A stretch of DNA of 40,191 bases from a virus. A program made the translations under genes and the position numbers. This document shows, one piece after another, positions 1 through 40,191 of the stretch (positions are counted from its first letter, which is position 1; every line of letters begins with the position of its first letter). The notes below the pieces were generated by a model. That model was not told the DNA's origin, ran no database searches, and worked only from the letters and a program-made list of their open reading frames with translations. The stretch is from the UHGV virus genome UHGV-1553673; one strand, written 5' to 3'.

Positions 1-441
1 ACGTAAACTTTTTCCGGTTGTTGTCGATAGCTCTATATCCCTCAACCGGAAAATAATAATAGTAAAATGCTTAGCCCTGCTAATAATCGCCTAATCCAAA
101 CGCCTCATTCATGTTCTGGTACAGTCGCTCAAATGTACTTCAGATGCGCGGTTCGCTGATTTCCAGGACATTGTCGTCATTCAGTGACCTGTCCCGTGTA
201 TCACGGTCCTGCGAATTCATCAAGGAATGCATTGCGGAGTGAAGTATCGAGTCACGCCATATTTCGCTATCAGGATTCTGTGTGATGGTTACATCGCCCG
301 GCCCAGGGCTGTTTAGTCATCAGCGCTTTCTGACAGTGCTGAGATTTCAACCTGTTGCAGTAAAAATGAGTAGATATAAGGCAAGTGTGCTGCCAAACCC
401 ATCTTTTACGGGGTGAAGGTAGATTTCGTTTGAAGGGTATC

Positions 442-456
442 TGGTGTCCCCTGCAG
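442..456. repeat. att core copy (integrase-distal); 15 nt identical to the tRNA-Arg 3' terminus
   Basis: Exact match of 442-456 to 40141-40155; on the minus strand it reads CTGCAGGGGACACCA, the tRNA 3' end. Confidence 0.7.
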
Positions 457-529
457 ACATCTACTTGAGGCGGCAGGGGGTTGATTAGAATGGTGTTTTT
501 TAGATGTGAGAAATATTTTACCCGCTATT

Positions 530-730
530 TTACCCATTGGCGCGGCTTAAGAGCTTATTTTTGAATTCACAATGGTCACGATATAACCATCTTGCTCGCC
601 CGTGGATAACTTTGGCTTTAGGCAGGTCTCCGGACTTAATCCGGTCATAGATGAAGGTTTTACCGAAGCCAGTATCGGCCATGATGAATTTCAAATCAAC
701 CAGTGAATCAGGCTGTAATTCGTGTTGCAT
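530..730 (-). CDS. AlpA-family DNA-binding protein, likely excisionase/regulator
   Basis: 66 aa with MerR/AlpA-like HTH pattern (TGFGKTFIYDRIKSGDLPKAKVIHGRARW); sits next to the att site. Confidence 0.7.
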   Translation of the reverse strand: MQHELQPDSLVDLKFIMADTGFGKTFIYDRIKSGDLPKAKVIHGRARWLYRDHCEFKNKLLSRANG

Positions 731-749
731 GGGTGCTATCTCCGAATAG

Positions 750-765
750 GGAATCGAACCTGCAA
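750..765. repeat. Second tRNA-derived fragment (16 nt identical to the tRNA-Arg T-arm region)
   Basis: ggaatcgaacctgcaa at 750-765 equals 40155-40170; lies about 19 nt upstream of the alpA start. Confidence 0.6.
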
Positions 766-772
766 ATCAGGC

Positions 773-797
773 AATAAAAAACCGCATTGATGCGGCG
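773..797 (-). terminator. Putative Rho-independent terminator (minus strand)
   Basis: Hairpin ccgcattgatgcgg (782-795) followed on the minus strand by a T-run (A-run 773-781 on plus). Confidence 0.45.
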
Positions 798-853
798 ATG
801 GTAGGTCTGGATATCATTGAGCAATGAACAGGCCTCATCGAGTGTGAGGCGGG

Positions 854-1198
854 TTAGTCCTTGCGTAACTCGCTAATTCTTCTGTAAGTCTCTGGTGCTT
901 TGTTTCCGTGTATCTTCATTTCAGACTTCAACAGAGCAACGAGAGAATCCCATTCGTTGAGGATGCCTTTGAATGCCGGAACGCGCTTTGCAACCTTGTC
1001 GAATGAATCTCTGATTTCTGGAATCTGCTCAACAAGTGCAACGCATCGCCGGAAATCGGCTGCGTCATGTGGAGCGCCGAAGTGATGACCATAGATATTC
1101 TTTTTCAGTCCACATGCGATTGAGGCAAGAGTTGCGCTACTGATGCCGACATCGCCAGTCGATTGCCATTTCAAAACCTTCATAGCCAAATCTGACAT
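854..1198 (-). CDS. Hypothetical protein (114 aa from internal ATG with RBS)
   Basis: ORF 854..1225; a GGAG-type RBS precedes the ATG at 1198; no family recognised. Confidence 0.5.
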   Translation of the reverse strand: MSDLAMKVLKWQSTGDVGISSATLASIACGLKKNIYGHHFGAPHDAADFRRCVALVEQIPEIRDSFDKVAKRVPAFKGILNEWDSLVALLKSEMKIHGNKAPETYRRISELRKD

Positions 1199-1210
1199 TT
1201 CTTGTCTCCA

Positions 1211-1235
1211 ATAAAAAACCGCCATCAGGCGGCTT
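1211..1235 (-). terminator. Putative Rho-independent terminator (minus strand)
   Basis: Hairpin ccgccatcaggcgg (1219-1232) with a T-run on the minus strand. Confidence 0.45.
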
Positions 1236-1298
1236 GGTGTTCTTTCAGTTCTTCAATTCGAATATTGGTTACATTGTTTTCATATATGAATAAATAAA

Positions 1299-1478
1299 TT
1301 AGCTTTTTTCGTTACCTTCGCGTTCTTTATTAATTTTGACAAACTCGTTTTTACCACGCTCTCCAAATGCGTCTTTAGAGTCGTTGTATCCGCAATCGCA
1401 GCACACATAATCATCAGACCATCCACGCATTGTTTTTTCTTTTGCAATATTTCCAGAACCGCATTTTGGACAAGACAT
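1299..1478 (-). CDS. Small zinc-ribbon protein
   Basis: CPKCG...CCDCG cysteine pairs; GGAGG RBS upstream of the ATG at 1478; chosen over the overlapping frame 1280..1519. Confidence 0.55.
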   Translation of the reverse strand: MSCPKCGSGNIAKEKTMRGWSDDYVCCDCGYNDSKDAFGERGKNEFVKINKEREGNEKS

Positions 1479-1574
1479 ATCACTACCTCCAAAGCATGAG
1501 AGAGATGACAACGTAACATTGATTGGAGATTAACAATAGATTGCTGATGTAAAAGATATGTATAAGCTTAGCTA

Positions 1575-2252
1575 TCAAAGGGGAGGTTCTGGTAGTTGCA
1601 TCCAGTCGGTAACATTGCGACTCTGTGTTTCGAAAAATTCATCACCATTGCGGACAATATCGAAAAACTCTCCGTCTCGATATTGCGCATAAAGAACGAA
1701 TGCGCCATCACATAAAATAATTACGTGCTGACCATCATCTGGCATTAGCTCACTACAGCTTATCCAACCATCCGGAGTTACCGGAGAGTTGCCAGCCAGC
1801 GCGTTCAACTTGTAAGCCTGGCTTACAGGTTCGGCACTATGAAGCATGGCAGCGCGGCAGGCGTTCCAGCCAGATGTTCGCCCAAGCGCGTAAACTTCAG
1901 ATGGCTCAAGATAATCAATGTCATGCCCGTCCTCATCGTCGTTCTCAGGTAATGCAGCAGGTACTACCGGTACTGGCGGGGCGGTGTAAAGTGGAATAGC
2001 TTCTGTCTTGCACCCATCCCCCTTGCCGGGTGATAGTGGCGCAAGACACACCCGCCACGGGCCAATCTGCACACCGTCAAAAAGACTAGTAAGCCGCCAT
2101 TTCCACGCTACAGGCTCCGCTTCGATCGATGCCAGTGCAATCCGTGCCAGTTCTTCCGCTTCTTCTGCTGGCAGTACAACGTTGCTACCCGGTCCGTATG
2201 TTTCTCGCCACTGCTTGATTGTCAGCAGTCGATCTTTGGTAATAGTGGTCAT
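1575..2252 (-). CDS. DUF551-like phage protein
   Basis: C-terminal motif ...WMQLPEPP typical of DUF551; AGGAG RBS before the ATG at 2252; coupled to the upstream gene. Confidence 0.6.
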   Translation of the reverse strand: MTTITKDRLLTIKQWRETYGPGSNVVLPAEEAEELARIALASIEAEPVAWKWRLTSLFDGVQIGPWRVCLAPLSPGKGDGCKTEAIPLYTAPPVPVVPAALPENDDEDGHDIDYLEPSEVYALGRTSGWNACRAAMLHSAEPVSQAYKLNALAGNSPVTPDGWISCSELMPDDGQHVIILCDGAFVLYAQYRDGEFFDIVRNGDEFFETQSRNVTDWMQLPEPPL

Positions 2253-2253
2253 C

Positions 2254-2691
2254 TCACTCTCCTTTGATGCGAATGCCTGTTGCAATGCTGTTTATGATGC
2301 TGTCAGTGCATGGGGTAGAAAGCTGGGCATCTCCAGCAATTTTCATGACCTCAACATCTGCATATCGAATACCGAGGTGTATCAGACCGGCTATGCCTGA
2401 CTTAAGCCGAGCATTTTCCATAAATAGAACCTTTGCCCGCTGTTTTTCTGCTTCAAGCTCAACGCGCAGCTTCCCTACCGTTAGCGCAATATCCTCGTTC
2501 TCCTGATCGCGGCTTTTGATGTATTTCTGGTTTCTTTCCCGTTCATCCAGAAGCGCCAGCACAATGTGTGGCGTTATCAGGGACTCAAATTCGGCAACAG
2601 CTTGCTCGCCTCGCTTGTAATTCTTAATCCCACCTAAATCTTTCGCGTTCTGCGCCACCTCACGCAGTGCCTGGTAATTAATTTCGCTCAC
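2254..2691 (-). CDS. Ea22-like (ead) family protein, paralog A
   Basis: N-terminus MSEINYQALREV shared with the next two genes. Confidence 0.6.
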   Translation of the reverse strand: MSEINYQALREVAQNAKDLGGIKNYKRGEQAVAEFESLITPHIVLALLDERERNQKYIKSRDQENEDIALTVGKLRVELEAEKQRAKVLFMENARLKSGIAGLIHLGIRYADVEVMKIAGDAQLSTPCTDSIINSIATGIRIKGE

Positions 2692-3368
2692 TGATTGCCT
2701 CCTTTGCGAAGCTGGGCAGCAAAGTCAACTAACCACTCAGTCATTTCAACCTTCCCTACCAGGTCTGAACCAGGGTGCATACAGCAATCACTCTGCGCCG
2801 CTTTGAAATCCTTACACTCATATTCTTGGGCCACCAGATTTTTTGCAGCTTCTATAGCAGCATCCACCCCCTGCGCCCGGACTTCAGCCAGGAAAGCATC
2901 AGTGGTTGGCGTTTCAGGTATCTGTCTCCTCATCCGTTCTATTGCATGATTGAACCCGAAGTCTTCCGCGAGAGATACGTCATCCATATTGTCATTGTCA
3001 TCCTCAATATCCCGTGATTCTGGAATTGCAAACTTTATTCCCGCATTCTCCGCTGCCAGCGCCGCGCACTTGGCTTCAAGAGCTGCAACCACTTCCTGAT
3101 GGTCTTTGTACTTAACGTATGAGCCGGAGATGTCATCACCTTCGGTGTTTAGCCATGCGTCATTGCAATTCACTGCGTAGGTTCTGATGCTGATGCTCTC
3201 CCGCCCCTGACAGACGCCAGGCCAGTCAATAAAGTATCCGCAATGCCTACCCTCAGACGTGCGCGCAGGATAAATGCCGTTATGACCCGGCAAAATATAT
3301 GCTACCCATTCATCTTGCGTTGCCTGTTCCGCCGCCTCGCGCAGTTCTTGATAGTCAATCTTGCTCAC
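2688..3368 (-). CDS. Ea22-like family protein, paralog B
   Basis: N-terminus [13 protein letters not shown]; C-terminus [13 protein letters not shown]...LRKGGNQ shared with paralog C. Confidence 0.6.
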   Translation of the reverse strand: MSKIDYQELREAAEQATQDEWVAYILPGHNGIYPARTSEGRHCGYFIDWPGVCQGRESISIRTYAVNCNDAWLNTEGDDISGSYVKYKDHQEVVAALEAKCAALAAENAGIKFAIPESRDIEDDNDNMDDVSLAEDFGFNHAIERMRRQIPETPTTDAFLAEVRAQGVDAAIEAAKNLVAQEYECKDFKAAQSDCCMHPGSDLVGKVEMTEWLVDFAAQLRKGGNQ

Positions 3369-3865
3369 TGGTTGCCTCCTTTGCGAAGCTCAGCGGCGAA
3401 CAAACGTACACCAGACGCTTCACTGCGTAGAAACTTAACGGCATAATCAAAACCACCTCGTTCTGCGTCGTCTGCTCCGTTGTCGAGGTTATCTGCGTAC
3501 ATCTCTACCCCCTGCGCCAGCACTTCAGCCAGGAAGGCGTCGGTTGCTGTGGTGTTAAGTGAAAAGTCCTGTCGGCCTGATTTCAGATACGCAATGGCGA
3601 TCTTTGTTGCTGCGCATTCGACAGCGAATTTCTCTTTTTCAGCATCCAGCGCCGCGCACTTGGCCTCAAGGTTATCAATCGTGATTCCAGCAGAACGACA
3701 CTCCCGCAACGCCGTTTCTAGTTTTGATTCAAGTTCACCGAACTTACGCACCAGATATTCAGCGTTTGTTTCGTTAACCTTTAAATCTCGGGGGATGCAT
3801 TTACCTTTCAGAAAACCATCCATCTCAATTAGTGACATTTGTTTCATTTCTTCCCACTCCGCCAC
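3365..3865 (-). CDS. Ea22-like family protein, paralog C
   Basis: Shares the C-terminal block [13 protein letters not shown]...LRKGGNQ with paralog B. Confidence 0.55.
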
Positions 3866-4026
3866 ATTGCATTCAGATATTTGTTGTCATTAACAGAGCC
3901 GAAACTATTTCTCTTAAGCAATTCCTCTCTCGATGGCATTGGCTTTACGCGTTGGCGAATAATCATTTCTGCCGGAAGAATGCCGGGATTGTATGCAAGT
4001 CCTCTCATGGTAAATTTCTCAGTCAT
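3844..4026 (-). CDS. Hypothetical small early protein (60 aa)
   Basis: ATG at 4026 overlaps the stop of the upstream gene (ATGACTGA), indicating translational coupling. Confidence 0.45.
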
Positions 4027-4312
4027 TACTGATAGCGCCATAACGTGAGCGGTAATTACGCAGGCGCGGGTCAATTTCAGGGAAGTGGGTATATGTGGCT
4101 TTGCGGAATGGTCGGATTGATGTCTGGTAAATTCGCTCGCGTTCTTCTTTCTCTGCAAGCCATATACAGTGGCGAAATTCCTTTTCCTCTTTCGTTTCCT
4201 GCGGTAGCGACATTATCCGATCGTAGTTTTTCCTGAATTTATCCAGCACCTCCGATACGGAATTGCCGGAACAGCGGCGCGGGTCATCCGCACCATACAG
4301 AGGCGCTGGCAT
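4019..4312 (-). CDS. Hypothetical early protein (97 aa); possibly Abc-type anti-RecBCD by position
   Basis: Sits downstream of erf/ssb where P22 carries abc1/abc2; sequence not recognised with certainty. Confidence 0.45.
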
Positions 4313-4335
4313 AATGGAATCCTTATTTTTCTAAA

Positions 4336-4719
4336 TCAGAATGGGATGGAATCGTCGTATACAGGAGTGTTCTGCTGGTTACTACTTTGCTGCTGCGGGC
4401 TGTTTCCTGAAGTTGCAAATCCAATCTTTGCATTCAGTAATTCAAGAGTGATTGATTGACCATTTTGCCCCTGATAAACATCAACCCTGATGTTTTCTCC
4501 GGTAATTTCTACAATGCCACCTTCAACAAGAACACTACGGTAGTAATCCGCTTGCGCTCCCGGCTTGGCAAATACAACGGCGCTGTAGTTTGTCCATTCT
4601 TTCTTTTTTGTCTGGCGATCGTAATACTGAACGCCAGCACGGATATTGAATCCGATATTTTCCCCGGCCTGAAACTCTCTTGCGGGCTTGTTTAGTCTTA
4701 CAGTAATCGAATGTGCCAT
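4336..4719 (-). CDS. ssb: Single-stranded DNA-binding protein
   Basis: Acidic C-terminal tail ...YDDSIPF typical of SSB; start overlaps the erf stop (TAATG). Confidence 0.75.
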   Translation of the reverse strand: MAHSITVRLNKPAREFQAGENIGFNIRAGVQYYDRQTKKKEWTNYSAVVFAKPGAQADYYRSVLVEGGIVEITGENIRVDVYQGQNGQSITLELLNAKIGFATSGNSPQQQSSNQQNTPVYDDSIPF

Positions 4720-5324
4720 TAAGCAGCCGCTCCTTCTAATTCGTCTCGTCTGATGTTGTAAACGTCCTGCGCTTTGTGCTGCTCAGGTGTGCCTTCGAGC
4801 ATCTTCCACGCTTTGGCGAACGCCTGTTTAAGCTCTTCTACGGTGTTTTTCTGCAATGCTGCGTCAGTGAATGCTTTTAGAACCTGTTCAGGTGTAGGTG
4901 ATGGTTTTGATTGCTTTGCTGCTGCGTTCTGCTGATGTTTATGCTCGTCGGTATCTGCATCTTTTGCATCATCAATGCCGAACAAACCATTGAGGCAATA
5001 CTTGCGTGCATAAGAGCTTGTAGCTCCCGTAACTTGTGCAGAATCCATTCCTTTCTTGCTTTCTTCCTCTCGTGCAAGAGCGGTTGCCGTATGACTGTTT
5101 TCGCCATCGGTAATAGTTGCCGTGGCTTTCACGTAATACCGATCACCAATCAACACAACTTCATCGCTGATTGATAAAAACAGACCATTCAGTAACGGCT
5201 TAACGCCTTCAAGAATATCTTCGCAGCTTCTGTATTTATATTTACCGAATGAGTTGTACTGATTTTTTGGCGCGTTCAGATTCTCCTGAATGGCTGCCAG
5301 TCTTGCGTAAAATTCTTTGCTCAT
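4719..5324 (-). CDS. erf: Erf-family single-strand annealing recombinase
   Basis: N-terminus MSKEFYARLAAIQENLNAPKNQYNSFGKYKYRSCEDILEGVKPLL matches P22 Erf as I recall it. Confidence 0.8.
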   Translation of the reverse strand: MSKEFYARLAAIQENLNAPKNQYNSFGKYKYRSCEDILEGVKPLLNGLFLSISDEVVLIGDRYYVKATATITDGENSHTATALAREEESKKGMDSAQVTGATSSYARKYCLNGLFGIDDAKDADTDEHKHQQNAAAKQSKPSPTPEQVLKAFTDAALQKNTVEELKQAFAKAWKMLEGTPEQHKAQDVYNIRRDELEGAAA

Positions 5325-5425
5325 ATGACTGTTCTCAGAATGGACATGGCCCAAGGAAATAACGCTGATTTAATACTTCGACTCGGGACAAATTAAGGCA
5401 TACCCGCATTCCTTCGCGGTCGCCA

Positions 5426-5584
5426 TTATGGCGATACCAGAGAGCTTTCTGTGTGTACATGCGTCTCTGTAACTTGCTCTCCTTCACTGTGGTTGCAAGT
5501 GACATGAATATCTCCTTCGTTACCGATTAATTCTTTCATCTGACGAATGAATTCTTCGTCTGACCAGTTATCTGTAAAACTCAT
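5426..5584 (-). CDS. Hypothetical small protein (52 aa from MSFTDNW)
   Basis: ATG overlaps the stop of an upstream 56-aa ORF (ATGA). Confidence 0.35.
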   Translation of the reverse strand: MSFTDNWSDEEFIRQMKELIGNEGDIHVTCNHSEGEQVTETHVHTESSLVSP

Positions 5585-5751
5585 GGACGGCCTTGTTGTT
5601 TCAAAATATCCCAAAGCTTTTCGAGCAAGCTTTTCATTCTTGGTTGTTTAAAGTCTGCTCCGGTTAAAATATTTTTTCGTGAATGCTGTACCGATAAAAT
5701 CGGGTTGAAAGGGCGAACCGATGCCGCCCCTGCAATAGCGAACTGTTGCAT
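5581..5751 (-). CDS. Hypothetical small protein (56 aa), kil-region position
   Basis: GAAGGAG RBS 6 nt before the ATG at 5751; below the 60-aa cutoff of the ORF track. Confidence 0.35.
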   Translation of the reverse strand: MQQFAIAGAASVRPFNPILSVQHSRKNILTGADFKQPRMKSLLEKLWDILKQQGRP

Positions 5752-5834
5752 AGGATGCTCCTTCTGTTTGATTGCATAACGAAAACGCCTCGAGTGAAGC
5801 GTTATTGGTATGCGGTAAAGCCGCGCTCAGGCGG

Positions 5835-6809
5835 CTATTTGATGTCTTGCGTGTAGCCTGTACCGCAACAGCATGAGCATTGCTCTATTGGCGCGTGAAT
5901 GGTATCCATAAGCGTCGTAAGGAAGTTATCAATCATTTCCTTTAGCTCCCATTCGTTATTGGCTTTGAACCCTTTAATCGCCGTATAACCTTTGTAATTT
6001 TCTTGGTCATGTGTCATTTGGAAAATTTCAATTTCTTTCACCGTGTCAGTCTTAAAGTGCAACTTTGCTCTTTGCTTCTTGGTTCTGGCAAAAATATCCT
6101 GATATGAATATGTGTGAGGCTTAAGGAGCGGTATTATTTTTTTAACGGTAAAGCAAAATGCGTAATCACTTGTTATTCTAGCCAGTTTGTTGTCGATGTT
6201 ATCTTTTACGTGCTGGCGTACAATGTCATACATTTCTTTTGATGAAATTTCACAAGGGCTGTTAGCCCGCAAAGGCTCAGGAATTATGATGCAGTCAACA
6301 AGAGAGTGTTTTACGTTTATGTTTTTTACAACGTACCTCTCCTCCCGGAACCCAACATGCCTAATTGCAGAGTAATTAAATTCTGGTGCGTCACGAAAAT
6401 TTTCAACCTCACATACTAATGTGAATTCAGCGTCAACTGGAGAGGTGTAATCAGGTGCAGTATCGTATTTGTATTCATAAAGAGAGCCTCTGATATCCTC
6501 GTCCACTGCGTCACGCTCATTGTAACTAAGTGTCAAAGGGTATTTTTTACTCTCAAGTTCAGCATCTTTAAGCTCGTAGCGAACATTAATTCTTTCACCA
6601 GAGATAATTCTCTCAACCTTTTCAGGGTAATGTTCAATTTCAAACCAGTTTTTGTGAAAGCTGGCTTTGGGTTTAACTCCGTCAAATAGGAGATCAGCAA
6701 TTTTAGATTGATGGTACTGGTAGTGATAACCGTCCTTTGCTGTGCAATCAGTGATAAAACATTTACCAGCGTCGGTTTTAATAATGCTTATTTGCAATGC
6801 GTTACTCAT
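5835..6809 (-). CDS. Hypothetical 324-aa protein in an AT-rich moron; candidate accessory/defence gene
   Basis: GC visibly lower than the flanks; GGAGG RBS before the ATG at 6809; hairpins flank both ends; cysteine-rich C-terminus CSCCCGTG; no family recognised. Confidence 0.6.
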   Translation of the reverse strand: MSNALQISIIKTDAGKCFITDCTAKDGYHYQYHQSKIADLLFDGVKPKASFHKNWFEIEHYPEKVERIISGERINVRYELKDAELESKKYPLTLSYNERDAVDEDIRGSLYEYKYDTAPDYTSPVDAEFTLVCEVENFRDAPEFNYSAIRHVGFREERYVVKNINVKHSLVDCIIIPEPLRANSPCEISSKEMYDIVRQHVKDNIDNKLARITSDYAFCFTVKKIIPLLKPHTYSYQDIFARTKKQRAKLHFKTDTVKEIEIFQMTHDQENYKGYTAIKGFKANNEWELKEMIDNFLTTLMDTIHAPIEQCSCCCGTGYTQDIK

Positions 6810-6983
6810 ATCTCCTCCAGGCAAAAAGAATGCCCTCACACTGGAGGGCAAAGAAGATTTCCAATAATCAGAACAAGTCGGCTCCTGTTTAGTTACGAGC
6901 GACATTGCTCCGTGTATTCACTCGTTGGAATGAATACACAGTGCAGTGTTTATTCTGTTGTTTATGCCAAAAATAAAGGCCGA

Positions 6984-7607
6984 CTATGCGGCCTCGGAAG
7001 GAAGTCCAATCATCTTATTCAAATCTTCTACCCGTAAAGCAGGAAGTGCTGTACTTGCTTTGTCTGCTTCTTTTGGTAGCAATTCTTTGCTTTCAGGCCA
7101 AACTTCAATAAGTCGCTTAACTGTTGTGACTGAGTTCAAAGCAGCCCATACATTTGATTCGATATCCTTTTTCTTGGCTTCAAGTTTTTGTTGCAATGCG
7201 CAGATTTCATCAAACCTTTTTGTTATTTCGTGTTCTGCGTCAAACATGCATTTATCTTTGGTCGGAGTAGGGAGCAATATATCTTCGCCGTTGCCGTCTT
7301 TCCCATATGAATGCCATCCAACCCTTCTGCCAGATACAGTCAGATAAATTGAAGTAGAACGAACATCGTATGAGTAAAATGAACATCCCATCTTTTCAAG
7401 TTCTTCACTTATAGCTACCAACTTGGATGATAACTGATCCACTTCCTCAGTTTTCTTTTTACCGCCAAACGCAATAACTCTGGCGTCAAGTGCAAGCTGG
7501 TTCTTTAACTTTGTTACTTCTTCAAGTTCAGTGAAAACCCCAGACTTAATTAAAGCGTTACGAGCGATTTCCTCTTTCATTCTCGTAGTTAAGCGGATTG
7601 ATGACAT
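6984..7607 (-). CDS. Hypothetical 207-aa protein (AT-rich region)
   Basis: RBS gagagg before the ATG at 7607; central coiled-coil-like stretch; family uncertain. Confidence 0.5.
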   Translation of the reverse strand: MSSIRLTTRMKEEIARNALIKSGVFTELEEVTKLKNQLALDARVIAFGGKKKTEEVDQLSSKLVAISEELEKMGCSFYSYDVRSTSIYLTVSGRRVGWHSYGKDGNGEDILLPTPTKDKCMFDAEHEITKRFDEICALQQKLEAKKKDIESNVWAALNSVTTVKRLIEVWPESKELLPKEADKASTALPALRVEDLNKMIGLPSEAA

Positions 7608-7672
7608 ATTAATTCCTCTCAAATAAGTGCTTTGCTGCCAAAACAATGAACCATCCGGAAATTCCAGATAGT

Positions 7673-7897
7673 TCATAATTCACTCTTCAATACTTCCAAC
7701 TTACTAATCGCCGATAGATATCCGCGCTGATAGGGCATCATCATTCCTTCGAGCTTGCCACTTCTTAACTCCTCCCTGAGCAATTGTATTGCTTGATCAA
7801 TAACCTCTGCCTTAGCGTCCTTTATGGCTTGCTTGCGGGGCTTTGCTTTCTGCTTTGGCAGATTTCTCAAGCATGATGGAATGTATGTCTGATTCAT
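7673..7897 (-). CDS. Hypothetical small protein (74 aa)
   Basis: Lies directly downstream of the N-like gene on the same strand. Confidence 0.4.
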   Translation of the reverse strand: MNQTYIPSCLRNLPKQKAKPRKQAIKDAKAEVIDQAIQLLREELRSGKLEGMMMPYQRGYLSAISKLEVLKSEL

Positions 7898-7900
7898 CAC

Positions 7901-8173
7901 TTACCTGGCTGTCAGTTGTTTTGATTTCCGGTAGCCTGCCGAGTAAATGGCTACGTTTGGCAGGCAAATACTTCCACTGCATTCTTCTGCCTTCTTGCAG
8001 CGAAGGCTTCCGAGTGATGCTGCTTTGTCTGCTCTGACGCAACCAGAGAGATTTAGCGCAATTTTTCGCGCCAGTGCTTCATTACTGCGTCGCTCGGCAA
8101 TAAGTTCTGCTCTGCGAGCTTTGTAGCGGCTTTTTGCCGTACCTTTGGATTCTTTCCAGACAATGGTTACCAT
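7901..8173 (-). CDS. N-type transcription antiterminator (P22 gene 24-like)
   Basis: Arg-rich motif near the N-terminus (KSRYKARRAELIAERR); C-terminus ...AGYRKSKQLTAR resembles P22 gp24; AAGGAG RBS; nutL immediately upstream. Confidence 0.75.
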   Translation of the reverse strand: MVTIVWKESKGTAKSRYKARRAELIAERRSNEALARKIALNLSGCVRADKAASLGSLRCKKAEECSGSICLPNVAIYSAGYRKSKQLTAR

Positions 8174-8283
8174 GATGGTCTCCTTTAAGTGGCTTTGGCG
8201 CATGACGCGTCGAGGTGCTTATCTTCTCGATCGCTGTCTTGCAGCTGCAATTCGCGCCATCCCCAAAACCACTCAAGTTCTGG

Positions 8284-8323
8284 TCTCAACGGTTAGGTTG
8301 AGAGTCCGTCGATGTTAAAGAGC
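8284..8323 (-). promoter_or_regulatory. nutL: boxA GCTCTTTAACA plus boxB hairpin
   Basis: Minus-strand boxA at 8313-8323 and hairpin TCTCAAC-CTAACC-GTTGAGA at 8284-8303. Confidence 0.7.
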
Positions 8324-8369
8324 CTGCCAATCTGTTCCTTGTGGCGTCTCAGCGTCCTGCTGATGGAAA

Positions 8370-8440
8370 TGATAGTCACATATTGTGATTTAATGGTCAA
8401 TCACAAAATGTGTAAAATAAAGGTGTGACACGTTATGTGT
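8370..8440 (-). promoter_or_regulatory. OL operators and putative pL
   Basis: Repeated ATCACA..TGTG operator-like motifs resembling those at OR; minus-strand TTGACC then a 17-nt spacer. Confidence 0.55.
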
Positions 8441-8650
8441 ATGATTTTTTTGTGTAAATAGTTTTACCCGCGATGGTTTTGCTTACTTAAGTCGGTGACA
8501 ACAGCAGGATGGGTGCTGAAAAGTTCGAAAAACGAGCGAATGGGGTGGTGGCGAGATGGCGGGATATGGGAGTTGTATTAAGAATTATAGTAATTTAATC
8601 AATAGTTTGGACCGGCGGGCAGGTGCTGTCCTGATAGTGATCGGCGGGCA

Positions 8651-8676
8651 ATAAAAAACCCGGCTCGGTGGCCGGA
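8651..8676 (-). terminator. Rho-independent terminator after the cI-linked operon
   Basis: Minus strand CCGGC-caccga-GCCGG followed by GTTTTTTAT. Confidence 0.6.
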
Positions 8677-8685
8677 TTTGCTAAA

Positions 8686-9237
8686 TTACTGACCTTTCTT
8701 AAGGTACAAGTTTATTAGGAAAAATATAGTTGGCATAGCAAGCGAGGCCAGGAGAACCCCGAGCATCCATACTTTTACATCTGCTATCTTGGTTTCCAAA
8801 GCGGAAAATTTAGCTTCAAAGTAGTCAACCGATGGTTTCTTAGATAATGAAGCATCAAAATCCAGGCTCTTCTGTAAAAGTACAGCGGTGTCTCTTTTGG
8901 CGTCAGTAGAATCAGAAGATATTTTCCGGGTATCCTCTTTAATTCCTGCCATGCTGCTCTTGATGTGCGCAACTTCAGCTTCAAGAACTGCTAATCGCTT
9001 ATCCATGTCGTCGCCTCCATCATCACTTGTTGTTTGAATGATCTCAGTATCATCCATCACAACCGATGTGACAATCCGTTTTTCTTTATCTGAAGCAGCA
9101 ACAGAACAAGCTTTCATCAAGAGCGTTGCTTGGCTTGATGCTACAGAAGAAAATTCCAGCCCTACTGTAGAGCCATTCTTATCAGAGTAAGCAATTACTA
9201 GCTTTCCCTCATCCAAAGATGATTGAGCTGCATTCAT
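8686..9237 (-). CDS. Hypothetical 183-aa protein with C-terminal transmembrane anchor; second gene of the cI-linked operon
   Basis: C-terminal hydrophobic helix VWMLGVLLASLAMPTIFFLINLYL; coiled-coil-like middle; GAGGA RBS; starts 6 nt after the upstream stop. Confidence 0.6.
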   Translation of the reverse strand: MNAAQSSLDEGKLVIAYSDKNGSTVGLEFSSVASSQATLLMKACSVAASDKEKRIVTSVVMDDTEIIQTTSDDGGDDMDKRLAVLEAEVAHIKSSMAGIKEDTRKISSDSTDAKRDTAVLLQKSLDFDASLSKKPSVDYFEAKFSALETKIADVKVWMLGVLLASLAMPTIFFLINLYLKKGQ

Positions 9238-9243
9238 CAGCTT

Positions 9244-9525
9244 TTATTCCTCGAACATGCTTTTCAAGGACTGATAGAAATCGAAGGCCTTCTGTTTACT
9301 TAAAGTCACGGACGCAACCTTAGTGCGCTGCATTCCTGCCACTGCGATTTCGCCATTCATATGGCCGATGACAGGGGTGCTATTGAGAAAAACGAAGTTA
9401 AAAACTTCGTAGCCATTGTTATCCGTTCCGATGGTTACAACCCCATCAGCATTAGTTTCAATATAATTTTTGGACTCCAGCACATCATTGATATGTGCTA
9501 AGGTAACTTCTTGTTTATCGCTCAC
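9244..9525 (-). CDS. Hypothetical 93-aa protein; first gene of the cI-linked operon
   Basis: GTG start with AGGAGA RBS 7 nt upstream; lower GC than the flanks. Confidence 0.55.
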   Translation of the reverse strand: MSDKQEVTLAHINDVLESKNYIETNADGVVTIGTDNNGYEVFNFVFLNSTPVIGHMNGEIAVAGMQRTKVASVTLSKQKAFDFYQSLKSMFEE

Positions 9526-9647
9526 TTATGTTCTCCTGAACCAACAAAATAGGTAAAAATCTTTTCAATTTCATTAGATTAATTTGCATAAAAAGAACAG
9601 GGAAAAGTTGGATTACCAGCTATGCGCCGACCAGAACACCTTGCCGA

Positions 9648-10295
9648 TCAGCCAAACGTCTCTTCAGGCCACTGCGCCTTAACTACCTTGCCTATGATGC
9701 GGCAGCTATGGTCGCAATCCAGGGTTCTATATGCCGGGTTTAAAGGTACCAGGTAACTAACCCCTGCATCCTTCTCATACTTCTTGAACGTTGCCTCTGA
9801 ATCACCATTTGCAGAAGCCACGCAGAAATCCCCAGACTCTACCGGCTCAGCCGGATCAACGAGTATCAGCATGCCTTCCGGAAAACTTGGACGAACCCCC
9901 TGAGGCGCCGTCATTGAATGCCCCTTCACCTCAAGCCAGAAAGCTTTTTCGCTGGCTTTTGTGGTCGTTGGGACCCATGCCTTTGCATCGCTGGCTGTGT
10001 AGCTTCCCACCTCCGAAAATGGCCCGGCCTGCACTGAAGAAAATAACGGGTATTCATATTGGCGAAATACGGCGTCTGAATCCTCGCCAAACATTATTTT
10101 TGCCGGAGATACGCCGAGTGCCGCCCCAAGAACCAGCGCGTCATCCGCGCTAACCTTTCTTGTTCCTAACTCGTAGTTCCCCAGGCGTGAAGGCGCAGCC
10201 CAGCCGCAAAGCTTGGCCAATTGAGCCTGGCTAAGTCCTTTAGCTTCTCTAAGGGACTTTATCCTTTCCCCGATAATTTCATGCATCGTTTTCAT
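9648..10295 (-). CDS. cI: CI/C2-type prophage repressor (HTH + S24 LexA-like peptidase domain)
   Basis: N-terminal XRE HTH ([11 protein letters not shown]); C-terminal GHSM...KK autocleavage motifs; divergent from cro. Confidence 0.9.
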
Positions 10296-10299
10296 CCCT

Positions 10300-10380
10300 T
10301 AAATGTAACACGCAACGTGATTGAACTCTGTACACGAATTGAGGTTGACTGTTAATCACAAATTGTGTGTAATGGGTGTG
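10300..10380. promoter_or_regulatory. OR operators with pR and pRM
   Basis: TTGACT (10345-10350), 17-nt spacer, TGTAAT (10368-10373); operator-like AATCACAAATTGTGTG overlaps. Confidence 0.6.
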
Positions 10381-10403
10381 TGATTAATGCTAGGGAGACC
10401 GCA

Positions 10404-10622
10404 ATGAACAAAATTGCCCAGCAGCGAAAAAAAATCGGAGTTTCGCAAGCTGTACTAGCTTCGGCAATTGGTTGGGGGCAATCCCGCATCGCCAACTATG
10501 AGCTGAATATCCGTACTCCTGGCCTTAACGATTGCCGAATGATCGTAGAAGGCCTCAGGAAGTTAGGGTGCCAATGTTCTTTGGATGATGTTTTCCCTCC
10601 ATCCAGTAACAAAGCCGCCTAA
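10404..10622 (+). CDS. cro: Cro-like HTH regulator
   Basis: XRE-family HTH (IGVSQAVLASAIGWGQSRIANYE); AGGGAG RBS; divergent from cI. Confidence 0.8.
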   Translation: MNKIAQQRKKIGVSQAVLASAIGWGQSRIANYELNIRTPGLNDCRMIVEGLRKLGCQCSLDDVFPPSSNKAA

Positions 10623-10630
10623 GCAGTACC

Positions 10631-10672
10631 CGCTCTTTAACAGTCATGGCCTTTCACCTCTAACCGGGTGAG
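10631..10672 (+). promoter_or_regulatory. nutR: boxA CGCTCTTTAACA plus boxB hairpin
   Basis: boxA at 10631-10642; hairpin tcaccTCTAACCgggtga with the same CUAACC loop as nutL. Confidence 0.7.
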
Positions 10673-10739
10673 CAAACATCAGCGGCAAATCCATTGGGTG
10701 TGCCGCTATAACTCAATATCAATATAGGAAAATTAACAA

Positions 10740-11036
10740 ATGGCACAAGCAAGCTACAGCAAGCCAACACAGCGAGAAATTGATCGCGCTGAAACTGATT
10801 TACTCATCAACCTGTCAACGCTTACCCAGCGCGGTCTGGCAAAGATGATTGGCTGTCATGAATCGAAGATAAGCAGAACGGACTGGAGATTTATTGCTTC
10901 GGTCTTGTGTGCTTTCGGAATGGCATCAGACATCAGTCCGATTAGCAGGGCTTTTAAGTATGCGCTTGATGAAATCACAAAGAAAAAATCCCCGGCCGCC
11001 ACCGAGGATTTTAAGCAAATTGATATGCAATTCTGA
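10740..11036 (+). CDS. cII: CII-like transcriptional activator
   Basis: C-terminus ...[18 protein letters not shown] resembles lambda CII ...KKRPAATERSEQIQMEF. Confidence 0.8.
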
Positions 11037-11068
11037 GGGAATTACTGGATCAATCCACAGGAGTAATT

Positions 11069-11215
11069 ATGACAAAACAACTCAGTCCTTACCAGGACAA
11101 AATTCACAAACACATACTACGTGATCGCTTCCTGTCCAGCTTCAAGCAGCCTGGTCGATTCCGGGCTGAGTTGGAAAAGGTGAAGCTGATGCAGAAGGAG
11201 AAAGGTCATGAGTAA
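11069..11215 (+). CDS. Hypothetical small protein (48 aa)
   Basis: AGGAG RBS 7 nt before the ATG; below the ORF-track cutoff; a similar small ORF sits here in P22. Confidence 0.4.
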
Positions 11216-12107
11216 CATATCTAATCTAGCCGAAGCCAGAGAGGCCAGAAGGCTACAACAACCGCATCAAAGCAGCGGTAAGGGGTATGCCTTGCTGCAC
11301 CGTAAAATTATGGATGTGCCGTTTTACAAGGATGCAGAAGCAGCGCATCTGTGGGTTCACTTAATCCTCAAAGCAAAGCATACGCCTGAGTATGTAATGA
11401 CTGACGCAGGAGAAATTCTGGTAGGCAGAGGGAAGCTACTTGGCGGTAGAAACTCTCTGGCGTTTGAAACAGGACTCAAACCAGATCGCGTTCAGTACCT
11501 GCTTAGAAAGTTCAAAAAACTCGGCATGATTGACTGGGTTTCACACGGTAAATTCTCAGTTTTCTCGGTAGAGAAATATGACGATTATCAGTCAAATTTT
11601 GTACCAGCAGATTACCAGCAAATTACCACCTCAAAGCCAGCAATACCAATGCCTGTAAGCAATACTGTACCAGCAGATTACCAGCAAATTACCACAGATA
11701 AAGAATATAATAATATTATCTCTAATACTGACGTATTAGAGAGTGCCACAGTAGACAAAAAGTCTGACAAGAAAAAACCTTCCGTTAGCTGTCAGGATGT
11801 TGTCGATGCTTACCACGAAATCCTTCCTGAAGCGCCAAAAATCCGCGCACTGAATGACAAGCGTAAAAACCAGATCCGAACGTTCTGGCGCAAAGCCGGA
11901 GTGATAACCCGCCAGCTTGACGGGCATGGGTTCACGATGCAGGACTGGAGAAATTATTTGATCTACGTAGGCGAAAATTGCCGATGGATGTTCGAAGAAC
12001 GCCCAAACCATCAACGCGGAACCGTCTGGCACAAAAAGGGATTTGATTTCCTGCTTAACGACAATACCTACCTGAAAGTTCGTGAGGGTGAACACGATGA
12101 CCGATAA
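11208..12107 (+). CDS. Replication initiator protein (lambda O / P22 gp18-like)
   Basis: Position before the helicase gene; iterons inside the coding sequence; AAGGAG RBS. Confidence 0.75.
11601..11740. repeat. Origin of replication: iterons plus AT-rich segment
   Basis: 29-nt direct repeat gtaccagcagattaccagcaaattaccac at 11601-11629 and 11667-11695 (four CAGCARATTACC units), followed by AT-rich 11701-11740. Confidence 0.7.
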
Positions 12108-13533
12108 TTTTTATGCGCCGCCCCATAGCATCGAGGCAGAGCAGGCGGTGATTGGTGGATTGCTTCTGGATGATGACAGCAGTGAGCGCGTCCAGAAAGT
12201 TCTGGCGATGCTGAAGCCCGATTCATTTTACAGCCGACCACACAAAATCCTTTTCGAAGAAATAACCAGAATGCACCGGGAGCAAAAGCCAGTAGATGGC
12301 CTGACGCTTTTCGATGAACTGGAGCGTAAATCGTTAACGGCGTCTGTTGGCGGTTTTGCTTATATCGCTGAGATCGCAAAGAACACGCCGAGCGCCGCAA
12401 ACATCGTTGCCTATGCAATGCAGGTTCGCGAAACCGCAATGGAACGCTACGCCATCAACCGCATGACTGAAGCGACGGAATTGCTCTATTCCCGCAACGG
12501 AATGACTGCAACGCAGAAGTACGAAGCTATTCAGGCGATTTTCACGCAACTGACAGACCATGCAAAAACCGGATCGCGTCGAGGCCTTCGCTCATTTGGT
12601 GAGGTCATGGAAGACTGGGTTAGCGACCTTGAGAAGCGATTTGACCCGTCAGGCGAACAACGAGGAATGAGCACAGGGATCCCATCTCTGGACAGGATGC
12701 TGTCACCGAAAGGTCTGGTGAAAGGCTCTCTGTTCGTCATTGGCGCTCGCCCTAAGATGGGGAAAACGACGCTATACAGCCAGATGGCAATCAACTGCGC
12801 AGTGCATGAGAAAAAGCCCGCTCTGATGTTCAGTCTTGAAATGCCAGGCGACCAGATACTGGAAAAGCTGGTAGGACAGAAGTCAGGTGTTAACCCGAAT
12901 ATTTTTTACCTTCCGGCGACAAATGACGCTGATGACGGCTATCAGGGTGATTACGATGGTGACTTCAACAGGGCGATCGAAACAGCCAATCGCTTGAGTG
13001 AAATCGACCTGCTTTACATCGACGACACGCCGGGATTATCTCTGGCTCAAATCGTCAGCGAAAGCCGTCGAATCAAGCGAGAAAAAGGATGTGTTGGCAT
13101 GATTCTGGTCGATTACCTGACACTAATGACCGCTGAGAAGGCCGATCGCAACGACCTTGCTTACGGCATGATCACCAAAGGACTGAAGAACCTTGCCAAA
13201 GAGCTTGATTGCGTTGTTGTGCTTCTGACACAGCTTAACCGCGCACTGGAAAGCCGAACCAATAAACGCCCATTACCAAGTGACTCACGAGATACAGGGC
13301 AGATTGAACAGGATTGCGATTATTGGGTGGGGATCCATCGTGAAGGCGCTTTTGATGACAGCGTTCCTCCTGGTGAAACCGAACTAATCCTTCGCCTCAA
13401 TCGTCATGGCAATACCGGCACGGTGTATTGCATTCAGGCAAATGGCGCTATTTATGACACAGACCAACAGTCTGCTGAAATGCGCCGCCGTGAACGCGAG
13501 GAACCGCAGTCCAAGAAGAAAGGAGGATTCTGA
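12097..13533 (+). CDS. DnaB-family replicative helicase (P22 gp12-like)
   Basis: Walker A GARPKMGKT and DnaB-type motifs; ATG at 12097 overlaps the end of the initiator gene. Confidence 0.9.
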   Translation: MTDNFYAPPHSIEAEQAVIGGLLLDDDSSERVQKVLAMLKPDSFYSRPHKILFEEITRMHREQKPVDGLTLFDELERKSLTASVGGFAYIAEIAKNTPSAANIVAYAMQVRETAMERYAINRMTEATELLYSRNGMTATQKYEAIQAIFTQLTDHAKTGSRRGLRSFGEVMEDWVSDLEKRFDPSGEQRGMSTGIPSLDRMLSPKGLVKGSLFVIGARPKMGKTTLYSQMAINCAVHEKKPALMFSLEMPGDQILEKLVGQKSGVNPNIFYLPATNDADDGYQGDYDGDFNRAIETANRLSEIDLLYIDDTPGLSLAQIVSESRRIKREKGCVGMILVDYLTLMTAEKADRNDLAYGMITKGLKNLAKELDCVVVLLTQLNRALESRTNKRPLPSDSRDTGQIEQDCDYWVGIHREGAFDDSVPPGETELILRLNRHGNTGTVYCIQANGAIYDTDQQSAEMRRREREEPQSKKKGGF

Positions 13534-13561
13534 TGACCATCTACATCACTGAGCTAATAAC

Positions 13562-13594
13562 AGGCCTGCTGGTAATCGCAGGCCTTTTTATTTG
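13562..13594 (+). terminator. Rho-independent terminator (tR2-like) before the nin region
   Basis: Perfect 8-bp stem AGGCCTGC/GCAGGCCT followed by TTTTTATTT. Confidence 0.7.
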
Positions 13595-13609
13595 GGGGAG
13601 AGGGAAGTC

Positions 13610-14113
13610 ATGAAAAAACTAACCTTTGAAATTCGATCTCCAGCACATCAGCAAAACGCTATTCACGCAGTACAGCAAATTCTTCCAGACCCAACCAAAC
13701 CAATCGTAGTAACCATTCAGGAACGCAACCGCAGCTTAGACCAGAACCGAAAGCTTTGGGCTTGCCTTGGTGACGTCTCTCGTCAGGTTGAATGGCATGG
13801 TCGCTGGCTGGATGCAGAAAGCTGGAAGTGTGTGTTTACCGCAGCATTAAAGCAGCAGGATGTTGTTCCTAACCTTGCCGGGAATGGCTTTGTGGTAATA
13901 GGCCAGTCAACCAGCAGGATGCGTGTAAACGAATTTGCGGAGCTATTAGAGCTTATACAGGCATTCGGTACAGAGCGTGGCGTTAAGTGGTCAGACGAAG
14001 CGCGACTGGCTCTCGAATGGAAAGCGCGATGGGGAGACGGGCTGCATGACTATCAAATCAAATACGCCAGCACACGACAAGGACTGCTGGCAAACGCCGC
14101 TTTGGCTTTTTGA
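13610..14113 (+). CDS. ninB: NinB (Orf) recombination protein
   Basis: Matches lambda NinB as I recall it (MKKLTFEIRSPAHQQNAIHAVQQILPDPTKPIVV...); 3' end differs and overlaps the next gene. Confidence 0.85.
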   Translation: MKKLTFEIRSPAHQQNAIHAVQQILPDPTKPIVVTIQERNRSLDQNRKLWACLGDVSRQVEWHGRWLDAESWKCVFTAALKQQDVVPNLAGNGFVVIGQSTSRMRVNEFAELLELIQAFGTERGVKWSDEARLALEWKARWGDGLHDYQIKYASTRQGLLANAALAF

Positions 14114-14573
14114 TGCACTGGATATTGAGTTTGGATTCTGGCTGGATTCGGCAGCGAGCGACAAAAATGCTCTGTGCGCTCACTGGTTAACTGAGGCCGA
14201 CGACGCGCTAAATTCTGAGTGGATAAGCCACGGTGCAATCTGGAATAACCCACCGTACAGCAATATCAGGCCGTGGGTGGAAAAAGCCGCTGAGCAGTGC
14301 ATACAACAGCGACAGACGGTAGTTATGCTTGTGCCAGAGGATATGTCAGTCGGATGGTTCAGCAAGGCTCTGGAGAGTGTCGACGAAGTTCGCATTATCA
14401 CTGATGGACGGATTAATTTTATCGAACCATCGACAGGGCTGGAGAAGAAGGGAAACAGCAAAGGCTCCATGCTGCTGATTTGGCGACCGTTCATCAGTCC
14501 TCGACGGATGTTTACTACCGTATCCAAAGCGGCATTGATGGCGATCGGGCAGGGCGTCAGGAGGGCGGCATGA
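14046..14573 (+). CDS. DNA N6-adenine methyltransferase (phage Dam-like)
   Basis: NPPY catalytic motif ([10 protein letters not shown]); GGAGA RBS before the ATG at 14046. Confidence 0.75.
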
Positions 14574-14746
14574 GGCGACAGCGACGAAGTTTCACCGACA
14601 TCATCTGCGAAAACTGCAAATACCTTCCAACGAAACGCTCCAGAAATAAACGCAAGCCAATCCCAAAAGAATCTGACGTAAAAACCTTCAACTACACGGC
14701 TCACCTGTGGGATATCCGGTGGCTAAGACATCGTGCGAGGAAATGA
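14570..14746 (+). CDS. ninE: NinE
   Basis: [23 protein letters not shown]... matches lambda NinE; ATGA overlap with the methylase stop. Confidence 0.85.
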
Positions 14747-15108
14747 CAATGGATTATTCACAGTTAAGTGATTTTGAAATTAACGTGGCGGTATTCGAAG
14801 CCATTCATAACGGATCACCGGATTACAAAGAAGGTGAGAATGGCGATATGGTGTTTGTCTCATTTGAGGGAGACATTGTAAACGGAGACGCAGTTGAAGT
14901 AGAAGTTGAGCGCGGATCCTTTAACCCATGCGCAAACCCAGCAGACGCATGGCCGATTATTGAAAAATACAGGATTAGCATTATCAATCTCGATGAAGAC
15001 GAGTGGGGTGCACGCGGTGTGGCCTACTGTAAATCTAAGCGAGCTATACATGAAAATCCCCTCCGCGCCGCCATGATTGTCTTTCTCATGATGCAGAGAA
15101 TCCAATAA
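14743..15108 (+). CDS. NinX-like protein
   Basis: Position between ninE and ninF; [21 protein letters not shown] resembles NinX-type proteins. Confidence 0.5.
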
Positions 15109-15284
15109 TGCTTAGCCCATCCCAATCCCTTCAATACCAGAAAGAAAGCGTCGAGCGAGCTTTAACGTGCGCTAACTGCGGTCAGAAGCTGCATGTGCTT
15201 GAAGTTCACGTGTGCTCCGATTGCTGCGCAGAACTGATGAGCGATCCGAATAGCTCAATGTACGAGGAAGAAGACGATGGCTAA
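15108..15284 (+). CDS. ninF: NinF
   Basis: Translation [36 protein letters not shown]... matches lambda NinF; below the ORF-track cutoff. Confidence 0.8.
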
Positions 15285-15888
15285 ACCAGCGCGAAGACGA
15301 TGTAAAAACGAAGAATGTCGGGAATGGTTTCACCCTGCATTCGCTAATCAGTGGTGGTGCTCTCCAGAGTGTGGAACCAAGATAGCACTCGAACGACGAA
15401 GCAAAGAACGCGAAAAAGCGGAAAAGGCAGCAGAGAAGAAACGACGACGAGAGGAGCAGAAACAGAAAGATAAACTTAAGATTCGAAAACTCGCCTTAAA
15501 GCCCCGCAGTTACTGGATTAAACAAGCCCAACAAGCCGTAAACGCCTTCATCAGAGAAAGAGACCGCGACTTACCATGTATCTCGTGCGGAACGCTCACG
15601 TCTGCTCAGTGGGATGCCGGGCATTACCGGACAACTGCTGCGGCACCTCAACTCCGATTTGATGAACGCAATATTCACAAGCAATGCGTGGTGTGCAACC
15701 AGCACAAAAGCGGAAATCTCGTTCCGTATCGCGTCGAACTGATTAGCCGCATCGGGCAGGAAGCAGTAGACGAAATCGAATCAAACCATAACCGCCATCG
15801 CTGGACTATCGAAGAGTGCAAGGCGATCAAGGCAGAGTACCAACAGAAACTCAAAGACCTACGAAATAGCAGAAGTGAGGCCGCATGA
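15277..15888 (+). CDS. ninG: NinG (Rap) recombination-associated protein
   Basis: Matches lambda NinG from memory. Confidence 0.85.
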
Positions 15889-16091
15889 CGTTCTCAGTAA
15901 AAACCATTCCAGACATGCTCGTTGAAGCATACGGAAACCAGACAGAAGTAGCACGCAGACTGAAATGTAGTCGCGGTACGGTCAGAAAATACGTTGATGA
16001 TAAAGACGGGAAAATGCACGCCATCGTCAACGACGTTCTCATGGTTCATCGCGGATGGAGTGAAAGAGATGCGCTATTACGAAAAAATTGA
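15885..16091 (+). CDS. ninH: NinH
   Basis: 68 aa, matches lambda NinH from memory. Confidence 0.8.
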
Positions 16092-16734
16092 TGGCAGCAA
16101 ATACCGAAATATTTTGGTAGTTGGCGATCTGCACGGATGCTACACGAACCTGATGAAAAAACTGGAGACGATAGGATTCGACACCAAAAAAGACCTGCTT
16201 ATCTCAGTGGGCGATTTGGTTGATCGCGGTACAGAGAACGTCGAATGCCTGGAATTAATCACATTCCCCTGGTTCAGAGCTGTACGTGGAAACCATGAGC
16301 AAATGATGATTGATGGCTTATCAGAGCGTGGAAACGTTAATCACTGGCTGCTTAATGGCGGTGGATGGTTCTTTAATCTCGATTACGACAAAGAAATTCT
16401 GGCTAAAGCTCTTGCCCATAAAGCAGATGAACTTCCGTTAATCATCGAACTGGTGAGCAAAGATAAAAAATATGTCATCTGCCACGCCGATTATCCTTGT
16501 GACGAATACGAGTTTGGAAAACCAGTTGATCATCAGCAGGTAATCTGGAACCGCGAACGAATCAGCAACTCACAAGACGGGATCGTGAAAGAAATCAAAG
16601 GCGCGGACACGTTCATCTTTGGTCATACGCCAGCAGTGAAACCACTCAAGTTTGCCAACCAGATGTATATCGATACCGGCGCAGTGTTCTGCGGAAACCT
16701 CACATTGATTCAGGTACAGGGAGAAGGCGCATGA
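16069..16734 (+). CDS. Ser/Thr protein phosphatase (lambda PPase / NinI-like)
   Basis: Metallophosphatase motifs GDLHG, GDLVDRG, GNHE; start at MRYYEKIDG. Confidence 0.9.
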
Positions 16735-17354
16735 GACTCGAAAGCGTAGCTAAATTTCATTCGCCAAAAAGCCCGATGATGAGTGACTCACCACGGGCCA
16801 CGGCTTCTGACTCTCTTTCCGGTACTGATGTGATGGCTGCTATGGGGATGGCGCAATCACAAGCCGGATTCGGAATGGCTGCATTCTGTGGTAAGCACGA
16901 ACTCAGCCAGAACGACAAACAAAAGGCTATCAACTATCTGATGCAATTTGCACACAAGGTATCGGGGAAATACCGTGGTGTGGCAAAGCTCGAAGGAAAT
17001 ACTAAGGCAAAGGTACTGCAAGTGCTCGCAACATTCGCTTATGCGGATTATTGCCGTAGTGCCGCGACACCGGGCGCAAGATGCAGAGATTGCCACGGTA
17101 CAGGCCGTGCGGTCGATATTGCCAAAACAGAGCTGTGGGGGAGAGTTGTTGAGAAAGAATGCGGAAGATGCAAAGGTGTCGGCTATTCAAGAATGCCAGC
17201 AAGCGCCGCATATCGCGCTGTAACGATGCTAATCCCAAACCTTACTCAACCCACCTGGTCACGCACTGTTAAGCCGCTGTATGACGCTCTGGTGGTGCAA
17301 TGCCACAAGGAAGAGTCAATCGCAGACAACATTTTGAATGCGGTCACACGTTAG
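16731..17354 (+). CDS. Q: Late-gene antiterminator Q
   Basis: 207 aa, matches lambda Q from memory; followed by pR'. Confidence 0.9.
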
Positions 17355-17396
17355 CAGCATGATTGCCACGGATGGCAACATATTAACGGCATGATA

Positions 17397-17425
17397 TTGA
17401 CTTTTTGAATAAAGTTGGGTAAATT
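17397..17425 (+). promoter_or_regulatory. Late promoter pR' with qut region
   Basis: TTGACT (17397-17402) and TAAATT (17420-17425) in the arrangement I recall for lambda pR'. Confidence 0.7.
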
Positions 17426-17460
17426 TGACTCAACGATGGATAAATGCACTCGTTAAATAA

Positions 17461-17490
17461 AGCCCTGAGTTAATAGCTCGGGGCTTTTTG
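17461..17490 (+). terminator. Candidate tR' terminator ending a short pR' transcript
   Basis: Hairpin AGCCCTGAG / CTCGGGGCT followed by TTTTTG, about 30 nt after the predicted start. Confidence 0.55.
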
Positions 17491-17787
17491 CGTTTTAAGC
17501 ACGGCCTTTCTGAAAGCACATCAAACCAAATACCAGACAGACAAAAATAATCACCTTATCCGCTGTGGCTACGGTGCGGTGTGCTTTGCATAAAAGAAAA
17601 CCAGCTCAATGGCTGGCTTCGTGAAAGCGGGTGGCAAGAGGTTGCGCTAACAACCTCCTGCCGTTTTTCCCGTGCATATCGGTCACGAACAAATCTGATT
17701 ACTAAACACAGTAGCCTGGATTTGTTCTATCAGTAATCGACCTTATTCCTAATTAAATAGAGCAAATCCCCTTATTGGGGGTAAGAC

Positions 17788-18111
17788 ATGAAGATGCCAG
17801 AAAAACATGACCTGTTAGCCGCCATTCTCGCGGCAAAGGAACAAGGCATCGGGGCAATCCTTGCGTTTGCAATGGCGTACCTTCGCGGCAGATATAATGG
17901 CGGTGCGTTTACAAAAACAGTAATCGACGCAACGATGTGCGCCATTATCGCCTGGTTCATTCGTGACCTTCTCGACTTCGCCGGACTAAGTAGCAATCTC
18001 GCTTATATAACGAGCGTGTTCATCGGCTACATCGGTACTGACTCGATTGGTTCGCTTATCAAACGCTTCGCTGCTAAAAAAGCCGGAGTAGAAGATGGTG
18101 GAAATCAATAA
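17788..18111 (+). CDS. S: Holin S (class I) with dual-start Met1-Lys2-Met3
   Basis: [39 protein letters not shown]... matches lambda S107. Confidence 0.95.
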
Positions 18112-18571
18112 TCAACGTAAGGCGTTCCTCGATATGCTGGCGTGGTCAGAGGGAACAGATAACGGACGACAGAAAACCAGAAATCATGGTTATGACGTCA
18201 TTGTTGGCGGAGAGCTATTCACTGATTACTCAGATCACCCTCGCAAACTTGTCACGCTAAACCCAAAGCTCAAATCAACAGCCGCCGGACGTTACCAGCT
18301 TCTTTCACGTTGGTGGGATGCCTACCGCAAGCAACTTGGCCTGAAAGACTTCTCTCCCAAAAGCCAGGACGCAGTGGCATTGCAGCAGATTAAAGAGCGT
18401 GGCGCTTTACCGATGATTGATCGCGGTGATATCCGTCAGGCTATCGACCGTTGCAGCAATATCTGGGCTTCACTGCCGGGGGCTGGTTATGGTCAGTTCG
18501 AGCATAAGGCTGACAGCCTGATTGCAAAATTCAAAGAGGCTGGCGGAACGGTCAGAGAGATTGAGGTATGA
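18095..18571 (+). CDS. R: Endolysin R (lytic transglycosylase)
   Basis: 158 aa, matches lambda R from memory. Confidence 0.95.
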
Positions 18572-19035
18572 GCAGAGTAACCGCGATTATCTCCGCTCTG
18601 GTTATCTGCATCATCGTCTGCCTGTCATGGGCTGTTAATCATTACCGTGATAACGCCATCGCCTACAAAGAACAGCGAGATAAAAAAGTCAGTGAGCTGA
18701 AGCAGGCGACCGCCACCATTACTGACATGCAGCAGCGCCAGCGTTCTGCTGATGCACTCGATGCTAAATACACGAAGGAGTTAGCTGATGCGAAAGCTGA
18801 AAATGATGCTCTTCGGCGTAAGCTTGATAATGGTGGTCGGGTGCTCGTCAAAGGAAAATGCCCTGTGCCATCCTCAGCCGAAACCTCCAGCGCCTCCGGC
18901 ATGGGCAATGATGCCACCGTCGAACTCTCTCCAGTTGCTGGACGAAACGTTCTCGGTGTCCGGGACGGAATTATCCGCGACCAAACAGCACTGAGAACGC
19001 TTCAGGAATACATCAGGACGCAATGCCTTCGATGA
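18568..19035 (+). CDS. Rz: Spanin inner-membrane subunit Rz
   Basis: N-terminal TM helix [26 protein letters not shown] as in lambda Rz. Confidence 0.9.
18788..18994 (+). CDS. Rz1: Spanin outer-membrane lipoprotein Rz1, embedded in Rz in the +1 frame
   Basis: Lipobox VVGCSS and a proline-rich stretch; fully contained within Rz. Confidence 0.85.
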
Positions 19036-19339
19036 TAGCGATAATTTTACTCATCATCCTTCACATCTGGCTCTGTAGACAGGGTGGTGATCACTTCTGG
19101 AGTGAATCCAGATTAAACATCTCATTGCTGATGCTTGATATTGAGCATCTTGCGCGCGGTAAGGGGCTGCGTTGAGATAAGAGCCAGTCATTACAAATAC
19201 CAGGATTTAGCCTCGCATTCGCGGGGCTTTTTATAGCCATTACAAAAGCCACTCCCTACAGAGTGGCTTTGATAATGGCTTATACCCTGCACGGGATAAC
19301 TTAACTGATATCCCTTTTAACGGATAAACGGAGCCAACA

Positions 19340-19582
19340 ATGGCAGAGATTATTCCCATGACTGAAGAACAGAAATTCCAGTTAGAGATTTATAAACTGG
19401 TCATGAACCAGAACGCAGCCGCAGAGGAAGCATTTCAATTCATTGGCACTGACGAGCTGAAGCTTGAGCTATTCAAAATTCACTTCCAGTCAGGCGGCGC
19501 TAATTCAGATATCACGACCAGAACTATCGAAGCGGTGCGTAAATCGAAGGAAGCGTTAGACCTGTTCACTACCGGAGCATGA
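19340..19582 (+). CDS. Hypothetical protein (80 aa) upstream of the small terminase gene
   Basis: Position equivalent to the small ORF before gene 3 in P22-like phages. Confidence 0.5.
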   Translation: MAEIIPMTEEQKFQLEIYKLVMNQNAAAEEAFQFIGTDELKLELFKIHFQSGGANSDITTRTIEAVRKSKEALDLFTTGA

Positions 19583-19611
19583 TGCTCAACCTGAAATAAC
19601 AACTAAGTGAG

Positions 19612-20106
19612 ATGAATATGGCAGCACCAAAGGGCAACCGATTTTGGGAAGCCCGCAGTAGTCATGGGCGAAATCCTAAATTCGAATCGCCTGAGGCGCT
19701 GTGGGCTGCTTGTTGTGAATACTTCGAGTGGGTGGAAGCTAACCCGCTATGGGAGATGAAGGCATTCTCGTATCAGGGTGAAGTGATACAAGAGCCTATC
19801 GCCAAGATGCGAGCGATGACTATTACCGGCCTCACTCTGTTCATTGATGTGACGCTTGAAACATGGCGCACATATCGCCTGCGAGAAGATTTATCTGAAG
19901 TCGTTACGCGAGCAGAGCAGGTCATCTACGACCAGAAATTCTCTGGCGCAGCCGCTGACCTTCTCAACGCTAACATCATCGCCCGTGATTTGGGCCTCAA
20001 AGAGCAGTCGCAAGTTGAAGACGTGACACCTGATAAGGGAGATCGCGATAAGCGACGCTCTCGTATCAAGGAGCTATTCAACCGTGGAACTGGACGCGAT
20101 TCTTGA
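19612..20106 (+). CDS. Terminase small subunit (P22 gp3-like)
   Basis: Immediately precedes the large terminase gene; sequence [22 protein letters not shown]... resembles P22 gp3 as I recall it. Confidence 0.8.
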
Positions 20107-21583
20107 TAACCTGAGCGACGAAGAGCAAATCGAATTGCTCGAGCTACTCGAAGAAGAAGAGAACTACCGGAACACACACCTGCTATATGAATTTACGCCA
20201 TACAGCAAACAGCGTGAGTTCATCGACGCCGGGCATGACTATCCAGAGCGCTGTTTTATGGCTGGTAACCAGCTTGGTAAGTCATTTACTGGTGCTGCTG
20301 AAGTAGCGTTTCACCTTACAGGGCGTTATCCGGGCACAAAAGGCTATCCTGCTGATGGTAAATATGGCGGTGAGTGGAAAGGTAAGCGTTTTTATGAGCC
20401 TGTTGTCTTCTGGATTGGTGGCGAGACAAACGAGACTGTAACCAAAACGACTCAACGCATCCTGTGCGGTCGTATTGAAGAGAATGATGAACCGGGCTAC
20501 GGTTCAATACCGAAAGAGGACATCATTAGCTGGAAGAAGTCTCCTTTCTTTCCGAACCTTGTTGATCATCTTCTGGTTAAGCATCACACGGCTGATGGCG
20601 TTGAAGATGGCATTTCAATCTGCTACTTCAAACCATACTCGCAAGGCCGCGCTCGCTGGCAGGGTGACACAATCCACGGCGTGTGGTTTGACGAAGAGCC
20701 ACCATACAGCATTTATGGCGAAGGTCTTACCCGTACCAACAAATACGGGCAATTCTCAATTCTGACGTTTACCCCGCTGATGGGGATGTCTGACGTTGTT
20801 ACCAAGTTCCTGAAGAATCCCAGCAAGTCGCAGAAAGTGGTCAACATGACCATCTATGACGCTGAGCACTACACCGACGAGCAGAAAGAGCAAATCATCG
20901 CATCCTATCCTGAGCATGAGAGAGAGGCGCGTGCTCGCGGTATTCCTACGATGGGTAGTGGTCGAATCTTCCAGATACCGGAAGAGACAATTAAGTGTCA
21001 GCCGTTCGAGTGTCCTGATCACTTCTACGTAATTGGCGGGATGGATTTCGGATGGGATCACCCACAGGCGCAGGTTCAGCTTTGGTGGGATAAGGACGCA
21101 GACACAATCTACGTTTCACGCGTGTGGAAGGCGAAAGAAAAAACAGCCGTTCAGGCATGGGGAGCCGTTAAATCATGGGCGCATAAAGTGCCAACCGCAT
21201 GGCCTCATGACGGAAACCAGCATGAGAAGGGCGGCGGTGAGCAGCTCAAAGGGCAGTATGCCGACGCTGGTTTTATGATGTTGCAGGAGCATGCGACATG
21301 GCCTGATGGCGGTAATGCTGTTGAGCCTGGCATCACTGAATTGCGCGACATGATGCTTGATGGTCGCTTCAAAGTATTCAACACCTGTGAGCCATTCTTT
21401 GAGGAGTTTCGCCTCTATCACCGTGATGAAAACGGGAAAATCGTCAAGCTTAACGACGACGTGCTATCCGCCGTTCGCTATGCATACATGATGCGCCGCT
21501 TCGCAAAAATGATGCGCGACATCAAAAAACCAAAAGAGAAAAAGATACCAGCCCCAATCAGGCCCATCGCACGGAGAACTTAA
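20084..21583 (+). CDS. Terminase large subunit (P22 gp2-like)
   Basis: 499 aa; GTG start with AAGGAG RBS; ATPase and nuclease domain architecture. Confidence 0.9.
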
Positions 21584-23749
21584 ATGGCCGACGAAAACAG
21601 ACTCAATTCCATTCTGTGTAAGTTTGACGCAGACTGGATGGCGAGCGATGAAGCCAGAACCGAGGCGACAAATGACCTGTATTTTAGCCGAGTGTCGCAA
21701 TGGGATGACTGGCTATCAAACTACACCACCCTGCAATATCGCGGACAATTCGATGTTGTTCGCCCGGTGGTCAGGAAGCTGGTCGCAGAGATGCGCCGGA
21801 ACCCTATCGATGTTCTCTTCAGACCAAAAGACGGCGCTAATCCTGATGCTGCCGATGTGCTGATGGGGATGTATCGTACTGATATGCGCCATAATACGGC
21901 AAAAATTGCCGTTAACGTTGGCGTTCGTGAGCAGATAGAGTCAGGCGTTGGTGCATGGCGTCTGGTCACGCAGTATGAAGACAACGATCCAACAAGCAAC
22001 AATCAGGTAATCCGACGCCTGCCAATCCATGAAGCCTGCTCACACGTCATATGGGACGCCAACAGCAAGCAGATGGATAAGAGCGACGCTAAGCACTGCA
22101 CGGTGATTAACGCCTTGTCACGCAATGGCTGGAAAGAGTTCGCAGAGGATTACGGTATTGATCCGGATACCTTGCCATCTTTCCAGAATCCGAACGATAC
22201 ATGGCTGTTTCCGTGGGTATCGAATGATGTCGTCTACGTCGCTGAGTATTACGAGGTCGAAGAGAAGAAAGAGAAAGTCTTCATATACCGAGACCCGTTG
22301 ACAGGTGAGCCAGTCAGCTATTACCAGCAGGATATTAAAGACGTTATCGACGACCTGGCTAATCGTGGATTCATTAAGGTAGCAGAGCGCAAGGTGAAGC
22401 GTCGGCGTGTGTATAAGTCGATCATCACCTGCACGCAGATACTGAAAGACCGCGAGAAGATAGCCGGAGAGCATATTCCAATCGTTCCAGTGTATGGCGA
22501 ATGGTCATTCGCTGGTGACAAGGAGTGCTACGAAGGAGTGGTAAGGCTGACGAAAGACGGTCAACGCCTTCGTAACATGATCATGTCATTCAACGCCGAT
22601 ATTGTTGCTCGTTCACCGAAGAAGAAACCGACCTTCTTCCCTGAGCAAATCGAAGGCTACGAATACATGTACGGTGGAAATGATGACTATCCGTACTATC
22701 TGCAGAACAGGACCGATGAAAACGGTAACGACCTGCCGATTGGTCCAATCTCCTACATGGAAAACCCTGAAGTGCCGCAAGCCAACGCTTACATGCTTGA
22801 GGCTGCCACCAACGCAGTGAAAGAGGTGGCTAGTCTTGGCGTGGATGCGCAGGCGGCAAATGGTCAGGTCGCTTTCGATACCGTCAATCAACTGAACATG
22901 CGGGCAGACCTTGAGACATACGTGTTTCAGGATAACCTGTCTACCGCAATGCGACGTGATGGCGAGATTTATGCCTCAATGGTCAACGATATTTATGACG
23001 TTCCTCGCCATGTAACGCTGACTCTTGAAGACGGAAGCGAGAAAGACGTTCAACTCTACGCGCAAGTTGTAGATTACCAGTCCGGCAATGTGGTCACACT
23101 CAACGACATTCGCGGTCGCTATGAGTGCTATACAGACGTTGGACCATCCTTCCAGAGTATGAAGGAACAGAACCGCGCAGAGATTCAGGAGTTACTCACC
23201 AAGGTTCCACAAGGTACTCCAGAGTTCCAGATGCTGATGCTGCAATACTTCACGCTGCTTGATGGTAAAGGCGTCGAGATGATGCGAGAGTACGCGAACA
23301 AGCAACTGGTGATGATGGGGCTGAAGAAACCAGAAACACCTGAAGAGATGGAGATGGTACAGCAGGCTCAACAGCAGCCGCAGCAGCCATCAGCAGAGCA
23401 AATTCAGGCGCAGGGTATCCTTCTGCAAGGTCAGGCTGAATTGCTCAAGGCAGAGAACCAACAGGCGCAGATTCAGGTTGAAGCCGCCAAGGTTGAAGCC
23501 CAAAACCAACTCAACGCCGCGAAGATTGCGGAAATCTTCAACAATATGGACCTCGACAAGCAGGCAGAACTGCGTGAGTACCTCAAGCTCGTAGGTCAAT
23601 TCCAGCAACAGCGCAGCAAAGATGCTCGTGCTAACGCTGAGCTGCTTCTTAAAGATGCAGACCAGACTCATTCACAACGCATGGATTTCGCGAATCTTAT
23701 GCGTCAAGTTCAAATCCCCTCCGGCGGAGTAGCCGAGACACCTCAATAA
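21584..23749 (+). CDS. Portal protein (P22 gp1-like)
   Basis: 721 aa; Gln-rich C-terminal coiled-coil barrel segment. Confidence 0.9.
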
Positions 23750-23762
23750 GAGAGAGTTAACC

Positions 23763-24674
23763 ATGGACCAAACCACCGACATTCAGGCTTCTGAAGAATT
23801 AACCCTGCCCGGCAATCATGCAGCGGCATCTGCTGATGGCTTAGTTGTCGATAATGCCAACGACAACGCAAGTCAGGAAGAAGGCTTCGAGATTGTCCTG
23901 AAAGACGATGAGAAACCAAAACAAGACCCGGCAACTAATGCTGAATTTGCCCGTCGCCGCATCGAACGCAAACGCCAGCGTGAGCTTGAGCAGCAGATGG
24001 AAGCGGTTAAGCGTGGAGAGTTGCCGGAGCACCTGCGGGTGAACCCTGAGTTACCAAAACAACCAGACCCTAACGATTATCTTTCCGAAGATGCACTGGC
24101 TAAGTACGACTATGACCAGAGCCGCGCACTGGCTGCCTTCCAGCAGGCAAACAGTGAATGGCAGATCAAGGCTATGGACGCACGAAGCCAGGCTGTAGCC
24201 GAGCAGGGCCGCAAAACTCAAGAGTTCACCCAGCAATCAGCGCAATACGTCGAGGCAGCCCGTAAGCACTACGACGCAGCGGAAAAGCTCAACATCCCTG
24301 ACTATCAGGAGAAAGAGGATGCATTCATGCAACTGGTGCCGCCAGCAGTCGGTGCCGACATCATGCGCCTCTTCCCGGAGAAATCCGCTGCTCTCATGTA
24401 TCACCTTGGTGCTAATCCTGAGAAAACACGCCAGTTGCTGGCGATGGACGGGCAATCCGCGCTGATTGAACTCACTCGACTGTCAGAACGTTTAACTCTC
24501 AAGCCTCGAGCAAAGCCTGTTTCAGAAGCCCCGTTACCTGATGAACCCATTCAGGGACACGCTGTTGCTGCAAATATCTCTGCGATTGAAAAGCAGATGG
24601 AAGCGGCAGCAAACAAAGGGGATGTAGAGACATACCGCAAGCTCAAGGCGCAACTGAATAAAGGAATTCGATAA
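23763..24674 (+). CDS. Scaffolding protein (P22 gp8-like)
   Basis: 303 aa, acidic and helical; lies between portal and coat genes. Confidence 0.85.
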
Positions 24675-25969
24675 TGGCATTAAATGAAGGTCAACTGGTC
24701 ACGTATGCTCTGGATGAAATCATCGAAACCGTCCAGAACCTGACGCCAATGGCGTCCAAAGTGACAAAATACACCCCTCCGGCAGAATCCATGCAGCGTT
24801 CAAGCAACACCGTGTGGATGCCTGTTGAGCAGGAAGCGCCAACCCAGACTGGCTGGGATTTAACTGGCAACGCAACCGGGATTCTTGAACTCTCCGTGAA
24901 ATGCAACATGGGCGATCCGGATAACGATTTCTTCGAGCTTCGTGCAGATGACCTGCGTGATGAGCGTTCTTACCGTCGCCGCATCCAGGCATCCGCCAAA
25001 AAACTGGCGAATAACATTGAGTCAGCAATTGCCAAACAGGCAACCGAAATGGGCTCACTTGTTGTTCACGATACCCGCGCAATTGGTCCATCTACTGGCC
25101 TGTCTGGCTGGGATTTTGTGTCTGATGCAGAGCGCCTGATGTTCTCCCGTGAGCTAAACCGCGATATGGGCATCAGTTACTTCCTGAACCCTGACGATTA
25201 CCGCAAAGCAGGCCGCAACCTGGTAGATGGTGACATCTTTGGGCGCGTTCCTGAAGACGCGTATCGCAACGGTACTATTCAGCGTCAGATTGCTGGCTTT
25301 GATGAAATTCTTCGCTCACCGAAACTTCCGGCAGTTACCAAGTCAACCGCTACTGGTGTAACTGTTTCTGGTGCGCAGAAGTTTAAGCCGCAGGCATACA
25401 CCCTTGATACCGATGGTAACAAAGAGAACGTCGATAACCGTGTTGCAACGGTGACCGTATCCTCCACCACCGGATTTAAGCGCGGCGACAAAATCAGCTT
25501 CACTGGTGTGAAATTCCTGTCTCAGATGGCGAAGAACGTGCTGACTGATGACGCGACTTTCTCAATCACCCGTGTGATCGATGGTACTCACATCGAAATC
25601 ACGCCGAAGCCTATTGCGCTGGATGACGCGTCACTGACAAAAGAAGAGAAGGCTTACGCTAACGTAAACACCTCTCTTGCTGATACCACTCCGGTAAACG
25701 TTCTTAACGTGGCAACAACCACCGCTAACGTGTTCTGGGCTGATGACTCAATCCGCCTGCTGTCTCAGCCGATTCCGGTAACCCATGAGCTGTTTGCTGG
25801 CATGAAAACGTCTTCCTTCAGCATTCCAGGTATTGGTGTTAACGGCATCTTCGCAACGCAGGGTGATATCAACACTCTGTCTGGTAAGTGCCGTATTGCT
25901 GTGTGGTATTCAGCATGTGCTGTACGACCAGAGGCAATTGGTGTTGGTCTGCCTAACCAGACTGCGTGA
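24674..25969 (+). CDS. Major capsid (coat) protein (P22 gp5-like)
   Basis: 431 aa; [20 protein letters not shown]... matches P22 coat from memory. Confidence 0.9.
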
Positions 25970-25975
25970 TAACCA

Positions 25976-26004
25976 GAGGGAGCTTCGGCTCCCTTTTTTA
26001 TTTG
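25976..26004 (+). terminator. Rho-independent terminator after the coat gene
   Basis: GGGAGC-ttcg-GCTCCC followed by TTTTTTATTT. Confidence 0.7.
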
Positions 26005-26013
26005 GAGACAAGC

Positions 26014-26257
<244 letters not shown>

Positions 26258-26280
<23 letters not shown>

Positions 26281-26758
26281 TCTAGTCCTTGCGGCATTAC
26301 GTAAGCTCGGTGTGGCATCAAATGCCACGTTAACTGATGTCGAACCGCAGTCTATGGAAGACGGCGTCAACGACCTTGAAATGATGATGGCTGAATGGCT
26401 TGGCGGTGATGCGTCACCTGGGATCAACGTTGGCTACATTTTTGCTGATGCAGATGTCGCTCCGGATCCGGGCGATGAGCACGGTTTATCAAATAACGCT
26501 ATCAATGCCGTCATTTTCAACCTTGCCTGCCGCATTGCTCCGGATTATGCGCTGGAAGCGCCAGCAAAACTTATAACCACTGCCAGATACGGGAAAGAGC
26601 GACTCGTCAAACTGTCTGCAATGGACAGAGCAAAAGCCGCTAAATGTAAGTCCGGTTATCCAAACCGTATGCCTGTTGGCAGTGGAAACCAGTTGGCGAA
26701 GTGGAACGGTTGGAATTACTTCCACCGAAAGGAACCTTGCGATAACGGGAGCGAATAA
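26258..26758 (+). CDS. Tail accessory / head-completion protein (P22 gp4-like)
   Basis: 166 aa from [33 protein letters not shown]..., resembling P22 gp4. Confidence 0.8.
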
Positions 26759-28176
26759 TGCCTATTCAGCAACTTCCGCTTATGAAAGGTGTCGGCAAAG
26801 ACTTCCGAAACGCCGACTATATCGACTATCTGCCAGTGAATATGCTGGCAACCCCCAAAGAAATCCTGAACAGCAGCGGATATCTTCGCTCATTCCCGGG
26901 CATTGCCAAGCGTTCTGATGTGAACGGTGTATCTCGCGGCGTTGAGTACAACATGGCGCAGAGTGCTGTTTATCGCGTGTGTGGTGGGAAGCTCTACAAA
27001 GGAGAAAGCGAAGTCGGTGACGTCGCCGGAAGTGGTCGCGTATCAATGGCGCATGGTCGGACATCACAGGCTGTAGGCGTTAATGGTCAACTGGTCGAGT
27101 ATCGCTATGATGGCACGGTTAAAACCGTCTCAAACTGGCCTACAGATAGCGGATTCACTCAGTATGAGTTAGGTTCGGTTCGTGACATTACGCGCTTGCG
27201 CGGGCGTTATGCGTGGTCAAAAGACGGCACTGATTCATGGTTTATCACTGACCTTGAAGACGAATCACATCCTGACCGTTACAGCGCACAATATCGTGCC
27301 GAGTCTCAGCCTGACGGCATCATCGGCATCGGAACATGGCGAGACTTCATCGTCTGCTTTGGTTCATCGACGATTGAATATTTCTCCCTGACTGGTGCAA
27401 CCACCGTTGGTGCTGCTTTGTATGTCGCACAGCCATCACTGATGGTGCAGAAAGGCATTGCCGGGACTTACTGCAAAACTCCGTTCGCCGATTCGTATGC
27501 GTTCATCAGCAATCCGGCAACGGGTGCGCCGTCTGTATACATCATCGGCTCCGGTCAGGTATCACCAATCGCCAGCGCGAGCATTGAGAAAATACTACGC
27601 TCCTACACTGCTGATGAACTGGCTGATGGCGTGATGGAATCGTTGCGGTTTGATGCTCATGAGTTGCTGATTATTCACCTGCCGCGCCATGTTCTTGTTT
27701 ACGACGCATCTTCAAGCGCCAATGGTCCGCAATGGTGTGTGTTGAAAACAGGCCTGTATGACGATGTGTACCGCGCAATCGACTTCATTTACGAAGGCAA
27801 TCAGATAACGTGCGGCGATAAGCTGGAGTCCGTGACCGGGAAATTGCAGTTCGATATCAGCAGCCAGTATGGGCTACAGCAAGAACACCTGCTGTTTACT
27901 CCGTTGTTCAAAGCGGATAACGCCAGGGTGTTTGACTTTGAGGTTGAATCGTCAACTGGCGTTGCGCAGTACGCCGACCGCCTTTTTCTCTCTGCAACCA
28001 CTGACGGAATCAATTACGGACGTGAGCAGATGATTGAGCAGAATGAACCGTTCGTTTACGACAAACGCGTTTTGTGGAAGCGAGTCGGGCGCATCAGGAA
28101 AAATGTCGGCTTCAAATTGCGCGTTATCACGAAGTCACCTGTCACTCTGTCAGGCTGCCAGATAAGGATTGAGTAA
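26758..28176 (+). CDS. Tail accessory protein (P22 gp10-like)
   Basis: 472 aa, same length and position as P22 gp10. Confidence 0.8.
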
Positions 28177-29024
28177 TGGCGGATTCGAATCTCAATGTTC
28201 CGGTAATCATTCAGGCTACACGACTCGACACATCAGTACTTCCACGCAATATCTTCTCGCAGTCGTATCTGCTTTACGTTATCGCACAGGGTACTGATGT
28301 TGGTAATGTGGCGAACAAGGCCAACGAGGCCGGACAGGGCGCTTATGACGCACAAGTCAGGAACGATGAGCAGGATGTGATTCTCGCTGACCATGAGCAG
28401 CGAATTTCTGCTGCGGAAGCAACGCTTGTTAATCATGAGGAGCGAATCAGCCAGGCAGAATCAACTCTTCAGGACCATGAAACGCGAATCGCTCAGAATG
28501 AAAGCGATATTGCGTCGCTTGATACCAGAGTTCAGTCGCTGGAGTTGCAGGTTTCAGACCATGAAACGCGCATTGATGCTCTGGAGTATGCCACTACTCG
28601 CAAAAAGTCAGAGGTTGTTTACTATGGCGTATCTGTAACCATCCCGACAGCGCCGACCAACCTTGTTAGCCTGCTGAAAACGCTCATGCCGTCATCCGGC
28701 ACGTTGGCACCATTCTTCGATACCGTTAACAACAAGATGGTTGTGTTCAACGAGAACAAAACCTTGTTCTTCAAGCTGTCGATCGTCGGGACGTGGCCCA
28801 GCGGAACCGCCAACAGGTCAATGCAGCTAACCTTTTCCGGCTCTGTTCCTGACACACTGGTTAGCAGTCGTAATGCGGCGACAACAGCCGACAACATCCT
28901 GTTAGCTACGTTCTTCAGCGTGGATAAAGACGGATTTCTTGCCACAAATGGCAGTACGTTAACCATCCAGTCAAATGGTGCGGCGTTTACTGCCACAACC
29001 ATCAAGATAATCGCGGAGCAGTGA
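28176..29024 (+). CDS. Tail needle (P22 gp26-like) with C-terminal knob domain
   Basis: Conserved N-terminus [18 protein letters not shown]..., heptad coiled coil ([10 protein letters not shown].. repeats), 282 aa. Confidence 0.85.
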
Positions 29025-29479
29025 TGATTCAGTTCAAACCAACGCGAAACATCGACCTGATCGAAGCAGTCGGAAATCACCCTGACATTATTGCCGGAAG
29101 CAACAACGGTGATGGATACGACTACAAGCCTGAATGCCGTTACTTTGAGGTTAACGTGCACGGTCAGTTTGGCGGCATTGTTTACTATCAGGAAATTCAG
29201 CCGCTTACATTCGATTGCCACGCCATGTACCTGCCAGAGGTTCGTGGATTCAGCAAGGAAATCGGGCTGGCGTTCTGGCGATACATTCTGACTAACACCA
29301 CCGTTCAGTGCGTCACATCGTTCGCCGCACGCAAATTCCGCCACGGGCAGATTTACTGCGCAATGATTGGCCTTAAGCGTGTCGGAACCATCAAGAAATA
29401 CTTTAAAGGTGTGGATGACGTGACTTTTTACAGCGCCACACGCGAAGAACTAATCGACTTCCTGAATCACGGGAGATAG
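29024..29479 (+). CDS. Head assembly protein (gp14 position)
   Basis: Synteny between needle and ejection genes; start overlaps the needle stop (TGATG). Confidence 0.5.
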   Translation: MIQFKPTRNIDLIEAVGNHPDIIAGSNNGDGYDYKPECRYFEVNVHGQFGGIVYYQEIQPLTFDCHAMYLPEVRGFSKEIGLAFWRYILTNTTVQCVTSFAARKFRHGQIYCAMIGLKRVGTIKKYFKGVDDVTFYSATREELIDFLNHGR

Positions 29480-29481
29480 CC

Positions 29482-30171
29482 ATGTTATATGCATTTAAGC
29501 TGGGCAGAAAACTGCGCGGCGAGGAACCTTGGTGCCCTGAAAAAGGCGGGAAAGGTGGCTCAGATAAAAGCGCAAAGTATGCAGCAGAAGCCCAGAAGTA
29601 TGCCGCAGACCTGCAAAATCAGCAGTGGCAGACGATCATGAAAAACCTTGCTCTGTTCACGCCTCTTGCGGAGCAGTATGTTAACCAGCTTCAGAACCTT
29701 TCCAGTTTAGAAGGACAGGGTCAGGCACTTAATCAGTATTACAACTCTCAGCAGTATAAAGACCTTGCAGGTCAGGCTCGTTACCAGAGTCTTGCTGCTG
29801 CGGAGGCTACGGGAGGACTTGGTTCGACAGCCACAAGCAATCAACTGGCTACGATCGCGCCGACTCTCGGTCAGTCTTGGTTATCAAACCAGATGAGCAA
29901 TTACAACAATCTGGCAAACGTTGGGCTTGGTGCTCTGCAAGGTCAGGCAAACGCCGGGCAGACGTACGCCAACAACATGAGCAGCATTGCACAGCAAAGC
30001 GCAGCTCTTGCCGCTGCTAATGCCAACAAACCATCAAGTCTTCAGACGGCAATTAGTGGCGGAACGTCTGGTGCGATTGCCGGTGCAGGTCTTGCCAGCC
30101 TTTTGGGAGCATCAACGCCTTGGGGCGCTGGCATTGGTGCTGGTATCGGATTGCTTGGCTCGTTGTTTTAA
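29482..30171 (+). CDS. Ejection protein (P22 gp7-like)
   Basis: 229 aa; synteny; Gly/Ala-rich C-terminus. Confidence 0.75.
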   Translation: MLYAFKLGRKLRGEEPWCPEKGGKGGSDKSAKYAAEAQKYAADLQNQQWQTIMKNLALFTPLAEQYVNQLQNLSSLEGQGQALNQYYNSQQYKDLAGQARYQSLAAAEATGGLGSTATSNQLATIAPTLGQSWLSNQMSNYNNLANVGLGALQGQANAGQTYANNMSSIAQQSAALAAANANKPSSLQTAISGGTSGAIAGAGLASLLGASTPWGAGIGAGIGLLGSLF

Positions 30172-30180
30172 GGGGTAATC

Positions 30181-31569
30181 ATGGCTACTTGGCAAGGAAC
30201 AAACGGCGGATTGTTGGCTGGTATCGGCGGCGTCAACTCAAACGCTCCGATCGTAAATGACATCGGCAATACGCTTCAGCTTATCAGGCAGAACAATGAT
30301 ATTGAGCGTTCAGGCGCTAACAATGTTGGGCTGACTGCTTTGCAAGGTCTTTCAGGTATTGCAGGGGTGTTTCAGCAGGAAAAGCAGGCTCAGCGGCAGA
30401 AAGAATTTCAGCAGGCATACGCTAATGCTTATGCGTCTGGTGATCGCGGTGCTTTGCGTCAGTTGGCTACTCAATATCCAGACCAGATTGAATCTGTTCG
30501 TAAAGGCATGGGGTTCATTGATGAAGACCAGCGCAATTCTATCGGCACCTTAGCGGCTGGCGCCCGCCTTGCATCATCGTCTCCAGAAGCAATGCAATCA
30601 TGGCTGCAAAACAACGCCAAGGAACTGACTCGCGTCGGTGTTGACCCTAATAACGTTGCTCAGATGTATCAGCAGAACCCTTCAGGATTTGGTGAGTTTG
30701 TTGATCACCTTGGAATGGCTGCTCTTGGTCCGATTGATTACTTCAATGTTCAGGACAAGATGGCTGGTCGTGAGATTGATCGCGGAAAACTTGCAGAGAC
30801 AATCCGCAGCAATCAGGCTGGCGAGGCGCTAACAGCACGAGGCCAGAACATCACGATGCGCGGTCAGGACTTATCTGCTTCTACTGCGCGACGCGGGCAG
30901 GATTTGGCAATGCAGCGAGCGTCAACAAGAGGAACCGCTGGGAATGATGAGCGTACAGTTCAGTTATCAGATGGCAGAACTGTAACGGTAGGCGGGAAAC
31001 TTCACGGCGCTGGGGCTAATGCGTTCTACGAAGGCATCGACAACGAGGGGAATATGGTTCGCGTTCCTGCCAGTTCAATCGCAGCGCCTGCAACATCGTC
31101 TGCATCAGCACAAAACTATGCCATGAAGAAGGATATCGACGCGATCGCAAATGCAGACGCTTCTGCTCTCGATTTCATGACAGGAATGACAGGCGGTGCA
31201 GGTAATCCAGCAATTGGTGCTGATGTTCGCAGCCGATTAACAGGAAAAGAGCAGCGCCAGTTATATAACTCAGCACAACGTATTCAGGGCAGAATGCAGA
31301 ATCAGGGTGTGGCGGCAGCAAGGGATATGGGTGCCAGTGGTATTAACACCGTTGCAGAAGCGAAGATGTATTTTCAGGGGATGCCGCAGGTTGACTATTC
31401 AAGCCCGGAGGCTATGCAGCAGTCGATTCGTGAGATTCAGGAATACACCAACAATTACAACCAACAATATAACGTTAATGTTGGTAAATCTCAGCGGCAG
31501 CAATCTCAACCTGCACAGGTATCACAGCCAGCAGCCAGCAGTAACTTTTCTTCACTATGGGGTGATTAA
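30181..31569 (+). CDS. Ejection protein (P22 gp20-like)
   Basis: 462 aa; synteny. Confidence 0.75.
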
Positions 31570-33566
31570 TGGCTAAAGCATGGAAAGATGTTATCGCCTC
31601 TCCACAGTATCAGGCGTTAGCACCAGAACAAAAAGCGCAGGCTCAGGAGCAATACTTCAATGAAGTCGTGGCCCCGCAAGCCGGAGAAAATGCAGAGCAG
31701 GCTAAGCAAGCTTTCTATGCTGCCTATCCATTGCCATCTGTGCAGCCAGTGGAGACACAACAACCAGAAGCACAGCAACAACCACAGCAAAGTGGATTTA
31801 TGTCTGATCTTGGCGAAGCAGTAAAAGAGACTGGTCGCGGACTGGTGCAGGCTGGCGTGAACGTGGCAAACATACCTGCATCAGTTGCAGATGCTGTAAC
31901 AAGCGCGGCGGCTTGGGCTGGCGGTAAACTCGGCATTGGCGATGGTACATATCACCCAGCGCCACGAGTAACAACGCAGGGATTAGAGCAGGACTTTGGC
32001 CTTCAGCAAGGCGCGCTGACTCCACAAACGACAGAGGGAAGGGTATTTGCTGAAGCATTGCCTTACCTCACTCCTGCTGGCGTTGAGAGAGCGGCAACAC
32101 AGGCACCAACACTTGCTGGTCGAATTGCTCAGGGTGCAACTCGCCTTCTCGCTGAAAACGCAGTTGGATCACTTGCTGCAAATAGTGCGAAAGATGATGC
32201 GGAAGCACTCGCCACCGATTTAGGCGTTGGTGTGCTGGCTGGCGGTGCTATTAACGCTGCCGGACGTGGATTAGGTGCTGCTTATCGTGGCGTACGTGGT
32301 GCTATTGCGCCAGAAGCGCAGCAGGCTATCAGATTTGCAGAGCGTGAAGGAGTTCCTCTGCACACCACAGACCTGTTACAACCAACTTCACGCGTCGGAA
32401 AAATGGCGCAGACTACAGCAGAAAATATCCCTCTGGCTGGCACAAGCGGAATGAGAGCAACGCAACAGGAAGCGAGAAGCCAGTTGGTGCAGAGATTTGC
32501 TGATAAATTCGGTGAGTATGATCCAGCTGTTGTTATTGACAGCCTTAAAGCGAAAACATCAGGAATTCGTCGTGCCGCCGGTAATCGACTGGAGCAGGTT
32601 CAGAATGCTATGGCTGGAGTAAACATTCAGCCTGCACGAGCAATTCAGCAGATTGATACAGAAATATCTAACCTGCAGAAGCTTGGTAAGGTTGCTGATA
32701 ACGAGACTATTTCAAAACTTCAGTCATATCGTGATGAGCTTGTTCGCAATGCTGGTCCTGATGGTCCGGTAAATCTGGATTTGAAGCAATTAAGCGACCT
32801 GCGCAGCCAGTTCAGAATGGACGTGAAGGGTGAGCGACCAGTGTTACCAAACCGTTCCGATGCCGCCATTCAGCGCGTTTACAAGGCGATGACAGACGAT
32901 ATCAATGGTGCCATTGGTCAGAATCTTGGCAACGATACTCTCCGTAAATATCAGCAGGCCAATGCCGTCTACGCTGACGAAGCAGCGAAACTAAAGAATA
33001 CCAGGCTGAAGAATGTTCTCATGAAAGGCGATCTGACGCCGGAAGTTGTCAACAACATGCTATTCAGCAAGAACAAATCTGAAATTAAGACGCTGTATAA
33101 CTCAGTTGGTCGTGTTGGCAGGGCGCAAATGCGCAATGGCATCATTGGAAAGGCGATGGAGAAATCTGGCGGATCCCCTGACCAGTTCCTTCGGCAGCTT
33201 AACATCCTGCAAAACCAGACTGGCATCACATTTAAGGGGCAGGACGCTGCTTATCTGAAAGGATTGAAAAACTACCTGCAATCCACGCAGCAGGCTGCAA
33301 AAGCGGCAGTAACAACACCCACAGGACAGCAAACTATCCCGTTCATTATTGGGTATGGGACGGCAATGAACCCGGCGACAACTGGCGCAGCAGTAAGCTA
33401 CGGACTTCTTACTCGCGCCTATGAGAGCGAGCCATTCAGAAATGCAATGCTCCGAATGGCAAACACCCCACGCGGATCAACAGCCTTTGAGAAAGCAATG
33501 CAGCAGGCACAAAATGCAATTAACGCTCTGACGCAGGGGGCTAAGTCTGATGCGTTGTCAGAATAG
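31569..33566 (+). CDS. Ejection protein (P22 gp16-like)
   Basis: 665 aa; synteny after gp20. Confidence 0.75.
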   Translation: MAKAWKDVIASPQYQALAPEQKAQAQEQYFNEVVAPQAGENAEQAKQAFYAAYPLPSVQPVETQQPEAQQQPQQSGFMSDLGEAVKETGRGLVQAGVNVANIPASVADAVTSAAAWAGGKLGIGDGTYHPAPRVTTQGLEQDFGLQQGALTPQTTEGRVFAEALPYLTPAGVERAATQAPTLAGRIAQGATRLLAENAVGSLAANSAKDDAEALATDLGVGVLAGGAINAAGRGLGAAYRGVRGAIAPEAQQAIRFAEREGVPLHTTDLLQPTSRVGKMAQTTAENIPLAGTSGMRATQQEARSQLVQRFADKFGEYDPAVVIDSLKAKTSGIRRAAGNRLEQVQNAMAGVNIQPARAIQQIDTEISNLQKLGKVADNETISKLQSYRDELVRNAGPDGPVNLDLKQLSDLRSQFRMDVKGERPVLPNRSDAAIQRVYKAMTDDINGAIGQNLGNDTLRKYQQANAVYADEAAKLKNTRLKNVLMKGDLTPEVVNNMLFSKNKSEIKTLYNSVGRVGRAQMRNGIIGKAMEKSGGSPDQFLRQLNILQNQTGITFKGQDAAYLKGLKNYLQSTQQAAKAAVTTPTGQQTIPFIIGYGTAMNPATTGAAVSYGLLTRAYESEPFRNAMLRMANTPRGSTAFEKAMQQAQNAINALTQGAKSDALSE

Positions 33567-33655
33567 CTCTGCAAATACCAGGAAAGTGCAAAAACCAAAT
33601 ATGTAGAATGCAATATTCATCATATCTCTTTGCATAAATCCTCCGTAATGGATGG

Positions 33656-33916
33656 TTAGTTGCTGTCTTTTTTATATAGCTCCTTGAGCGTATCAAAGAC
33701 AATTTTCTTAACCATATCAGATTGTTGTTCTGCCATACGCTCTGCATCGTCAATGTAAACTGATGCAGAGCTTTGTTTAGTCAATGATTCTTCAATCGCT
33801 GCAATTATCTCAGAGTTCAGCGACCTGTTATTCATCTTCGCGCGCTGTTTAATTTTCTCGTGGAGTTCATGCGGAAGTCTCAAGTGAAACTGCGCCTCGT
33901 CGTATTTGCTGTACAT
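33656..33916 (-). CDS. mnt: Mnt-type ribbon-helix-helix repressor (immI)
   Basis: C-terminus DDAERMAEQQSDMVKKIVFDTLKELYKK closely resembles P22 Mnt; RHH motif at the N-terminus. Confidence 0.8.
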   Translation of the reverse strand: MYSKYDEAQFHLRLPHELHEKIKQRAKMNNRSLNSEIIAAIEESLTKQSSASVYIDDAERMAEQQSDMVKKIVFDTLKELYKKDSN

Positions 33917-34047
33917 CCTTGATGCCTCACCAGTTGGGTGGAATGGCATCGTAACCTACTGGATAAATACTCAATAGTACCATTTCGGTATGCAATCACA
34001 TCATGGTTGCATCATATCATTCGTCTGGAGCAATGAAATGTCAGATA

Positions 34048-34548
34048 TCACCTACTCAACAGATGGTCAGCAACCATGTTTGCTGCCTTATAAGCTATAG
34101 CCGCTTCATCAATGGTGTTGAATCTCCCAAGGGTTATGTTTTTACCTGAGACATTTATCTGAGCTTGCCATTGATTTCTGGCTTGACAGAAAGTTACCCC
34201 CTTGATTCCAGCATTGCTATTTCTAGGTCCGACATTTAATGCATTTACGACTCTGCTGACATCCCTAAGGTTTGAGATTGCGTTATTTCTTCTGTTTCTA
34301 TCAATGTGGTCAATCTCTTGTTTGGGCCATTCGCCATATACATACAGCCAGGCAAGTCTATGTGCAAAATATCTTACGCCATCAATATTAATTGCGTTAT
34401 ATCCATAAGAAATTGTGCCAGCAACTTTCCCAACAGCACCTCTGGCGCTTAATTTCTTTTTCCAAGTGAAAATTCCTGTTTCTTTATTGTAATCGAGAAC
34501 CTCCATAAGGCGCTCCCGAGTTACTACCTCGTGACGTCTCTTACTCAT
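34048..34548 (-). CDS. HNH homing-type endonuclease with AP2-like DNA-binding domain
   Basis: HNH block [33 protein letters not shown]; AP2-like [17 protein letters not shown]; GGAGA RBS before the ATG at 34548. Confidence 0.75.
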
Positions 34549-34570
34549 TATTTTCTCCGGAATGTTTATT

Positions 34571-36745
34571 ATGCCAGAACAATTATACAACGTTGTTGTT
34601 TCACAACCAAGTCAGTTATTTACTTTAGCTCGCTCGTTTAAAGCAAATGCCAATGGCAAAATTTATATAGGAAAAATTGACACTAACCCGGTAAATCCTG
34701 AAAACCAGATTCAGGTTTATGTGGAGAACGAAGACGGCTCTCACGTTCCTGTTTCGCAACCAATCATCATTAACGCTGCTGGTTATCCTGTATATAACGG
34801 ACAGATTGCCAAATTCGTTACTGTACAGGGCCATTCTATGGCTGTTTATGATGCGTACGGTGCTCAGCAGTTCTATTTCCCTAATGTACTGAAATATGAC
34901 CCCGACCAATTCAGTATTGACATCGTTAATCAGCTTGCTCAAACGGGTAAATATTTAGATGATGAAAGTAAAGGTGATGCGTTAATTGGCGTTAAACAGC
35001 CTTTTTTTGATGCAATAAGAAGGACTCAGCATGATAAAAATTCTGACCTGCTATCCATACAAGATTTAGGGGCAATAAGTGGCTTAGCTAATCCAGAGGT
35101 GGATGACAAAGTTATTTCTGTGCTTAATGCTAATGCTGGATTGTTAATTCCTGCTGGATTTGTCTACGTGACATCTAAGCCAATAGCTACATCGGCAGGT
35201 AAAGTCTTTAGCATCGTATGCCCAAATGGAAGGGCCACCATCAAAGCATCAGGAAACTATGCAATGTTCACTCAACCAGGCATGTTCAAATTTGAGAGAT
35301 GTCTTTTTGAAAACATACTGTTTATTGGTAATGGAGTATCTGATCTGAAATCAGTGTTCATGGAGGCTGATGATGGTGAGTGGGTGGCTAACTTTGCAAC
35401 ATATAACTGCTCATGGGAAGCATTCCATACTATATGGAATGCTTCATGGATTGCAGTATATCATTATTACCCTAAATTTAAATCTGTGAACGATTCAGGA
35501 TATATTCTTACTACGAATAAGTCTGGTGCAAATAACTTTGCAGCATTCAATCTCAATGTTATGGATAACCCAATATTCGAAAACTGTAGAGCAAGAATTT
35601 ACTTCGATATAACAGGTGGATTTAATTTTACCATCAACAATCCATGGATTGAGAAAGGTGAGGTTTTTGGTGGTGCATTTTTTAGACTAAGGCAGTTCTT
35701 TAATTTCAAAGTTATTGATGGTTGGTTTGAGTATTTCAAAGGGGGAAATTTTCTGTACTTAAGAACAGATGGCACAGAGAATACACAATCTGACAACATA
35801 ACTTTTGATGGGATGCACATTAATAACTCTCGCTCTGATTCAGAATTTAAAGGATTGGTTTTAATGGATCAGCCGCAATATGCAGAGAATTATACCGATC
35901 CTAAATTTACGTTTAAGAATATTGTAGAACACAATAGCTCTTCTTCAGGATGGTACTTACTAAAATCCGGTGATGTTACCAATCGCTCAGAATCACTTAC
36001 CGTAATAGAAAATCTTCGTCTTAAATATGGACATCCACCTTGCTCAGATGGAATGACTATAGCAAGAACACAAGACGGAAATAGCCCAGACATTAAAAAC
36101 TCTACAAGAAACCTTAGCACTAATGGTTTACAGTTTCTGCCTAGAGCCTTTCAAACAACAACATACCGGACAAAAAATGGAGAATATCAGCAACAACAAA
36201 TAGTTGATAGTACATCTAATATAGCATACTGGAATATCGGTACCTCAACGGTTCTCGTGTGGGGCGTAGATTATGTTAGGCCTGGTCGGCAGAACGCTCA
36301 AACATGTGGAACGTCAGCATATGCATGGTCAGGTGGGTATACACAAACAGCTTTTCAGGTCACGTCAGACAGAAACTCAAAAACAGAAGAGTCACAAATA
36401 CCTGATGCTGTTCTCGACGCCTGGGGTGACGTTCAGTATGTATCATATAAATTAAAGGCAAGCGTGGCAGAAAAAGGTAGTAAAGCCCGGAGACATATTG
36501 GGGTCATAGCCCAAGACATCAAGACAGCTTTTGAATCACATGGGGTTGATCCATTCGAATATGGCATACTATGTTATGACAATACCCCAGCAACAGAAGC
36601 TGTTTACGATATTTTAGAAGATGGTACTCAGGTAATGCTTCAGGAGGCACGTGATGCTCACTCAGGTTACACTGTACGCTACGAAGAAATACTTTGTCTT
36701 GAGGCTGCATATATGCGTAGAGAGATAAAAAGGATGCAGAAATAA
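34571..36745 (+). CDS. Tailspike: P22-like N-terminal head-binding domain, distinct central beta-helix domain, C-terminal intramolecular chaperone (S74-type) domain
   Basis: N-terminus aligns to P22 gp9 (VVVS.P...F...[33 protein letters not shown]); C-terminal ...[10 protein letters not shown]... chaperone-like module. Confidence 0.85.
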
Positions 36746-36774
36746 ACAAACGCAATAGTCTATAGTTATTATCT

Positions 36775-36812
36775 ATATACCACCTCAACATAAGAGGTGG
36801 TATATTTTTTTG
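36775..36812 (+). terminator. Rho-independent terminator after the tailspike gene
   Basis: 12-bp stem ATATACCACCTC / GAGGTGGTATAT followed by T7. Confidence 0.75.
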
Positions 36813-36837
36813 GGGAGCGACTAATAAATTATATATT

Positions 36838-38625
36838 TTATTTCAAAGATTGAAGTAAGTCTGTTTTTTTGTCTAAGACTTCTCCAATGTAACTTGCTCC
36901 ATATTTCGTTAGATGGTTTGCATCATATGATAAAAATTTGCCATTCTCATCAAAAACTCTAACCATTCCATTGTTGTCTTTTATAAGGTCAAACAAATCT
37001 ATGTAGTCATCGCCAAAAATCATTTTCGCCTTATTGTTAAACTCTATATATCTTGATAGCGGGTATGTTTTTGCTAAAACTCTGTCATTAAGAGACAGGT
37101 TAACAGCAAAGTTATTGTTATACCCGAAGTTTTTTGTGCCAATCAAGTACATTTTTGCAGTTGTTTTTGATTTTATGTAATCGTAACAGTGTTTTAACTT
37201 TTCAACGTTATTATTATAGTCGCCTGCACCCCAATTCTCCGAATATAAAATAATGTCTGAGTCATTCAAGTAGTAATCTAATTTATTTTTATTATCTATT
37301 GACCAATCACATCCACCCTCAAAATATACAATATTAAGATCATTTGTTTTAATCTTTGTAGATATTGCATTAATTAAATCTCTCGCATATGAGTTACCCA
37401 TGATTAATATTTTCTTTCCATTGTCTGAGAACTCAATATTCTTTAATTTCTTCGGGCTATCCACATACTCCTGTGGATTTCCTCCATATGCAAGATCAGG
37501 CCTGATATTTTGCAATCCATATGTTTTGTGCATCAAAATTCCTGATGCTGATAACACCAACGAAAATGCTAATGTATATGATAAGATTTTTTTTGTAGAT
37601 GTTTTTCTCTTGTTTCTGAATGGTTTTTCTACAAAAACATAAGACATCCACGATATAATAAAAATTAAAGGAATGGATGCGATAAAATATGTTGTTGACG
37701 GTTCAAATTTTGAGTTTAATCTTATAAATGCAAAAACAGGTTGATGCCAAAGGTATAGAGAATAACTTATCATGCCACATAACACAATTGGTTTTATTGA
37801 CATGAGCTTTCCAATTCCTTTAGATGCATTTGAATGCATTAAAAACAAACATGCACCAAGAACTGGAAATAATGTTTCAAATCCAGGGTGTGATTTTTTA
37901 CCATTCACAATGAAGTAACTTGATATTATCAATAAAAAACCAAGGTATGCTAAGATGTTACTTTTTCTTTTTATTTTATAGTGCGCAATAGCGGCAACCC
38001 CACCAAGAGCAATCTCCCACGCCCTTGAAGGGAGCATAAGAAATGAAAGCTCCATATTATGCACTGTTGTAATTGTTGCATATAAAAAACTGGCAATTGA
38101 TATTACCAGTAAAAACATAAAACTATTCTTTATTAGTTTATTATGATTTATTGAGTAAATTATATATATTATTACAGGGGCTACAAGATAATACTGTTCT
38201 TCTACAGCAAGACTCCATGTGTGATACAATGGTTTAAATTCAGATGCTGTAGACCAATATCCTGACGTTAAGTACAATAATATATTGTTTGCTGAAAAAA
38301 TTGTTGCAACAACTGATTGACCTAGATTCTTTAGGTCATATGGAACCATCATAAATAATGATATAATGAATGTTACTGATGTCATTAGAATTAATGCAGG
38401 CGCAATTCTACGAACCCTTCTCTCATAAAACCCAGAGAATGTAAATGTTCTATTGCTGCATTCTTTCAGCAAAATGCTGGTAATTAAAAAACCACTAATA
38501 ACAAAAAAAACATCTACTCCAAGAAAGCCGCCAGGAATCCATTGAACACCTGCATGAAAAAAGATAACAGGTAAAACAGCTAATGTTCTCAACCCATCAA
38601 TTTCGGGTCTGTATTTCAGTTCCAT
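36838..38625 (-). CDS. O-antigen acyltransferase, OafA/Oac-type (acyltransferase-3 membrane domain + SGNH domain); lysogenic conversion gene
   Basis: 595 aa; multi-TM N-terminal half (MELKYRPEIDGLRTLAVLPVIFFHAG...); C-terminal GNSYARD SGNH-like motif; strongly AT-rich. Confidence 0.8.
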   Translation of the reverse strand: MELKYRPEIDGLRTLAVLPVIFFHAGVQWIPGGFLGVDVFFVISGFLITSILLKECSNRTFTFSGFYERRVRRIAPALILMTSVTFIISLFMMVPYDLKNLGQSVVATIFSANNILLYLTSGYWSTASEFKPLYHTWSLAVEEQYYLVAPVIIYIIYSINHNKLIKNSFMFLLVISIASFLYATITTVHNMELSFLMLPSRAWEIALGGVAAIAHYKIKRKSNILAYLGFLLIISSYFIVNGKKSHPGFETLFPVLGACLFLMHSNASKGIGKLMSIKPIVLCGMISYSLYLWHQPVFAFIRLNSKFEPSTTYFIASIPLIFIISWMSYVFVEKPFRNKRKTSTKKILSYTLAFSLVLSASGILMHKTYGLQNIRPDLAYGGNPQEYVDSPKKLKNIEFSDNGKKILIMGNSYARDLINAISTKIKTNDLNIVYFEGGCDWSIDNKNKLDYYLNDSDIILYSENWGAGDYNNNVEKLKHCYDYIKSKTTAKMYLIGTKNFGYNNNFAVNLSLNDRVLAKTYPLSRYIEFNNKAKMIFGDDYIDLFDLIKDNNGMVRVFDENGKFLSYDANHLTKYGASYIGEVLDKKTDLLQSLK

Positions 38626-38797
38626 ATGTTATACCATTTAATGTTAATTACATCAAAAAAAGACGAATGCTACATGTGTGATTGTTTCTGTGGAAACATG
38701 TTAAATTTATTTGTATTCTATCATTGCTGTGAATCATGATCGATACTGTGACTATGCAATGTTATTCTAATTTTTGCTCATGCATGGGAAAACAATT

Positions 38798-39979
38798 TCA
38801 TTGATGTGGCCTAAAAGTTGCGCTATTTTTCTCTCCATCAAGCCAATCTGCCCACCACTGCATCATTTCTCTGCGCTTATCTAGATACTGAGCATGGTTG
38901 TAAATCCCGCGCACAGATCCGCCGTTGGCATGTGCAAGTTGCACTTCAATAGCATCAGCAGGCCATTCGTGCTCGTTCATAATCGTGCTGAATTCATGCC
39001 TGAATCCGTGACCGCTTTCCAGACCCTCATAGCCGATTCGTTTGATCACAAGTAATACCGCGTTCTCGCAGATTGGCTTCTTCTTATCGTTACGCCCGGC
39101 AAAAACAAACTCTGATACTGGTTTGGTGATTGAGCTTAGCGTAGTGAGAAGTTCAACCACCTGGTCTGACATAGGAACCACATGAATTTTGCGTCCCTTC
39201 ATCACACTGGCGTCGATAGTGATAATCCTGTTTTCAAAATCGACGTTCTTCCATTGCATGGAACGAAGCTCTTTCGTTCTTAGGGCTGTGTAGCGTAAAA
39301 CTTTGGTCGCAATGAGCGATACGATGCTTCCTGAAAATGTTGCCAGTGCTTTGTTGAATGCCGGGATCTGGTCTGCAGGAAGAAACGGGAAGTTCTTCTT
39401 GCGGTATCCTTTCATGGCGTCAGCAAGGTCAGGTGCCGGGTTATATTTAGCCCTACCAGTGACAATAGCGTAACGGAAAACCTCGCCGCATCTTCTGCGG
39501 GCTTTATTTGCTCGCTCCATTGCACCGCGATCTTCAAATCTGCGGATTACTTCCAGTAGTTGCATCGGCTCAATATCCTGAATTTCAAGACCGCCGATGA
39601 TGGGTAAAATGTCGTCATCAAACATTTTTGCAAGTTCATTTGCATAGCCTACTGACCAGACTTGCTTCTTGTGCTCGTACCATTCCTTGTAAATGGCGCT
39701 AAAGGAATTGTTGTTAGATGAAGCCTTTTTCGCCTTTACCGGATCGATGCCAACCGAGATGTCTTTCCTCGCGGTCCATGCTTTATCCCTTGCTTCCTGC
39801 AAAGTCATAAGCGGATATTTTCCGACAGTCAGGATTTTCTCCTTACCGTCAATCTTGTAGCGAAGCTGCCATACCTTTTTCCCTGATACAGGGACATAAA
39901 GGTACAGGCCATTACCATCGAGTAGGCGGTATGGTTTTTCTTTCGGCTTTGCTGCTTCAATCTGCTTAACGGTGAGCAT
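38798..39979 (-). CDS. int: Tyrosine integrase, P4/IntS-type
   Basis: N-terminal arm-binding domain (LTVKQIEAAKPKEKPYRLLDGNGLYLYV...); C-terminal catalytic R..H..R..Y region; adjacent to the tRNA; the ORF extends to 40015 with a non-ATG start. Confidence 0.9.
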   Translation of the reverse strand: MLTVKQIEAAKPKEKPYRLLDGNGLYLYVPVSGKKVWQLRYKIDGKEKILTVGKYPLMTLQEARDKAWTARKDISVGIDPVKAKKASSNNNSFSAIYKEWYEHKKQVWSVGYANELAKMFDDDILPIIGGLEIQDIEPMQLLEVIRRFEDRGAMERANKARRRCGEVFRYAIVTGRAKYNPAPDLADAMKGYRKKNFPFLPADQIPAFNKALATFSGSIVSLIATKVLRYTALRTKELRSMQWKNVDFENRIITIDASVMKGRKIHVVPMSDQVVELLTTLSSITKPVSEFVFAGRNDKKKPICENAVLLVIKRIGYEGLESGHGFRHEFSTIMNEHEWPADAIEVQLAHANGGSVRGIYNHAQYLDKRREMMQWWADWLDGEKNSATFRPHQ

Positions 39980-40140
39980 GGGTAAAAATCCGGTGGGTAA
40001 AATTATTTTATCCACTTTTTACCCGTCATGGAGTGCGGCTGTCAACGATCTGACGCGAACCATGACGAACTGTGAATCTACGGAAGGCTTGATATTCAGG
40101 GGATTTTGCGGACTGGTACGGATGGAGGCGAACTGATAAA

Positions 40141-40155
40141 TGGTGTCCCCTGCAG
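40141..40155. repeat. att core copy inside the tRNA 3' end (integrase-proximal)
   Basis: Exact 15-nt repeat of 442-456. Confidence 0.7.
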
Positions 40156-40191
40156 GAATCGAACCTGCAATTAGCCCTTAGGAGGGGCTCG
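40141..40191 (-). tRNA. argW: tRNA-Arg (anticodon CCU), 3' portion; truncated by the window edge
   Basis: Minus strand reads ...AGCCC-CTCCTAA-GGGCT (anticodon stem-loop with CCT), T-arm GCAGG-TTCGATT-CCTGC, acceptor and ACCA. Confidence 0.85.

Follow-up and report, generated by a model that had tools for sequence, protein, structure and literature searches.

An HNH-AP2 endonuclease cassette at the tailspike start beside an mnt-only immI region in a P22-like phage genome

Did a mobile endonuclease gene displace arc and ant from a P22-like immI region and leave the Mnt repressor behind? The locus that raises this question lies in UHGV virus genome UHGV-1553673, a P22-like E. coli prophage of which we analysed a stretch of 40,191 nucleotides, called the window throughout (features in Table 1). 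As in P22, genes 16 and 9 flank an mnt gene that is encoded on the opposite strand (PMC2629481), and a gene for an HNH-AP2 endonuclease sits at the place that arc and ant hold in P22. The endonuclease gene and mnt point the same way, with mnt second, and no terminator was predicted between them in a promoter and terminator scan, so that read-through into mnt is conceivable. The initial annotation proposed that the endonuclease gene had taken the place of arc and ant, and that the orphan Mnt may have been re-purposed to regulate the endonuclease.

Table 1. Coordinates of the features at the immI-tailspike junction of the window
Feature	Position	Strand	Description
mnt	33659..33916	-	Mnt-type ribbon-helix-helix repressor, 86 aa; assigned by Pfam, PHROG, identity to P22 Mnt and PGAP
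Candidate Mnt operator	33977..33991		GTACCATTTCGGTAT, palindrome GTACC-N5-GGTAC; putative binding site
Old tailspike start remnant	34027..34052	+	RBS GGAG 34027-34030; ATG TCA GAT ATC ACC 34038-34052
HNH-AP2 endonuclease ORF	34048..34548	-	166 aa from MSKRRHE; assigned by HNH_3, PHROG 99 and structural model
Mobile cassette	34053..34648		596 bp replacing 63 nt (tailspike nt 16-78) of HNH-less alleles
Divergent spacer	34549..34570		22 nt; HNH RBS GGAG (reverse complement of 34555-34558); new tailspike RBS GGA 34559-34561
Substitute tailspike 5' end	34571..34648	+	new ATG and 26 codons; travels with the HNH gene
Candidate sigma-70 promoter of HNH	34582..34610	-	-35 TTGGTT 34610-34605; 17-nt spacer; -10 TATAAT 34587-34582; predicted activity
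Tailspike gene	34571..36745	+	head-binding domain, receptor-binding part, Peptidase_S74 chaperone domain

The mnt-only immI region

The mnt gene is intact. Its ORF spans 33656-33949, and the likely true start at 33916 gives the form that PGAP annotates in VE-T9 and A134_1EC; an in-frame ATG further upstream, at 33949, would lengthen the protein to 97 aa. Pfam matched both Arc (58.5 bits, residues 18-60) and Repressor_Mnt (52.7 bits, residues 68-93) above their curated cut-offs, so that the ribbon-helix-helix and the tetramerisation domains are both present. The protein also matched PHROG 795 and shared 50% identity with P22 Mnt across 80 aa. Mnt stands here without its P22 partners, as the initial annotation had read the region: tblastn of the whole 40-kb window with Arc and Ant of P22 and Kapi1 and with SieA of P22 gave no match with E < 0.3. 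The stop codons of gp16 (33566) and mnt (33656) are 89 nt apart, leaving no sieA between them. Compared with P22 immI, the window lacks arc, sar, ant, sieA and orf59a; for sar, an Rfam scan of 33400-34800 found neither this RNA nor any other known RNA family. A hairpin in the mnt leader (33921-33950) did not exceed shuffled sequence in stability (z = -1.2).

The spacer upstream of mnt holds a palindrome that is a candidate Mnt operator. It follows a conserved CTCAATAG, at the place of P22 Omnt (14822-14844 in L005), so that operator position and context are both kept as in P22. What differs is the sequence on both sides of the putative interaction: the half-sites are GTACC in the window and GGTCC in P22, and the recognition strand of Mnt is QFHLRL in the window and HFNFRM in P22. 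The window's palindrome is kept in VSe13, in L027 and in a Serratia locus (L046), all of which have the QFHLRL strand, whereas P22-type Mnt (HFNFRM) is paired with GGTCCACGGTGGACC instead. The palindrome therefore co-varies with the recognition strand across lineages. The rightward Pant-like promoter of the window is degenerate by comparison with P22 (judged by eye, it agrees with the consensus at about 7 of 12 positions), and a consensus promoter scan reported no such promoter on the plus strand.

If Mnt controlled the endonuclease, an operator might be expected near the HNH promoter-like site. The initial annotation had pointed to the spacers on both sides of the HNH gene as places to search; the mnt-side spacer yielded the candidate palindrome, and a search of the whole window for exact matches to it returned this site only, with no second operator near the HNH promoter-like site. 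This one operator-like site lies downstream, past the 3' end of the HNH gene, and about 590 bp separate it from the promoter-like site of that gene. HNH genes also occur with unrelated Mnt types and without any Mnt; the proposed control of the endonuclease by Mnt was not borne out.

Nor does the nuclease account for the missing genes. The window's mnt together with its right-hand spacer is carried by 254-278 of 5,426 complete E. coli genomes and, among the matches listed, usually adjoins the tailspike gene. The mnt-only arrangement without HNH is also found in phages Sf101 and IME10 and in sampled E. coli prophages, and it has been known as a form of the 'ant moron' since 2008, in ST64T and ST104 (PMC2629481). 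Conversely, HNH lies without mnt beside it in L006 and L029, some loci with HNH have no moron at all, and mnt-arc-ant and the HNH cassette stand together at one junction in Kapi1 and in ten IMG/VR loci. Judged by these sequence comparisons, the absence of arc and ant is a variant in its own right, common and known from earlier work, and the HNH gene is not its cause. Displacement of arc and ant by the nuclease, followed by re-purposing of Mnt, is thus highly improbable, notwithstanding the position and orientation of the gene.

The HNH-AP2 gene and its cassette

The endonuclease matched Pfam HNH_3 (PF13392) at 59.7 bits, against a cut-off of 24.8, and the PHROG 99 family 'HNH endonuclease' with an E value of 7e-63. 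Residues D80, H81, N89, N93 and N105 are invariant among 22 HNH homologues, and the catalytic residues align to the DH..NN..N segment of I-HmuI. In an AlphaFold model (pLDDT 88.9), I-HmuI was the top PDB match of the nuclease domain (1u3e; Foldseek probability 1.00, E 4e-3, 95 columns, 25% identity); it was also the best non-AP2 sequence match of the protein, with an overall similarity that is weak (E 0.004-0.07). The Pfam AP2 profile scored 27.6 bits, below its gathering threshold of 33.3. The AP2 part of the model matched the AP2 domains of TEM1 and AtERF1 at an rmsd of 1.3-1.5 Å (probability 1.00), and G114, G141, A149 and A152 within it are invariant among the 22 homologues. On the evidence of the predicted structure the AP2 fold is present, and the initial annotation of a minus-strand HNH-AP2 gene stands. 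PMC10448857 (citing its ref. 45) describes the HNH plus AP2 architecture as a homing endonuclease family, noted there in phages, cyanobacteria and protists, with 'IPA-HNH' relatives in ICP1. The ORF is intact in all 23 E. coli-type loci, with 0-1 substitutions. Copies in decay do occur, with a frameshift in L036 and a truncation in strain 30COLEC, as expected of a selfish gene.

HNH proteins with a role in packaging exist in cos phages, and the protein could be an accessory like gp74 of HK97, acting as a partner of terminase. We give this reading practically no weight. Packaging in P22-like phages is of the headful (pac) type, and a pac site is annotated in the P22 record; the HNH gene is not adjacent to the terminase genes, and about 99% of related prophages do without it. 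The packaging factors moreover belong to a different HNH subfamily without AP2, whereas the best matches here are I-HmuI and PHROG 99.

Alignment of the breakpoints, a check suggested in the initial annotation, placed both junctions of the cassette within the tailspike gene and outside immI, by comparison with Sf101, IME10 and L009. The empty allele of Sf101 and IME10 reads ...GGAGCAATGAA ATG TCA GAT ATC ACC GCA AAT...; the window has the same sequence through ACC, followed by the cassette, with a new start that reads ATG CCA GAA CAA TTA TAC AAC GTT. The remnant on the left of the cassette is identical to the uninterrupted tailspike start of Sf101 and IME10 through ...ATCACC. L009, a filled allele like the window, is identical to Sf101 as far as the left junction, which could be placed to ±1 nt, and identical again from tailspike nt 79. 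A haplotype map showed one sharp cassette edge common to all loci. The cassette hence displaces tailspike codons 6-26 and no immI genes. It carries the HNH-AP2 ORF, its promoter-like site, both RBSs and a substitute tailspike start with 26 codons; the stop codon of HNH, TGA (34048-34050), is built from old tailspike codons 4-5. Two features of the junction had been passed over in the initial annotation, namely the old tailspike RBS, ATG and five codons, and the origin of nt 1-78 of the present tailspike gene, which are part of the cassette.

The HNH ATG (34548) is 22 nt from the tailspike ATG (34571) and 13 nt from an in-frame ATG (34562), in agreement with the 13-22 bp given initially. The 22-nt spacer is kept in all E. 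coli-type loci, and the new tailspike RBS within it is weak. Downstream, the tailspike protein matched Pfam Head_binding (1e-63) and Peptidase_S74 (4.6e-13), and the receptor-binding part of the window's protein forms a singleton cluster among 23 HNH-containing loci.

The substitute 5' end is strongly divergent from the sequence it replaces. Over tailspike nt 16-78, 27-30 of 63 nt but only 4-5 of 21 aa are different from those of HNH-less E. coli alleles, with dS saturated, whereas the HNH-less alleles differ from one another by 2-9 nt. Tailspike nt 1-48 find no alignment with HNH-less alleles, and differences in haplotype extend to nt 78. A haplotype resembling the 78-nt flank is found without HNH in E. 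coli GF43 and Salmonella phage SEN22, which makes the flank a natural allele class rather than a proven 'immunity recoding'. We had considered that the flank was recoded de novo for immunity; the HNH-less GF43 and SEN22 weaken this idea.

The candidate promoter of HNH is embedded in tailspike codons 4-14. We picked it by its conservation across lineages and not by the consensus scan, which passed over it because the window's -35 scores only 3/6. The -10 is TATAAT in seven of nine lineage representatives (TATGAT in L028, TATTAT in L031), and it is kept although the tailspike residues encoded there vary (PEQLY, DTIIP, DSIIA); the -35 of L032 is TTGGCA. The scan's one match on the minus strand (-35 CTGACA 34044-34039, -10 AATGAT 34021-34016) lies inside the old tailspike start; its position is not equivalent to that in P22, and for this reason it was dropped as a candidate Pmnt.

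Spread of the cassette and its explanation

To see how the cassette is distributed, we compared loci that contain and lack it. It is present in 15 of 5,426 E. coli genomes; a P22-like head-binding domain is present in about 1,190, so that HNH is found at about 1% of the P22-like tailspike loci of this species. HNH homologues with 76-100% identity were found at 30 loci, and in all 30 they lie 22-45 nt from a divergent Head_binding tailspike gene. The left neighbours form at least four contexts: nine loci are mnt-only, 10-11 and Kapi1 have mnt-arc-ant, and the others have gp16 directly or a complex arrangement. The Kapi1 cassette is 99.7% identical to that of the window and has the same junction. 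More distant homologues (67-82% aa identity) also lie beside tailspike genes in the same arrangement, in Serratia, in Salmonella and in loci that encode a homologue named by NCBI after Mixta calida. The old RBS and ATG remnant is kept in all 30 loci, and a comparable one is present in the Serratia, Salmonella and Mixta-named loci; the cassette uses one precise site in all of these loci. In each context the remnant also has the sequence of the HNH-less allele found there, TCAGATATCACC in the mnt-type and ACAGACATTAC in the ant-type.

The cassette and its surroundings have different histories. Among 23 loci, pairwise identity of the cassette averages 99.56% (minimum 98.8%), and that of the adjoining tailspike nt 82-345 (264 nt) averages 89.7% (minimum 74%); the divergence of the cassette is about 25-fold below that of DNA 3 nt past its edge. 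The same loci hold 13 distinct cassettes and 20 distinct right flanks, and the cassette is joined to 18 distinct receptor-binding modules. These comparisons suggest a recent spread of the cassette, and together with its homologues it is found across genetic backgrounds and genera. The view of the HNH-AP2 gene as mobile, put forward initially, gains from them: it occupies one site in many backgrounds and is far more conserved than its flanks.

A pattern of this kind might also arise around a stationary, vertically inherited moron whose mobility is only apparent, owing to recombination at the ant moron and the tailspike modules. Recombination hot spots are known both in the ant moron and in the receptor-binding domains of tailspikes (PMC2629481, PMC5261728), the SNPs of the right flank form a mosaic that HNH-less alleles share, and very frequent recombination exactly at the edges could in principle yield the same result. 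We nevertheless consider a stationary gene improbable. It would need breakpoints a few nucleotides from both cassette edges in every lineage, the 15-nt left remnant matches each local context, the cassette is far less divergent than the DNA that adjoins it, and the catalytic motif and the ORF are intact in all 23 loci.

We therefore favour, as likely, the explanation that two unrelated polymorphisms lie side by side, an mnt-only immI remnant and a homing-endonuclease cassette in the tailspike start. The remnant would consist of an intact Mnt with its own palindromic candidate operator in P22 geometry, directly abutting the tailspike leader; arc, sar, ant and sieA would have been lost from the lineage, or never present in it, independently of the nuclease. 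The HNH-AP2 protein is probably, from its sequence and setting, a free-standing homing endonuclease aimed at the tailspike 5' end. Its self-contained cassette would comprise an I-HmuI-like HNH and AP2 protein with its own promoter-like site and RBS, and the replacement RBS, start and 26 divergent codons would be carried along because they keep an essential tailspike gene working. In a co-infected cell, or in a lysogen that meets an incoming phage, an HNH-less tailspike gene would be nicked or cut in or near codons 5-26. The copy with HNH could then serve as the template for repair of the break, so that the cassette is copied in, with the tailspike leader and first 15 nt as the left homology arm and the conserved head-binding domain from nt 79 as the right one; the divergent flank of the cassette itself may escape recognition. 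The left arm at the junction is short, about 15-35 nt, and we count this against homing.

A related possibility is that a benefit to the phage or the lysogen is the main reason why the nuclease persists. Expressed from the prophage, the enzyme could cut tailspike genes of superinfecting HNH-less P22-like phages and so bring about exclusion or marker exclusion, or it could stimulate the exchange of host-range modules. This reading overlaps with homing and does not exclude it. It would fit the constitutive-type promoter-like site within the cassette, the absence of Kapi1_066 (the HNH gene) from a list of genes unexpressed in lysogens (PMC12922286), the variety of receptor-binding modules linked to the cassette, and the description of homing endonuclease genes at boundaries of genetic exchange (PMC10448857). 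The low frequency of the cassette among E. coli P22-like tailspike loci speaks against a strong benefit, as does the occurrence of decaying copies, and we regard benefit as the main reason for its maintenance as rather unlikely.

Relation to known homing systems

The favoured reading, homing into the tailspike start, can be compared with three known systems. With HNH-AP2 homing endonucleases the window's protein shares an N-terminal, I-HmuI-like HNH_3 and a C-terminal AP2, a small, free-standing gene within or next to an essential structural gene, and presence/absence polymorphism among related phages. It differs in belonging to temperate P22-like prophages of Enterobacterales, in its fixed site in the first tailspike codons, and in a cassette that brings a substitute start and 26 codons with an embedded promoter-like site. 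I-HmuI, the HNH nicking enzyme of SPO1, shares the D-H...N...N catalytic positions, but it is intron-encoded and has another C-terminal DNA-binding module, whereas the window's protein is free-standing and has AP2. In the intronless homing of the T4 seg and mob genes, the product of a free-standing endonuclease gene located between or within genes cuts the allele that lacks this gene, close to its site, and divergent flanking sequence is co-inherited. By analogy, the sharp step in identity at the edges of the window's cassette would fit such co-conversion. The seg enzymes, however, are GIY-YIG, mobE is an HNH enzyme without AP2, and their setting is a lytic phage; the window's insertion is also within an ORF and duplicates or replaces the start of a gene.

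Most work on homing endonucleases has dealt with lytic phages such as T4, SPO1, T5 and ICP1. In the literature searched, which left subscription journals (for example the Casjens reviews of P22-like phages) outside, we found no earlier description of an HNH-AP2 gene at a tailspike start. The locus corrects a tempting misreading, in that the 'remodelling' of immI is an ordinary mnt-only variant unrelated to the nuclease. It also holds several traps for annotation, namely the true tailspike start, a leftover 20-codon ORF and a stop codon borrowed from the target.

The tailspike is the host-range determinant of P22-like phages and their most frequently exchanged module, and a selfish cassette with boundaries defined to the base pair appears to sit at the start of its gene. 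This makes it a candidate for site-specific homing in temperate prophages of E. coli, Salmonella and Serratia (and for the Mixta-named homologue), one that is directly testable in the genetic systems of P22, Sf6 and Kapi1. It is possible, though doubtful, that breaks made by an actively homing element, where the conserved head-binding domain has its 5' edge, cause P22-like prophages of Enterobacterales to exchange their tailspike (host-range) modules, and that a prophage carrying the cassette cuts the tailspike genes of superinfecting HNH-less relatives. If this were true, a selfish nuclease would drive both the evolution of host range and exclusion between phages in a classic group of temperate phages.

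Insertion site of the HNH-AP2 gene

The window, a P22-like prophage of Lederbergvirus type, has a gene combining HNH_3 and AP2 domains that diverges from the tailspike gene, with 22 nt separating the two ATG codons. Searched by tblastn with the Arc, Ant and SieA proteins of P22 and Kapi1, the whole window gave no match with E below 0.3, and an Rfam scan of 33400-34800 detected no sar RNA. These negatives, the ORF positions and the Pfam matches confirm the initial annotation's observation that mnt has been kept, that arc, ant and sieA are missing and that the HNH-AP2 gene is divergent from the tailspike gene. The receptor-binding part of the tailspike, with a Peptidase_S74 intramolecular chaperone domain at its end, is unique among 23 HNH-positive loci compared. 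The acyltransferase encoded further right is probably an O-antigen acetylase for lysogenic conversion; Sf101 and VE-T9 carry an acyltransferase at the equivalent position.

Features of the mnt-tailspike region and its neighbours
Feature	Position	Strand	Remarks
gp16-type ejection protein gene	31569-33566	+	
Mnt-type repressor	33656-33949	-	Pfam Arc and Repressor_Mnt matches
Inverted repeat GATGCC/GGCATC	33921-33950	-	On both sides of mnt Shine-Dalgarno region
Candidate Mnt operator	33977-33991		
9-nt inverted repeat ATGCAATCA / TGGTTGCAT	33990-34012		Between putative Mnt operator and old tailspike RBS
Old tailspike RBS, GGAG	34027-34030		
Old tailspike ATG	34038		
20-codon ORF from old RBS/ATG	34038-34100	+	Antisense into HNH 3' end
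HNH_3 + AP2 ORF	34048-34548	-	166 aa
HNH stop codon, TGA	34048-34050	-	
Cassette	34053-34648		596 bp
Tailspike gene	34571-36745	+	Head_binding and Peptidase_S74 domains
Candidate HNH -10, TATAAT	34587-34582	-	
Candidate HNH -35, TTGGTT	34610-34605	-	
Tailspike receptor-binding part	34916-36745	+	
AT3-SGNH acyltransferase	36838-38625	-	Just 3' of tailspike gene

In Sf101, IME10 and VSe13, mnt is followed directly by the tailspike gene, with no HNH gene between, and the tailspike gene starts ...CTGGAGCAATGAA ATG TCA GAT ATC ACC GCA AAT ATT GTG GTA AGC... (MSDITANIVVS). The window matches these empty alleles without difference through ATC ACC (34052), after which the opposite-strand HNH gene begins, so the HNH gene sits within the tailspike ORF, 3' of codon 5. 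To its left remain the old RBS, the old ATG and five codons; to its right, the tailspike gene opens ATG CCA GAA CAA TTA TAC AAC GTT GTT GTT TCA... Alignment of an HNH-positive IMG/VR locus (L009) with Sf101 revealed no differences up to the left junction, nor from tailspike nucleotide 79 on, and the filled allele carries the cassette in place of the 63 nt that form codons 6-26 of the empty allele. The replaced segment is therefore part of the tailspike gene, not arc/ant. For its stop codon the HNH ORF relies on the target: TGA is formed by old codons ATC ACC in the window (34048-34053) and, in ant-type contexts, TAA comes out of ATT ACC (Kapi1, L001 about 3026-3031).

The cassette appears to bring along a promoter-like site of its own, placed inside the replacement tailspike codons, because the -10 element on the HNH strand is conserved across lineages. 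This perfect TATAAT lies inside tailspike codons 4-6, 17 nt downstream of the -35, and is found in seven of nine lineage representatives, the others having one-base variants (TATGAT in L028, TATTAT in L031); it is conserved despite differing encoded tailspike residues. The -35 of another locus, L032, reads TTGGCA. A generic promoter scan made no call at this candidate promoter. With GGA in place of the old GGAG, the tailspike gene has a weaker RBS, and late transcripts can reach it only by passing through the cassette in antisense. The 20-codon remnant ORF may be translated from such transcripts.

Independence of the cassette from arc and ant

The proposal that the HNH gene displaced arc/ant does not hold, as Kapi1 has mnt, arc and ant together with a cassette 99.7% identical to that of the window at the identical junction. 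We compared 30 loci with HNH homologues 76-100% identical, all from IMG/VR except one, which belongs to Escherichia sp. ESNIH1. Throughout these 30 (29 of them IMG/VR loci), the HNH gene diverges from a head-binding tailspike start 22-45 nt away, an old RBS/ATG remnant is kept and a substitute or duplicated tailspike start is present. To the left lies mnt alone (9 loci) or mnt-arc-ant (11 loci); the remainder have either gp16 directly adjoining, without a moron, or a more complex arrangement. In each context, the remnant is that of the corresponding HNH-less allele (mnt-type TCAGATATCACC, ant-type ACAGACATTAC), which, with the varied left neighbours, indicates from sequence comparison that one cassette entered different backgrounds at the identical nucleotide. 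Homologues 67-82% identical, from Serratia marcescens, Salmonella and loci whose encoded protein has an NCBI name from Mixta calida, show an equivalent neighbourhood and remnant. Seven old tailspike codons lie left of HNH in the Salmonella lineage (L051, ATGTCAGATATCACCGCAAAT) versus five in the E. coli lineage, so the left junctions of the two are 6 nt apart.

The cassette was found in 15 of 5426 complete E. coli genomes, every copy being at least 99% identical; only three of the HNH-positive genomes are of the mnt-only type. A P22-like head-binding domain was present in about 1190 of the 5426 (1287 places), and the window's mnt type with its right-hand spacer in 254-278, nearly always adjoining the tailspike gene directly among the matches listed. 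An mnt-only 'ant moron' is already known in ST64T, ST104 and Para1, from work that describes the whole region as in rapid flux (PMC2629481).

Mnt and its candidate operator

P22 Omnt (CTCAATAGGTCCACGGTGGACCT) aligns with CTCAATAGTACCATTTCGGTATG in the window. Mnt proteins with the recognition strand QFHLRL (window, VSe13, L027 and Serratia) are paired with GTACC-N5-GGTAC at equal distance from mnt, and P22-type Mnt (HFNFRM) has GGTCCACGGTGGACC in its place. This alignment and pairing suggest that Mnt probably retains a working operator at the candidate site, the sole exact match in the window. The site lies inside the 33917-34047 spacer, and 34549-34570 contains no exact match. Being downstream of the HNH gene, it cannot control HNH initiation, which speaks against the idea that an orphan Mnt was re-purposed to control the endonuclease. 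Candidate Mnt targets in mnt-only phages are the mnt promoter itself or a weak promoter pointing rightward to the tailspike gene.

Two inverted repeats lie nearby. Within the E. coli mnt-only lineage the 9-nt repeat is conserved, and relatives in Serratia and Salmonella conserve the sequence around GATGCC/GGCATC; the hairpin predicted at the latter does not exceed shuffled sequence in stability (z = -1.2). An upstream in-frame ATG at 33949 would, if used, add 11 aa to Mnt.

Apparent mobility and a putative homing endonuclease

Across 23 E. coli-type HNH-positive loci, pairwise identity averages 99.56% in the cassette (minimum 98.8%) and 89.7% (minimum 74%) in the next 264 nt, which belong to the conserved head-binding domain. 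On a map of variable sites, a single haplotype over tailspike nucleotides 1-78 is common to all HNH-positive loci; beyond nucleotide 79, SNP mosaics are common to alleles with and without HNH, and 18 different receptor-binding modules are linked to the cassette. The HNH ORF is intact in 23/23 of these loci, with 0-1 substitutions each. Degenerating copies exist: a diverged one is frameshifted (L036, 4001-4497) and that of E. coli 30COLEC (H72) is truncated at its 3' end.

Over tailspike nucleotides 16-78, 27-30 of 63 nt distinguish HNH-positive from HNH-less E. coli alleles, yet only 4-5 of the 21 encoded amino acids do; among HNH-less alleles there are just 2-9 nucleotide differences. This divergence looks like the protected flank of a homing endonuclease. 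A similar 5' haplotype without HNH occurs in E. coli GF43 (L053 2481-2600) and Salmonella phage SEN22 (L052 2479-2600), which argues that the linked flank is a natural allele class and not proven recoding. Flanks of the GF43/SEN22 type represent either the element's ancestral home or footprints of HNH loss.

Residues D80, H81, N89, N93 and N105 do not vary among 22 homologues and line up with the catalytic segment of I-HmuI, which also best matches the nuclease part of the AlphaFold model (pLDDT 88.9); the C-terminal part fits plant AP2 domains at an rmsd of 1.3-1.5 A. Homing endonucleases that join HNH to AP2 have been described (PMC10448857). More distant HNH-AP2 homologues (P0018, P0021, P0023, P0030 and P0035; about 40-45% identity, 250-290 aa) have the N-terminal module duplicated ahead of the HNH domain (alignment A1).

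The remodelled immI region is thus a real observation whose proposed link between arc/ant loss and the HNH gene was wrong, and the immI part of the locus is ordinary and already known. GenBank and RefSeq records already annotate the gene as 'HNH endonuclease', and we found no description of a tailspike-start HNH-AP2 cassette in the searchable literature. Judged from sequence and structural model, the HNH gene is a putative free-standing homing endonuclease of the HNH-AP2 kind, both new and sharply delimited, and its cassette has a fixed site among the opening codons of the P22-like tailspike gene.

Follow-up and report, generated by a model that had tools for sequence, protein, structure and literature searches.

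A probable OafA/OafB-type O-acetyltransferase gene in the tailspike-integrase slot of a P22-like Escherichia coli prophage

The window, that is, the whole stretch of 40,191 nucleotides analysed here (UHGV virus genome UHGV-1553673), consists essentially of a single P22-like (Lederbergvirus-type) prophage of E. coli. A gene located between its integrase and tailspike very probably encodes an intact O-acetyltransferase of the OafA/OafB type, carried as a lysogenic-conversion gene, or moron, of a prophage integrated at argW; its target is most probably the O-antigen, and the run of eight thymines (T8) close to its start would be a by-product of the sequence rather than a switch. The identification of the gene as an OafA-type AT3-SGNH acyltransferase, present as AT-rich cargo in the tailspike-integrase slot, is well supported and is based on homology, structure prediction and gene context (Table 1). 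The gene is thus an ordinary lysogenic-conversion gene of the known OafA/OafB class.

Table 1. Position of the acyltransferase gene, its parts and the neighbouring features in the window
Feature	Position	Strand	Description
Tailspike	34562..36745	+	Pfam Head_binding (P22 head-binding), uncharacterised receptor-binding core, C-terminal Peptidase_S74 chaperone
Tailspike terminator	36775..36805	+	12-bp-stem hairpin, then T-run; terminator scan
12-bp direct repeat ATATATAATTTA	36825..36836	-	Second copy at 38156-38167, inside the acyltransferase gene; sequence
Acyltransferase CDS	36838..38625	-	595 aa, ATG start, AT3 and SGNH fusion
SGNH domain, residues 399-585	36871..37431	-	PF19040, E 5.4e-12
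Predicted 11th transmembrane helix (residues 344-367) and linker to SGNH	37414..37596	-	AlphaFold2 helix H344-367
Second 8-base run (A8 coding)	37587..37594	-	Codons T344 K345 K346 I347; A6G in 83%-identical allele
AT3 membrane domain, residues 7-329	37639..38607	-	Acyl_transf_3, PF01757, E 2.2e-29, above gathering score
T8 run (coding; A8 on + strand)	38503..38510	-	GAT GTT TTT TTT GTT, D38 V39 F40 F41 V42
Region upstream of acyltransferase, 172 bp	38626..38797	-	92-96% identity with its counterpart in the H1-type allele
IntS-type tyrosine integrase	38798..40015	-	Pfam Arm-DNA-bind_3, Phage_int_M, Phage_integrase
argW (tRNA-Arg), 3' part	40144..40191	-	Rfam tRNA 31.3 bits, truncated at 5' end

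Prophage setting and domain architecture

The closest sequenced phage, IME10, matched the right-hand 20 kb of the window with 96% identity over 69% of the length. The fragment of argW, which carries a tRNA-Arg annotation under the DNA match, corresponds to the attachment-site end of the prophage and is cut by the edge of the window. Next to it, the integrase is 94.9-98% identical to annotated intS in E. coli genomes, and the likeness to other intS-bearing E. coli loci ends at about position 38832, some 35 bp inside the 3' end of int. In flanked contigs, the host genes fadJ-fadI-yfcZ-fadL-mlaA-yfdC are followed by the integrase, the acyltransferase, the tailspike, and the P22-type injection and tail genes, an order retained wherever flanks were available among the public contigs encoding the exact protein. 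The acyltransferase and tailspike genes are convergent and separated by the terminator hairpin, which lies 33 nt past the acyltransferase stop codon on the opposite strand and whose CCACC...GGTGG core is retained in H1-type loci.

The position of the gene between the tailspike and the integrase/att site, outside the virion and lysis modules, its GC content of 0.31 compared with about 0.5, and the variable content of the slot are those of a moron. For instance, IME10 (L025, 4995-6461) has an unannotated 488-aa DUF2264 ORF instead of the acyltransferase, and an unrelated ORF occupies the slot of Kapi1. A first-pass annotation of the window had described the ORF as a 595-aa AT3 protein of the OafA type with a C-terminal SGNH domain, lying in an AT-rich segment bracketed by the tailspike terminator and the integrase, the usual slot of serotype-converting genes. 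This description was borne out in all its parts: the ORF matched both Pfam families, GC content is 0.30-0.34 over 36800-38800 (31.7% for the gene itself) against 0.45-0.55 in the integrase and structural genes, the hairpin and the integrase flank the gene on either side, the same layout is found in BTP1 and in the position of Sf6 oac, and the OafA-type identity agrees with the motifs, catalytic triad, protein family and structural match presented below.

Two further observations were made in the prophage. An ORF of 180 aa with HNH_3 and AP2 domains, resembling a homing endonuclease, lies at 34048-34590 (- strand) between an mnt/arc-type repressor gene and the tailspike, the start of which it overlaps; it looks like a recent mobile insertion, since it is present in the near-identical contig L008 and absent in five others (L003-L007). 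At 10015-10097 (- strand), within an ORF of 215 aa, ARAGORN called a tRNA-Ala(cgc) of 83 nt; Rfam reported no tRNA there at the gathering threshold, and the call is probably a false positive.

The AlphaFold2 model of the 595-aa protein reached a pLDDT of 90.2 and a pTM of 0.88. The AT3 motifs were all located, including R13-X10-H24, G32-G-F-L-G-V-D38, F40-F-V-I-S-G45 and R69/R70..R72/R73, with E333 just downstream of the domain. The SGNH catalytic triad comprises S412, in the G-N-S sequence of block I, and D568 and H571, in the DxxH sequence of block V, and it aligns to the triad of structure 6SE1. In an alignment of 38 homologues with 37-82% identity, the three triad residues were invariant, and the other invariant or nearly invariant positions were R13, H24, G32, G33, G36, V37, D38, F40, I43, S44, G45, R70, R72, R73, E142, H294, E333 and G410. 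The best-scoring phage family was PHROG 6705, 'O-antigen acetylase' (E 4.7e-135), whereas PHROG 3333, which is AT3-only, matched far less strongly (E 9e-42), and the crystal structure of the OafB SGNH domain was the closest solved structural match, ahead of OatA and PatB. All the sequence-level features of OafA/OafB-type enzymes are therefore present: PF01757, PF19040 with its triad, the motif set, and the 11th helix with an OafB-like extended SGNH fold.

By analogy with OafA and OafB, the 10-helix AT3 domain would move acetyl groups from cytoplasmic acetyl-CoA through the inner membrane, while the 11th helix would place the SGNH domain in the periplasm, where the Ser412-Asp568-His571 triad could transfer acetate to a surface-polysaccharide sugar, most probably one in the O-antigen. 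Such a modification may change the serotype of the lysogen and hinder the binding or cleavage of the polysaccharide by tailspikes of the same or related phages, resulting in superinfection exclusion.

Acceptor glycan and relation to characterised acetylases

The best protein matches in sequenced phages are only 30-37% identical to the window protein and comprise BTP1 GtrC, g341c gp15, SPC32H Oac and Pseudomonas D3 Oac, all of them annotated or characterised as O-antigen acetylases. Since the named phage homologues belong to this functional group, the closest solved structure is that of OafB, and the N-terminal 196 residues of the tailspike are Sf6-like, the acceptor is most probably the O-antigen by analogy. 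As the first-pass annotation proposed, it may be the one to which the tailspike of this phage binds, but the tailspike core found beside the same allele in contig L013 is divergent. Tail proteins from two unrelated phages, Shigella DS8 and E. coli HK2, share 74% identity with the receptor-binding core of the tailspike, for which no solved or characterised relative was found.

Another surface glycan, such as a group 1/4 capsule, colanic acid, ECA or peptidoglycan, that is also targeted by the tailspike is a rather unlikely acceptor. Although the acceptors of AT3-SGNH proteins are varied, OatA for instance acting on peptidoglycan, the solved SGNH domain nearest to that of the window protein is from the O-antigen enzyme OafB, before OatA and PatB, and the window protein contains every OafA-type motif that is specific to O-antigen enzymes of the AT3-SGNH kind. 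The Peptidase_S74 chaperone domain of the tailspike is found in capsule-specific spikes such as endosialidases, whereas its first 196 residues resemble the spike of the O-antigen-specific phage Sf6. The best PHROG of the tailspike bears the label 'colanic acid degradation activity'; however, PHROG labels are transferred annotations rather than the outcome of tests. Finally, NeuO, the equivalent cargo of CUS-3, acetylates a capsule, but the best-scoring phage family of the window protein and every phage homologue with a named function are O-antigen acetylases.

Comparison with OafA of Salmonella Typhimurium, the abequose O-acetyltransferase responsible for the O:5 factor, showed the same two-domain architecture. 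The OafA residues R14, H25, D39, R69, R72, S412 and H590 correspond to R13, H24, D38, R69-73, S412 and H571 of the window protein, so that all the residues found essential by mutagenesis are matched. The conserved positions of the 38-sequence alignment have one-to-one counterparts in OafA, located in the R-X10-H pair of TMH1 (R14, H25), the GG-F/Y-XGV-D loop (D39), the FFXISG and RXXR motifs (R69 and R72 in the latter), E325 after TMH10 and the triad S412/D587/H590. Alanine at most of the motif and triad residues of OafA abolishes or strongly lowers O:5 acetylation (PMC7448272). Unlike the window gene, oafA is chromosomal and has no adjoining tailspike, and the two proteins are distantly related in sequence and differ in specificity.

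GtrC, the rhamnose O-acetyltransferase of the P22-like Salmonella prophage BTP1, and OafB, with the family-2 GtrC relatives, share with the window protein the AT3 and SGNH fusion, a similar length, the RXXR motif and the catalytic triad. BTP1 also has the same convergent arrangement, in which the acetyltransferase lies between the integrase and an oppositely oriented tailspike gene, in a Lederbergvirus-type genome. GtrC acetylates the rhamnose of the O-antigen and gives protection from both BTP1 and P22; it also shields this polysaccharide from the tailspike of the prophage itself (PMC4413052; PMC9558356). However, the identity to GtrC is only about 31%, the window gene has no gtrA remnant upstream, and block I of the window protein reads GNS instead of GDS. 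The window prophage also differs from BTP1 in its E. coli host, its IntS-type integrase at argW and its unrelated tailspike.

Other P22-like phages carry comparable cargo. Oac of Shigella phage Sf6 and Oac1b of Sf101 are O-antigen acetylases encoded beside the integrase and downstream of the tailspike; they have the FFxISG and RXXR motifs in common with the window protein and confer superinfection immunity (PMC9558356). At about 330 aa, Sf6 Oac consists of AT3 alone and lacks the SGNH domain, which distinguishes it from the window protein. Kapi1 is likewise a P22-like E. coli phage at argW that has a tailspike-integrase cargo slot and modifies the host O-antigen, but the protein encoded by its slot cargo (hyp24) is hypothetical and unrelated, and this phage has not been described as carrying an AT3-SGNH gene. 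The closest ecological analogue, with an unrelated enzyme, is CUS-3 of E. coli K1, a P22-like prophage at argW whose cargo product NeuO is a surface-polysaccharide O-acetyltransferase that protects against phage. NeuO acts on the K1 capsule and is a soluble hexapeptide-repeat acetyltransferase, not an AT3-SGNH protein.

Serotype, susceptibility to phages and vaccine epitopes are all altered by phage-encoded O-antigen acetylases, which have been studied in detail for Salmonella, Shigella and Pseudomonas but hardly for E. coli; the window enzyme shares only about 30% identity with any enzyme characterised so far. Finding its acceptor and serogroup would add one modification to those of E. coli O-antigens and help to predict the host range of phages with matching tailspikes, while the identification would leave the current understanding of how such systems work unchanged.

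Distribution, alleles and expression

Copies of the exact protein are encoded by at least 17 public contigs, and 40 sequences, from E. coli and E. marmotae, make up its 90% cluster; the gene was also found on two IMG/VR prophage contigs. Among 5426 complete E. coli genomes, the window allele was absent and an 83%-identical allele was present in two. A search of GenBank phage DNA with the cassette gave no match, and a scan of GTDB representative genomes returned no confirmed relative.

Compared with the allele of E. coli H1 (L001), the window sequence is 92-96% identical from the 3' end of the integrase to about codon 160 (about position 38120) and approximately 75% identical from there on, and the window and H1-type alleles adjoin unrelated tailspike cores. 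Purifying selection is indicated over the first 160 codons, where the alleles differ by 2% in amino acids and by 25% at four-fold degenerate sites. The drop in identity after codon 160 could reflect a recombination breakpoint within the gene or a stronger constraint on the N-terminal part. It might be supposed that the tailspike core moves with the 3' two-thirds of the acyltransferase gene as one specificity cassette; however, their linkage is loose, given that in all homologues conservation is highest over the N-terminal 160 residues, that divergence at four-fold sites is only halved in the N-terminal part (0.25 vs about 0.49 in the rest), and that contig L013 pairs a 99.4%-identical acyltransferase with a tailspike core whose DNA identity is only 57-80%.

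A different arrangement was observed in contig L026 (JGI 3300076395, 5503-7709), in which the 5' region of the acyltransferase and approximately 107 bp of the IntS 3' end lie downstream of an excisionase and of another integrase, of the lambda type (Arm-DNA-bind_1). The cargo cassette has thus moved between P22-like phages with different integration modules.

In the region upstream of the gene, promoter-like matches were located at 38733-38704 (TTCACA-18-TAAATT) and 38723-38715 (TGATAGAAT), although matches in the promoter scan of this region were no commoner than in shuffled sequences. An Rfam search of the acyltransferase flanks returned no family at E <= 1. A Dam/OxyR switch of the gtr type is unlikely, as the 172-bp region has a single GATC (38738-38741); in the gtr genes, as Broadbent and co-workers reportedly described in 2010, the signature of phase variation consists of several GATC sites upstream of the gene; PMC4413052 refers to that work for a 'signature sequence'. 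An apparent depletion of GATC is probably a counting artefact, the palindrome having been scored on both strands in the shuffles.

The gene might instead be a passenger that is silent or in decay, such as foreign AT-rich DNA repressed by H-NS, and without effect on the lysogen, a reading to which we assign a very low probability. Its very low GC content, the lack of an above-chance promoter upstream and its rarity in complete genomes are in agreement with silencing or decay, and several inactivated copies exist in public data, but most copies are full length with all catalytic residues conserved. The purifying selection over the first 160 codons and the 92-96% conservation of the upstream spacer between alleles also argue against a passenger, as does the BTP1 counterpart, which is expressed in lysogens under many conditions (PMC4413052). 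In the favoured reading, the gene would be expressed in the lysogen.

The T8 tract and other repeats in the coding region

The eight-base tract that the first-pass annotation had placed in the codons for DVFFVIS is present, as T8 on the coding strand. It consists of the codons GTT TTT TTT (V39 F40 F41) within the FFxISG motif, which is common to all AT3 acetyltransferases (PMC7448272). In this gene, TTT encodes 33 of 39 phenylalanines and GTT 18 of 32 valines. A null model was constructed from 5000 synonymous-codon shuffles within the gene, keeping the protein and its codon counts: at least one A/T run of eight or more bases occurred in 87% of the shuffles and at least two in 51%, and a T8 or longer stood at the exact site in 40%. 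The gene also has a second 8-base run, missed in the first-pass annotation, and a 7-base run at 36864-36870. According to the shuffle frequencies and these other runs, the T8 tract is no statistical anomaly. Moreover, the same GVDVFFVISGF peptide is encoded with T6 (GTA TTT TTT) in a 61%-identical homologue, and BTP1 gtrC also has T6 at this site. Encoding the VFF motif with AT-rich codons is what produces the tract, which is an ordinary frameshift-prone site and no dedicated switch.

The tract had also been proposed as a slipped-strand ON/OFF device, in which case it would be a contingency locus turned OFF in T7 or T9 forms and ON in T8, giving mixed populations as for NeuO in the argW prophage CUS-3. 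We regard such a locus as highly improbable, and the idea of a designed switch found no support in the shuffles, the T6 homologues and the contigs retrieved regardless of reading frame. There is precedent for such regulation in related systems, as neuO of CUS-3 (PMC9659370) and oafA of H. influenzae (PMC9558356) are both phase-variable by slipped-strand mispairing. In neuO the mispairing takes place in the 5' coding region, but its repeat is a heptanucleotide array and not a homopolymer. An A/T run of eight bases is short in comparison with known homopolymeric switches. The tract of the window gene lies early in the ORF (codons 39-41), so that a frameshift there would abolish the protein, with predicted products of 46 aa for T7 and 43 aa for T9; yet such a tract is to be expected from the protein sequence and codon usage, and homologues that keep the same peptide do not retain it.

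Tract lengths across related contigs, the comparison suggested in the first-pass annotation, were T8 in 17 contigs and T7 in two, so that the length is not fully constant. Ten of the T8 contigs had been retrieved through the intact protein and are T8 by construction, but all six contigs retrieved by DNA or tblastn, regardless of reading frame, were also T8. In an exact look-up of the predicted products, the 46-aa T7 peptide was on record in public data, whereas the T9 peptide and the long downstream ORFs were not. The T7 peptide maps to L026 and to L027 (Logan ERR14375954), which otherwise have a 99%-identical allele of the window type and share SNPs distinct from the other copies, so that one T7 contraction event is the simplest account of both. 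In L027 (700-760), the 1331 bp between the two copies of ATATATAATTTA have been lost, removing codons ~158-595, so that a 5' stub of the acyltransferase, with T7, is joined to the terminator and to a tailspike of 84% identity; contig L026 ends before the deletion point. Because one of the T7 copies has also been irreversibly deleted, the observed variation fits decay at a slippage-prone site better than switching. The other inactivated copy carries a CGA to TGA substitution and not a slippage, and the truncated member P0133 starts at M197, which does not agree with a frameshift at codon 40.

It is very doubtful that T8 acts in practice as a reversible ON/OFF switch of glycan acetylation, with the T7 contigs representing the OFF state. 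Such a switch would be a homopolymer counterpart of CUS-3 neuO and would give rise to lysogen populations with mixed susceptibility to phages and antibodies.

Other sequence features of the coding region were less distinctive. For the second 8-base run, an exact look-up of the A7 and A9 products was negative, a weak result because it depends on whole-protein identity. The ATATATAATTTA repeat is within chance, as 40% of local shuffles of this AT-rich DNA contain a repeated 12-mer. A terminator-like hairpin followed by T6 was also noted inside the coding region at 38089-38110 (- strand, codons ~172-184); it is probably a chance match, and its stem is weakened in the H1-type allele.
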